A stretch of DNA of 64,000 nt from Paragordius varius. Taxonomy: Eukaryota; Animalia; Nematomorpha. The stretch lies in contig OZ176052.1 of the NCBI GenBank assembly GCA_964247055.1, forward strand, positions 11,842,001-11,906,000. Direction: 5' to 3'. Shown here piece after piece: positions 1 through 64,000 of the stretch (within the stretch, counting starts at the first letter, position 1; each line of letters opens with the position of its first letter). The translations under genes were made by a program, and so were the position numbers. The notes below the pieces were generated by a model. The model was given only the letters and a program-made list of their open reading frames with translations, did no database searches and was not told where the DNA came from.

Positions 1-2537
1 CTACATCTCCTTTTCATTGTTACGCTGCTTGCATTAACCCAGCAGTCCAATTTGGATAATTCATGTTTTGTTTTCATTCATGAGGAGTGAAATGCTATTT
101 ACTATATTTATGATCTATGTTGCTCTTGAATGGCCAATCCATTCAAATTTCATATCCCACAAAATAAGTCTCGAATCCAATAAACTCCTACAATTTTTGC
201 AACTTAATTCCCGATTAAATTCGAATTCTGGCGAAAACTTGGGTACATTATAAAAATTTATAAATTTTGATCATTCCGGCAACATTGAGTTTTTTATGCC
301 TTAAGGTTTTCCTTATAGTTTGCACTCATTAATTATTATAATCCCATTATTTTAAGAAAAAGTTGAGTATAACAGAGTTTAGCTCTTAGCAAGTGCCAAT
401 TTTTTATATTAGTTTATAAAACCCCCAATAATGGATTTAAAAGCTTGCGAACGTGTGGGCTTATATGAATTGAACATTTTTAATTTAACGTTTACATACC
501 ATGCGCGAATGTGTTTAATTACAAAAAATAACAAATACATATATATTAATTTTGTAATACAATGGAAAATTATTTTTAACATTGATTCAAATATTAACTA
601 TCTTTAAAAAAATTTTACATTTTTGCTTGCAATCAGGTTCATTAATGTCATTGGCATCGTTTTCGATTCCATCTTATTGACGCATCACGGGCCACATAAT
701 TATACATATATAATTATAAAACACAATCAAAAAACATTAACTTTAATATTTTTATGGAATGAATCACAATTATAATTAAAAAAATATTAAAAACACGTAT
801 ATCTAATAGATAAAAGGTTTTTTAAGTTACACCGCCATGATTGCAAATGGAATAAGTGTGTGTGCTTTATAAAAAAAGGAAGTCACCATTTAAGTGTGTT
901 TATGATTCAAAGTTAAAATAAAGCATTCTTTATAATTTTTATTTTGGATTTCAATTACTACACCTACTAAATTAGCTTTTATAATAAAATGTTTTACATT
1001 AACGGTTATACACAGTTAAAAAGGTCATTCCTATTTTTTGTATGTAATATAATGACACAAAGCTTTCCGTTATAATTTTTTTTATTTTTTGTTAACATAG
1101 TCTAATAATACATTTACATGTGTGGTAGTCCAATTAATGTAGACTTTTTGTTGCTTTTTTCAGTTATTGATTTTACAATACACTAAAAAAGCAATTTGAT
1201 ATCTGACCAATTTTAGGAAACATATTTTATAAATTCACATTAAATTTTGAGTTTAAGCTTAAGTTTTTGTGTAAAAGCATAGCAATATGAAAGGAAATGT
1301 TTGACCTAGTTTTAGATGCGAACAAATTATTATTACAAAGACAATGCACGGAGATTTTTAGATTTTTATATAGAATTTAACTTTCATATTTTCAGCCCTG
1401 GTAATGAATCACTTAAAATTGTTAAAACAACAATAGAATTCCAATTAAGAGACGTATTAATAAGGAATTATAAAATTAACGTTGTATATATAAATCATTA
1501 GTTCTTTTCCCCTTAATTATCGGAAAAGTTTAATGCACCTAATGTTATTATACTAACAAATATTGTGTAAAAAATAATTTAATTTGTCCACTAACAAACT
1601 TTGAGTTATATTAAAATGTTGTTCGTTTTACGACTCTTGCCTAATCCAATCCATGAAAAAGAAATTAAATTTTAATCTGTAGCTTATTCCGCTAAACTTT
1701 AATTTGTTACAGTTGCATATGGTGTAAAAACCATTAGTTTTTAAAATTAAACAAGTTTTTCCTATGTTATAGCATTGTCTTTTATTTTAGACGCTACTGT
1801 ATAATGATATTATTAATTTTATGACCATATATATTGTAGACAATGTTAAGTATTTTTTGCATAAGCATTTCTTTAATTATTTTTTATATAATATGTGAAT
1901 AAATTTTCTCCCTTTACATCATAATGCTAAAACACAGTCTGACTTTAGTCATTTAACAATATCAAGTTTGTTTTCAGATCGGCATGCTTTTGATCTTTGA
2001 TCCCTTTTACTTTTAGATAGGTGCACATGAGACATATATATATAATATTTCTTTAAAAAACATAAATAAATTTATCATGAGTAAATCACAATATTAATAT
2101 ATCATTTATGTATATTTAAATGATTGAAATTCCTGACTTTTATAAAGTGGCGAAATAGCAATGCGCGCATTTATTATACTTTATTAATTATGAATTATTA
2201 ATTATAAAAACATTTTAACATATTTGTTAAATATGCGTGGTCTAAACATTTGATAACATGATTAAAAATTTATATTTAATGTGTATGCATGCCATTGTAA
2301 AATTTTGAATTTAAATTTTATGTATAAAATATGTGTGATGTGGAGATCGTCGTAAACAACGTAAAATGAAATATAATTTATTGGTTCACAAATTTTCGCC
2401 ATAGGCATCATCAGGAGATACAGTTAAGAAAATATTCCACCTTATTCTACTAGGATTTTCACATCATTTACATTATAAGCCCTCGTCGTTACCCACTCAA
2501 TAAAATAATAATGTGTCGTATATATATATATAAATAG

Positions 2538-5500
2538 TTCCTGGAGAGCCACAAAATGTTACAGTCAAAGTTTTAAACTCCAGTTCCATAGAAGTGTTTT
2601 GGTTTCCACCGTTGGAAGAAGAAAGAAATGGTCAGATTATGGGCTACTTATTAAATTATCGAGAGGTAACACATGTGATATATAGCAAACCTATATTAAT
2701 ACTGTGTCCGCTTTAAAAAATTAACTTGCCGTTAAATATTGATTCTATCGAACATCATAAACTCCTAAAAGTTATAGATAAAATCAAAACTTATTTGAAA
2801 CATACTTTTAAATATTTTCTCCTTAATAACAACGACACATACTATGAAAACATTTTGTGATTTAATTATCATATGATAATCAATTTTAGTAAAATATCTT
2901 AAAAAACGCCTCTAGATTTGTTTCCAAATTCGCTTTTTGTGTATTTTGGATTATTTATTCGAATAAAATAATTATGATTCCTATCGATAAAATAGGACAA
3001 TAGCTTTTATAGAAAAACTAACTAATGAAATGATTTTTACATACAAATTTATTTTATATATATAAGGTAAATTCGAAAGGAAAACACATAGGGATTGACA
3101 AACAAATTACAATACCCCACGGTACCACACAGTCTGCAATCTTATCGGAGTTGAAACCGGACACATTCTATAAAATCAAAGTTGCCGCTTTTACACGCAA
3201 AGGTGATGGTTATCCGAGCAATCCGCAAATCAAAAAAACTTTTGGTGGAGGTAATTTGCGCTGAGATAATTTAGATGATTCACTCTGTATTTCTATGGAG
3301 TTAATTAGCCTTAAAAATAAAAGAACCATACACTTTATATTTTATAATTTCCCTCTTTATTGTAGTACCATCAAGTCCTACCCTGTCACTAAGGTTGCTT
3401 GAAGAAGATCCCGAATTAATTATTCAAGCGGAATGGACTCGACCCCAAATAACTTATGGTACTCTCATGGGTTATCGACTCTTATACCGACCATTTGGTG
3501 GGGATGACAAAAATACGTCACACGTTAAATCACCCATGTCGATTGATATAAAGGGCGGAGATATCTACTATTACAACATTGAAAATTTGGGTATTTTAAT
3601 TTAACTTACTAATTCCATTGCAATTTATAATAATATTATACTCTTCGTATATAGAACGAGGTCAAATTTACGAATTCGTGCTATCCGCCCTAAATGAAAG
3701 AGGATATGGCAAAACAATCAGCAAAATTTACACGACACCAGAAGGAAGTATGAGGCTTTTTCCATCATACATTTAAATATCGTGAATCATGCAACAATAA
3801 TTTATTTTTCTAGAACCACGAAAACCCCCAGTCAATTTACTTTATGAATTTTTGACACCCGCTAAATTGCTTGTATCATGGGAACGGAATCCAGATATCA
3901 AATCTTACGGCGGAAAAATTATTATGAATGAAATCGCTTACACGCTTTCGGTACATAAACTTTTTATAATTTTTTTAAAATTATTTTAAATATGAAAAGC
4001 TAGAAAATTATATTTTTATATTTAATATATAGGAAAAAATGTATAATGACGATTTCGAACAACTATTTAACACGACAAATTTTAAGTACACCTTGAACGA
4101 TTTAACCGACACGACATACATAGCCATCAAAGTTCGATATTATACCATTAAAGGAAGTAGTCCATGGTCTCCATCGATCAAAATTTATCTTTCTGAAAAG
4201 GGTAAATTGAATAATAAAATATTTTTATTTTTAATTTACTTATTTAAATACTAAACAAAATTTCAAATATACCTAGCATCAACTCCTGTTAATAACGTAC
4301 GGATTTATGCCACAACACCCACATCTATCAGTGTTAATTGGAATCCCCCATTGATTAACATTGAAGAAAGCAACAACCAAACTTCCATGCGCCTACCAAA
4401 TCACATTTTATCATATCTGGTAAAAATCAAAATTTCCGTTTTTAATTGATTAATTGGTTAATTTAATGTTTATATTGATTTTTTACCAAAACTTGCTTGA
4501 GTCAATTTGTTTTTTATTGATACTTTTTAACAACCATTAATCTATAATTCCTTTCGACTAGAGTATTTTATATAAAAATTCTCAAATGAATTCATATTGA
4601 TTATATATTTCAGATATTTTATGGCCTTGAAAGTCACATACCTGATTACAGAGATTGGAATGTGGTTAAAATACCAACGAATATGTTAGAGCTTGATGAA
4701 TCCCATAGGTACCACACTTCCGTAACTTTGTTACAGCCATTAACTGAATACGCGGTTCAGATTGCCCCATTAACAACTAAAGGCTTAGGTAAAAACTATA
4801 TATATTTATATATATAAATTTTGTAAAAAATGCAAAAGTAGTGCTGTGTTGCTATAATTTATTGCTATATTGCATTTTATTCCATTTCCGGTTTGCGTGT
4901 ATTATGTAATGCAAAAAAGCTGCTTCAGATATGTTAGTACAGTGAGATATAGAGACTGTATGACTCCTGTGCAATTTATATCACTAGTATTACAATTTAT
5001 TTCTAAATTATTGATTTTTTACAAAATCTTACTAATATCTAAAGTTATTGAAACTTGGTAAAAAGTAAATTTAAAAAAATGGTTAGGCTAGCATATTTCC
5101 TAAAATTATAGTGTCTGAACGTTATAAACGTGATTATAAGTTACATTTAAATTTTTAAGGAGCCATTTATTATGAATTTATTCTTGACTAAATAAAATTA
5201 TATCATTCCAAATTTAAAATTTTAATTTTAGTGGTAAATGTAAAAGATTGTAAAAATATGTTTATCAGGAATCACCAGTCAATTGATAAAAGTCAAAACA
5301 GACCCTATCGATATGCCTGCAAATTTAGAGCTAAGGTACTCCGATAACCAAATACTGGTGTCTTGGGATCCACCTAACTATATTACGTTGCCTATCACTG
5401 GTTATGAAGTATGTTTTTGATCACAAATTATATATATTTATAAGATATAAAGTTTTTCATATATCAATTTTTCGAAACAATTAATTGTATGCAATTCTTA

Positions 5501-8500
5501 AGAAAATAATAAATTTTGATGGCAAAACACTAACATTTTTTTGATTTATTATAAAATTATGTCGTTAAGATAATTTATGCATAATACATTAAGAAATTTC
5601 TAAAGTGTGCGAATAATTTTATTCCCACCTACTCATATAATGGAACATCAACACCTCAAGTTTTGGTTGGTGCGTTTGTCAACGTGGTGTCTAGATAAAT
5701 TATGTCAAACTTGTTATATGTTACATTCATTTATAAAAAAATGATTACCATGAAAATACTATATATATATGATTAAAATATGAATATTTTTTAGCTCTTA
5801 TTTAATTTATTTATTCATCCATAGATTATTCTTCTCAAGAAGATCTAAAAAGTTTTTTGTGAATAATGAATTGAATCTAAATGATGATATTTTTAGTAAT
5901 TAGTAATATTAGGTTTAGAATTTTAAAATATTATATTTTTCTTAAACAAGTTTTTAATATTTTTGAGGCTAAATTTGTTAAAAATTATATATTTTGGTTA
6001 TCACTCCAAATTTTTTTACGACGTTTCATGTAAAAACAAATCTATGCCGATATCAAACGTTAATAAAACATTTGATATATATAAATATATAATTTTCCTA
6101 TAATATATATGTATATATATATTAATATTAACTACTGTTTTTTAGATTACATACCAGGGACGCAAAACCTTTACCGAATCTAATGGTACTAAAACGCATT
6201 TATCATTTTCCCCGCAGCATTTATTGTATAACACGCCCAATATAACTCCTCGCAAATTGCAAGAACAACCTGCTAACCATAGATTTACAACTTCAATAAG
6301 AAATCTCGAACCATTTACGAATTATACTGTCAAAGTTTTTTTAAGCCGAAACAACTCAATTTCAACCTCTACTAATAATTTACCAGGCTACGATTTTTTT
6401 CGCAATATGGATCGGCCTGGTCCCACTAAAACCATACAAACAGCTATCTCTGGTGAATATTTTTTTATTTAAATCAAAATCCTATGTTGGTCTAGGGGTC
6501 TGGGCGAGTTTTTTTCTCTCAAATATTTAAATATTTCCCATGAACGTATATGTTATAATTTGATATAAAAAGATAAATAATATAATTTAGAATCATCATT
6601 CTTTATCCATATTCGGATATGATAGGAGTTTTTTTTGTACAATTCTTAATTATGTACAAATTTTGGATTATTTTTATAACTTGGTATTAACTTATAATAT
6701 ACTTTTAGAACCTGCATCTTTTACCAATTATCCGCGAATCCTGCCATTGAAACGAAATACTTCAAATTCAGAAAAAGATTTAACATACGGGAGAGTTATC
6801 TGGTTTTCTTTGCCTCGAACCTCCGAGCGATACGGTCCCATTAGCCATTACATTGTAATTGTAGTACCTAAAAACAATCGTTACATGTTATCATCAAGGC
6901 AAACCAAAAGAAACGTACACTACACTCAAGATATATCTTTGCAAGAAGTATATTTATTTTGTGACAATTATATTTTGGTTAATATAATGTACTAGAATTT
7001 TGTAAAGCTATCGTTTTATGCGTTGTGGTCAAATTTTATAAATATTACTTCCACAAATACATATTATTGTTTAACGGATTGTGTCTTACGTTATCATTTT
7101 TTACTTTATATAAAAGTGTATCGTCATTTGCATTAACCATATTAACTTAATATTATTTCAGAATTCGCATCTCTTAAATAAAAGCTAACAATTAAATAAA
7201 TTCTCAATAATACAATAAAAAGGGGTTTGGAGTTAAAATATGATAAATTGTAATTTATTTTTATTTTAGCTAATCATGTCTCAAGATAGCAAAGCGCTAA
7301 ATAATCCCTACATAGCAGCCTTATTGACTGAAGACAGTAAGACTTTGGAAGCTTTTCCCTTGGGCGATAATAATGTTTATAATGGATTTTTGAATCGGTA
7401 CCTTGAACCTAACACTGAATACTCGTTGTTTGTCCGTGCATTTACTTCCCTTGAGCCATTTAATCCAAACATCGTTCGAACAGATGGTGCCCACAAACTA
7501 GATATTATTCAAATGGTAACCCGTTTTTTCAGAATTCAACATTAAAAATTAACATATCAATACAATGTATTATGGATCGCAATGATTCTCGTATTCGATT
7601 TAAAATACAATTACATATTTCTATAAATAAAATAATTTTTAATACTTTTTGACAATTAATGATATGAAATTGTGAGTTAATTATCATAAAATTAATATAA
7701 GGTTACGATAAAATTTTTATTAATGTTTTTTCGAATATGTTTAATATTCTTCTGTAATAATATATTATTCCCTAATTTTTTATTAAATTGAACACAGTAT
7801 CCCTTGTACACATCAAGTCCTCTGTCGCAAAGTATATCACTCTCTGCTTATGTTAGAGGTGATTATATTGATATTGAACCTAATGCCATGTTTTCTTCGT
7901 CTCATCACGGAAAAGACAATCATCCATCAGCTATCCTCAACCACTTACACGAAAATAACGAGGAATATGACACTGAAAATGGAATAGAAGTAGTAGGCAA
8001 ACACTCCTCCTCCAATATTGTGTGGGCCGATAATGGAAAAAGATCCACCCTAAATGGTAAAGGACATCCGCATGGAAAAAACGGTCGTCAACTTTATAAA
8101 CCGATGACAACCCTGATTGTCGCTAGTATTTCACTCATCCTTGGGCTATTTGTCATGGCTCTAACTACTTATTACATTTGTACACGGCGAAAAAATAGGT
8201 AATTATCACGTATTTGTAAAAAATTATTTTTGTCTTTAGTAATCTCTCGAATTTTTTTGTACGCTATATATCAGAGTATGTATAAGGGTACAAATGCACA
8301 ATTTACAATAAATGTATTTGCCAACCCTGGGAAGACGTGTTTAAGCGTTATCGATCTAGTTAACTACAATATAAATATGCGTTATTTAGGAAACGACAAA
8401 ATTATTTGGCTAAAGCCAATGTCTCAACCAACACGTCTTTAACGGTCGGTAATCACCACACAGGACTAAGAAATGGATCTATTGGTAACAGACAACCTCT

Positions 8501-11500
8501 ACCAAATAATTATTATGGTACGGACAGTACCAAAAGACTTTTAACAGGAAGCCCCAATCCCCGCGATTCCGATCGAGAAGGAATAAATAATAGGTTTGTT
8601 GTTTAATTCGGATAACATTATAATTCAATTATTGTGTTCTGTTTGATATTGTCAGATATTTACTACAGTAGATACGAAATTAATGAATAAAATCACGAAA
8701 AAAACCGAAATTTTATATACCAACTTGAAGCCAATAATATTTTTTTATATTATAGTAAATGAAATCTGACCATATTTAATCAAAAACTAGCAATTAACTC
8801 ATATATATATATATATATACCCTTTGATGTGGTTTCAATACATTACCATTTATTTGTTTTTTCATGCAGAGGTAGCTATATTCAATTTGATGATACTGTT
8901 ACCAGCACACCTTCGAAACTATTAAATGGACAAGCGAACAATGGCTTCAAAAAATTATCTCTACTTATTTCTAATAATGCTACAAATACGCAACAATCGA
9001 ATTCGCCGGATCAAGCCGAGCTAGAGCAACTTTTATCTACCGATGGGTAAATTCTATGGAATATTTTTATTCGGCTACTTGCCTATAAAGTGTTTATAAC
9101 TTATTTAATAATCCCATATTAAATAGTTGCGTTTTTTTCTAAAAAATATTCACTTGAGCTCACATTCTGACATATTTTACTGACTTTCATCAAACATTAA
9201 AAAATATTATATTTGTATCCACTTTATTTAGATCAAGCAAACGAAAGTTCGGCTCCTAATTAAAATTACCGAAAAACAATGTATTATGCTTAAAATAAAT
9301 TATATAGGGCCCAAAACTATATCTTATTCCAAACGATTAACTATTTCAAAATATGATAACTGCACAGTGAATTACACATTTTAGAACAAATAAATCTTGA
9401 GATTGGTTGTAATTTATAATGAGGATTTAACATCCTATTTTATTCATTTCGAAATTGACACATATCCATTAAGTGGTAAGCCATATCTTGGAATGTTTTA
9501 AGATGTCCAATTTTTATGCAGTTAATCACAACGGTTGTGGCGCTATTTCGTGTGGTACTTGCATGGTGTATAAATATGAAAAAAATATTCTTTATGTGCA
9601 AAAATAAATGCTATCAAGCATACGATCTATTCTAAAACAGTCTAAAGTTTTAAAAAATATATCCAACTTATTTATAAAATCTGATAGTCAATCTAGTAAT
9701 GTATTTTCACAAATTACCGAAAATGGCACAAGTAGAGAAACTCTTTAAATCACCATTTTCTTTTTTACAATTTAATTAATTATTTTATTCATCGCAATAT
9801 TTTTAACTTTTTATAGGTTAAAAAGTTTGGGCGCAACCGTTTTCTCCAACAATAAAGCCAATTATGACTTCATCCCACCCATAAAATATTCAAGATTGGC
9901 TTCACATATAGAGCATTTCAAAGAAAATAACAATCAATTGTTTAAACAAGAATATCAGGTAATAATATTTACAGGAAAATTGAAATTATAAAACACCAAT
10001 ATAGGAAAAGACTACCATACATATTAATTATTAATTTTTAATATAACTTATAAAAAAGGGATAAATATCTAAGTTGATATACATTCTATATATGTAAATA
10101 TATTATTTATGAAGAAAAAATCAAGCTATTAAAAAGTATGGCTATCTTTTTTAAAAATATATGTCTATTATTTTTTACGTTTTGTCTTAAATTTTTAACT
10201 ATTTTTTGAGAATTTTTATTCTGTTTATGCTCTTGGATATTGCTTTATGATAAAATAAAAGCATTTTTGTACATATTAAAGGTTATCGATCCTAAAAGAG
10301 AGTTTTCAAGTCATGCTAGTTTTGCGCCTCACAACAAACTAAAGAACAGATATGCTAATGTTGTGGCCTACGATCATTCTCGTGTCATTTTGAATTATAG
10401 TAAGGCAAATTCTGTCCCTGAAAATACGCATGATTATATAAATGCTAATTACATTGATGGATTCAACAAAAAGAAAGCGTACATTGCCACCCAAGGTAAA
10501 TTATTCATACAAATTTTGTGCAAGTTTTATTATAAGAAGCGATCATTTAATTAACAGATCTTTAGCGGCTACGCTAATGATTTTATCATTTCCAAGCAAA
10601 AATTTTAAAAAATTAATGCTATTTAATTATAATTACATATAAAAAATTTACACAATACCATAAAAATATTAAATTCTATTTTAACAGCCACATCAATAAT
10701 TCAATATAATATTTCAAAATATTATTTATAGCTAAATATCGACATTTATTTAACTGTGTTTTTAGGTCCCTTGCCTGAAACTCTATGGGATTTTTGGCGT
10801 ATGATTTGGCAACAAAAAAGTCACACCATAGTTATGTTGACTAAATTGGAGGAACGAAATCGCATAAAATGCGACAAATATTGGCCGGACCGTGGCACTG
10901 TTGATACGTATGAAGAGACGCTTCATCAAGAATACAGCACTTTAGGTTCACAGAAAAAGTAGATTTTCTTTTTTAATTTGAATTTAAAATCATATTTTTG
11001 TTAAAAATGCTTTTTTATTTAAATTTTAAATATAATTTTTAAAGGAGATAGTTTCAATCTTCTTATTTAAAAAGAGTGGTAAAGGTCAATTTATTTAGGA
11101 TAAATTTGTAAAGTGCACATAAAATTAAATATAGATATTATTTAAAACATTTTATTTCATTATTTGTTTATTATCTCATATATTTTTATTATACATCAAA
11201 TTTACATAGCAATGAAGAAATATTTCAAAATGTACTGGTTGACAGTTTGGAATTAGCCACTTACACTATCCGAACATTTTGTCTGATGAACGTAAGAATT
11301 AAATTATTAGTTACCTATTACAAATAAGTTCCGGTTACTATATTAATAAAAGCCAGTATATATATTTATATATATATAGCCAAATTTCAATAAAACAAAC
11401 CTTTTGTACTGTTGGAATAAAAATATATCCATAAAGGGCAATATTTTTAATGGTTAAATATCTAATATTTTTTTAGTTTTTCCTTTGATTTAAAACTTAT

Positions 11501-14500
11501 TTATATGATTTTTTATATTGACCCACATTAAATTTGTTTAGGTTCGAACAAAGGAGAAAAGAGAAATTAAGCAATTTCAATATACGGCTTGGCCTGACCA
11601 CGGAGTTCCCGAATATCCGACACCTTTTCTCAATTTCGTTAAACGTGTCAGAGCCTCAAATCCTATTGATGCAGGACCGATTGTTATTCATTGCAGGTTT
11701 TTCAAATTAACTTTAATAATTTGTCCTAAATTATTGTGATGATAACTACTGTTGAAATAATAGAAATATTATTTCAATGGTTTTGTTACTTGAAAACAAA
11801 GTGTCCATATTTTTTAAAATATAATTTATTGGTATAATATAATATTATTACGAACATTTTTAATAATATAATATGATTTTGACAAAAATAGAAATAAAAA
11901 ATAAGGCTAAATAATTGATGTTTTTACTTATCATAATTATAGCGCTGGTGTTGGTCGAACAGGCACCTATATTGTTGTGGACATAGCTTTAGATCAATTA
12001 GAATCAGTAAGAAACGATCAAGAATTTAATGATGCAAATAATAATACCAATTTAAAAGACAACTTGGAAATAAGCGTTTTTGAACAGGTAACCAAATTGC
12101 GCTGTCAACGAAATTTCATGGTACAAACAGTGGATCAATACATTTTCATCTATGATTGCATTTTAGGTATATCACTTGATATATTGGTTTTTACCGAAAT
12201 AAAATTATAATTTTTTAATTTTTGATTTCACGTACTAATACAAATGAATGTCCATTGATTTTATGCAAAATATTTAATATTTAGAGGGTTATGAAACCGG
12301 TAACACAGAAATATCAGCCATAGATTTATTTGGTCACATTCAAACGTTGGAAAGTTTACCTCTGAACAAATTTACACCATATACTCAAAATAGCGATTTT
12401 ATGTTGGGCATTGAAAAAGAATTTAAAGTATTCATCAACATATTTAATTTATAATTATATTAATCGAATTTTAAAATATTTTAAATATATTATTTATTGG
12501 TTTTTTTATATTGAAATAGAACATCTCAAAAGGTATTATGCAATCGCACGGACAAAAATTTGTTCATGCAACGGAGTTTGTAAATAAACGCAAAAATCGA
12601 CAATACAATATTTTGCCTTATGAATACAATCGGGTTTATATATCGCCGCTACCAGGAATCGAAGGATCAGATTATATTAACGCCTCTTTTATTGATGTAA
12701 AATTTGCCATTTAATTGTTATAAATTTAATATTTTCCCCTAATGTTAATACAATAAAATTCGTTTGGATTATTAAAGACTGTAAAGTGTATAATTTTTTC
12801 ACCATATTTGTTTCTTTTTAAAAATAATATTTATCCTAAAAAATTTTAGGGTTATAAAGAAAAAAATGCGTACATCGCGACACAAGGTCCTTTGCCAGAA
12901 ACGATAAATGATTTTTGGAGAATGCTTTGGGAACATAACTCAAATATTATAGTTATGCTCACTCAAATTAATGAATGTGGAAAGGTAATATATTTAATTA
13001 TCTTTGATAATTTAATCAAAAGTGTAAAATATAAAAAACCATTGTGTTCAAATACTCTCCGTTTTATTAGCACTAGTTTCAATATTAATTCATTTATATA
13101 CCATTTTTTACAATTTAAAGGCGAAATGTGCCCCCTATTGGCCAGTGGATGGCCCAATGCGATATGGGAGATACATTGTTGAACCAGTGGCCGAATATTC
13201 GATGCCACAATATATTTTGCGAGAATTCAAAATTACTGATACCAAGCCTGCCAATGATTTCATTATGAATGCCACACTAAGGCGACAACAAAGAATGACA
13301 ACCACGGCCCCTCGACCATCCAACAATGATAATCAAATTTCGGCATTTCAAACAGCAAATTCTCCAAACAATAGTTTAAGATTCGAAGGGGAGGACCATC
13401 ACAATGAAAACATGCCAATTTTTGAGGACATTATGGCTAAATCTATGAGCAATACTCAGGAATATGGCGTAATTAATCATTTATTAAGCATTTAATCGAT
13501 TGGTTTAAGTACACAAAACTATTTTTGTTTTGGTTTTATTTTTTTTACAACTAACGAAAAAATTATATACGAATACATTTAACATATAATGAGCACAAAT
13601 TGATGTTTGATAATTTTAATTTGCCCACCATCACAAAATTTTATAATTTAGATGGTAAACTCTTCATACTGTAACAATGGGTTATATTCATCCGCCTATT
13701 CCTCCAACTCTAGCGTTGTTGGGTCAAACCCTTTAAATTATATACCATCCACATCTCCCTCAAGAACTATTCGACAATTTCATTTTGATTGTGCCTCCAA
13801 TTGTCTTGATGATTTTGGGGGAACATTACCCCATCGAAATCAAGTAATATTATAGATGAAAATGCTTTAAAAAGATTCTGTAAATACAGGGCTAAATAAT
13901 TGACAATTATATTTTTTAAAAAAATGTAGGGAGTTACGGTAATCCGATAAATTAACATATTACCAAATCTATTATTATTTAGGTAAATCATCAAATTCCC
14001 TTAACACCCCATCACAACACATTACGACACTCAACTCGTAATTTAATGCCACTTTATCCTTCCTCCGAAAGATTGCAATTGAATGATTTCATGTTGCATG
14101 AAAATGAAACAGATTTTGAAAATATGATTAATCCAAAACACAGGGTATGTTTTATCATTTTTAGTGCATATTATGACAAAAGCGATTCTAGATATTTCAT
14201 AGAAAGTGGTATAATTTCACAAGTCATTTTGGAAGTTATATCACAGGGCATTGAATCCCTCGCCACTGATATACCTTACTATCAATTTTATTTTACATTT
14301 GAATATAATTCTAAATAATATATAATAATTATAAGTTAATTTAGCCCAAAGATTATTTTTAGCGTAAATTTGAAATTGGAATAAATAGGCGAATGGTGGT
14401 CATTCACTATTACCTATTTTAAATTTTATGAATTTATCCTTTTTTTACCGGCACAAAATGCGTCAAAGATATAAAGTGTTACAAAAGGGTATGTTTTATC

Positions 14501-15335
14501 TTTTACCATCCTTTTCATAATAGACCACGACAATTGGTGGTGGTACATTATCATCGGTCTCTTCGAGTACTTTGCCTCACAATCACCATTCATCATCCTC
14601 CATGCTTTTACTTTCTTCATCCAAGTCTTCGAATTGGCATTCTCCCATCCCTCTACTGACCACATCCAATAATACTCACAAAGGCGTTGTTGTTCCATCA
14701 TCGTGGAAGGAACAGCTGGAAGAAAATTTCTTGGAACTCATTGGACAAGTCCATAAAACAAAAGATCAATTTGGGGCCGATGGCCCAATCACTGTTCATT
14801 GCAGTAATGGGGCAGGTTTAACGGGTGCGTTCTTAGCCATCGCTATAACAGTTCATCGAATGAAATACGAGAGTAAAGTTGATTTAGCACAAACTGTCCG
14901 ATGGTTACGACAACAAAGACCAGGAATGATTCAAACTCTGGTATGAATCTAATTGTATTCGTTTAACTCTCGATTAAATTAATTACAAAATTAATGGAAA
15001 AAACTAAAAAACATAATTTATCATTGGCACAAGTTATGATCTCAAGGCATATTTTTTGTTTGCACGCATATATGTATTTATAAGTATTTAACCCTTAAAT
15101 TTTCGTATATATTAGTAATTTACCTTTCTTAATAAAATATGTTATGTTTTTTTAAAAAAATTATTGATTGCATCATACGGTTTTTTTTAATAATTATCTT
15201 ATTATTGTGCTACTTAAAAATCATGTTAGTATAAAATAAATATATATATAAATTTTAATGATATAGAATCAATACCGATTTTGCTACAAAGCTGCCTTAC
15301 AATATCTCAAATCGTTCGACATGTATGCACCATAA
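2538..15335 (+). CDS. Lar: LAR-family (type IIa) receptor protein tyrosine phosphatase, 5'-partial: FN3 repeats, TM helix, tandem PTP D1/D2
   Basis: Hand-spliced GT-AG exons with consistent phases: 2538-2665, 3067-3250, 3366-3590, 3655-3747, 3814-3950, 4033-4201, 4277-4419, 4614-4788, 5269-5408, 6146-6452, 6709-6947, 7270-7515, 7798-8198 ([25 protein letters not shown]), 8390-8593, 8870-9046, 9817-9958, 10282-10495, 10766-10958, 11210-11291, 11542-11696, 11943-12166, 12285-12427, 12520-12696, 12850-12984, 13121-13468, 13652-13843, 13983-14144, 14524-14940, 15268-15335 (stop). FN3 motifs such as [10 protein letters not shown]; D1 motifs [24 protein letters not shown]; D2 LAR signature [22 protein letters not shown] and C-terminus [19 protein letters not shown]. 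Ig exons not seen, presumably upstream of the window. Confidence 0.93.
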
Positions 15336-15549
15336 ATATCTCGAAATAACTCACACATGCATTTAGGTGCAATCATATAATATATAAATTGATTTATTAC
15401 TACAATTAAAATATATTATTATATGTAACCTATTTCTAAAATCATGAAATCTAATAGCTTTAATAATAAATTTTGATACATATATGAAAATTGCATTGAT
15501 AGTTTGAGCATTTAACTGCTTATTACAAAAATTATATAATTAAAAAAAA

Positions 15550-17756
15550 TTACCAATTATAATTTTTATTCTTGCCACAATTAATAGTTATAAATTCTTG
15601 AGCTTGGTCTTTTATACGCGTTTTAAGATTGTTATTCATGTTTCGAAGATTTTTATACATAAAACCTATTCGACCACTTCCCGCAAGTAATTTTTCATGT
15701 TTCATAAAAAAGTTCCAATAAAGGAAGTTATAAGGACAAGCATATGGCGATTTTTTACCATACATTGTAGATTTTTCGTTTAGAGAAACATTCTCATTAT
15801 CGCTCTCCGTCTTTTCCAATTTTATGTGTTTAGTTGCATTAATTTTTGATTGTATAGAATTTTTGATCTTTCTCTTTGAGGATCCATCCGTGTCTGATAT
15901 AGGCTCCATTTTTTCACCTGTTTCCTCATCAACTTTCAATGAAACATTGTAGTAACAAGTTTTACAATAATCTGACATTTTATTAATATAACTCCCGGAT
16001 GAAACATAAGGCTTTGATGCTATAATTCCACCATCCGCGTATTGTGACATTCCCAAAGTATTTGGCATTTCGACCCAATCGTATGCATCAGCATAAACCG
16101 CTAAATACCATTCACAAACTTCGGATGGTTCAATTCCTAGCAGCAAACAAATATTCCCTGTAATCATAAGGCGCTGTATGTGATGAGCATACGCTATTTC
16201 ATACGTTTGTTTAAGTACCTATGAACAATGATAACAGTTCTAATTCACTCTCAAACAATTTCAAATTCACCCTTAAATAAATATTGTGTTTTTTAAGATT
16301 AAAAATTATCTTTATTTTTCAATTTTTTTAAAATATGAAATTCTGTTTAAAATTAATATAAGTCTGAAAAAATAATAAACTATGTAGCAAAAATTTATTT
16401 TATCTTAATGATGATTAGCCCGAAAACACATAACTTTTAGGGTGAATTTGAATTGTAAATGGAATATATAGCAAATTTTTAATTTAGGTTACCAAGTATT
16501 TATTTCTAAACGACGCATACCTGATTGACACAATTCATGCGACACACCACACCATTAGGTTTGGTTAAATCACCGATTTTGTAATGAGGTACAGGGAGCC
16601 AGAAATAAGCAGGTAAATGGTTATGAGTATCTAATGCATTCATGGAGGCATATTTTGGCATATGAGTCAGATAAATTAAGCGCATATATTCCCTCCATCC
16701 CAAAATTTGTCTTATGTAACCTTCAACGCTGTTTAATGATAATTTAGACTTGCAGCTTGCGTGATATGCCTTTTCGACCTGATAACAAACGTCTTTAGCA
16801 TTTAACAATCCGTTATTTAGGTACATCGATATAACGCTATGGAAAAGGTGATATTCATTAGTTTGCATAGCATCTTGATAGTCACCAAACGTAGATAATT
16901 TATTTGATAGAAATTCTCTAAAATGGTCCATGGCTTGAGTTTCCGTTACGGCATATTGAAAATGTGCCATCTTGGCAGATTTGTGATTCTCGTTATAAGC
17001 CAATCCATAGTAATTGGCGAAATATTTGTCGACGAGTTGAATTGATTGTTCCGTTATTTTGTCCGTTTTAAACGTATTATCATTTTTATACAACTTGGCA
17101 TCCGAAACTGTGATGTGATTCAAAGATTTTCTATTCATTTTATCGAAATTCCATTGATTTCCAATGGGATCTTTTCCGTTAGCTTGCATTAGAATTTTGT
17201 GTTGAACACGCATTTGACGGTAAAAATTTTCCATTCTAATGTGCTGTTTATGCGTAGATTTCCATGTTAAAAATTCATCGGGGTTACAAAAAAATCGATT
17301 ATCTTCTAACAACACTAATTCTGCAGTTTTATTAATACTTTCATGCCATTCCATGATATCCTCTAAGATATGGTATTCGTTTGGTTTCGTAACTACCAAT
17401 TGCTCAAAATTATATTTGGGATGTATAAATTTTTTCATAATATGTTTGAATGAATAATCCCCATAATTATGTTTTTTATTATCCATGTCATGATTAGCTT
17501 GCAAAACATTTTCCAAGTCTAGGTAAAGTGAATTATAAGTATTGTTTGAATTCAGATAGTTTTGATAAAAGTGTCGATAGCAACTTATTATATAAGCAAA
17601 TTTAAGTTTGTGATGCGGAGCATTGGAAAACCATTTGGGACATTCCATGCAAACAATCAAATCTGTGGATTTTTCATAATTTTGGAGGGCAGATATATCC
17701 TTGCACAATTGATCGTGTAAGAGTAAGACAATGGATCGCAATGTTTTAGGTGTCAT
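15550..17756 (-). CDS. phrB: Prokaryotic-type (6-4) photolyase/cryptochrome with 4Fe-4S cluster (FeS-BCP family, Agrobacterium PhrB / Rhodobacter CryB-like), 2 exons, about 634 aa
   Basis: Exon 1 17756-16521 and exon 2 16218-15550 are joined by a phase-0 GT-AG intron (CAG|GTATGC ... CATAG|GTA). Family motifs LLHDQL, HHKLK, RMENFYRQMR, WNFD, FGDYQDAM, HSVISMYLNNGLL, EGYIRQILGWREY, MNC, AYAHHIQRLMITGN, WYLAVYADAYDWVEMPNTLGMSQYADGG, SKPY, SDYCKTC and ACPYNFLYW match PhrB/CryB as recalled. Confidence 0.95.
16237..16468. mobile_element. TA-flanked MITE family A, copy inside the photolyase intron
   Basis: Ends resemble TTCAAATTCACCCT ... AGGGTGAATTTGAATTGTAAATGG, shared with the copies at about 24.0, 32.8 and 48.6 kb; left end decayed. 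Confidence 0.7.
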
Positions 17757-19239
17757 ACTAACATAATAAATAGAACATAGCCAATCACTGTATAATATCT
17801 ATATAAAAATATTTTTTAATCTAAATTTAAAGTTTGTACAAACATGAAGCAAATTAGTTTTTTTGATAAGAAAAAATATTTAACAACCATTAATTACTCA
17901 AAGAATATTTAAAAACCACTATAATAAAGAATCAAACTAAACAGAAAATAAAAAGTAATTTTAGGGAGAAAACTAATTACTCTAAAATTTAAAAAAGTGA
18001 TAACAGTTTAATATATATAAGCGAATTTGGATTTCCATCAATGATTGGTGATCAAAAGAATATACGGAATCCTTTTATAATTTTGATCTTGCCAATACAA
18101 GTGCCAAGTAGTGTTAATTCTAAACCAAGTTGAAGAGTAAACGATCGATTAAGACTAATTTATTTACATATCTAGCTCAGTATTTTCTTATTTTATTTAT
18201 TTTTACAATATAAAATCCATTTATGGTGCGTTTGTTCTTGTGCTGTTGCTTACTTCATTCGATTAATAAATCCTTATTTTTTGTATTAATTTTTAATTTT
18301 AAATAATTTTTCGAATGAGTTAAATTAAATGGGAAAAAAATAAAATATATTAAAAATAATACAAATTTCGCCCATACCAGTACTCCGTAATTCATAACAT
18401 TATTAAAAATCATCGTATTTTTTCTGAAGAAGCAAACTCCTTAGAACCAGCTTTTAAATAAAAATGCAAAGAGAGACGACGATTTCTCATTTATTTTAAA
18501 GTCTGTCGGTCGTTTTATGGTGCATATTATGGATTTCGAAGGATTATTTAAATATTAATAAATCTATACAATGCAAACATTTTGAAACTGTCTCAAATTA
18601 TGATTAAAGTGTGTATTAATTGTTTTACTATTTGTACTTTATGATCTTTATGCCAAATTGAGTAAAGAATACGGAGATTGCAATTAGATTTATTACATGT
18701 GATGCCTACAAAATTAATCTTTTTACGAGTTTGTTTAGCAGAAAAAAATATAATTTTCATTCCCAAATCCTGACTATTACCGATATCATAATATATTTTA
18801 TGAAATTTCTAAGACATCCTTCGCATCTTCTATATGGATGTTAGGCGCTCCATTTTAACAGCAACATCACTTAGAATGGAGGGAATGCATCCAAAGTCAT
18901 TTGTTATTTAATTTTTACGTCCAAATACGAGACGTTAAATTGATTCAAAATGTTTTAAATGAATTTTGCATAATCTTATAAATATCATCTACAAAACAAA
19001 TATCGGCATCAACCACTTTTCGGTTGAAAATGCGTAAAATAGGGGTGATGTATTGTTTAAAATGCATATAACATCGTATGGTAATCATACAATGATTTTG
19101 ATACTAAATTCTTATGTTATCCTCATCGCTCTGCGATTCGGGATGTTTAGTAAATCGATCGGAATTCATAAGCTTTAATCGAGTTTTTAGTTTAAAAAAA
19201 TGTAAATTCTAAAGGAAATCAATCAATTTTTATCTAAAC

Positions 19240-20085
19240 TTTTATCAACTGGCTTATACATATTTCGCCCATCTTTCAGGTAATTATGAATGCCGTGCCA
19301 GGAAAACTCATTGTCTTTTGCGGAAAACCACTCGTGAAGCCATCCAACGTCTTCGAATTTTGAACAGGGTCTCTTTTGATACAAGGTTAGTCAGATGGCG
19401 CCAGGTCAGGAGATTTCAGCGGGAATAATTTCCTATTGTGCGGAACATTGTCATGTAGCAAATGCTTTACCTTGTCCTTTGGCATATTCCGGTAATTTTC
19501 GATTCAGGCATGGTTTAAATTAATCATTTGTTGACCATGTGTTGTGTATAAACGGTTCCGGGTTTCAAAAATTCATAATACACTATCACTCCCAGCAGAC
19601 ACAGAAACAATGATGTTGATGGAGCGGCTTGCAAGGTGACTACAATTTTTCCGCTTTGGATTTACAAAATAACCAAATCTCACAATTGATTTCTTTTCGC
19701 TACTTTAAAACAGAAGTTCACCAGTTACTTTGCGATTTTCGATTAGACGTATTTTCAAATTGTGTGGGACCTATATACTGAGTTAATTGGTCTTTCCGTA
19801 GACCTCTATTGATTGTATGTGATATATGTAAAGCTTTTACCAATCATTGTTAATTTTTACCTGGGGCATCAATTAACTCTTGCATTTCAGCGTGTTCTCG
19901 GTTGTGTGTTCCACCGAGGTACCCACACTTTTTCACATATAACTGACATCATTCGCAAGAGTCAATTGATAGAATATGTTCACCATAGGTTTATGCCACA
20001 AATGATAACTTTTAATAGCTTTTTTTTCGCAATGCAAAGTATGATGCGGGGCAAATGTTCTGTTTCGGACAAATTAGACTAAATA
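19240..20085 (-). mobile_element. Decayed, internally deleted mariner (Mos1-like) transposase relic
   Basis: Minus-strand fragments with stops and frameshifts: TYGEHILSIDSCE (N-terminal HTH region), GVIVYYEFLKPG, LLHDNVPH, KSPDLAPSD, WLHEWFSAKDNEFSWHGIH. These follow the Mos1 motif order YYELLKPGETV / HDNAP / YSPDLAPSD / WFAAKDDEFYWRGIH. TIRs not resolved. Confidence 0.85.
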
Positions 20086-20451
20086 ATAATACGATAGTTT
20101 TTGGCAAAATTAACTTTATATGTTTGCCGTTAATGTCGGTTGAATAAAATGGGGTTTATATCAATTTAATCGTATGCGTATTCGTTGACGTCTCCACGTA
20201 AAACTTATGATTAGACCTAATTAGCTCCACAGAGTAACTAATCGTGTGTTAATAACGCTAGTAGTTTGGCAACAGTTTTCTATGATAATCTTATTGCTAA
20301 CAGTATATGGTAAATGCTAGCTATAAATTATTAATCAAAATTAGGACACTGGGCTTGATAGTTTTTTTAATATCGTTAAACATTTTAATATAGGAACAAT
20401 TATATTAATTTAATAGAATTCTTAGTCCCTAAAAAATTTACTACTAGAAAA

Positions 20452-20452
<1 letters not shown>

Positions 20453-20498
<46 letters not shown>
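20453..20498. repeat. (TA)n microsatellite
   Basis: Perfect TA dinucleotide run; similar runs at about 28070-28090, 47815-47872, 51451-51481 and 57296-57332. Confidence 0.9.
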
Positions 20499-20505
<7 letters not shown>

Positions 20506-20847
20506 TACAAATGATATTTAAGATCCATGATCAAAGGCATGAGATACTTAACACCGCTGTATGTAAATTAACTGATAAAAATATTAATCTCAATACTTGA
20601 GGTCGAATTCCAATTCCTTAAGCTCTCTAATCAAGAATATTTTTGACAATGAACAAACATGCAAATAAAAAATACATCTTAATTTGAAATTTTAAAAATA
20701 CATGGTTTAATGAATGTTAAATTATTAAAATGTAATATCATTAATTATTAAATTAAGTTATTGTCAAAATTTACATGTATATTGAAATTTTAATCATTCA
20801 TACCTTAATCTTATAGATAATTTAAGAGTTTAAATCCATTAAATTAA

Positions 20848-21999
20848 CACTTGGATACGACGCATACATTTTAGTCCTTCGATTCAAATTGGGGTAGTTA
20901 AATACCCCAGGCCTGTTTAAAATTAAAATTTTTAAAAAAATATGGAAGGAATCAAAATTATGGCAAAATTTTGCACTTACATAACATTAGTAAACGGAAA
21001 ATATTTTATTCAAAAATACTTGATATTCTTTATTTTAACACTTCGATTCAATTTGGGGTATCTAAATACCCCAGACTAAATTTGAGTTATGATTTTTTAA
21101 AAACTACTGAATTAAACGGTCCCAATTTAAATATATGCTTCTATCATAATAAAAATTATAAAAATATGCCAAAATATCTACATAAAATTTTGTTTTGTAA
21201 AAAAAGTTCCATGTCAAACTACTTCAACGCCATTTTATTTTGCAAAATTTTTGCAGAATAGCGTCTTCATTTAATTTTAAGGGTAGAATTGAAGCTAATT
21301 TTTTATTTAAATTACATCTAACATTGATAAAATAGAAAAAGCGGGTTATTTTGTAGTAATTTTCAACTTTACCATTGCACACATTTTACGTGGGCTAAAT
21401 TTTTACTTTTCGGTTTTAGCTTAAAATAAGTCGTATCAAGTATTTTTGAATAAATTTTTTTATAAATTTCGGTTTATTAATGTTATATAAGTGCAAAATT
21501 TTGCCATGGTTTTGATTCCTTCCATATTTTTTAACAAATTTAATTTTAAACACGCCTGGGGCATTTAAATACCCCAATTTGAATCGAAGGACTAAAATGA
21601 ATGTGTTGTATCCAAGTGTTAAGCTACAACCGAAAGGTAAAAATTTGGTCCACGTAACATGTGTGCAATGGTAAATTTGAAAAATAATACAAAATAAACC
21701 GCCTTTTCTATTTCTATCAATGTTAGATGTAATTTAAATTAAAAATTAGCTTTAATTTTTCGCTTAAAATTAAATGAAGACGATATTTTGCAAAAATTTT
21801 GTAAAATGAAAATGGCGTCAAAGTGGTTTGACATGGAACTTTTTTTTCAAAACAAAATTTTATTTAGATATTTTGGCATATTTATAATTTTATTAGGATA
21901 GAAGCATAAATTTAAATTGGGACCGTTTCCTTCGTTAGTTTTTTAGAAATCCTAACTCAAAGTCTGGGGTATTTAGATACCCCAATTTGAATCGAAGTG
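20848..21999. mobile_element. TTAA-flanked (piggyBac-type) MITE, outer copy, interrupted by an inverted copy of itself
   Basis: TTAA at 20844-47 and 22000-03; termini CACTTGGATAC... and ...GAATCGAAGTG; subterminal GGGGTATCTAAATACCCC-type palindromes. Confidence 0.8.
21039..21618. mobile_element. TTAA-flanked MITE, inner copy (580 bp) in opposite orientation
   Basis: TTAA at 21035-38 and 21619-22; its reverse complement matches the outer copy once the insertion is removed (junction CTTGATA...TATTTTAAGCTA.AACCG). Confidence 0.8.
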
Positions 22000-23605
22000 T
22001 TAAAAGTCTTAGAACAGTGGTATTCAGTTTAGCCGATGACCCACGTGAAGTTTGTGGTTACGATATGATTTACATGCGCAATAAATAATCAAAAATAATA
22101 TTATAAAGGCATTCCGATAAAAAATGAGGAAAAATACAAAATCCAAATAAAAAAGAAATATTAATCTGACATTTTTAATCATATAAAAAATATTTTAGAG
22201 ATCGAATGTTTTCATTTTTATGGAATGATAGAATATATAAAATGTATGTAGTACACCCACTCTGAAAGCGATTTATAACATGTTTTATGTAGTATGAGAT
22301 TTTTTATGGCAATACCTTAAATATTATATGGAATTTTTAAAAACACCATAACATTAAATTTTATATTATTAACTACATTTTACTGTACTCGAAATTCATT
22401 AAGTTTTATTCACTATAGGGAATATGTAGGTACACTCTATTAAATTCGTATAAGTATATAATTATATTATAATATATTCTGCGCGGGGGTATAACAAATA
22501 ATCCTGATAAAATATTTGTTATGAAAATGTATCAGGATTATCATGGTGTTACTCTAACATGTGATTTAAGAAGATATTTTAACTTTTGTGATATCAGAAA
22601 ATGGCAAATTTTACTCTTTTGTTAAATTTTTTTGTTGAAAGCTGAATGCATCATTCCAAAAATATAGCTCAAATATATTTAAAATAAACACAAATGCCGA
22701 GATTGCACGATAAAAAGTTATATACGCTTATTTTGACAGCACAAATATTTTTGTGAGATGTTCACCTATTTAAAATTTACTTTTTTAAAAATTTAATTTT
22801 TAGCAAAAAATTTTTGAAGCGTCATGCTATTTTGAGACATGGGAAACGGTAGAAAATCGCCATTAGATTTAACACTTTTCTATTTAATTTAATGATGAAC
22901 ATTTTTTCACAGATTGATTAAAATATTTAAAAATATTTGGGCTTTCGGAGCCCACATTAAAATTTTTATTAAATAAATTATCCTTTCATATGTATATGAT
23001 ATTTTTAGTGCAATTTATTATTTAGCTTTCAAAAATATTTTAATGTGCACAAATTTTGCCATTTTCTAATATAAAGTATTTCCACAAAAGAGTAAATACC
23101 CTTATAACTCGTAACCGCCTCCACCAAAAGCATGATAATCCATACATTTACTATCAGAATATATGTTTAATTTGAATACTCATTACTCAAAATCGAAAAA
23201 TAGAAAATTTATTAAAGTAATTTTTTTGGAAGCTAAACCATAAAATTATATTGTTTAATTTCTTGATATATAATATAAAATGATCATTATTAAAACAATA
23301 TAATTTTTAATATTAGTAGATTTTAAAAAAATCCAAATGGCCTTTTTATAATTTTTATAACATTTATGACACGGAATATTACGCTCTTTATTTGTAGGTA
23401 TTTAAGGTTTTTTTTATATACAAGGCGTTTTCTTGATAGTGAACGAGAAACCGTAAGTGTCTATAAATACAACATATCAAACAAATTTAACCTAGGATTT
23501 TTTTAAAGATTAAAAAAGGGGTAAAATGAAGATTTATGCCTCTAACCAATTTTTGGATAAATTTATTAGATAAAAATTTTATTTTGATTGTTAAAGTTAT
23601 AAATA

Positions 23606-23953
23606 ATGATTCTTATTTTATATCAATTGCTCCTTGCCGTAAATTTAGCTCATTTTGTGTATTCAAACAATCATACCTTAGCGTCTAAAACAGTTACTAA
23701 TAAAATGTACTCTAACATTCTCCAAAACACAAAATTAACCTTGAATCACAATGATCTACACTTGAAAAACAAATCTTTATTGGTAAAAGGTTATTATCAA
23801 AATATATTGTACATTGGTAAATCTGGAATAAACCCTATGCTACCAATCCTCATGACAGTTGCCACTATTTTTCTGTTTGTATTTGTAATATTAACTGTTA
23901 ATTTTGGGCGAAGATGGTCCAATAATCGTTACAATCGTGAAATATATACTTAA
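23606..23953 (+). CDS. Putative small single-pass membrane protein (signal peptide + TM), orphan, 115 aa
   Basis: ATG-started single-exon ORF; hydrophobic N-terminus MILILYQLLLAVNLAHFVYS, sequons NHT and NKS, TM LPILMTVATIFLFVFVILTVNFG followed by RRW; a TATAAA lies about 140 bp upstream. Confidence 0.45.
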   Translation: MILILYQLLLAVNLAHFVYSNNHTLASKTVTNKMYSNILQNTKLTLNHNDLHLKNKSLLVKGYYQNILYIGKSGINPMLPILMTVATIFLFVFVILTVNFGRRWSNNRYNREIYT

Positions 23954-23994
23954 TTTTTACAATATTAATGTATTTAAATAAAATGTGTGCTTAA

Positions 23995-24227
23995 TACACC
24001 ATTGACACTTCAAATTCACCCTTGAACAATTAAAATTCACCCTAAAATAAATTATATGTTTTTTAAAATAAAATGAAATTTCGTTTTAAATAATAAACTA
24101 AGGCATAAAGATATATTTCGTATTCATAGGTTATATTAGCCCGAAAACATAATATTTATTTTTAGAGTAAATATGAATTGTTCAAGGGTGAATTTGAATT
24201 CAAGGGATTTGAATTGTAAATGGTATA
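23995..24227. mobile_element. MITE family A copy
   Basis: Inverted ends TACACCATTGACACTTCAAATTCACCC ... GGGATTTGAATTGTAAATGGTATA with internal AATTCACCC repeats. Confidence 0.75.
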
Positions 24228-25160
24228 GAGAAACTATGTTATAAAATTAAAATTTTACCCGGTGTGAAAAACTTAGCAATAAAATTTTTTAGGTATATAC
24301 TAAAATAAAGCATTTTGGTTATTGTTATCATATTATAAAAAACTGGTGGGAGGACAAAAATTTTTGAAGCAACCATTATAATTGTATTAAATACAATAAA
24401 ATGGCCTTTTTCATTTAAATTAATTATGAGCTTTCACGAGATCACAGCTTCCTCAGCAATGTTTGAATTTCATTTAAAAAGTGATTAATTATAATTAAAC
24501 AACAATTTTCACTACCAAAAAAATGTAACAGAAAATTTACCATCTTTAAAGGTATTTTATGTAACACTTACAGGGTATTTACATTGAATAATTAAAATGC
24601 TAAAAAATAAAGAATTATGGAAATGTGTGGTTTATTAGGTTTATAAATTTTTGACCTAATTATTTATTTTTCCCCTAAAAAATATAAAAAATAGAAAACT
24701 GTCAACAAATAAAGCCAATCTCCCGTCAAGAAGCTATGTTTAAATTTATTGTGATTAATTATATTTTTGTTTATTTTGTGGACCTTTTCACGCTTAAAAT
24801 TTAATAAAACTTTTTCCAGAGGTAAACACAAAGTACAGCTTCAAGGGCAATAAAAAAATATTCAAAAATGTCGGATGGTAAGCTACTTCTTATAAAAACT
24901 CATACTTTCCCTAAATTAACTACGATGATGTTCATGAGATTTAAAAAATAAACTAAATCAAATTAACTTTCTCTTTAGGGGCCAAATTTAATCAAAAATA
25001 TTAATTGCAAGCGGTCCCCTCTAAATCCATATTAATTAGAATCTTAACAATATGCTGTTCTTGTAAGCAAAGGCTGAAATATTTAATTATGTTTCCCTAT
25101 ATAAATTTAATAAATATGACATTAAGCACACAATTTATGTTTAATTAGATGGCCTATATA

Positions 25161-26963
25161 TAAGGTGACCGGTTATCCCATTTTTCCTACTCTGTCCCGC
25201 GTCCCGCTGCGTTTTTTAAATGTCACGCTTTTTCACGATTATATTAAAAAAAAATATTTTTAATACATTTAAATTTTTTATAAAAAAATAATTTTTTTAT
25301 CCGTTTAAATTTTTTATCATTAGTTATCTTTAAAATCTATATCAATTTTAAATTAATTTTTATTTTTAAATTAAAAATATTTATTTTTTTCGAATTTATA
25401 TCATATGATTATACACTTTGCTTCCTACTCCTGCTGCCAACATTATCAAAAAGACAAATTAAAATCGGTAGCTTATACGTTTACTCCAGAAAATTAAGGT
25501 AATATAATATTGTTTTATACTAATATTAGTTTAAAATTATGAGTACAAAAAGAGGTTGTAAATTCAACGATGAATTAATGAAAGAATTTACCTTTATCAA
25601 AAAAACGAAGAATGAATCATCTGTCAAATGTTCTTTATGCGAGGGGAATTCACCCTAGATGGCGGCAAGCATGATATTACAAAGCATATGGAAACACAGA
25701 AACATAAAAAATGTTTAGATATGGCGGCATCTTCTTACAAAATGAGCGATTTTTATCGAAAAACCGCTTTTGGAGAGGAAGAAAATGATTTGGCATTAGC
25801 CGAAGGCGTTTTATCTTTTCACGCCGTTAATCACAATCATTCCTTTAGATCTATGGATTGTACCTCACAGGTTATTCTTCCCTTATTCAATAAAAAATTT
25901 ACATATGCCCGTGTACAAAGGCTGAAGCCATTGTATGCAATGTCCTTTCGCCACATGCATTTTCTGAAATACAAAAAGATTTGCTGAAAACAATTTCATA
26001 TCGCTATACTCTGATGCATCAAATCACGAGGAAACAAAATTAATACCACTTTAATAAGATATTTTGTGATCCATAAACCGGAGTAAAAATTAAAATTTTA
26101 GATTTTATTTCTCTACTCGGTGAAAATTCCGATAATTTTTACTTCAATAATGAATATTCTAAAAATTTTAAAGACAAAATCATCGCATATTGCGTGACAA
26201 CACCAATACGAACTTCGGTAAAAAAGCAAGGAGGAGAACAATATTTTTATAAATTAGCAGATAATCTTAATAAAAATATTATTGGCGTTGGGTGTGCAGC
26301 GCATATAATACACAACGCTATTCAAACAGCTGCTGATTTGTTACCCCTAGATGTAGAAAATGTAGTTGTTAAAATATATTCCTATTTTTATATATACACG
26401 GTAAGCGTTGAAACGTTTAAGGAATTCTGTGAAAACGCAGAAGTTCAATATAAAAAAATACTCGGATAATGTAAAACTCGTTGGTTAGCTCTTCTGCCAG
26501 CTATCGAAAGAATTTTAAAAATGTATGATCCTTTAAAATCCTATTTTTTATCACAGGACAAATGTCCTACAACTTTGAAAAAGTTTTTTGAAATTTAAAT
26601 CTTTAAAAATACGGTTAGAGTTCCTTCACTGGGTAGAGAATGAGAGTGGGAAATAGTTTTGTGCATCAGAATATAGCGATGTGAAATTTATTTTATGCAA
26701 ATCTTTTCCATTTCAGAAAATGCATGTGGTGACAGGACGCATACAATCGCTTCATCCTTTGTTCGTGCACATGTAAATTTATTGAATCAGGTACGAATAA
26801 CCTGAGACCAAAGTAAAAAATATATTTTTATATTTATGATGTATTTATGTTAAAATAAATAAATATTACAGCAAATTTTTTGTATAAAATTTTTTGGTTG
26901 TACCTTCCTATGCCCCCCCCTTTATCAGATTTACCCGCTTCCTTCAAAAATCTGGTCACCCTA
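25161..26963 (+). mobile_element. hAT DNA transposon (Blackjack-like TIR), defective
   Basis: TIRs TAAGGTGACCGG / CTGGTCACCCTA; identical 8-bp TSD CCTATATA at 25153-60 and 26964-71; frameshifted transposase from ATG 25539 (BED-finger-like VKCSLCE...HMETQKH; GVGCAAHIIHNAIQTA; KTRWLALLPAIERILKMY) truncated near 26600. Confidence 0.9.
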
Positions 26964-29900
26964 CCTATATAGAATACTTAGTTTATATTAATTTCATAAT
27001 TTACCATATAAAATATAATTTGATGTTTCGCCTATGTATCATTTAAATTTTTGGTTTTTTTATTTTAATTTTTTGAATTTATAAAATTACTATTAGGTAT
27101 TTGATTGAATATACTTATCAAATATTAAAAAAGAGGATTGCTCTTTTCTGTAATTATAAATGGCTAAAATGGTTAATTTACATGTCATTTAACATGTATA
27201 AAATTTTTATTAGTTACATATTTCATAGATGTAGTAAATTCCCTCTTTCGCAATGAGTGTTTCTCGTTATCAATATAAAATTTTAAATTCAATTTCTAAT
27301 AATTTGAATATATATATTTTTCTATTAAAAACTGAATTCTGATTATATTTTAATTTATTTCACGGAACCATATCTTTTACAAGCCTATAATTCCAAAAAC
27401 TATGTAAATTTATTAATGTATATATTTAAAATTATTGCTAAGATATTTCATGCTGTCCTCCACAATTTTATTTATTATGTAGCGGATAAAAATGTAAAAC
27501 ATCATAGATGTTAATTGACATTTAAATTGAATGCCTTTAAAATTAAAATACTAAAAATCATGGCTCTCGTTACTTTAAACATTTTTGTATCCACCGCTGT
27601 CTAAAATTTGGATATTTACCAATATGTCTAAAAAGAAATCACAAAATTTGATGAGATAACACAAATAAATGATTAAACTATTTTTTTTAGCGATTTACAA
27701 AATAATTTTAGAGACAGAAAGTTTGAGAGAGAAATTTTCCGAATTTTATATTTTTTAAAATATGCCCTTTAAAATGTTTTAAATTTGGTCCAATATCAGA
27801 TTTTTTTAAATAAAATTAAGGTTGAATTGCTTTGGGATATAAAACTTGACAAATAATTTTTAAATTTTTAATTTATTTAACATACAAATTGCCACTACAA
27901 AACTAATACTAAGAAGAGAATTAACGTTACATTCTGAGTTTATTTATAATTGTTTATTTGCTATAAAAATGATATCTACTCAAAGGTAGCTGTTATATTT
28001 TCATCTGATTTTCTTTATTCAAAATATATTTATTGATTTCTGTTGGTTTTTATTATGATCATATAATGTATATATATATATATATATATATCATTTATTT
28101 GTCACCTGGTTTATGAATATATAAAAAATTAAACTGTTTTATTTTGGAATCTTGAACGGGAATTTTAAAGTATATAAATTTATGCAAAATAGGATTTAAT
28201 AGTAGTAGATTATCAACCAACAATCCCTACGATTCTCTGTAACAGGTTTGTTTTAACACAATTAATGGGATTTGTACGGAGTGGTTAATATCCACTACTT
28301 TTAAATTCTATTGCGTAAAAATTTATATACTTAAAAAACAATATTTTTTTTGTTTTATTTTGATATAGTTTTTTACTGTATATAATATGAATGTTAAGAT
28401 TTTATAGTTAGTTTAGCTAGTAAATATTTAAAAATATTTTTTTATATGGTATCATAAAATTTAATTGTGCATCAAGTATGTTAAATAAAAACATAATTTT
28501 TTGATCCGAAACTTTAATTATATGAGTTTTGGCTATTTTATAAATTGTAAATATTTGATAAAATGTATAAATCTTAATATCACAAGTTTTGTTATTTTTT
28601 TGTCCCAAATCCTTAATTTTCACTTTTTTACAAAACATCCTATATATATAAATATATATGTAAATATCAATAATACTTTTTCCATATAATTCGATGCAAA
28701 AAAAGCATCTATCAGATTTTTGATTTAGGAAATTTTTTCATAAAATCTGGATTATATATTTTTGACGCCATTTTGGCTTTACCCCTCCTTTGGCCATAGA
28801 AACTCACCAAATCAAAAAACTGAGTCGATAGATTTTTTTTCTTCATCGAATTATATAGTAAAGTATTTGTAATATATTGGATGTTCTGTAATATACGTTA
28901 CTCCTGCTTTGGTGAAAATTATCAAAAAAGTATTTATAGGGTTTTAATTAATTTAAACCCGAAATATTGAATAAACTTTATATATAGAGCAAAAATATTA
29001 TAGTTAAAATAAAATTTAAACTTTTACCTCATTACAACAAGTTTTTGTAAATAAGTGCGTTTTTTAGCTCGAATTTGGTCATACCCTCTGAAAAAAATGT
29101 AAAATCTTCATCGATAATATTTTTCATTGTTTATAATCATCCTTATGGTTCGTAATAAGAATAAAGTTTAGTTAACCGTATATGACCTAATGTGCGATAA
29201 AAGTACAATTTTGTGATTTTAGCTGATAGCAAAAAAATTCTTACAACTTTTTTCTTGTTTTTAACCGCATTAACAATGTTTGAAGCCATCTTTAGAATAT
29301 TATTAATATTTTGGGGTTTTATTCCCTGACTATGCCAAATTCATACAGCAAATCTCCGATCTCAGTTAAATTAAAATCAGCCGTTTAAGGCGAAAGTGTT
29401 AGCACTTAAAACATATTTTTTACCTATTTCATATTTTTTCACACACAAAAATGGAGCATTTATGTAAATGTTTCAATTTTAATAGTAAGACTTCGCATTT
29501 AGATTTTATGTTTTTTGAATGATTCATGCCCCCGGGTCAAAATTAAAAGGATGCATTTAAACAAACATATGAATTCGTCAGAAACTAATGACTAATCTAT
29601 AAAAAATTGATCTTTTTATTTGAAATTCAGTCAAAATGCAGAATACATCATTATGGTCATCTATTTTAATTAATTATCATGATAGTAATAATTATTTTCT
29701 ATTACAGCTTGTACATCTAAAAATGCATGTTAATAAATAATTAAAAACGTTTAGGTTTTTTAATACATATTTCGATTACGTTCGTTGCATTTTATTTTCA
29801 TTGACCATTTCAATTTATGTGCCATGGTCATAATAATCTATTATTTTTGCTTTAAATGATCTAACTGGGATTAATTTTGATTATTGCTATACAAAAAGCA

Positions 29901-31280
29901 TTAGATTTTCGATTGAATAGATACAAAAAGAGAATATATACATATATTGGCATGGATTGAAAGAAAACCAAAAAGGCTTAAGATGTCAAAAAATATTTTA
30001 TATGCACACGTATAGAAGAATGAGGAAGGCGACACATATTACATGACATTACATAAAATTTTGAAAAAAAAAGTAGTATTTGATATTAATATAAATTATA
30101 AGGTCTGGTTTGGTATAATAACCTATTATATAGTATACAATTTCATTAGTTATTAGGTTACTCTGCAAAATATAATATTTTTTATTATATTGGTAAATAA
30201 GGAGGAAAACTAATTTATAAGATATTTTAAAGACAACCTTATTATTGTCGTTTTCATTATTATCGATTTATTAAGATGCCTCCCAAATTGTACCATTTAT
30301 AAATTTTGGTTGCTTTCGATTGACATTTTTTCTAAAAAAATAAAAATATCAATGTAATATTAATATTTTTTATTTTATGATGCCTACCCCTAACTTACAG
30401 TAAAATTGACATTATACGGACAAAAGTAAAAATATAACTTTTTAAACCAAAATTTTTCCATATAAATTATATAATCACAATTGTAAAATTTACGATTGAT
30501 ATTGTAACTGTACCTTTGCAATATTTAACAATTATTCATATTTAAAAAAAAGATTTGAAAAGTATGGGTCTTTTGAAATCTATCTTTATATTTTTGTGTT
30601 TTGTCCGTATAATTTCAATTTTAATTGTAATTTGTGAAAAAAATGGAACTAATATAATTTATGTGTCAATAATATACATATTCCCATTATTTATATGTTT
30701 TTTAATTAAGTATTTCTAATTATAACGCATAAACTTTTGAATTCGTGTGTGACATTGAGATAACTAACCAATATTTATTTGTAAAATATAGTGAATAATA
30801 ATAAATAATTTTTCATTTTGAAAATGTAGTATTTTTTTACCATAATTACTATTTTCCAATAAATATTTTTGGATGTTTAATTTTTAGGAATATAAAATAC
30901 CTAATAATATTAATACAAATTATCTATCCATATATATATTTATCGAAAAAAACATATTATTATATATATGGTGACATAGTGTACTGTATGTAATATATTG
31001 ATCAAAAATGCAAAAAAATTATTATATAAGTTAGGAAATGAAAAAGTTTTGAACAAGGCAAGGCGCCTAACTATTTCTTTGAAGGAAAAAAATTTTATAT
31101 TGACTCTATCCAATATATCACCATATCATTTTAATATCATTTTATAGTTCTCTAAAACATTTAACCAGAATAATATACAATACATAGTTCGCATTTCATT
31201 TTTTTTCTAAATAAAATTTTTTGTAAACATCCTCTTTATAAATTCCTCCCAAATTTTTATATATTCATCTCAGATAAGTT

Positions 31281-34200
31281 ATGACGGTTTATGATTTGGG
31301 AACTATAATTGATAGTCAATCCCATAATATGTCTATTCAGAAAGGATTATCTTCAACAACCATTCTTACCCTACAAAGTTTGGAAGAAAAACGTATGTTA
31401 TTATTTTGATTTTAACCCTTTAGAGTAGGGATATGACCAACACGCTGCCAAATATAAATATAGGGGCATTTATAATTATTTTATAATTTTATTAGATTTA
31501 AACACAAAACTGCGTAATAAATGACAACTATCATTTTTTAATAATTTTTATCTAGTTTGTTACCAATAGGAAAAACTTACTCAAAAAATTTGTTGAAACA
31601 TCAATTCTATTAAATTTTTTAAGCATATTATTCAAAATGGGGAAATCGTATTTATTTGGTCCTTCTCAAAATATTTTGCAGGTGCACAAAATATCTCGAA
31701 GGGCCGCATGTTGGACGCCCTTAGAGACTTTCGGGCTAAAATGCATACTGACTGTAAAATTTGCAAAGATAACCGAAAGATTTATCCCTAACAATCTCAA
31801 AGGTCCATATGACCAATTATATGGCACTTTAAAGTTTTTCCGGTTATTTTTATACGCGGTTACAATCATAATCATAAATGCAATCGGTCGAACTCAAGCT
31901 AGTGATCTCCAATTTGTTTTAAAAGATTCTGTTATTTAAGTTTAATTAAACAACATGAAAACAACTCAAATATCCGATCAAAGTAAAGTTGTAAATAAAT
32001 CATCAAGTAAAAATTAATGTTACCATTTAATATACTATATTTATATATTTATCTTATATTTTAGCAAACTTTAGCTATGTTATATTCAAAAGCTTAAATC
32101 CGAACCAGGATAGCAAAGACCACACAGGTAAAAGAAGTTTTATTAAAACTTTTTATTACTACAAAAAGTAAACTAATTTAAATGATTATATGTGAAATTT
32201 TTCATCAACTAAGTTTTCAAAATATATTAATATCAATAAAGTAATGTATTTAATTTACAAAAAAGATTTTGTCCACTCTTTAATCGGTGATGCTTTTAAC
32301 AAATTAATATCCATTTAATTGAGTAACATTTATGTTTTCATAGCATTTTAACTTTTAAAATAGCAGTCCTTTATAAACTCACAATAAATTAGCAAATGGA
32401 TAAGTATATTTCTATGAAAATATTGAAAGGCTTTCAACATGAGCGACTTTATTAACACATAATTTAAAAAAGCCATCTAATTAACTTTTCTATAATTTTA
32501 ACCATTTAAATAAATCGAAACAAGCAATCAGTAGTTTTTAACTGCAATCAAATTAATATGCTTAGTTGAGAACTTAAATGGAAAAACTAAAATATATATA
32601 TTTTATTTTTTAATTCCATTATACATTGAGCATATAATGTTGATGAGTTAGCTGTTTTGAAATTTAGGATAAATTTATTTTTTTTGTATTTGTCAAACTA
32701 TTAATTTGTAAATAAAGCAGTCCAAATTATGTTAGGACGATTAGGGTCCGATTGATGTATTATTATTTTCATTATGTTTATAAATACAAATATATACCAT
32801 TTACAACAAATTCACCCTTAATTCAAATTCAGCGTCAAACAATTTCACCCTAAAAATAATTGTTTTTCGGGCTAATAACACTAGACAACAAATTTTAACT
32901 TTTTTTTAACTGCCATTCTTGTAAATTTAAAATTTATTTCATTAAAGTACATAATTAGTATATCTGAAAAGAAAATTGGTCTTACATGGAAGAATTTTTT
33001 TATATTAGAGTTTATCGATAATTTGCCCAGATTTAACATTAAACTCGAAATTTCGAAAATTTAAAGCTTTAGATATGAAGCCATGTATTTTATATCATTC
33101 GAAAGAGCGCAAAAAACTGCATCTTTTAAATGGTAGTAAGTCATTTAAATCCATCGGTAAAAGTTATTTGGATTTAAATAGTCAAAATTTTCAATCCTTA
33201 AATAAGTCAAGAATTTTCGCAGACAAACTAATTTGAAGATCATATAAATTATTTTAATATAATTATTAGGGTTATATTAGTATTTAATTTAAAAAATGTT
33301 TGGAAAAGCTTTTGGTTTGCTTTTTTAATAAAAATTATTTTATCATAGATATTTTACCTAGTGGATACTAAAATGCATAGTTATAACTGTAAATTTATTA
33401 CATAATGGCTATAAAAGATCAAAAATACCTTAAACTTTGTTTTTATCTTTAAATCTTCGAAATTATCAGCCTTGTAAAGAAAATAAATTAATATTGATGA
33501 GATGGTAATATTTAAAAACAAAAAACTTAAAAATGGCTGTTTTCAGTGACATAAAAGCAATAAAAAATCTTTTAATCAAAAAAAACTTTCTTGTGTTATA
33601 TTTTTTGGACATTCATCTCCATCTAAACAAAGTTTGAGCTATTTTCATCCATTAGTTTTAAAAATATAATAATTAAAAAAAATGCTCTCGCTTCGCGCGT
33701 TTGTCGCTCTTTGTGTCCAATATTAACTGTCGATGTAATACATATTAGTATGCATTTTATAGAGTTTTTATTCTTTCGAATGATATATTACAAATGGGCA
33801 TTACTTGTGTATTTTCAAAGAAAAATATTTTTTAGTAAAATTTTGATAAAGAGGGCGCATAATCAAAAAAATCAAATTATACAAAATTCTTCCAACGAGT
33901 TATAATTTTTATTTCAGATTTACTGTTAAATTGATATTAAATATCAAAAAATGCAAAAAACTCGAGTGGCAGAAAAATTTGTTGTCTAGTGTAAGAATAT
34001 GAAATATATCTTTATGGTATAGCTTTTTTTCATTATTTTAATTTTTAACGAACATGATATAAAAATATAAAAATATAGGTGTTTTTTATAAAAAAAATTA
34101 TTTTATTTGTTCGAGTGTGAATTTAAATTGTTTAAGGATAAATTTGAAGTAATTGGTATATTTGCACATAAGAGAGATAAATATAAATAGGTATCAGAAA

Positions 34201-35669
34201 AACTGGTGAAAAAATGGAAAATTTAAATTTGGTCAAATATTATGCCGATTTTTTTGATTTAACGTTTATTTAATATGAATGGACAGAATTTATATAATAA
34301 ATGTTCAAATAGTATATGAGTTAATCAAATGCATAATAATTGAAACAAATAAATTGCCAACACATGCACATAGTTGCGATGAAAAGGTCGTCGAATTGCA
34401 CTTAGACCCACCTTCTTCTGTCAAATTTGATACAGATAATAGCGAAATAGATAACCCGCCATCAAAACAAAGGAAATTTACTTTGAAAGCCCTTAAATCA
34501 GGTATTCTTAAAGACAAAACTGGCCCACACAAAAAATCTACCATAAAAAGTTTGGCTTATGCTCAACTCAATTCCAACCAAAACAACAATAATAACGAAG
34601 AAAATAAGGATGATGAGGAGGAATATTGGAATAAGTCTCAAAATTATAGCAATAATAGAAATGACAATTTAATCGATTTTGATAATTTGGATGTTATTGA
34701 TTCACATTCCGGCGATGGAAGAATTTTACAAAACTATGTTCAGCCACCTTGTATGAACCAAGACCAAGATGGACACGATACTTTGAATCGAAGAAATTCA
34801 CCCGAGCAAAATTTCCAAGTTTTATTGGGCATTTTGAGGAATCGTTTAAATAGCGCTGCGAATACACCCACATATCAAACTCCAGTCCCTACATATGGAG
34901 ATCCACTTTACCCTGATGTTACAGACTTTGAACACCAACAATCAAGGACATATTCTCATTTCACATCGTCGGATGATAGAATCCCTTTAATTAAACAAAA
35001 AGGTAGGAATAGTAGAAAAAATCGGACAAACAACAAAACTTTAACGATTGAAGAAGGAAGTAATGATCCAAGTTATTATCCTTTATCATCAACTTACCGC
35101 TCAAGTAAGCCGATCAAAATGTTTGAAGGACGAGACTGTATAACTCCAACCTTGCAAATGCCACCTAGACCGACACTCAATGCGTCCCACATAAGTCTAA
35201 ATTGCATGTTACTTAATCCACCCACAATGATCAATTTATCAAGTCATCATCAAAATGATAAAAAAGGTATTAAATTTGATATTTTCCCTGTTTTATTTAT
35301 TTAATTAAAACCCTTGAATTTATTTTTAAACTATAATTTTCAATCTGGTTTTATTGCATTTTTTGTGATATCATAGTAAAAAATTTATTTTCCATGAAAA
35401 ATTTTACTGTAATTTCCAATATATTCTCTTTTCCATCAGCACTTTGAATAAAAACTTTCAATCTTTATATACTTTTTAATGCCGAGTTTTAAACATTCGT
35501 ACTGATTTTATAATTTTGTTGGGGAATAAGTATAATTAATTGGGTTTAAATCGATTTCTTTTGTATATTCATAAGGCTCCAGAAACACTCTCCCATCCCA
35601 ACCCGTAGTTACCCCACTGAATGGGATTCGCTACAAAATTCGATATTATATGATATAAAAGTTCTGTAA
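31281..35669 (+). CDS. Putative multi-exon orphan gene with a low-complexity, Asn/Pro/Ser-rich product
   Basis: Phase-1-consistent exon chain 31281-31392, 31682-~31751, ~32065-32127, 34313-35266 (the 341-aa ORF), 35576-35669 (stop). No domain recognised; the small exons are tentative. Confidence 0.45.
32793..34160. mobile_element. MITE family A copy split by the 1.1-kb CACTA-ended element
   Basis: Left end TATACCATTTACAACAAATTCACCCTT at 32793, right end AATTTGAAGTAATTGGTATA at 34160; the two halves flank the 32879-33991 insertion. Confidence 0.7.
32879..33991. mobile_element. Non-autonomous DNA transposon (1.1 kb), TIR CACTAGACAACAAATTTT, TAA TSD
   Basis: 18-bp TIRs with TAA on both sides; closely similar inverted copy at 62282-63405. 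Confidence 0.88.
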
Positions 35670-36412
35670 TTTTCAAAATGCTAGTTAAGTTCAATATTAA
35701 AATTCATATCATTTCCCTTAAAAATTTTTTTTTGATATAAATGATTGTATTTGTGAGAAATTTGACATCTATTGCTTAAATCTCATAAACATTATGAATT
35801 GTTCGATAGGTAGATTAAATTTACCGTTATATATTATTATATCTAATATTATATTTTTACCGGATTACATTACTATAAAATTTTAGTATGTTTTAAAATG
35901 CGACCAGCTGGGTTTTTGAGTAAATGCGGCACCGAAGCCATTTATGTTGGGTACTGCTGATAAAAATGCTTAAACACCATTACAACAAAATAACCGAAAA
36001 AAATTGTATCCATTTTTAAGTTAACAACAACAAAATGCGTAAATGTTTTTTTTTAATAATTTAACTTGTTTTATTTTTGGCCATTTAATCATAAGAGCTA
36101 AAACATTCATTCCATAAAAGATTTTCGGCCTAGGAAGTAATTAATAAATGGCCAATAAAAATTTTAATTAACATTGTCATATTAAAAGTTTTCCTAATAT
36201 TTTACCATAAATATAAGTATATACACATTGCTAGTTTTTCATTTTAATGGTTGCCACCATATAGCTTTTACATTGAGCAGAAATATTCTTGACTAAAAGA
36301 GAAATTACAAAATATATTTTTTATTTTCACCAGTTATAAACCATTCTGGCATATTTAAAGCAATTTATAAAAAAATAGTATTGCATTAATTGTAACATAT
36401 ACATATATAGAT

Positions 36413-37036
36413 ATGGACGGTAATCAACACACAGCCGAAATACCAAGACAAAGGCTAAAATTTGAGATTGGTGTAGGAATTACGAACGCTTTTATGATTA
36501 GTGGTTTCCACGTCCTAACTGACATGAGCTTTGATGCCCTAGAAAAAATTTGGACAAACTGGAGTGGCGCTCTACTGCTAAAATGTTTAACGCAAAAAGC
36601 TTTCAAGCTCCGGGAAATGAGTCTGTTTCGCAACAAATTAAAGTACAATGAAAATAAAAGTTTTAAAGAGGTCTTGGGCTATAAGTATAGTCACCCCCTC
36701 CCTGATAGCCCAATCAATGAATCCAAACATGAACACTTTAATTACAACATATCAGACTCTTATTTATCACATCTAAATTTGGCTGAATGCCATATCATGT
36801 TCGGGAATGAAAATTTAGCAGCCGAACCGTTTAGTAATGAGAAAAATGATTTCAAAATTGGAGAAAATCAAGATTCGTCCTTTTCTTATGTGTTTGTAGC
36901 CTACTTTGAAACATTGTTAACCAATATAGTTTCAGCATTAAACTTTTTTGAGGAATTCAAATTTAAATCGAGTAAAGGTAACATTTCACTATACAAACCA
37001 TTGGCAATCCAACAAAACAAAAATGCTCTGATATAA
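36413..37036 (+). CDS. Unassigned 207-aa ORF, possibly the terminal exon of an unknown gene
   Basis: Long stop-free frame in AT-rich DNA with coding-like composition; preceded directly by an acceptor-like ATATAG; convergent with ECHS1. No homology recognised. Confidence 0.5.
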   Translation: MDGNQHTAEIPRQRLKFEIGVGITNAFMISGFHVLTDMSFDALEKIWTNWSGALLLKCLTQKAFKLREMSLFRNKLKYNENKSFKEVLGYKYSHPLPDSPINESKHEHFNYNISDSYLSHLNLAECHIMFGNENLAAEPFSNEKNDFKIGENQDSSFSYVFVAYFETLLTNIVSALNFFEEFKFKSSKGNISLYKPLAIQQNKNALI

Positions 37037-37266
37037 ATACACACACACATATATATATATATACCTATTTCTACAATCACAATATATCATTTATATATAA
37101 TTATATTATGCGCAATAAATGATACATAAATTTACTGTCATATTTATGTTTTTCATATAAATAAAAATTATAAATTAAACAAAAATATTTTTTTGTGCAA
37201 ACAAAAACTATCACCAAAATATAGTGTTAATACTGTGGTCCCTTTTATGGAAAATGTGGGATATAA

Positions 37267-40200
37267 TTAGGAGTTTTTAAAGTCAGGATTTCTTTTCTCC
37301 AAAAAAGCTTGCATACCTTCTTTCCTGTCACCCTAATTAATAATGAATTCGAAACATTATTTGTGCAACGTTTTTGTAAATTCTTAAGAGAGAATAATTG
37401 TTAAAGCCTCAAAATATTAAGTATATTGTTAAAAAAGTCAGCAGTTTGAAATTATGTAGAAATAAAGTAAAAATGTGTAGAATATACCGTGGCAAATGTT
37501 TCATAAAATGTTTTCCTTTCAAATCGTATCCCTTCCCTCAAGCTAGTTTCATACGCTAGAGAGTTGTTAAAAAATATTAAATAAGGCAAAATATAATAGT
37601 TTGATGACATATTGGATCCAAATAAAGCTTTTATTTTAAAAATTAAACATTCAAATAATTTTAGTAAAACTAAGGATTTATAGTTTAAAAAAATACAATT
37701 ATAGATGAATAATGAAGAAAACAAAACCAATAATTTATTAACTAAATATAATTGAAATTATATTTTAAATACTTTCGCGAAAAAGTAAATGAATTGTGTA
37801 AAATACGGCAGCCGAAAATAAACAAAGCTTATAGACCTTTTATAAAACGTATACTAAATAAATTGATCATGTTTAATATTAAAAAAGTAAAAGATTATCA
37901 GGATTGATAATTAGCAAAACATAAGTTTATATTAAAAAAATTAATTGATAAAAAAAATCGAATAAATGGAAATAATGCATAAAAAGAGTTTTATAATGTA
38001 AATCAAACCTGCATTAACTGCCTCCTTAGCCATTGCAACAATTAGGGGAGAAAAGCTTGCAATCTTTTCACCCAATTTAATGGCTTCTTCGACCAAATTT
38101 TCGGGCGGAAATATTCGACTAACCAATCCTATAAAATCATAAAAATTTCCAAAGTAAATGTAAAATATACAGAAAATATTATTTTATGGTCCATTCTATC
38201 AAATTTCCACCTTTTTTATATTATAAAAAATAAAAAGAATCTACCCCAAACCCAAGTGAAAAATGCGACCAATGTAATTGCACCTTATTCTAACTTATGA
38301 TGATAAATTAACGATCGCATAAACTAGTCTTAAAATTGTTAGTTCGAAATTATAATTAGCGGTGGGCTTCAAACTATTATAACTATATAAATCATGCGTT
38401 CTCGTTAATAATACGATAATTCGTTTTATAAAATAAGAAAAACACCAATTTCATTGTTATTAAAACAAAATAATAGCTTCTAAGGCTAAAAACGCTCCAC
38501 TCTCAAAAAACATTTTTATTTAAACTTTAAATTATAAAAATTCCATTAACCAGTACAATAAATGTTGAGTCAAAAATCGTACGTAGAACAAGTTAAATAA
38601 AAAATACCAATTTCTTTGGCATGTTGAGCAGTGATAGGTTCGCCCGAAAGTACCATTTCCATAGCGATCGATTTTCCCACATAGCGTGGTAATCGTTGAG
38701 AACCACCTCCTCCTGGTGTAGTTCCCAACTTAATTTCAGGTTGACCAAATTTAGCTGTCTCTCCAGCATAAATTATGTCGCACATCATAGCAAGTTCACA
38801 ACCCCCACCTAACTAAATTAAAATATAAAATATATTACGATTGGATTAAAAGATAAATTGGAACCAAATTATTCAAAAATAATTGGAATAAGGGCAAAAT
38901 GATTGTATATACAAGGGGTAAATATAGCCGATTTAATTGCAAACCCCATCCAACGAAATTTAATTAATTCTTTTTTTTAAAATTTCAAAGCCAATAGACC
39001 CGCAGCTAAAAGCAACATAAATCAAATTGTTTAAAGTATGAATTAAAAAATTAAAATAATAGGGATGAATGATTATGTATTTAAATAGTTGTAGCTGCTA
39101 AATATGGCTTTACTTGCGAAAAAAATATTTTTTTAAAAAAATTTATTGTAAAACATTTTTAGCCTTGCCTAAACTGTATGAAAAACATGCTGTAAAGTTA
39201 CATAAAACAAGAATTTTTTTACACACAAAAAGTGGATGTTAACAATTGTTTGCATTCTACTCTAACACCTTAAGCAGGGGTGTCCAACACAAATATCTAC
39301 GCGGGCTGCACCTAAAAAATATATGGGCATTGAGTAATATTTATTTGATTTTAGACCTAAGACTGTAAAAACAACTATTTATTTTAACATTTTTGCTAGT
39401 GCATTGCATGCCAAAATTCGGAAAGTTTTATCAGATTGTTGAAGAAAATATTTTTCTTAAATTTCGTTAATTGTAATTAACTTTTGCGGACCGATATTTT
39501 AGAGGGCCGCGTAATAAAACCCTGACCAAAAGAAACAAACTTTGATGGACACATAATTTTATTATTTGATGAAATTTATCTCCAATATTTTCTTATAAAA
39601 TCACTAAAAGCATGTGGCCTTACAAAAGAAATATTCTATGGAAATATATTATTTAAAATCTATCATAAACCATTTTTTTATTTTAAAAATATGCTTGCCG
39701 GAATGTTTATAACATATAACTCATATTGAAAAAATACTGATTCAATTTATTATTTAATTTGGTATCGTACACATATAATACGATAAAAATGTCTCCTTAT
39801 ATTAATAAATATGCATACATATGAAGCTAACGGTGTATCCACCATATCCATTTTACAGTTGTTTAACTCTACCTTACTCCTCAATAATTTGTAAAATTAC
39901 TTTTTTTAACGGTTTTTAAATATTCAAAATCAAATTACTGCAAATCCATTAATTGCACCAATAATTGGCTTTCTTATGAGAGTCAATTGATCCCATTTGT
40001 CTATGAAACGATCTTTGATACAATCAACAAAGCCTCGTTCACTCATTTCTTTTATGTCGGCTCCAGCTTTACATATTAGAAAAATTAATAAAACCAGCAA
40101 AAGCTTTCTGACTTCCTGTAATTACTATAGAACCAAGTTTGTCGTTTTTGTCAGCGTGCTCACACGCATCAATTAATTCTTTGATAAGTTCATCGCAAAG

Positions 40201-40379
40201 TGAATTAAGAGCTTTAGGCCTATTCAAAGTAATAAGACAAACATTAGAATTTTTTCCACGATTTTCAACCAAAATGGTATGATAATTTAAAGAGGCTGGA
40301 TATATAATATAATTATACTCATGCGAAATATCCTCCGACTGCCTAATAAAAGAGCACTCCTCATAAAATGTGAAGCCAT
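37267..40379 (-). CDS. ECHS1: Mitochondrial short-chain enoyl-CoA hydratase (crotonase)
   Basis: Exons 40379-40319, 40295-40095, 40066-39939, 38812-38608, 38128-38009, 37555-37488, 37332-37267. Presequence [19 protein letters not shown]; motifs [71 protein letters not shown]. Confidence 0.96.
39275..39524. mobile_element. Decayed hAT-type non-autonomous element (CAGGGGTGTCCAA end) in an ECHS1 intron
   Basis: The left end matches the element at 46576-46819; related GC-rich GCGGGCC/GGGCCGC subterminal motifs also occur near 49900-50120 and 60165-60205. Right end and TSD uncertain. Confidence 0.45.
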
Positions 40380-41442
40380 CTCAAAATAGTTTACAAGATG
40401 TAATTTCAATAAATATTAAACATTTCGGATTCAAAAATATAAACGGGTTTTGAGGCTGCAAAGAAAGGCACCCTGTAAAGAAATATATAATATTATAATT
40501 ATAATACAGTAGCACATAATATTAAGTGTTACACCATCAAAAACGTATTAATCGCAAATGTCATTGCTAATTTTTTTTGTTTAATAGGTTATTATTTAAT
40601 TACCCTTTTCTTTAATTTCAAAAAGTAATTAATTAGTTATTAAATTTTTAGATTATATTTTATATGAACAATTCAGGCTTGTACATTATTTGGTTTAAAG
40701 TTTAAATAATCTTAATAATGATGCTAAAAATTTCCATTTTTATTATGGCTTTCATCGTTTTTAATGAACAAACACTATTGCTATATAAACGTAAATATTA
40801 TTTACACAGATTTTATATAAAATATTCTGATGAAATATATATATTGCTATAGCAAAATGTATCAGTTTAACGCTTCTGGTTTCGGCCCTTGCGAATAATT
40901 TAAGTTATTTACATTTTTCTGTCATTTTATTAAAAAATGGTAAAATTCGCGCACATTTAAAAAAAGATTCTAAGAATGCTATATTCCAAAAATATCCATA
41001 AAATACACCATTAATTACATAGAAAAAGTTAATATTTTTAAAAAAATGTTTATGATGTGGGCTCAAATATTTCCATATTTTTTTGATCTTTTAAATATAG
41101 TTCTCTTAAAAACGCTCAACGGGATTGCGCGATAAATATTTTTAATTTATGCTAAATTATGATAAAAATACTTTTGAAAATGCATAATTTTTTTCAAAAA
41201 CATATGGAAAAATTTTGTTCAAGAGTAATTTATCCTATTTTGACGAATGATGGAAACCGTATAAAAACTATGATATTATAAAAACATTCCCTATATAACT
41301 CGATGATACTGAACACACTTTAGAATTTTAATATATACTTTCGCTTTCAAAAATAATTTATCTTTAGTTGCCAATTTTAAAATAATATACATCAGATAAA
41401 TGATTGTTAACGCATTGCCTTTTATTAAAAGATTTACACTTT

Positions 41443-44400
41443 ATGAATTATTATAAATTTACAATTGATGATAAGTTGTATATGATAGGAAAATCGTTTT
41501 TTCATAAAAATAAGAATCTTGAAAACCCAGAAACAAGTCTTAAATGGTTATTAGAAACTACCGATATTAATAATTTGCCATACGGATTAAGCCACGATAT
41601 ATTTGAAGACATTTTAGATTATTTACGAACGGGTTGGTTACCGAAACAGCACGCTCCTATACGCATCTTACAGGTGAGTCTTTTAACACGAATGCTTTCT
41701 TTGCATGATTGTTCAGATGCCTTTATACAGGGATATGAAAAAACGACAGGCATCCCTTATGCACCAAACACTGTTAAAATTAGATTAACAAATGAAAAAA
41801 GTATCAACCTAAAAATTGATCAAAAGGTAATAGATTCACTTAAACGTGCAATCATTCACAAAATTTGTGAACAAATACATGTCATAAATCCTATTCCACT
41901 TAATGCCGTGTCCAACCATTTTTGCTGCTATGTTCTGCTGCTAGAAAAGGGACACTCATTTGATGATGCACTACATCGAAATATTATTATAATCAATGAC
42001 GGTACAATATCTAATGTATTATTAAAAATGTTATCAAACGCAAAAATTATACAAGAACATTCGAATATAATTGAAAATGTTTCACGGATTAATGAGAATA
42101 TCTTTTGTACTTTTAAATATATCGTTTTGAAGTCATATCAAGAATTAAACCAAGAAAATCTGGTGTGCAATTTGGATTTTGTAGATGATGATTTTGTAAA
42201 AATGATTAGGGATTCCCAAATTATCAAAACACATGAGATACAGCGAAGATGTGTTAAATTAATATTTATAACGTAAAATAGTAAATAAATACCATATTCT
42301 AGAATCATGTTTATAAATAAAATAAATTCCTATTTTTTATCATTACAACAAGTGTGAATGTTTAGTTTTGCGGGTGATTTAAATGCAGACTCTATGTCAG
42401 GAAAAGAAATTCCAACCATAAATACCCTAAATGTCCTACATATCCTATCTACTAACGTTGATAACCTAAACCAATTAAATAATTGCGAAACAGAGAAAAC
42501 GAAGTTAGAAATGGAGGAATATAGCAAAAACACGCACTCATACATAAATAACGTCACTGTTGAAACCTTATCCAATCTGTATTCTGGAATAGGTCTAATG
42601 CTTGGATATGCCCATATAAAGAACCAATTTGATCAAAAAGTTAAAATTTGGTTATATATGTAGATAAAAAATTTGTTAGAAACGGATCTCTTAGTTTATA
42701 GTTAAAATGATGCTCAAATTTTGAAGTTTTTGAAAATTTCTAACATAAATTCTTTTTTTTAATTCATTTACTATCATCTTCACAGCTTTGTTTAGTACCC
42801 ATACTTCAATTCAACCCTTGAAAATCATATTTCAAATTTTAATTTAATTTTAAATTGCTTTATGAGTTTATAAAGGGTTTATAGCACGGTTCCAGTTTAT
42901 TTTTTTCGGCTCTGGTTTTAAATATTTTTTGTCAAAGATTTTTCGGTTTTTTTTATTGTTTTTAGTGAAATGGCTTTATTATCACTTCATTTTATTTAAA
43001 TATAAATAATTTAACATTTAAACAAATGATCCCAAAACAAAATTATAAAAAATATGTATGAGTCCAGGTTTCAAATATACCTTTATGATTTTAATTTATT
43101 AGAAAACGATATTTAAAACAGAGCGACATTGCATTTATTAAAAAATGGAAAAAAATTCCATTAAAAGCTGATGACCGGTATTACCGAAAGGGTGTCAGTT
43201 AATATCTAATTTTATAAATATTTTTTTCTGTTTTCTGCTCGTATTTATCCATTTTTTGGCTTGAATGTGTGAAATTCATGGACAATTCGATTAACTGTAA
43301 AATTATGCTGCCATTTACCGTTTAGAATGTTTTAATATATCATATGAGCTTCGAGAGTGTCCTTTAAACTTCACATCAAGAATATTTTTTAACACCACAA
43401 GTTGGTCCTTGAGTTTAGTGTGCCTAGATTTTTTGGGTTTATTTCTAAAATTCTTTCAAAGACAGCACTACCATGAAGTAGATTAGAAAATAACTATTTT
43501 TAAGTTAAATTATAAAAAGTCACCAATATAAAACATTATTTTTATTAAAATTATAAAAAGTCACCAATATAAAACATTTTTTTTATTAAAATTATAATAG
43601 ATGAAATTAATAATTGCCGGTAATATAAGCGACGCAGAATTATTGGCACAAAAGATCCAAGTATTTTCAGCCAATGTTGACAAAATGAAAATGCTCGATA
43701 TTATTACCGTGGGTACGATAGAATTAATTACGTCGGAATTAAATTCGCTTTACAATCAAATACTTACTGGGCAATCGAAAAGAGAGTACTCAATTAAATA
43801 TTTAAAAAAATATATAATATATATATATATAATGCATATAATTTTAAATTAATATTTCGTCAATATTAAAACCATTTTTGATATATATATATGGGAAATT
43901 TGACTTTAATTGCTTAAATAAATACTTGCCTAAATTTTTTATGATTTTCATTATGTCCGTTATTTTATATATATGTAAATTTATTGATATTTATTGCGGC
44001 TTCTTTTAATATTTCCGGTTAGATTTAATCATTCTATATATTATTAGGAAATGTCTAAATGATATGACACTTTGGCTTCAAAATAGTATGAAATCAGGAT
44101 CAGAATTACAAATTGGGACAATTAACAAATCTAGTGCTCTGAATTTTATGATAGATAATAGAAATTCCAATCGTTCTAAATCCTGCAAAAATAAATCCGA
44201 TAGTGAGTTTGAAATATTTATTTTGAGTATTTTTCAAATGACACCATTATCCTTTTTAAAAATTTTAATCGTAAATTCCTTCAAATGTTTCCAGCAATGC
44301 CTATTAATGACACCCAAAACGTTTTCTGCAAGATTTTTATTATTTTTTGACTGTTAATTAGGATTTAAAAGAAATAATTATATAATGATATGCGGATAAA

Positions 44401-47400
44401 ATTTAACAAAATTAAAATAAAAAATGCTGACTAAAAGGATAACATATAAAACCCATAGTTGGATATTTTTATTTATAAATTGAACCTTGTTAAACAATTT
44501 TTTTAAATTTTAGTATTAGGCGGTTCATTTAATATGATTAGAAACTATTTTTATAGATATTAGGTACAAATCAATCGAGTATTTGGCAGATTTGTTGAGC
44601 CAAAAATATTTTATACTTCAAACTATGGAAAAAATCATAAAAACAATCGAAGATGGCGAACCCTCGATCGAAATGATGGAGAGTTATTGTGCACTATTTC
44701 AAAATATGTTACCTTACTTGCGTAAATATAAATATCTTTCATGCCTTCATGAGTCATTTATACAGGTATTGCGATATTTAAATTCCATTTTGTTTAGCTT
44801 GTTAATTATTATATATTCTGTACGCCAAGGTTAATTTATTTTCATTGTATGTTTTATAATATTCTTTATCATTCAAAACGCCTTAAGATAAAGATAATTT
44901 TAATCACTAAAATCTTTGATTTTTAGAGCCTGGAAAGAGACTTGGCAGAAAACGATTACGAGGAAGATGACATGGAATTTTTCAATACCTTTCTTTTGGA
45001 TTACAAAACTTCTTATGATTTTTACCAAATTATAAGTGTCAAAGATTATCCCAAAAACTGCAATAGGTGCATAAGTAAAATATAGAATTATTAAATAAAC
45101 CAACTATGCTAATATGTTTTTTCCTCTAATTTAAATTTTGTGATTCAATGATTCACTATTTACTCATAATAAATCTAACTTTATATAATAATAAAGTTGA
45201 AATAACTCATGCTTTTAGTGGTTTTTCAAAGTTGTAATAGTGTAAGCTTCATATATATTACATATCCAAAAATGAGGCGGTCCATTAAGACTTAGGGCTT
45301 TTGTAATTGTCGATACGATTTTTTATCCAAGTCGATCCCTTTTATAATCATAAAAAAAGATGTTAACAATAGATTGGCAAAAATCAAAGCTAACAAAATA
45401 TCGGCTAACAGAAAAAGTATACCAATTGTATTATCCAAAACTTGTAAATTCACATTTGGAACACATAAATCGCGCAAAAATAAATTTAAACCCCCTCTCA
45501 CATTAAATGCCATAAACAAGGCCGCAACTGACGGAAATCATCCTTCCCATATACATCTTATGACAAATAAAATTATCGGAAAAACTAAACAAAACTCAAA
45601 AAATCATAATGATTCATCACTAAATACATCATTTTCAGAGGAAGATAATCTTTGTAACATTTTAACGAATATGAATATACTAAAGGCGTCTGATGATACA
45701 TCTCTAACTGATTTATATAATGAGTTACTTGATGTTTTTCTTATACCAGACAACCCTAATGCAATAAATCTACAAAGAATAATTACAATAAAAACAGCCT
45801 TTGATGCAAAGACGGATTTTATAACTTTCGTCAAGCTTCTGACACTGTCCATATGTTATGCAAGTTTGGAACGGACAATATTTTTGGGCTCCAAATTTTG
45901 CCGATCTCTCCCAATTTTAAGAGAAATTATATTGCGAGAAAATAAGGAAAACCGTGGAAAAAGCAAACCAATAATCTATTTCTCGGGTAGTGTTCTTATT
46001 TTATTGTGTAACTTTTAATTGTATAAATATTATAATATATTGTAATTTATCTTAAGTTTTATTAAGCTTATATGAATTTGTTTACTTGTTAGTATTAGAT
46101 GCATGTAAAGATTTCGTGATATCTCAAAATAATGCTCCCAAACTCATGAGTAACATTTTACAAAACATGGTCTCAACGCTAATCGTTGATCAAAAAATAC
46201 TGCTGCAAGTAAATTCTTTTATTGTAAAGAGATTTTAAGTTTTCACTAAAAATATGACGGGAAACTAAATATTCTTAATTCCGTCCTTGAAAAATTCAAA
46301 AATAAAATTGTGTATTTAATATATAAAGGTGAAAGCAAAATGCGCTAAACAACTGATCTTATCTTTTTTTTAACTTTTATTGCAGGGTCCAATATCTTCG
46401 CTGCTTTGGTAATTTTTGGTTTTTATTTATTATGAGCCCGAATTTGTATGATATATATTCTAAATAATCGTAAATTTTTGATTCCAATCTTTTATTATTT
46501 TAACATTTTTTAGAGCACTTTTGCGTACCGAACAAAGCGTGTTAGACATCCCTGTTTTAGTTACTTATAACGCTACAGGAGCGTCCAACAAGACCCGCGA
46601 AAAATTTTGAAATTTATTATTCAAAAATATGTTCACAATAAGCAAAATTGATATATCATAAAATTTTTTCTAAATAAGTCTAATAATTGCATGAACTAGA
46701 GAATATATGCAATATTGCGTTGGCATTTGGCAGGCTTGTGTTTAAAATTTAATAGATTATATATGAATGCCCCATATTTGATATGCGGCCCGTGAAGCCA
46801 TTTGTTTTGGACACCCCTGCTTTTGTGTACATGTCATTTGTAATTTTTGATATTATATAAAAATATTATATATCATCTGTTAAGGAATAGTTTTTTGCCG
46901 TTGTTTTGCTTTTATGGCCTTCGCCCCAACCTTGATTTCTGAAAGCCAAGGATTTTCCCCTAAAATATTGTTTTTCAATGGGTACAATAGATTACATTTT
47001 TAACATATTTAAAGCAGCGTTTGAAATATTATTTAAAGTAAAAGATATAGTGCTACCGTTCTGTTCGTTAAAATTTGAAACAATGATTGGATTATATATA
47101 AAATTTAATTATGAGTATAAAAATTTAAGCGCTGCATTTAAGAAGATATTGTTGCATGCCTGAATCCTGTGTTGAATACATATAATGAAGAAAAGTTTGC
47201 CTCTTAACACATATATATTAAATAGACTAGCGTAAATCTCGTGCTGCTACGCAGCACGAGGAAGTCCTTCGGACTTCTGGGGGGGGTATTTGAAATAAGG
47301 GACAATAAAATGATCCACATATGTGGATTATTTCGAACATTATTTAATTATGATTTTATAGGAATTTTAAAACGGTGCATTGATACTAATATATTGTTTA

Positions 47401-47818
47401 CTTGGGGGAAAAATAGATTTAAAAAATTATTTTTGTGGATTTTGTTTTTTGAAAAAAATGGCATTTTACGGGGGGAGCGGGTAAAAAGAGGGCCTAAATC
47501 AAAAAAGCGAGACGACTATGTTCTGCGCAATCGAAAATAAGTAAACAAAAATCATATTTGAAATTGAATGGTCCAACACGTTCTCCAGAAAATTGTCTCA
47601 AAGACAAGTGTTTTCAAAAAAACCCGTTTTTCATACGGGGTGGGCCCGAACTGGGGGCCTATTTCAAAAAAAGGGCGAAGCTATTGTCGGGACATTCATT
47701 AATGATTTTATTTTTTCGATGTTTGGATTTGAATGGGTCTACCGGTCTTCCGGTACCAGATCACAAAGCCAGCATTTTCCATTTTTATAAATATATAGAT
47801 TACTTAGATATATATTAT

Positions 47819-47876
<58 letters not shown>

Positions 47877-48107
47877 ATATTTACAATATAGTGGTTTGAA
47901 AGAGAAGACTTATTAAACGTTGAATGTCAAAATGATATTTCTGCCATGATTTACATCTTACTATATTGGTCGAGCGAATGTATGACAGAACTAATTAATA
48001 ATGATAATGGATCAACGTATGATGATGAGAGCAGTACCGCAACCTCTGATGAATCCACTTCAAATAAGGATACCGAATCATCTATGAGTTCTGTATCAAA
48101 CAAATGA
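41443..48107 (+). CDS. Putative large multi-exon orphan: N-terminal BTB/POZ(T1)-like domain, helical body and a Cys cluster
   Basis: Phase-consistent chain 41443-42272, 42366-42639, 43601-~43785, 44049-~44202, 44564-44765, 44927-45074, 45219-45241, 45296-45986, 46099-46208, 46386-~46408. The 3' end is unresolved (possible stop at 46412, or further exons near 46891-47190 and a terminal exon 47892-48107). BTB-like signature YYKFTIDDKLYMI ... DIFEDILDYLRTGWL. Confidence 0.5.
43510..43591. repeat. 41-bp tandem duplication
   Basis: Two near-identical TTATAAAAAGTCACCAATATAAAACATT...ATTAAAA units immediately upstream of the acceptor at 43600. Confidence 0.85.
46576..46819. mobile_element. hAT-type MITE
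   Basis: Imperfect TIRs CAGGAGCGTCCAA / TTGGACACCCCTG; no clean TSD. Confidence 0.6.
47226..47800 (+). mobile_element. Helitron/Helentron-like non-autonomous element
   Basis: Begins ACTAG followed by two perfect hairpins (CTCGTGCTGC-TAC-GCAGCACGAG; GAAGTCC-TTC-GGACTTC); relatively GC-rich body; ends ATATATAGAT next to a TA microsatellite. Confidence 0.5.
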
Positions 48108-48614
48108 TTTAACTAATTAATAAATGTTTTATATACGTGAAATTAAGTGTTATTTATATTTTTACTTTAAATTTTTTATGAGCTAAAAGGTGGAAAATAA
48201 AATGTTTAAGTTTTTAGGACTTTCCGAGTACTATTAATTTTGGGTCAAAAAATGTAATTTGTGAAAATAGGTAATCTAACGCTTTCAAAATCAGATATAA
48301 ATTGCTGGCGAAAATTAAAAAAACATTGAATAAAATAATGCAAATCGTCGAAAAGTTTTTTAATCATAGTTGGTAATGAAAGAATATACGAATGATTGCT
48401 ATTCAAGAGCTTCGGTAGGCTTATAAAAGAGTGTGAAATATATTTTCCAAAAATAGGTAAGAATTTTTACATATTTTTTTCTATTTAAAAAATATACCAT
48501 TGCTACTTTTATATAAATATTTAGATTTTTTATCCAATTTTTTAATGCAAAGCGGATAATTCAAAAGAGTAGGGCGTATACCCTAATTTATGATTTAAAT
48601 ATCAAACCCTATTA

Positions 48615-48896
48615 TATACCATTTACACTTATTCACCCTTAAACGATCCAAACCTTTGAACAATAATCCCCCCTCGAACAATTCAAGTACACCCTAAAAT
48701 AAATTGTGTATTTTTAGGATTAAAAATTACCTATATTTTAAAATTGTGATACTAAAAATATAATAAACTAAGCCATAGAGATATATCTATTAATAATAAG
48801 TTATATTAACCCGAAATCACAGTTTATTTTTAGGGTGAATTTGAATTGAGGGTGAATTTAAATTGTTCAAGGGTAAATTTGAATTGTAAATAGTAT
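48615..48896. mobile_element. MITE family A copy (best preserved)
   Basis: TATACCATTTACACTTATTCACCCTT ... AAGGGTAAATTTGAATTGTAAATAGTATA with internal repeated GGGTGAATTT units. Confidence 0.8.
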
Positions 48897-49030
48897 ATAA
48901 ACAGCTCTTCGAAGCGGTTTATAAAAAGTGGACCAGGAACCGGGCTGGTTTAACGGTTTCGAAACCGGTACTTTACATTAACACTGCATAATAAGAATTT
49001 TAATATATGTTAGATATATACTATTAGCAC

Positions 49031-49620
49031 TTCAAGAGTGTCCTTTAACACTTCAAGTTTATCCTTGAACACTTCAAGTGGTCCTTGAAATTTTTGATTT
49101 AGATATAACCATAAATTTAAATTTCATTATTTGATCATTCTTTAACCAAATTTTCTTGATTAATTATGTATTTATTATATATGCAATAATACAGCTAAAA
49201 TTATATAAATTTATTATGATATTTCGATTACTACAAGTAATCTTTGTCAAAAGTAAAAAATAAAATTAAAATATAAATTAAAATTTGAATTATAAAGTAA
49301 AAATATTTAATGAAATATATATTAAAATTCTAATTAATAACCCAGAAAACTTATTTTTTTAACTACATGTAAACTTATTAAAATTAATATATTTATTAAG
49401 AACTTATATACAGTTTCTGAATGTTCTAAAGTTGATATTGATTTGAAAGTTTTATTTAATGAATAGAATAGGTTAAAAACAATAAATTATATGAATTCTA
49501 TATGGTTTGATTGATAAAGTTAAAAATAATTTTAAAATGTTGAAGGATGCGCTTGAAATGTTCAAGGACCGACTTGAAGTGTTGGATTAACTTGAAATCT
49601 TCAAGGCTCTAGAAGTGCAA
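49031..49620. repeat. Foldback-like element with tandem CTTCAAG/CTTGAA subrepeats in inverted orientation
   Basis: ACTTCAAG...CCTTGAA units at 49031-49090 are mirrored at 49541-49615; related sequence near 43345-43410; about 110-bp direct repeat between 49190-49300 and 49728-49840. Confidence 0.55.
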
Positions 49621-51448
49621 ATGGTATATTTATCCATGAAAATTTGGCCCTAAATAACCAACAAATAACTTAATTTTTGGATATTGTTTACGCTGAAGTG
49701 TGATTGTATTATTATATTGCAATTATAATAGCTAAAATTATATGAATTTATTGTAAATTTTCGATTACTACTAGTAATCTTTGTCAAACATAAAAAAATA
49801 TAATTAAAATATAAACTAAAATATAAAGTATAAAGTAAAAATCTACCGCTTATTCTGATTGTAAAAATAATGCAGTTATCAAAAATGTGCCAGTATCTAA
49901 ATCAGGGGGCCTAATATGGGGCCGCATTTGAGATTAATATGGACATTCACAATATTTTATTAGACTTCAAACATAAGATTGTTGATGATAATAGATTATA
50001 ATATTTATATCTAATTTGTTACCAATCGGATAAACAATTCAGAAAATTTGTTTTAGTAATAATATAATTAGGATTTTGTGAGTACTTTAAAAATTATGGA
50101 TTTCTGAATTTTTCGCGGGCCGTGCATATAATGTTTCGGGCAGTCTGTACATCCTATTTTAAATTCATATGTGGTTTATTGCGACACGCATCAAACTGTA
50201 TAAAATTTTTAATTAATCACAAAAATATAATATAATTTTAATATTTGAGCTGATACAAAACTGTAGCAGAAACTATAGGTGAAAGATTTTTCTAATATAT
50301 ATAATTCACATTTTATTTTGACTCAAATCTGAAACAGTTTGGACGTACTTTCCTGAAACGAACTAAAACACAAGTTAATGTTTGTCACTCTATATACATA
50401 TGTTCTACAAGCTGAATAATTATCAATCTATTTAAATGTGTAAATAAATTTTTTAGTCCCATAGTTTTTACAGCTGGGCGAATTAAAATAGATTCATTAT
50501 TTAATAACCAAATTGGTTTTGCTTTGATGGGACAAATTCGTGACAATATTTTGCTCTGATATTGGAAATTACATTAAAGTAAAAAGGAACTAAACGTATT
50601 TGATAATTTAGCGTTTAATTGATTTAAGAAAATCGATTTTCATAGTTTTAGGATTCACAGCCTAATTTTAATCTGAGTTTCATTGTTAACCAAGGATATT
50701 ATATTTCAATCAATTTTGAAATAATTTATTTACTTCTATCGAAATAAATAAATTTTATACACATTATACTATATAATAATAATAAACGACTTTGATAAAA
50801 ATTATCTTCTGATAAAACTGGCCATTGAGATGAGCATAATATGAGTCTTGAGAGTTAATAAAAACAAAGTAAAATAATTCCTTCAAAAAATTTCTATAAA
50901 TATTTCAGTTCATTTTGCTGTGGTTTTAATAATTTTTTTATTGAAACTCGACTCCGATATTCATAAACCGCTAAACTTTCTCGGTATAAGGAGCAAAGAT
51001 GAAAGGTTGATTGATTAAGAAATCGATTTAGCTGTTAATGAGCTGGTACAAATTAATATAGTATGTGATTAAAATATCGTTATAAGTTTAGTTGAAGAAA
51101 ATTCGACTTTATACCGATACTCATACCGCCAAATTTTCTCGGTATACAATGAAAATTAATATTGGTTTACTGTTTAAAACTTTTTATACTGTTTAAAACA
51201 TATAATAGATTGATGTTTATATAATATACTTTATGCTGCCCAATATTTGAAGTGTGGATTTTTAGTTTTGATAAGACATATTTTAGATATTTAAATTTTT
51301 TTATTGAAAGCATTAAAATATATAAATGATTGTTAAAGTGATTGTTTAGATATAATAAACTAATATATAAGCTATAAATTGTGTTTATAGAATAGACCTT
51401 GTCAAAATTGCAATATGTTTTTTAAAAAATTATTTATTTCCGAATGAA

Positions 51449-51484
<36 letters not shown>

Positions 51485-52729
51485 GAAAATTATTAATTCG
51501 GTAATTTTCTCCTTGGTATTCATGACAAAATGTGTGACTTTCGAAGTTAACTTTAAACAAATATTTTACTGATATATTAACAAATGTGGTTTTTTATGTA
51601 ATGTCCGCCGATATTTCTATTTTTTATATAATTACTATAAAAGTTAGTATGAGTGACTTGAAATATTAATATCAAACTTTTTATTAATCCTTCTGTGCAT
51701 GTTCCTTTGAACAGAAGAAGAGAATAAATTATACTTTGTAAATTATATTAAATTCGAATCATTATATTGAAATATTATGAGAAATATTTAAAATATATAA
51801 TGATCCTTATTCCAATGGGTATTAGATGTTCAAAATTTCATTTAATCTCAAATTAGTCAAACAATAGTAATTCATCGATGATTGAATTTTTATTAATAAT
51901 ATAAAATGTAAACCGTTTAAGTAAAGATGGAAAATTATCAAATAATAAACTTTTTGAATTATTGTTTTTCAGAAAAAAATTGCATTCAATGATGTTTGCA
52001 TAAAACTTAACTGGAAATTTACCAATCGTGAACCATGAATCAATACTCGTCTAAAATTTAATTATCACTCGCGTCCATAATCCATATAAATTATTAATTT
52101 TAACAAAAAGGATGGCGAATGTGGTCAAAATTTAAATTTAAAAAATGAGTTTAAGCTTTTTGGGCACTTTCGATTGGTAATTATTGTTGACACTTAAAAT
52201 AATTAAAACCTATCAAAAATAATTAACATGGTAACAAAAATAATAAATAAAATTAACATTTTATTAGAAATTTTTTGATTAATTCAAAAATATTATTGTG
52301 TCGGCTGTAAATTAAATGAACTATTCCTGCAAAAAATATTTAAGAATATTTAATCTCACTTTTTTATTTTAAAACTGTACATATTTCCAAACTTTTGGAG
52401 GGAGGATAAAGTTCCTATTAATTATATTTTCCATAAAAATGGGAACCATGCGTTTTGGCATAATGGTTTTAATATATAAGTATAATTTACTACTATTTTA
52501 TACTAAATATCTCTATATTTATATACTTATTAAAAAGTGAATACCATTTCTCCTGATTTGTATTATACATAAGAGTATAATAAAATAAAATATTTTTATA
52601 GGTCAAACTGCAAAAAACAAATACCTTTCTTGACTATTTTCCAATATATTTTTTTTCTTGTAATCATAATAAAATTGTATCGTATTTAAATTTACATTGT
52701 TTTATAAAAAAATTCATGTGTGGAATTAT

Positions 52730-54813
52730 ATGATCACGGTTGAATATTTTAGTTTGTTATATTCGAGGTGTGGAAAAATAGTAAGTTTACAACGATGTAC
52801 CCTACTTATATCCGTTATAATACTGTATTGTTACGTCGATATTTGGACTAATTCGCATTATGAAGAACTTTCTGGCCTTATTCCAGGTAATGTTTCAATA
52901 TTATTAACTAAATAAAGTATTTAGATAAAATTATAACCAAATTTATTCTTAATTATATTAATTCAATACAGAAACGAGAGCTATTTATGGGCCATTTCGA
53001 TTTTTGATCGCTGAAAGGAAATTTACATAACTGTAGCCTGGTTGAGAGATTTTTCATTTTATTAATTGCATATATTTAAAAGAGCGCTGTATTTTTTTTC
53101 ATAAATCTAAAAAATTTACCTAAAAATAAAAAAAATGATCATACATGGCTACAGACCTGTAAACCAAATCCCCTTTTATCCATTTAAAATACCGAAAAGG
53201 CCATAATAAGCTCTAGTTACTGTAATGAAAAAATATTAGTTAAGAGAACAAACAACGATTGTTTGGATCCAGAAACAATACAAGAACTAAAGAAAATACC
53301 CTCTATGTGGTTTTCCACAAATTTGCCAACCAAATATATTGAAAGAAATCAGCGATTATCCCGCAAATGTGCGATACTTTATCCATTTATGAAGAAAAAT
53401 GGGAGCACAAAAGCTAACCACAATTTCTATAATATATTTGTGGAACCGAAACACAGTGGACTTCTTTATTGTACGGTGTATAAAGTTGCATCTACAAATT
53501 GGTTAAAAATGTTAATGCTATTCTCTCAAACTAACCATTGGAATATGTTTAAGCAAATGTTTGCGACTATAGAATCGGAAGTGAGCGAAAACTCACCCTA
53601 TTATTTTGATTGGATTAACAATGTAACCGATAGTATTTATATGGATGAAGCTCATTACAACAATAGTTTGATTGGATCCCAAAGCTGGCCTCATGGCTGG
53701 TCAACCGATTGTCTAAAGCGTTTGATGGCAAATTTTTTGTCCTTTTTTTTCGTTCGACATCCCTTGGAACGTCTTGTATCAGCTTATTTGGATAAATACA
53801 CCTATGCTCCCAGCGCATCAAACATGTATTACCAACAACATATCGGAACTCTGATTATACGTAAATTTAGGCCCAATGCTAGCGCCATGTCACTTAAATT
53901 GTAAACTTTTGTTTAATTCGTATTGACGTTTATAGGTAAACGATGATCTGGCATAATAAAATGGAATTAATCTCTTTATAAACTTAAGTGATTTACAGTT
54001 ACCACAAGGAATAACTTAAAGTTATTTCACAAAACAATATAAAACCGTTAAGGCTTTTTATTAGGTCAGACACCATACTAATATCTTTGTTGTGTGGCTT
54101 AGTAAGAAACCGACCATCATATTTTAAATAATACTAAAAAATTTAATGTGCAAATGCAATTGATTTTAATTTACACATTAATTTTGAAACATCGTAATTT
54201 ATAAAAATGTTATAAGTTAGATAGTGATACTATTCAAATGTCAATTGTCAATCATATTATGTGCTATTAAAGATATAACTATTCAAAATATTTAAAATTT
54301 TTTATTTGTTATCATTAAAATATATTTGTAAAATATAATTTAATAATTTATAGTGGACATGATGTAACCTTTTCAGAGTTTATTGATTGGGTATTGTATG
54401 AATACAATGTAACTAATGGTAACATAGATCGGCTTTATAAACCCATTTCACGGGAATGTCGCCCATGTGAAATACGCTTTCACATTTTGGGTCGCTATGA
54501 AACGTTTGATCAAGACGTAAATACCATTTTTAGGGCAATTAATGCCATTAGAATCCAGCAAGATATACAAAATAAACACCATATAACAAACGAATATGAA
54601 CAACAACCCCATTTTTCTTTTCCTAATTTAAGACACGATTCTTTAACTAGACACACGCGAACAAAACATGAAATCGCCGTAAAAATGTTTCAACAAATAG
54701 ATCGAGAAAGAGTTAAACGTATAATTGATATTTATAAGGAAGATTTTTATCTATTTGATTATGATTATACGGACTATATATCAGACATGGATATTACTTC
54801 TCCTGCGGAATAA
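52730..54813 (+). CDS. Golgi carbohydrate sulfotransferase (Sulfotransfer_2; CHST8-14/HNK1-ST family)
   Basis: Exons ~52730-52886 (type II TM anchor), ~53240-53900 and 54354-54813. 5'-PAPS motif YCTVYKVASTNW; 3'-PAPS motif FFFVRHPLERLVSAYLDK; TFSEFI; C.PC.IRFHILGRYETF.QD; YKEDFYLFDY. Start codon uncertain. Confidence 0.9.
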
Positions 54814-55613
54814 TCAAAAAATTAGCTTATTTTTAAATCTTTCAATTTCTGATGGACAGGACATTTATTATAAAAAACAATCCTATTTCGCTCTTAAACA
54901 ATCGCAAAATATTTTGCTTGTGTAATTCTAGACATTCTGCTTGTTCCAAAAAATGGATTTATTAAAATTATGATTGAATTGTATTAACTAAAATTTTTGG
55001 CCTCAATATCCATTCTCCACTATCTCACAATAGTTATAACGGTATACATCTGTTCTTTGCGGTGCACACACACACACGCATATTATAACTATGAATATAC
55101 GCAAATACAATAACAATAATTTGTTTATATAGATAGATATAAATATGAATGATAACAATTGATTTCTTATTTATGCGTATTTCTTATGTTAGTTTGTTTG
55201 TATTTGATGAGCTTACTTACTTACCCCCTTTATTTATTGTTGCTTGCTTGACATTAAACTTTAAATAAACCTCACGCTTTTTTTATAAATTTAACACAAT
55301 ACCTACCTTATCAAACCTTATCTCTTTGTTTTCAAATCCAAAAAGTTTATCGTCGCATCACCAAAATTTTTTATTGGAGATTATGATTATTTGGGAAGAA
55401 TATCTTTATATTTATATTCTTTAAAGCGATGCAATTTGTCATACATGTTTAATGTTATAATTATTATCTATAATTGCTCAAAGACCGTAACAATCAACCC
55501 TTTATCATGATTATCATTTAATAATCCAAGCCCAAATTTTTGAAGGGTAACCAAAAATGATTTTTTTAAATTATAATGAGTTATTTGTTTGAAACATCAA
55601 CAAAAAATTGATT

Positions 55614-57302
55614 ATGCTAATGATGAATTTTGATAACGGGTCAGCTTCGACGATGACCTCAATGTCCAAATTGAAAATTTATAAAAATATTATAGCGCTT
55701 AGTACGGCGTTTTTCCTGCTTTTTTCAGCTTTTCAAGCCGTTTCTACCCTACAAACCAGCATTAATGCCACGAAAGGGTTAGGCTCCACATCGCTAAGTG
55801 TTATCTATGCTTTTTTCATATTCTCCTGCTTATTCCTTCCTGAACTCTTGATTTCCTACATCACTGTGAAATGGACCCTAGTCCTTTGCATACTTTTATA
55901 CACGAGTTTTATAGCTGCAAACTTTCATCCATCATGGTATAGTCTCATACCCACTTCTGCTTTGTTAGGGTTAGGGGCGGGACCTCTATGGACCTCCCAA
56001 TCGGTGTACATTACGAAAATGGGCAAAAAATTAGAACAACTTGCCCGTGGATCTAAAAGCCAAATTATAGATTCTGACATCCGAAAACATTATGAATCAC
56101 CCATGGATGAATCATTAAATAATTCAAATAGAAAGAATAGCAATACCATGTCCTCCACAATCAATCCAGAAAAATCAAATCAACATTCCATTACACCCTT
56201 TTTATTTGGTATATTCTATGCCTTTTTCCAAGCTGGCTCCATCCTTGGCCAACTTATATCATCGCTCACGCTTAAGAGTGACATTCAAATTGTTAACCAA
56301 AGCTTACCTCTTCCACTCATAAACAGAACTTACATAGTAACTCAAAACACAGCCGTTTGTGGCCCCAAATTTTGTTCTAAAACTCTAAAACCAGCAACAT
56401 CAGATTCAACTGATATATCACGTTTCCATCCTAGCAAGCAAAAACTGAATATATTGTATTCAGTTTACACCGTTTTAGCTTTAATGGGTGCCGCTACAAT
56501 AGTATTCCTCCTAGATAACTTGAGTCGTCAAGAAGTAAGTAATAATAAAGCAATCCCACGTGCTATTTCGGATGAGGAGTGCTCCGTTACCCCCATAAAC
56601 CCGAGCCAAAATACTCAAACGACCGGACAACGTATTCTCAAAATGTTTTTAGCTACCCTGAATCAAATGAAACTCCCTCGTCAATTATTACTTATACCAC
56701 TTTCCATCTACAGTGGACTAGAACAAGGATTTATGTCAGCCGATTACACTAAGGTAAGAATTTTAATGACTGTTTTATTCAAACTATTTAAATTGATTAT
56801 ATGACATTTCTACTGATTTAAGTAAGATATGCCGTAAATTTTAATTACCATGAAAGGTTTTGTTTGTTTTAGCTTATTGGATCTCTCTCTCATCAATTAA
56901 AATCCTTTTATTATACCATAAAATAGTTTATCGCTAACTCAATAAAATTAGAAAATACAATAAAAAATGTATGCAAGGTTAAGGTTTTCAGTTTTTTTTA
57001 ATAGTTTTTTTATAACTTGTATATAAAATTAAATTTTGTATGATTATGTAATATATAATAATAATAATTAGGTAAAATCAATACATAAAATTTTTATTGT
57101 TATTTATTCCCTCCCACAAATTTGATTCGTTCTCAACTTTTGCATGATGTAAGAATTCTTTTTATTATTTATTTGTAAACAATATTGTAACAATGTAATA
57201 TTTATTGGGGGTGTGTTCATCAATATATGTATATATATATATATATAAATAATGTATCGATAGATGTTTCCTAAATAAAGAAAAAGTATTCAATATATTA
57301 TA

Positions 57303-57333
<31 letters not shown>

Positions 57334-58905
57334 AGGTTTTAATCATAAAACAATAATATTTTTTATTTAAAAAAAGTATTTGTGGGTTTAATATTAATTA
57401 TAATAAAGTTGGCTGTTGGAAGTCCGTTTAATTAGTGCAAAAATTTGAAAACTACTCGCGAATATAAATAGTAACAACCGTTTTTATCTTATTTTAGTAA
57501 TGCCTGTAAAAATACCACTTAAAAGACTTTAATTTTTATTTATAAAAATATAAACATTTTGCTCTAGTGTTATCGGTTTCTGGTTATAGCCCTGGATTAT
57601 AATAAAGCGTCTTTCGCGTAAAAATTTACAATGGTCAATATTAGACACTTTTAATGATTACTCACGTAGAACAGCAAATAGTTTCCTTTAACAGCAAAAT
57701 ATTAGAATACTTATTTGTTGTCCGGCAAAAACTTTTATGCAATTTTTAACGCAAAAACTACCATACATTAAAAGTTATATTACTTTTTCCGTTCATCTAG
57801 GCTTACGTTTCTTGCTACTACGGGGTCCGTTACGTAGGATTCGTTATGATGGCTTATGCCATTGTCAACACTATAGTGTCTCCACTCTCAGGACTGTTGA
57901 GTAAACATTTACCGAGATGGACGCTTTTTCTATTTATGGCAGTATTACATGCTTTCATCATTTTCCCCATGCTTAATTTGCTGGGAGGCCAATTTGCACG
58001 CAAGTTTGTGCTCATTTTTGTGGTCGCTGGTTTGTGGGGCCTGTTTGATGGAATATGGCAACCACAGATAAATGGTATTTTATTTTGAGATATAAATGTA
58101 TTTACAACTGTCTTTTCATCCTAAACATTTTTCCTACGCTAATTTACTCAATTGGATATTTCGCCTGACGCCAATTAATTTTCTCATTATTTTTTTTGCT
58201 TTTTGCATTAAATATAATACCTCTAATTAATTTTAATTTGCAAAATTGTTTTTGTTAACTATTCAATCATAAATCACACGAACAGTTTATTTTTTATTTT
58301 GATCCAAATATTGATTATTTAAGAAATTTCAATTAAATTTTTTCTTTTTAACCAGAATCGATATTTATGTAATCATTGTAACCTCCTCGAAAAAGGTTAT
58401 CTCTTTATCATTTTATTTTTAGCCAAAATATATGGTTTGATATAAAAAAAATTTAATCACTCTTTTTTATTATAATTAACCAAATAATTTAGTGGAAAAT
58501 ATTTCGCACAAATGTTATTACGAGTGATGGATTACTAAAATAATTAATTTTTGATAGGCTTAACTATTGAAATCATAAAAATCATTTTTTTTTTAAAAAA
58601 ACTTATAGTAATTATGATTTTTTTATAAAACATATCTAATAAAACATTTTGCAAATCTTTATTATCTATTAGGTTTATACAGCGCTGTGTTTTCCGACAA
58701 TCCGGAGCCCGCTTTCGCTAACCACCGATTGTGGGAATCGGTTGGTTTCATCATAAGCTTTGCTTACCACGATGCTTTGTGTATAAAAACCAAATTTACT
58801 GTGATATATGTATTCCTCATACTTGCTACAATCACTTATGTTACGTTAGAAATGCTCCTTAACAAAGATAAATACATTAACCGAAATAATCGTCGAAACA
58901 GTTAA
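55614..58905 (+). CDS. UNC93A: UNC-93-like MFS membrane protein
   Basis: Exons ~55614-56753, 57801-58074 and 58673-58905. Motifs FLLLFSAFQ...LQTSIN, GLGSTSLSVIY, AANFHPSWYSLIP...LGLGAGPLWTSQSVY, FFGIFYAFFQ-like, LLIPLSIYSGLEQGF, EPAFANHRLWESVGF. Confidence 0.92.
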
Positions 58906-60748
58906 ATAAATAAACATATAATATATTGAATTCCATCCAATTAATTTTAATGAAAAAGGTGCCGCCCCCAACTCCCCCCTAATGTATAAATTAATTTTGC
59001 ATCAAACATTATCATTACAATCGGTAAAATTATATTTTACACCACTATATTATCCTACTATCCATATATTAATATTAAATCGCCTATACATATGTGTAAA
59101 GATTATTATGTAATTAGAGTCTACATAGAATTATATGCAAAATTTATTATAGTGATACACAAAAATAAATTATTTATCATGTAATTTTTTTGTTAGATAT
59201 TGCCATATTTGGCATCTATAAATATCGTATAAAATCTTTTCAGAAAACGTATTGGCCCGTCAAAATTTAAAATGGAAATTTTTTAGTCATCTTTAAATGG
59301 CGCTAATAAAGGCCAAAATAAGGTTCGATAAATGATGTCCCTAACAACCGTTTCTTTGAGTCATTTTCCGGAAAACGTGATATTTAAATTCAATAATCAT
59401 ATTAATTTGACAACATAGTCGAATTACTTTTTGGCATTAGTCCTGATATTTAGCTGCCCTTCATAAAATTAGATGCTTTTCTTAAAAAATTTATTGAATA
59501 TGGATTTAATCATGGTTTTGTGTATTTCTCGCATAGAGGCAAAAATTCATATCAAGATTAAGAAAGGAGCCACTCTTTAAAATTTACGCGTCCAAACAAT
59601 TATGGGGAATAAATAGTTACTAAAAAGTGACAAAATAGGCTAGCTTAAGATTAAAAAATTGATAATTCACAAACAATATTTTCATTATTTTATAGGGTTA
59701 ACTTTATAATACGCTCCTACCATTATAATAAACTGGAGCGCGATTATAATATAATATCGCAAGTTGTATAAAACAAGATATCATAAAGATATCTTTAAAT
59801 TTACAATTTAATGGAGCTGAAGATTCCAGCTCCTCAAATAATTTTATAAATTTTAACTCAAATTCAAATTTTTATAGTCAAATAATAACAGGTTTCAAAT
59901 TTATCGACTGTAAATTATAACAAACTTACGATGATCAAATTATAAAATTTATTCTTTAATTGAACGCATGGCGACATTACCATATTACTTAAAAAACAAA
60001 TATTCTAGCGAGTACTGTGCAATATGCATAAGCATTAAGAAATTACATAAAACAAAAACGCCGAATTCGTTCAGAACAAACGACTTCTTAAGAAACAGCT
60101 TTTAAATCTAAGGCTACAAAGAACGACAATCCCACAAAAAACCATCAGTGATCCTTAAACTCAGCAGGGGGTGCATGCGGCCCTAAATGTCTTTTTTATG
60201 GCCCCGAATTATATAGTAAATTTTTGATGTATTTATTTTAGGTATAAATATATGCAAATGTGTTAACAGCTACGAAAATTTTATCGGTTTTATATACTTG
60301 ATGAATAATTTTTGCGTCCCTTTGGTGATTACCACCTATCTAATAACTTAACTTATAGAAGGCTGCCGTTGTTTTTTATGGTGGATAACATCATTAATGT
60401 AAAATTTTTAGGAGACAAATGGATTACTAACATTGGATTATTTAGTTTATTTATTTTGGTAATCTAATCAAAAATGCTGTCCATATGTACTCTGTAATTA
60501 GTAGGATAATATGGCACAAAAATTAAATTTATACTCGTGTAAAATGCTAATGTAAAAAAGGGCAAGGTAGCAATATAATAGGGTATGGCTATAGCCCAAT
60601 ATCTAAAATATTAAAAACAAATGTAACTTGTTGGGGTAATAAGTGATACCAAGCGCTTCTATTACAAAGTTTGGCAAAATAGCATATAAAACATATAATA
60701 CTATAATCTGAAACAATATTTTTTACCAAAAAATATTTGAATTAATAG

Positions 60749-62020
60749 CCAGGCAGCAAATCCATAAATCCCGCGATATACTGAGGGCGCTGGATTTGGA
60801 TCACTCATATATCCCAGGTGTGTTACATGCTTTTTCGCACTTGAAAATGCGGGTTCAAGATTTAAAAATATTTTTCAATGGATTAACTAATAAAGATATA
60901 TCAGACAACGATATTGATATTATATTATCGGTCTTGAAGGATTTTTCATATACGAAAACAATTATATTTGAATATTTCAAGTATGTGTTTGAACAAACCG
61001 CCTACGAAAGCTTCAACAAAAAGATTGGTAAAACTAATACATTTAATATCTAGTGGAAAACGAAAGTATAGAAAAAATAGTTACATTTCTCAAAACACTT
61101 TGCCATGATAACGATGATTCGTGGTCATCATTTATTTCAGCAGTATAATTTTCTTTTCTAATGTTTACAGTGGTGTATTAATTTAATCGGTTCCATATCA
61201 ACCACATTTGGTCCCCAATTCAATGCTCAATCATTTGACATTAAGGATTACATTGCGAAATGGACAAAAAATTATGTTATTAACAAATTAACTGTCTTGC
61301 TTGAAGTAGCTTTGTCTCGATATGAATCGAATGTCACGTATGATGAGTTGAATGCTTTTTCCATCTTTCTTATTAAGACTTCGCTTCAATATTACCCGTA
61401 TTGTGAATGGATTACAGCTTATATAACGTAAATATATTCATGAAAATTAGAATTAATCATGCATGTATTATTCGAGCGCTTATAATGGTCATGAAGGACG
61501 ATTATATGCAAAAGAATGGTCAGTATTTTGATTCCTATCTCCATATTTTCGCAAATGTGATTGAACACTCTCTAAAAGTATCCGAAATAAAAACGTATTT
61601 GAAAAAATCAATATTATCCCCAACCTCTACAGGCTTCTGTGAATTTATATGTTATCTATGCACTCAATCATCATTAATCTCCACATTTTTTATCGATGAG
61701 CTTTATTCCACGGGTTTAAATTTTTTACATACTTTTTATTTTTTTTTCGTTTTTTACAGTCCAAAAAGACTAATGAGGCAAATCTTTTGTCGATAAAATT
61801 GACCAAAAAAGTGATATGTTATGTTTTATCGCACAAATGTGATTTAACATTTCGATATGTTTCATCTATTTGATTACCCCTTTACTATACTTTTTAGATT
61901 TGGATTATTTGCAAATCATTTCGCTCTTACTCGAAAATGATTTGGCTTTATCCATATTTAATTATAAATCCTACAATATCGTCAACATATACGATGGCTA
62001 TCGTACACTTTTATTTGGTA
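60749..62020 (+). CDS. Unassigned multi-exon gene (helical, hydrophobic product) with micro-introns
   Basis: Phase-consistent exons ~60749-61027, 61054-61142, 61171-61427, 61451-~61712, then probable exons near 61761-61830 and 61898-62018. Both ends unresolved; no homology recognised. Confidence 0.55.
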
Positions 62021-62281
62021 ATTTAATTATGTTAATATTTTATACTCAATTTTTTTGTTTAACGATTTTTTTGGTATCCTTAAGAATGAAAATGGATGGC
62101 ATAGAAATGTCATAAATTAGTTAGATATATTTAAGCCATTGCAAGTTTTTTTTCACCATTAAAAAGGATATCAAAGATAAAATCGTTAACATACATAGAT
62201 TGTTGCAATATTTAAGCTTTTTTATAATAAATAATTATTATTTGACTTTGAAAATTTTGTGCTTTTTTCTTTTGTGCATTA

Positions 62282-63405
62282 CACTAGACAACAAATTTTT
62301 CTGCCACTCGAGTTTTTTGCATTTTTTGATATTTAATATCATTTTAACAGAAAATCTGAAATAAAAATTATAACTCGTTGGAAGAATTTTGTATAATTTG
62401 ATTTTTTAGATTATGCGCCCTCTTTATCAAAATTTTACTAAAAAATTTTTTTCTTAAAAAATATACAAGTAATGCCCATTTGTAATATATCATTCGAAAG
62501 AGTATTAAAAACTCTATAAAATATATACTAATATGTATTACATTGACAGATAATATTGGACACAAAGAGCGACAAACGCGCGAAGCGAGAGCATTTTTTT
62601 TAATTATTATATTTTTAAAACTAATGGATAAAAATAGCTCAAACTTTGTTTAGATGGAGATGAATGTCCAAAAAAGATAACACAAAAAAGTTTTTTTTGA
62701 TTATAACTTTTTTTATTGCTTTTATGTCACTCAAAACAGCCATTTTTAAGTTTTTTGTTTTTTAAAATTACCATTTCACCAATATTAATTTATTTTCTTT
62801 ACAAGGCTGATAATTTCGAAAATTTAAAGATAAAAACAAAGTTTAAGGTATTTTTGATCTTTTGTAGCCATTATGTAATAAATTTACAGTTATAACTATG
62901 CATTTTAGTATCCACTAGGTAAAATATTTATGATAATAATAATTTTTATTAAAAAAGCAAACCAAAAGCTTTTTCAAACATTTTTTTTAATTTAAATACT
63001 AATATAACCCTAATAATTATATTAAAACAATTTATATGATTTTCAAATTAGTTTGTCTGTGAAAATTCTTGACTTATTTAAGGATTGAAAATTTTGACCA
63101 TTTAAATCCAAATAACTTTTACATCCGATGGATTTAAATGACTTATTACCATTTAAAAAATGCAGTTTTTTGCGCTCTTTCGAATGATATAAAATACATG
63201 GCTTCATATATAAAACTTTAAATTTTTGAAATTTCGAGTTTAATGTTAAATTGGGGCCAAAAATTATCGATAAACTCTAATATAAAAAAATTCTTCCATG
63301 TAAGACCAATTTTCTTTTCAGATATACTAATTATGTACTTTAATGAAATAAATTTTAAATTTACAAGAATGGCAGTTAAAAAAAGTTAAAATTTGTTGTC
63401 TAGTG
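62282..63405. mobile_element. Second, inverted copy of the 1.1-kb CACTA-ended element
   Basis: TIR CACTAGACAACAAATTTT; TTA on both sides; body is the reverse complement of 32879-33991 with scattered differences. Confidence 0.88.
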
Positions 63406-64000
63406 TTATAAAGCAAAGCATTCTTCATTTCATACATTTAAAATTTTACCACTTCTAATAAAACCGTCCTTTTTAAATTGTATTGAAAGAAAGTTTAACT
63501 ATGAATATTTTTGATATTTTGCAAAATATATTCATCTTTATATTTAGACAAAAAAGATTCTGCAATCATGGAAAAAATTAATTTGACCTTGGTATATTTT
63601 ATTTAGTTTATATCACTTTTAAATAAAAAAAATGCTACAAATAATTTTAGGGTAGTTTTTAATAATTAGTTTATTTACTTCAAAGTTTTTTATAATCTGT
63701 TCTTATATGTTTTTCTAATTTTTTAGTGTATTTATAGGCTATAAATTTGAATTTTATTAATGTAATTAATCTATTTAACTTTTTTTAAAAAAAAGTTTTT
63801 TATGAATTTGATATGATATAGGATTGACTAGAATTATTCTTATCTTACACCTTTTTATCTTGATAATTATACAAACAATTTTATCCTAAAATTTTGCAGA
63901 TATATTTGTAATATGGGCAAAAGATTTCATAAAAAATTGAAAATTTTATATAGGATCACCTAATAGAATTGATATCAAATCGATTGCATCTATCATCCTC

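Follow-up and report, generated by a model that had tools for sequence, protein, structure and literature searches.

A bacterial-type iron-sulfur (6-4) photolyase gene in the genome assembly of the hairworm Paragordius varius

Can an iron-sulfur photolyase of bacterial type be a resident gene of an animal that is maintained by selection? The question is raised by a locus in 64 kb of DNA from the hairworm P. varius (below, "the window" means this whole stretch), in which a sequence-only reading had seen a domesticated member of the PhrB/CryB photolyases. FeS-BCPs are treated as a prokaryotic class (PMC7736829, PMC8476157, PMC9498864). In trees of the photolyase/cryptochrome superfamily they are often put close to the root. 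No report of an animal or eukaryotic FeS-BCP was found in the literature searched, and this would be the first case of an iron-sulfur photolyase in an animal. The best explanation, which we consider probable, is that the locus is a hairworm nuclear gene derived from a bacterial FeS-BCP/CryPro (6-4) photolyase by an old horizontal transfer, that its core is under purifying selection, and that the protein is likely to work in a PhrB-like manner.

Gene structure

The gene is located on the minus strand and comprises two exons (Table 1); once spliced, they encode 634 aa followed by the only stop. This agrees with the initial description of a complete ORF of about 634 aa with one GT-AG intron. The underlying ORFs are 16506-17756(-) and 15550-16167(-). 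The GT donor (16520/16519) and the AG acceptor (16220/16219) can be read directly from the sequence, as can the 222 codons of exon 2 (16218-15553) and its stop at 15552-15550. Across the splice junction, MNC corresponds to PhrB 348-350, VNQ to PhrB 351-353, and exon 2 opens with the residue equivalent to PhrB 354. The unspliced exon 1 would stop after ...CVNQVCVV and would lack the catalytic half. The coding sequence has a GC content of 33% (GC3 31%), compared with 27% for the window, and an intact frame of 634 codons in 27%-GC DNA is far beyond chance.

Table 1. Positions of the gene, its parts and its neighbour in the window
Feature	Positions	Strand	Basis
Whole FeS-BCP / prokaryotic-type (6-4) photolyase gene	15550..17756	-	two exons, 634 aa
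Exon 1: antenna (alpha/beta) domain and first part of helical FAD domain; D205, D295, W386, C409	16521..17756	-	412 codons; Pfam DPRP, PhrB 4dja, invariant columns
GT-AG spliceosomal intron, 302 nt, 21.5% GC	16219..16520	-	splice restores gapless PhrB alignment
Exon 2: catalytic core; H424/H425, W449/Y450, Y483, Y489, C497, C500, C573	15550..16218	-	CryB 3zxs, PhrB matches
MITE copy, 253 of 302 intron bases (84%); 18-nt terminal inverted repeats at 16260-16277 and 16435-16452	16234..16486	.	repeats 94% complementary
W386...C409 segment with 15-residue insert (23 residues vs 8 in PhrB), extra Cys C405	16530..16601	-	alignment
Lys/Ser/Glu-rich insert of 60 residues, aa 512-571, between Fe-S ligands 3 and 4	15742..15921	-	absent in 30/30 aligned homologues
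SKRKIK, aa 526-531, basic NLS-like patch within the 60-aa insert	15862..15879	-	sequence; function inferred only
C-terminal extension, aa 623-634, INCGKNKNYNW, terminal Trp	15553..15588	-	alignment
Last exon and stop (15334-15336) of convergent LAR-type receptor tyrosine phosphatase gene	15267..15336	+	sequence read
PTP-domain exons of the LAR-type gene (animal neighbour)	10240..14940	+	Pfam PF00102 Y_phosphatase E=9e-15, 8e-10, 1e-17

Family assignment and functional residues

The only Pfam model matched by the protein is DPRP (PF04244; E=7e-41; 140.9 bits, where 22.1 is the cut-off), i.e. there is no match to DNA_photolyase or FAD_binding_7. No NCBIfam model matched exon 1 or exon 2. For exon 1, the comparison with the eight solved FeS-BCPs gave E-values from 1e-52, for PhrB (PDB 4dja), to 3e-30. 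For exon 2, the range was 2e-46 to 7e-39, with CryB (3zxs) as the best match and PhrB at 1.6e-44, and its residues 1-93 align to PhrB without gaps. The protein does not show the architecture of the animal (6-4) photolyases and cryptochromes, which combine DNA_photolyase with FAD_binding_7 and have a Trp triad/tetrad, and every one of its closest matches among solved structures is an FeS-BCP. At the sequence level, membership in the FeS-BCP/CryPro (PhrB/CryB) family, as originally suggested, is confirmed.

The residues that the sequence-only reading had named from PhrB were all recovered by alignment to PhrB numbering. The ligands of the Fe-S cluster are C409 (PhrB C350), C497/C500 (C438/C441) and C573 (C454), all in invariant columns. 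Also invariant, in the alignment of exon 2, is the catalytic HHIQRL motif with H424/H425 (PhrB H365/H366) and L429 (L370). The electron chain is represented by W386 (PhrB W342) and W449/Y450 (W390/Y391), and Y483 (PhrB Y424) and Y489 (Y430) are present; these five residues are presumed to have the roles of their PhrB equivalents. D205 in WNFD and D295 in QDAM, both in invariant columns, correspond to PhrB D179 and D254, the Asp pair for Mg2+-stimulated lesion binding (10.1101/366252). The N-terminal domain, in which the family has its lumazine (DMRL) antenna pocket, aligns to PhrB from residue 8 onwards, and GDQL reads HDQL here. The Phe of the GNF motif, nearly invariant among homologues, is replaced by Ile.

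Probable residence in animal DNA and evidence for selection

The photolyase gene and the LAR-type gene converge, with 213 nt between their stops, essentially the distance of 214 bp given initially. A further neighbour, an UNC93-like gene, has identities of 53%, 46% and 44% to three Gordionus proteins, and its next best match is at 34%, which puts the host close to Gordionus (Nematomorpha). The proposed similarity of the AT-rich codons to those of the neighbouring genes was borne out: codon use correlates with r=0.94, and the GC3 value falls within the host range of 24-36%. A coverage mismatch had been named as an observation that would count against the gene being animal. Instead, read depth was found to be even and continuous through the gene and its flanks (500-1200, run X1). 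Contigs of about 98% identity, from a run that carries the label of another organism, cover both exons and both flanks, and pieces of the same locus are present in several samples. No listed contig bridges the LAR-type gene and the photolyase gene; the case for their linkage is made by the assembly and the continuous depth. The gene is very likely resident in the animal nuclear genome.

Most of the intron is occupied by the MITE copy, which is homologous to copies near 24005-24198 and 48664-48899. Matches to its terminal inverted repeats number 15 in the window (0.4 expected), and its read depth is 4.6e5-9.6e5, roughly 1000-fold that of the flanks. The MITE homology ends 15 nt and 34 nt before the splice sites, which makes it more likely, judging from the sequence, that the element landed in a pre-existing short intron. 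An introner-type origin of the intron itself is the less likely alternative.

Among the variants listed, 15 are synonymous and seven are non-synonymous, and one is an in-frame insertion of 3 nt. The listed variants give a pN/pS of about 0.11, with 176 further variants outside the list. The synonymous excess and the in-frame insertion support the proposal that the gene is kept under selection.

Lineage-specific inserts and tail

Three segments set the protein apart from its aligned homologues (Table 1). An AF2 model of exon 2 alone has a mean pLDDT of 66.4, with values of 40-57 in the 60-aa insert; the model is of moderate quality, and it was used solely to show the low confidence of the insert. 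The loop between the cluster ligands and the 15-aa insert preceding ligand 1 might perturb cluster binding, and the basic patch within the loop may confer nuclear import. Of 296 full-length bacterial homologues, only three (1%) end in Trp. In the CIA motif [LIM]-[DES]-[WF], the main determinant is the aromatic residue at the end (10.1101/2023.05.19.541488; 10.64898/2026.04.06.716496). The hairworm tail, Y-N-W, fits this consensus at the last position only, and the Trp may recruit the cytosolic Fe-S assembly (CIA) targeting complex.

Relatives and origin

A word-based protein search yielded 3459 matches, the best 120 of which are bacterial wherever they are named. In GTDB, bacteria account for all of the best 80 species genomes, and Pseudomonadota for 76 of the 78 that are classified; the look-alikes in the ESM Atlas are likewise all from Bacteria. 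Many of the database matches are unnamed metagenomic proteins; those contigs of the nearest matches that were inspected have bacterial gene neighbourhoods. An exhaustive search of 1.84 billion representatives gave 2201 matches, none above about 40% identity over the full length, and no closer relative was found among 15 billion proteins, the GTDB genomes, viral contigs and the ESM Atlas. The names on fragment matches of higher identity were not informative. Gordionus and the other annotated animals, whose proteins the searched database includes, gave no match.

In a careful tree, which took in no eukaryotic FeS-BCP sequences, the protein lies inside a clade dominated by Proteobacteria, with no supported sister and with a branch length of 1.18 (median 0.43). 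Three independent searches in which the named relatives are bacterial, together with this placement, support the horizontal origin that had been suggested. A quick tree had grouped the protein with three unnamed, AT-rich sequences, P0202, P0211 and P0221 (SH-aLRT 94). This grouping is not rejected by the AU test (p=0.39), but it collapses to a polytomy in the careful tree. The P0211 contig is bacterial (GC 35.5%) and encodes AcpS, a 5'-3' exonuclease and a match to TIGR04132, a model for a putative folate-metabolism gamma-glutamate ligase. The short name of this model begins with 'intra', which we take to stand for intracellular bacteria. As the sister group of the quick tree was lost in the careful tree, an intracellular bacterium as donor is a lead and not a result. 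A giant-virus origin was also considered and rejected: IMG/VR GVMAG contigs do carry FeS-BCP-like genes, but these form a very long, distant branch in the tree.

Discussion

Under the explanation that we favour, a bacterial gene would have been acquired long ago by horizontal transfer into the nematomorph lineage. Afterwards its composition and codon use would have come to resemble those of the host, and it would have gained a spliceosomal intron, into which a host MITE inserted later, as well as lineage-specific peptide inserts. The enzyme core would have been preserved throughout by purifying selection. The protein is predicted to be expressed, to bind its cofactors and to repair (6-4) lesions. 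Blue or near-UV light would excite FADH-, either directly or via an antenna in the N-terminal domain, and an electron would pass to the flipped-out (6-4) photoproduct, whose rearrangement would be aided by H424/H425 with Y483 nearby. The D205/D295 pair would assist lesion binding via Mg2+, the flavin would be re-reduced via W386-W449-Y450, and C409/C497/C500/C573 would hold the [4Fe-4S] cluster.

The alternatives concern either the role of the protein or its history. It might be kept as a CryB-like blue-light sensor or regulator, or as another Fe-S DNA-binding factor, and not primarily for repair, which we consider unlikely. The best match of exon 2 is annotated as R. sphaeroides 'Cryptochrome B', the inserts and the exchange of F for I in the GNF motif could signal an altered function, and the long branch is consistent with a changed constraint. 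Nevertheless, residues for lesion chemistry and lesion binding (H424/H425, Y483, D205/D295) are all retained under a synonymous excess. CryB itself possesses (6-4) repair activity, and the two roles are therefore not exclusive. The gene could also be a transferred copy that is decaying or silent, unexpressed and intact by luck. Sampled words of the gene were absent from the listed RNA runs (the run search gave tiny RNA runs only), and a MITE sits within the intron, both of which would fit a relic. However, an open frame of this length in AT-rich DNA, the complete set of functional residues and the 15:7 ratio with an in-frame indel among the variants listed make this very improbable.

With respect to history, no transfer into nematomorphs would be needed if the gene had descended vertically within an ancient FeS-BCP lineage of eukaryotes, with losses nearly everywhere else. 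The tree is unresolved around the long-branched sequence and was built without eukaryotic members of the class, and unnamed metagenomic matches could in principle hide eukaryotes. On the other hand, every named match and the inspected neighbourhoods of the nearest matches are bacterial, Gordionus and other annotated animals yielded nothing from proteins that are in the database, and the searched literature treats the class as prokaryotic (PMC7736829, PMC8476157, PMC9498864), so that this descent appears quite improbable. Bacterial contamination or a chimeric misassembly is scarcely credible. It could draw on the lack of a single listed contig across the span from LAR to photolyase, but it is opposed by a spliceosomal intron that is required for the frame and contains a high-copy host MITE, by host-like codon use and even depth, and by pieces of the locus that recur across several samples, one labelled as another organism included. 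The initial view that a contaminant is unlikely is strengthened by the MITE within the intron, the codon-use correlation and the depth.

A more far-reaching version of the transfer explanation is conceivable but doubtful. The protein might be the first Fe-S photolyase working in an animal, 'eukaryotised' by an NLS-like loop for import and a Trp tail for CIA loading. Hairworms might then run a photoreactivation kit composed wholly of genes of bacterial origin, perhaps in place of animal photolyases that disappeared in the massive gene loss known for them.

Nematomorpha have so far been known mainly for gene loss, and the locus would be a clean and well-anchored example of a gene passing from bacterium to animal in this group. 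A selected, intron-bearing animal copy would extend the FeS-BCP class to Metazoa. The requirements of a bacterial three-cofactor Fe-S flavoenzyme for working in a eukaryotic nucleus, i.e. import, cluster loading by CIA and chromatin substrates, could be studied here as a natural experiment. The idea about the terminal Trp bears on the recognition of CIA clients and is directly testable.

Among known systems, Agrobacterium fabrum PhrB (PDB 4DJA) has the same two-domain architecture, and its Fe-S cysteines, His-His-x-x-x-Leu motif, W/W/Y chain, Y424, Y430 and D179/D254 are conserved in the hairworm protein. Overall identity is about 35-40%. In contrast to PhrB, the hairworm protein is encoded by an intron-containing gene in an animal nuclear genome, and it has the 60-aa loop, the 15-aa insert, an N-terminal domain with a longer stretch of low complexity, and the extension ending in Trp. 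Rhodobacter sphaeroides CryB (PDB 3ZXS) and the other solved FeS-BCPs (9HNK, 7YKN/8A1H, 8IJY) belong to the same family, but are bacterial, about 510-536 aa in length and devoid of these inserts. The animal (6-4) photolyases and CRY proteins (Eu6-4 clade) share the expected substrate and, in outline, the flavin photochemistry, whereas they form a separate clade of the superfamily and have no Fe-S cluster. Gains of photolyase/cryptochrome genes that are attributed to horizontal transfer have been described for animals, i.e. CPD class I in Nematostella and DASH in Bemisia (PMC9498864). In these cases the patchy presence of a class is likewise explained by transfer, but other photolyase classes are involved.

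Structure and predicted functional residues of the photolyase gene

Two minus-strand open reading frames (16506-17756 and 15550-16167) can be joined across a GT-AG intron. The spliced frame encodes 634 aa, its sole stop is terminal, and the alignment to PhrB, the Agrobacterium fabrum (6-4) photolyase, runs on without a gap (PhrB 350 to 353, then 354), so the coordinates, length and intron of the sequence-only reading are correct. Without splicing, exon 1 ends 8 codons past the first Fe-S cysteine and the catalytic half is lost.

Features of the photolyase locus and of neighbouring genes
Feature	Position	Strand	Remarks
Exon 1	17756-16521	-	412 codons
Intron	16520-16219	-	302 nt, GTATGC...TTCATAG
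Exon 2	16218-15553	-	222 codons; stop at 15552-15550
60-residue insert (aa 512-571)	15742-15921	-	between presumed ligands C500 and C573; in 0/30 aligned homologues
LAR-type gene, last exon	15267-15336	+	ends with tail typical of LAR-type receptor phosphatases
Other MITE-family copies/ends (TIR TTCAAATTCACCCT...)	24005-24198, 48664-48899, 32790-32876, 34131-34148, 14357-14374
DUF7153 protein, host neighbour	36413-37036	+
Carbohydrate sulfotransferase, host neighbour	53263-54813	+	Pfam Sulfotransfer_2

The only Pfam model that matches exon 1 is DPRP (PF04244, E=7e-41), and among solved structures it matches A. fabrum PhrB (E=1e-52). All residues previously named as functional were found in the printed alignments, in PhrB numbering. 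C409, C497, C500 and C573 correspond to PhrB C350, C438, C441 and C454, which we take to be the [4Fe-4S] ligands; H424, H425 and L429 to H365, H366 and L370, presumably the catalytic His pair and Leu; D205 and D295 to D179 and D254, presumably the Mg2+-related Asp pair; W386, W449 and Y450 to W342, W390 and Y391, the assumed photoreduction chain; and Y483 and Y489 to Y424 and Y430, the assumed lesion-site tyrosines. The majority of these residues occupy invariant columns in alignments with 18 and 30 homologues; in the GNF motif, a nearly invariant Phe is replaced by Ile. By sequence, the protein is an ordinary member of the FeS-BCP family.

The intron holds a MITE whose terminal inverted repeats, 18 nt each, lie at 16260-16277 and 16435-16452. 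Across the window we counted 15 occurrences of the repeat motif (0.4 expected), the read depth of the family is ~1000-fold over single-copy sequence, and the two intron bins have word depths of 4.6e5-9.6e5 in public runs. Homology to other copies spans 16234-16486, i.e. 253 of the 302 intron bases; outside the MITE lie 15 nt at the acceptor (16219-16233) and 34 nt at the donor (16487-16520). Either a very short ancestral intron (~49 nt) was invaded by the MITE, or the intron is introner-like. One end of the same family is present in a LAR intron.

Genomic setting

The plus-strand neighbour contains PTP-domain exons (Pfam Y_phosphatase) of a LAR-type receptor phosphatase gene. The two genes lie tail to tail with stops 213 nt apart, very close to the 214 bp claimed earlier. 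D2 PTP domains are often inactive, and the membrane-distal PTP domain of LAR (14572-14946, +) is probably catalytically inactive, because its signature departs from the canonical one and has no Arg. A host neighbour, an ORF of 398 aa for a UNC93-like transporter (55608-56804, +), is 53, 46 and 44% identical to three proteins of Gordionus sp. (Nematomorpha), the next best match having 34%; this one protein points to a nematomorph host. Two ORFs side by side at 25628-26469 (+) have no Pfam match and appear to be what is left of a transposase-related gene.

In the public run X3, labelled as a second organism, contigs of ~98% identity cover both exons and both flanks. The runs X6 and X7, labelled as two further organisms, contain 151-nt pieces identical to the locus at a depth of 2-3, which look like library carry-over or hairworm DNA in host samples rather than orthologues.

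Evidence for a bacterial origin

A word-based search yielded 3459 matches, of which the best 120 comprise 379-542 aa (mostly ~500-540) at 34-40% identity and are bacterial in every named case. An exhaustive HMMER search of 1.84 billion cluster representatives gave 2201 matches, none with more than ~40% identity over the full length. Among GTDB species genomes, the 80 best-matching loci are bacterial without exception; 76 of the 78 classified ones belong to Pseudomonadota, one to Chlamydiia and one to Micavibrio. Every ESM Atlas look-alike is bacterial, and the contig of the best match also carries a cytochrome oxidase operon.

In a careful tree (IQ-TREE, LG+C20, 84 rows), the photolyase is a long branch (1.18 vs. 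a median of 0.43) that falls in a polytomy inside a Proteobacteria-dominated clade, without a supported sister. A quick tree had AT-rich metagenomic sequences, bacterial by gene context, as sister; this grouping is absent from the careful tree, and an AU test did not reject it (p=0.39). P0211 (L082:3838-5454) and its relatives P0331, P0332 and P0221 make up a small group of bacterial FeS-BCPs that are AT-rich. The members of the P0211 clade share a Lys/Ser-rich insert (KSGKNPKKSVKSKRSS...) distinct from that of the photolyase; it is placed elsewhere, ahead of the VEGF(V/I)RQ motif. The P0211 contig also carries TIGR04132, a folate ligase model that we take to be associated with intracellular bacteria.

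A giant-virus origin was rejected, the giant-virus FeS-BCP-like genes being distant from the photolyase in the careful tree. The very divergent FeS-BCP-like proteins of the IMG/VR GVMAG contigs L090-L094 form a long-branched clade of their own.

Database matches, genome loci, Atlas look-alikes, gene context and tree placement thus support a bacterial origin, in line with the horizontal transfer proposed earlier. Enough time has passed since the transfer for composition to ameliorate fully, for an intron to be gained and for inserts to arise; the earlier reading had likewise taken the transfer to be old.

Function, alternatives and modifications

The protein is probably a working PhrB-type (6-4) photolyase, judged from its sequence. 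It would work by FADH- photochemistry, the His pair and the Asp/Mg2+ site would serve repair, and the [4Fe-4S] cluster may have a structural or a DNA-sensing role. A role as a CryB-like sensor or regulator has a low, appreciable probability; R. sphaeroides CryB matches exon 2 with E=2e-46, and PhrB with E=1.6e-44. That the gene is a silent relic is very improbable. Among the coding differences listed between the window and contigs of X3 and of X1, another public run, 22 comprise 15 synonymous and 7 non-synonymous ones, agreeing with the suggestion of maintenance under selection, and pN/pS is about 0.11, values that are indicative only (at least 22 coding differences listed). The single coding-sequence indel among the differences listed adds 3 nt, keeps the frame and falls where the sequence is of low complexity.

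Vertical inheritance out of a hidden eukaryotic clade is unlikely: the best 120 of the 3459 word-search matches include nothing from Gordionus or any other animal. Contamination is the least probable of these explanations and close to negligible. The interval 15231-15413 is spanned by no piece among the Logan contigs listed, which are short; word depth in X1 is even (~500-1200) over the photolyase and its flanks, without the mismatch that had been named as a warning sign. Relative codon use correlates with that of six ORFs from the host together with a segment of a LAR exon (r=0.94), and GC3 is 31% (host range 24-36%), bearing out the resemblance to neighbouring genes noticed before.

The photolyase, which we favor as a repair enzyme, also carries additional segments. 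The 60-residue insert contains SKRKIK and has low confidence (pLDDT 40-57) when exon 2 alone is modelled with AlphaFold. The W386-C409 interval has a 15-residue insert with an additional Cys, C405, and a C-terminal extension of ~12 residues ends with Trp, a terminal residue found in 3 of 296 full-length bacterial homologues. The cytosolic Fe-S assembly (CIA) targeting complex recruits cytosolic and nuclear Fe-S clients via a C-terminal [LIM]-[DES]-[WF] tripeptide, in which the aromatic residue at the end is the main determinant (10.1101/2023.05.19.541488; 10.64898/2026.04.06.716496). On this basis, we propose that the Trp tail may be an adaptation after transfer for Fe-S cluster loading, and that the basic loop (SKRKIK) may be one for nuclear import.

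In the literature searched, FeS-BCP/CryPro proteins are regarded as prokaryotic (PMC7736829, PMC8476157, PMC9498864), and there is no report of them in animals or Nematomorpha. What is new is not the enzyme itself, but its host and its eukaryote-style modifications.
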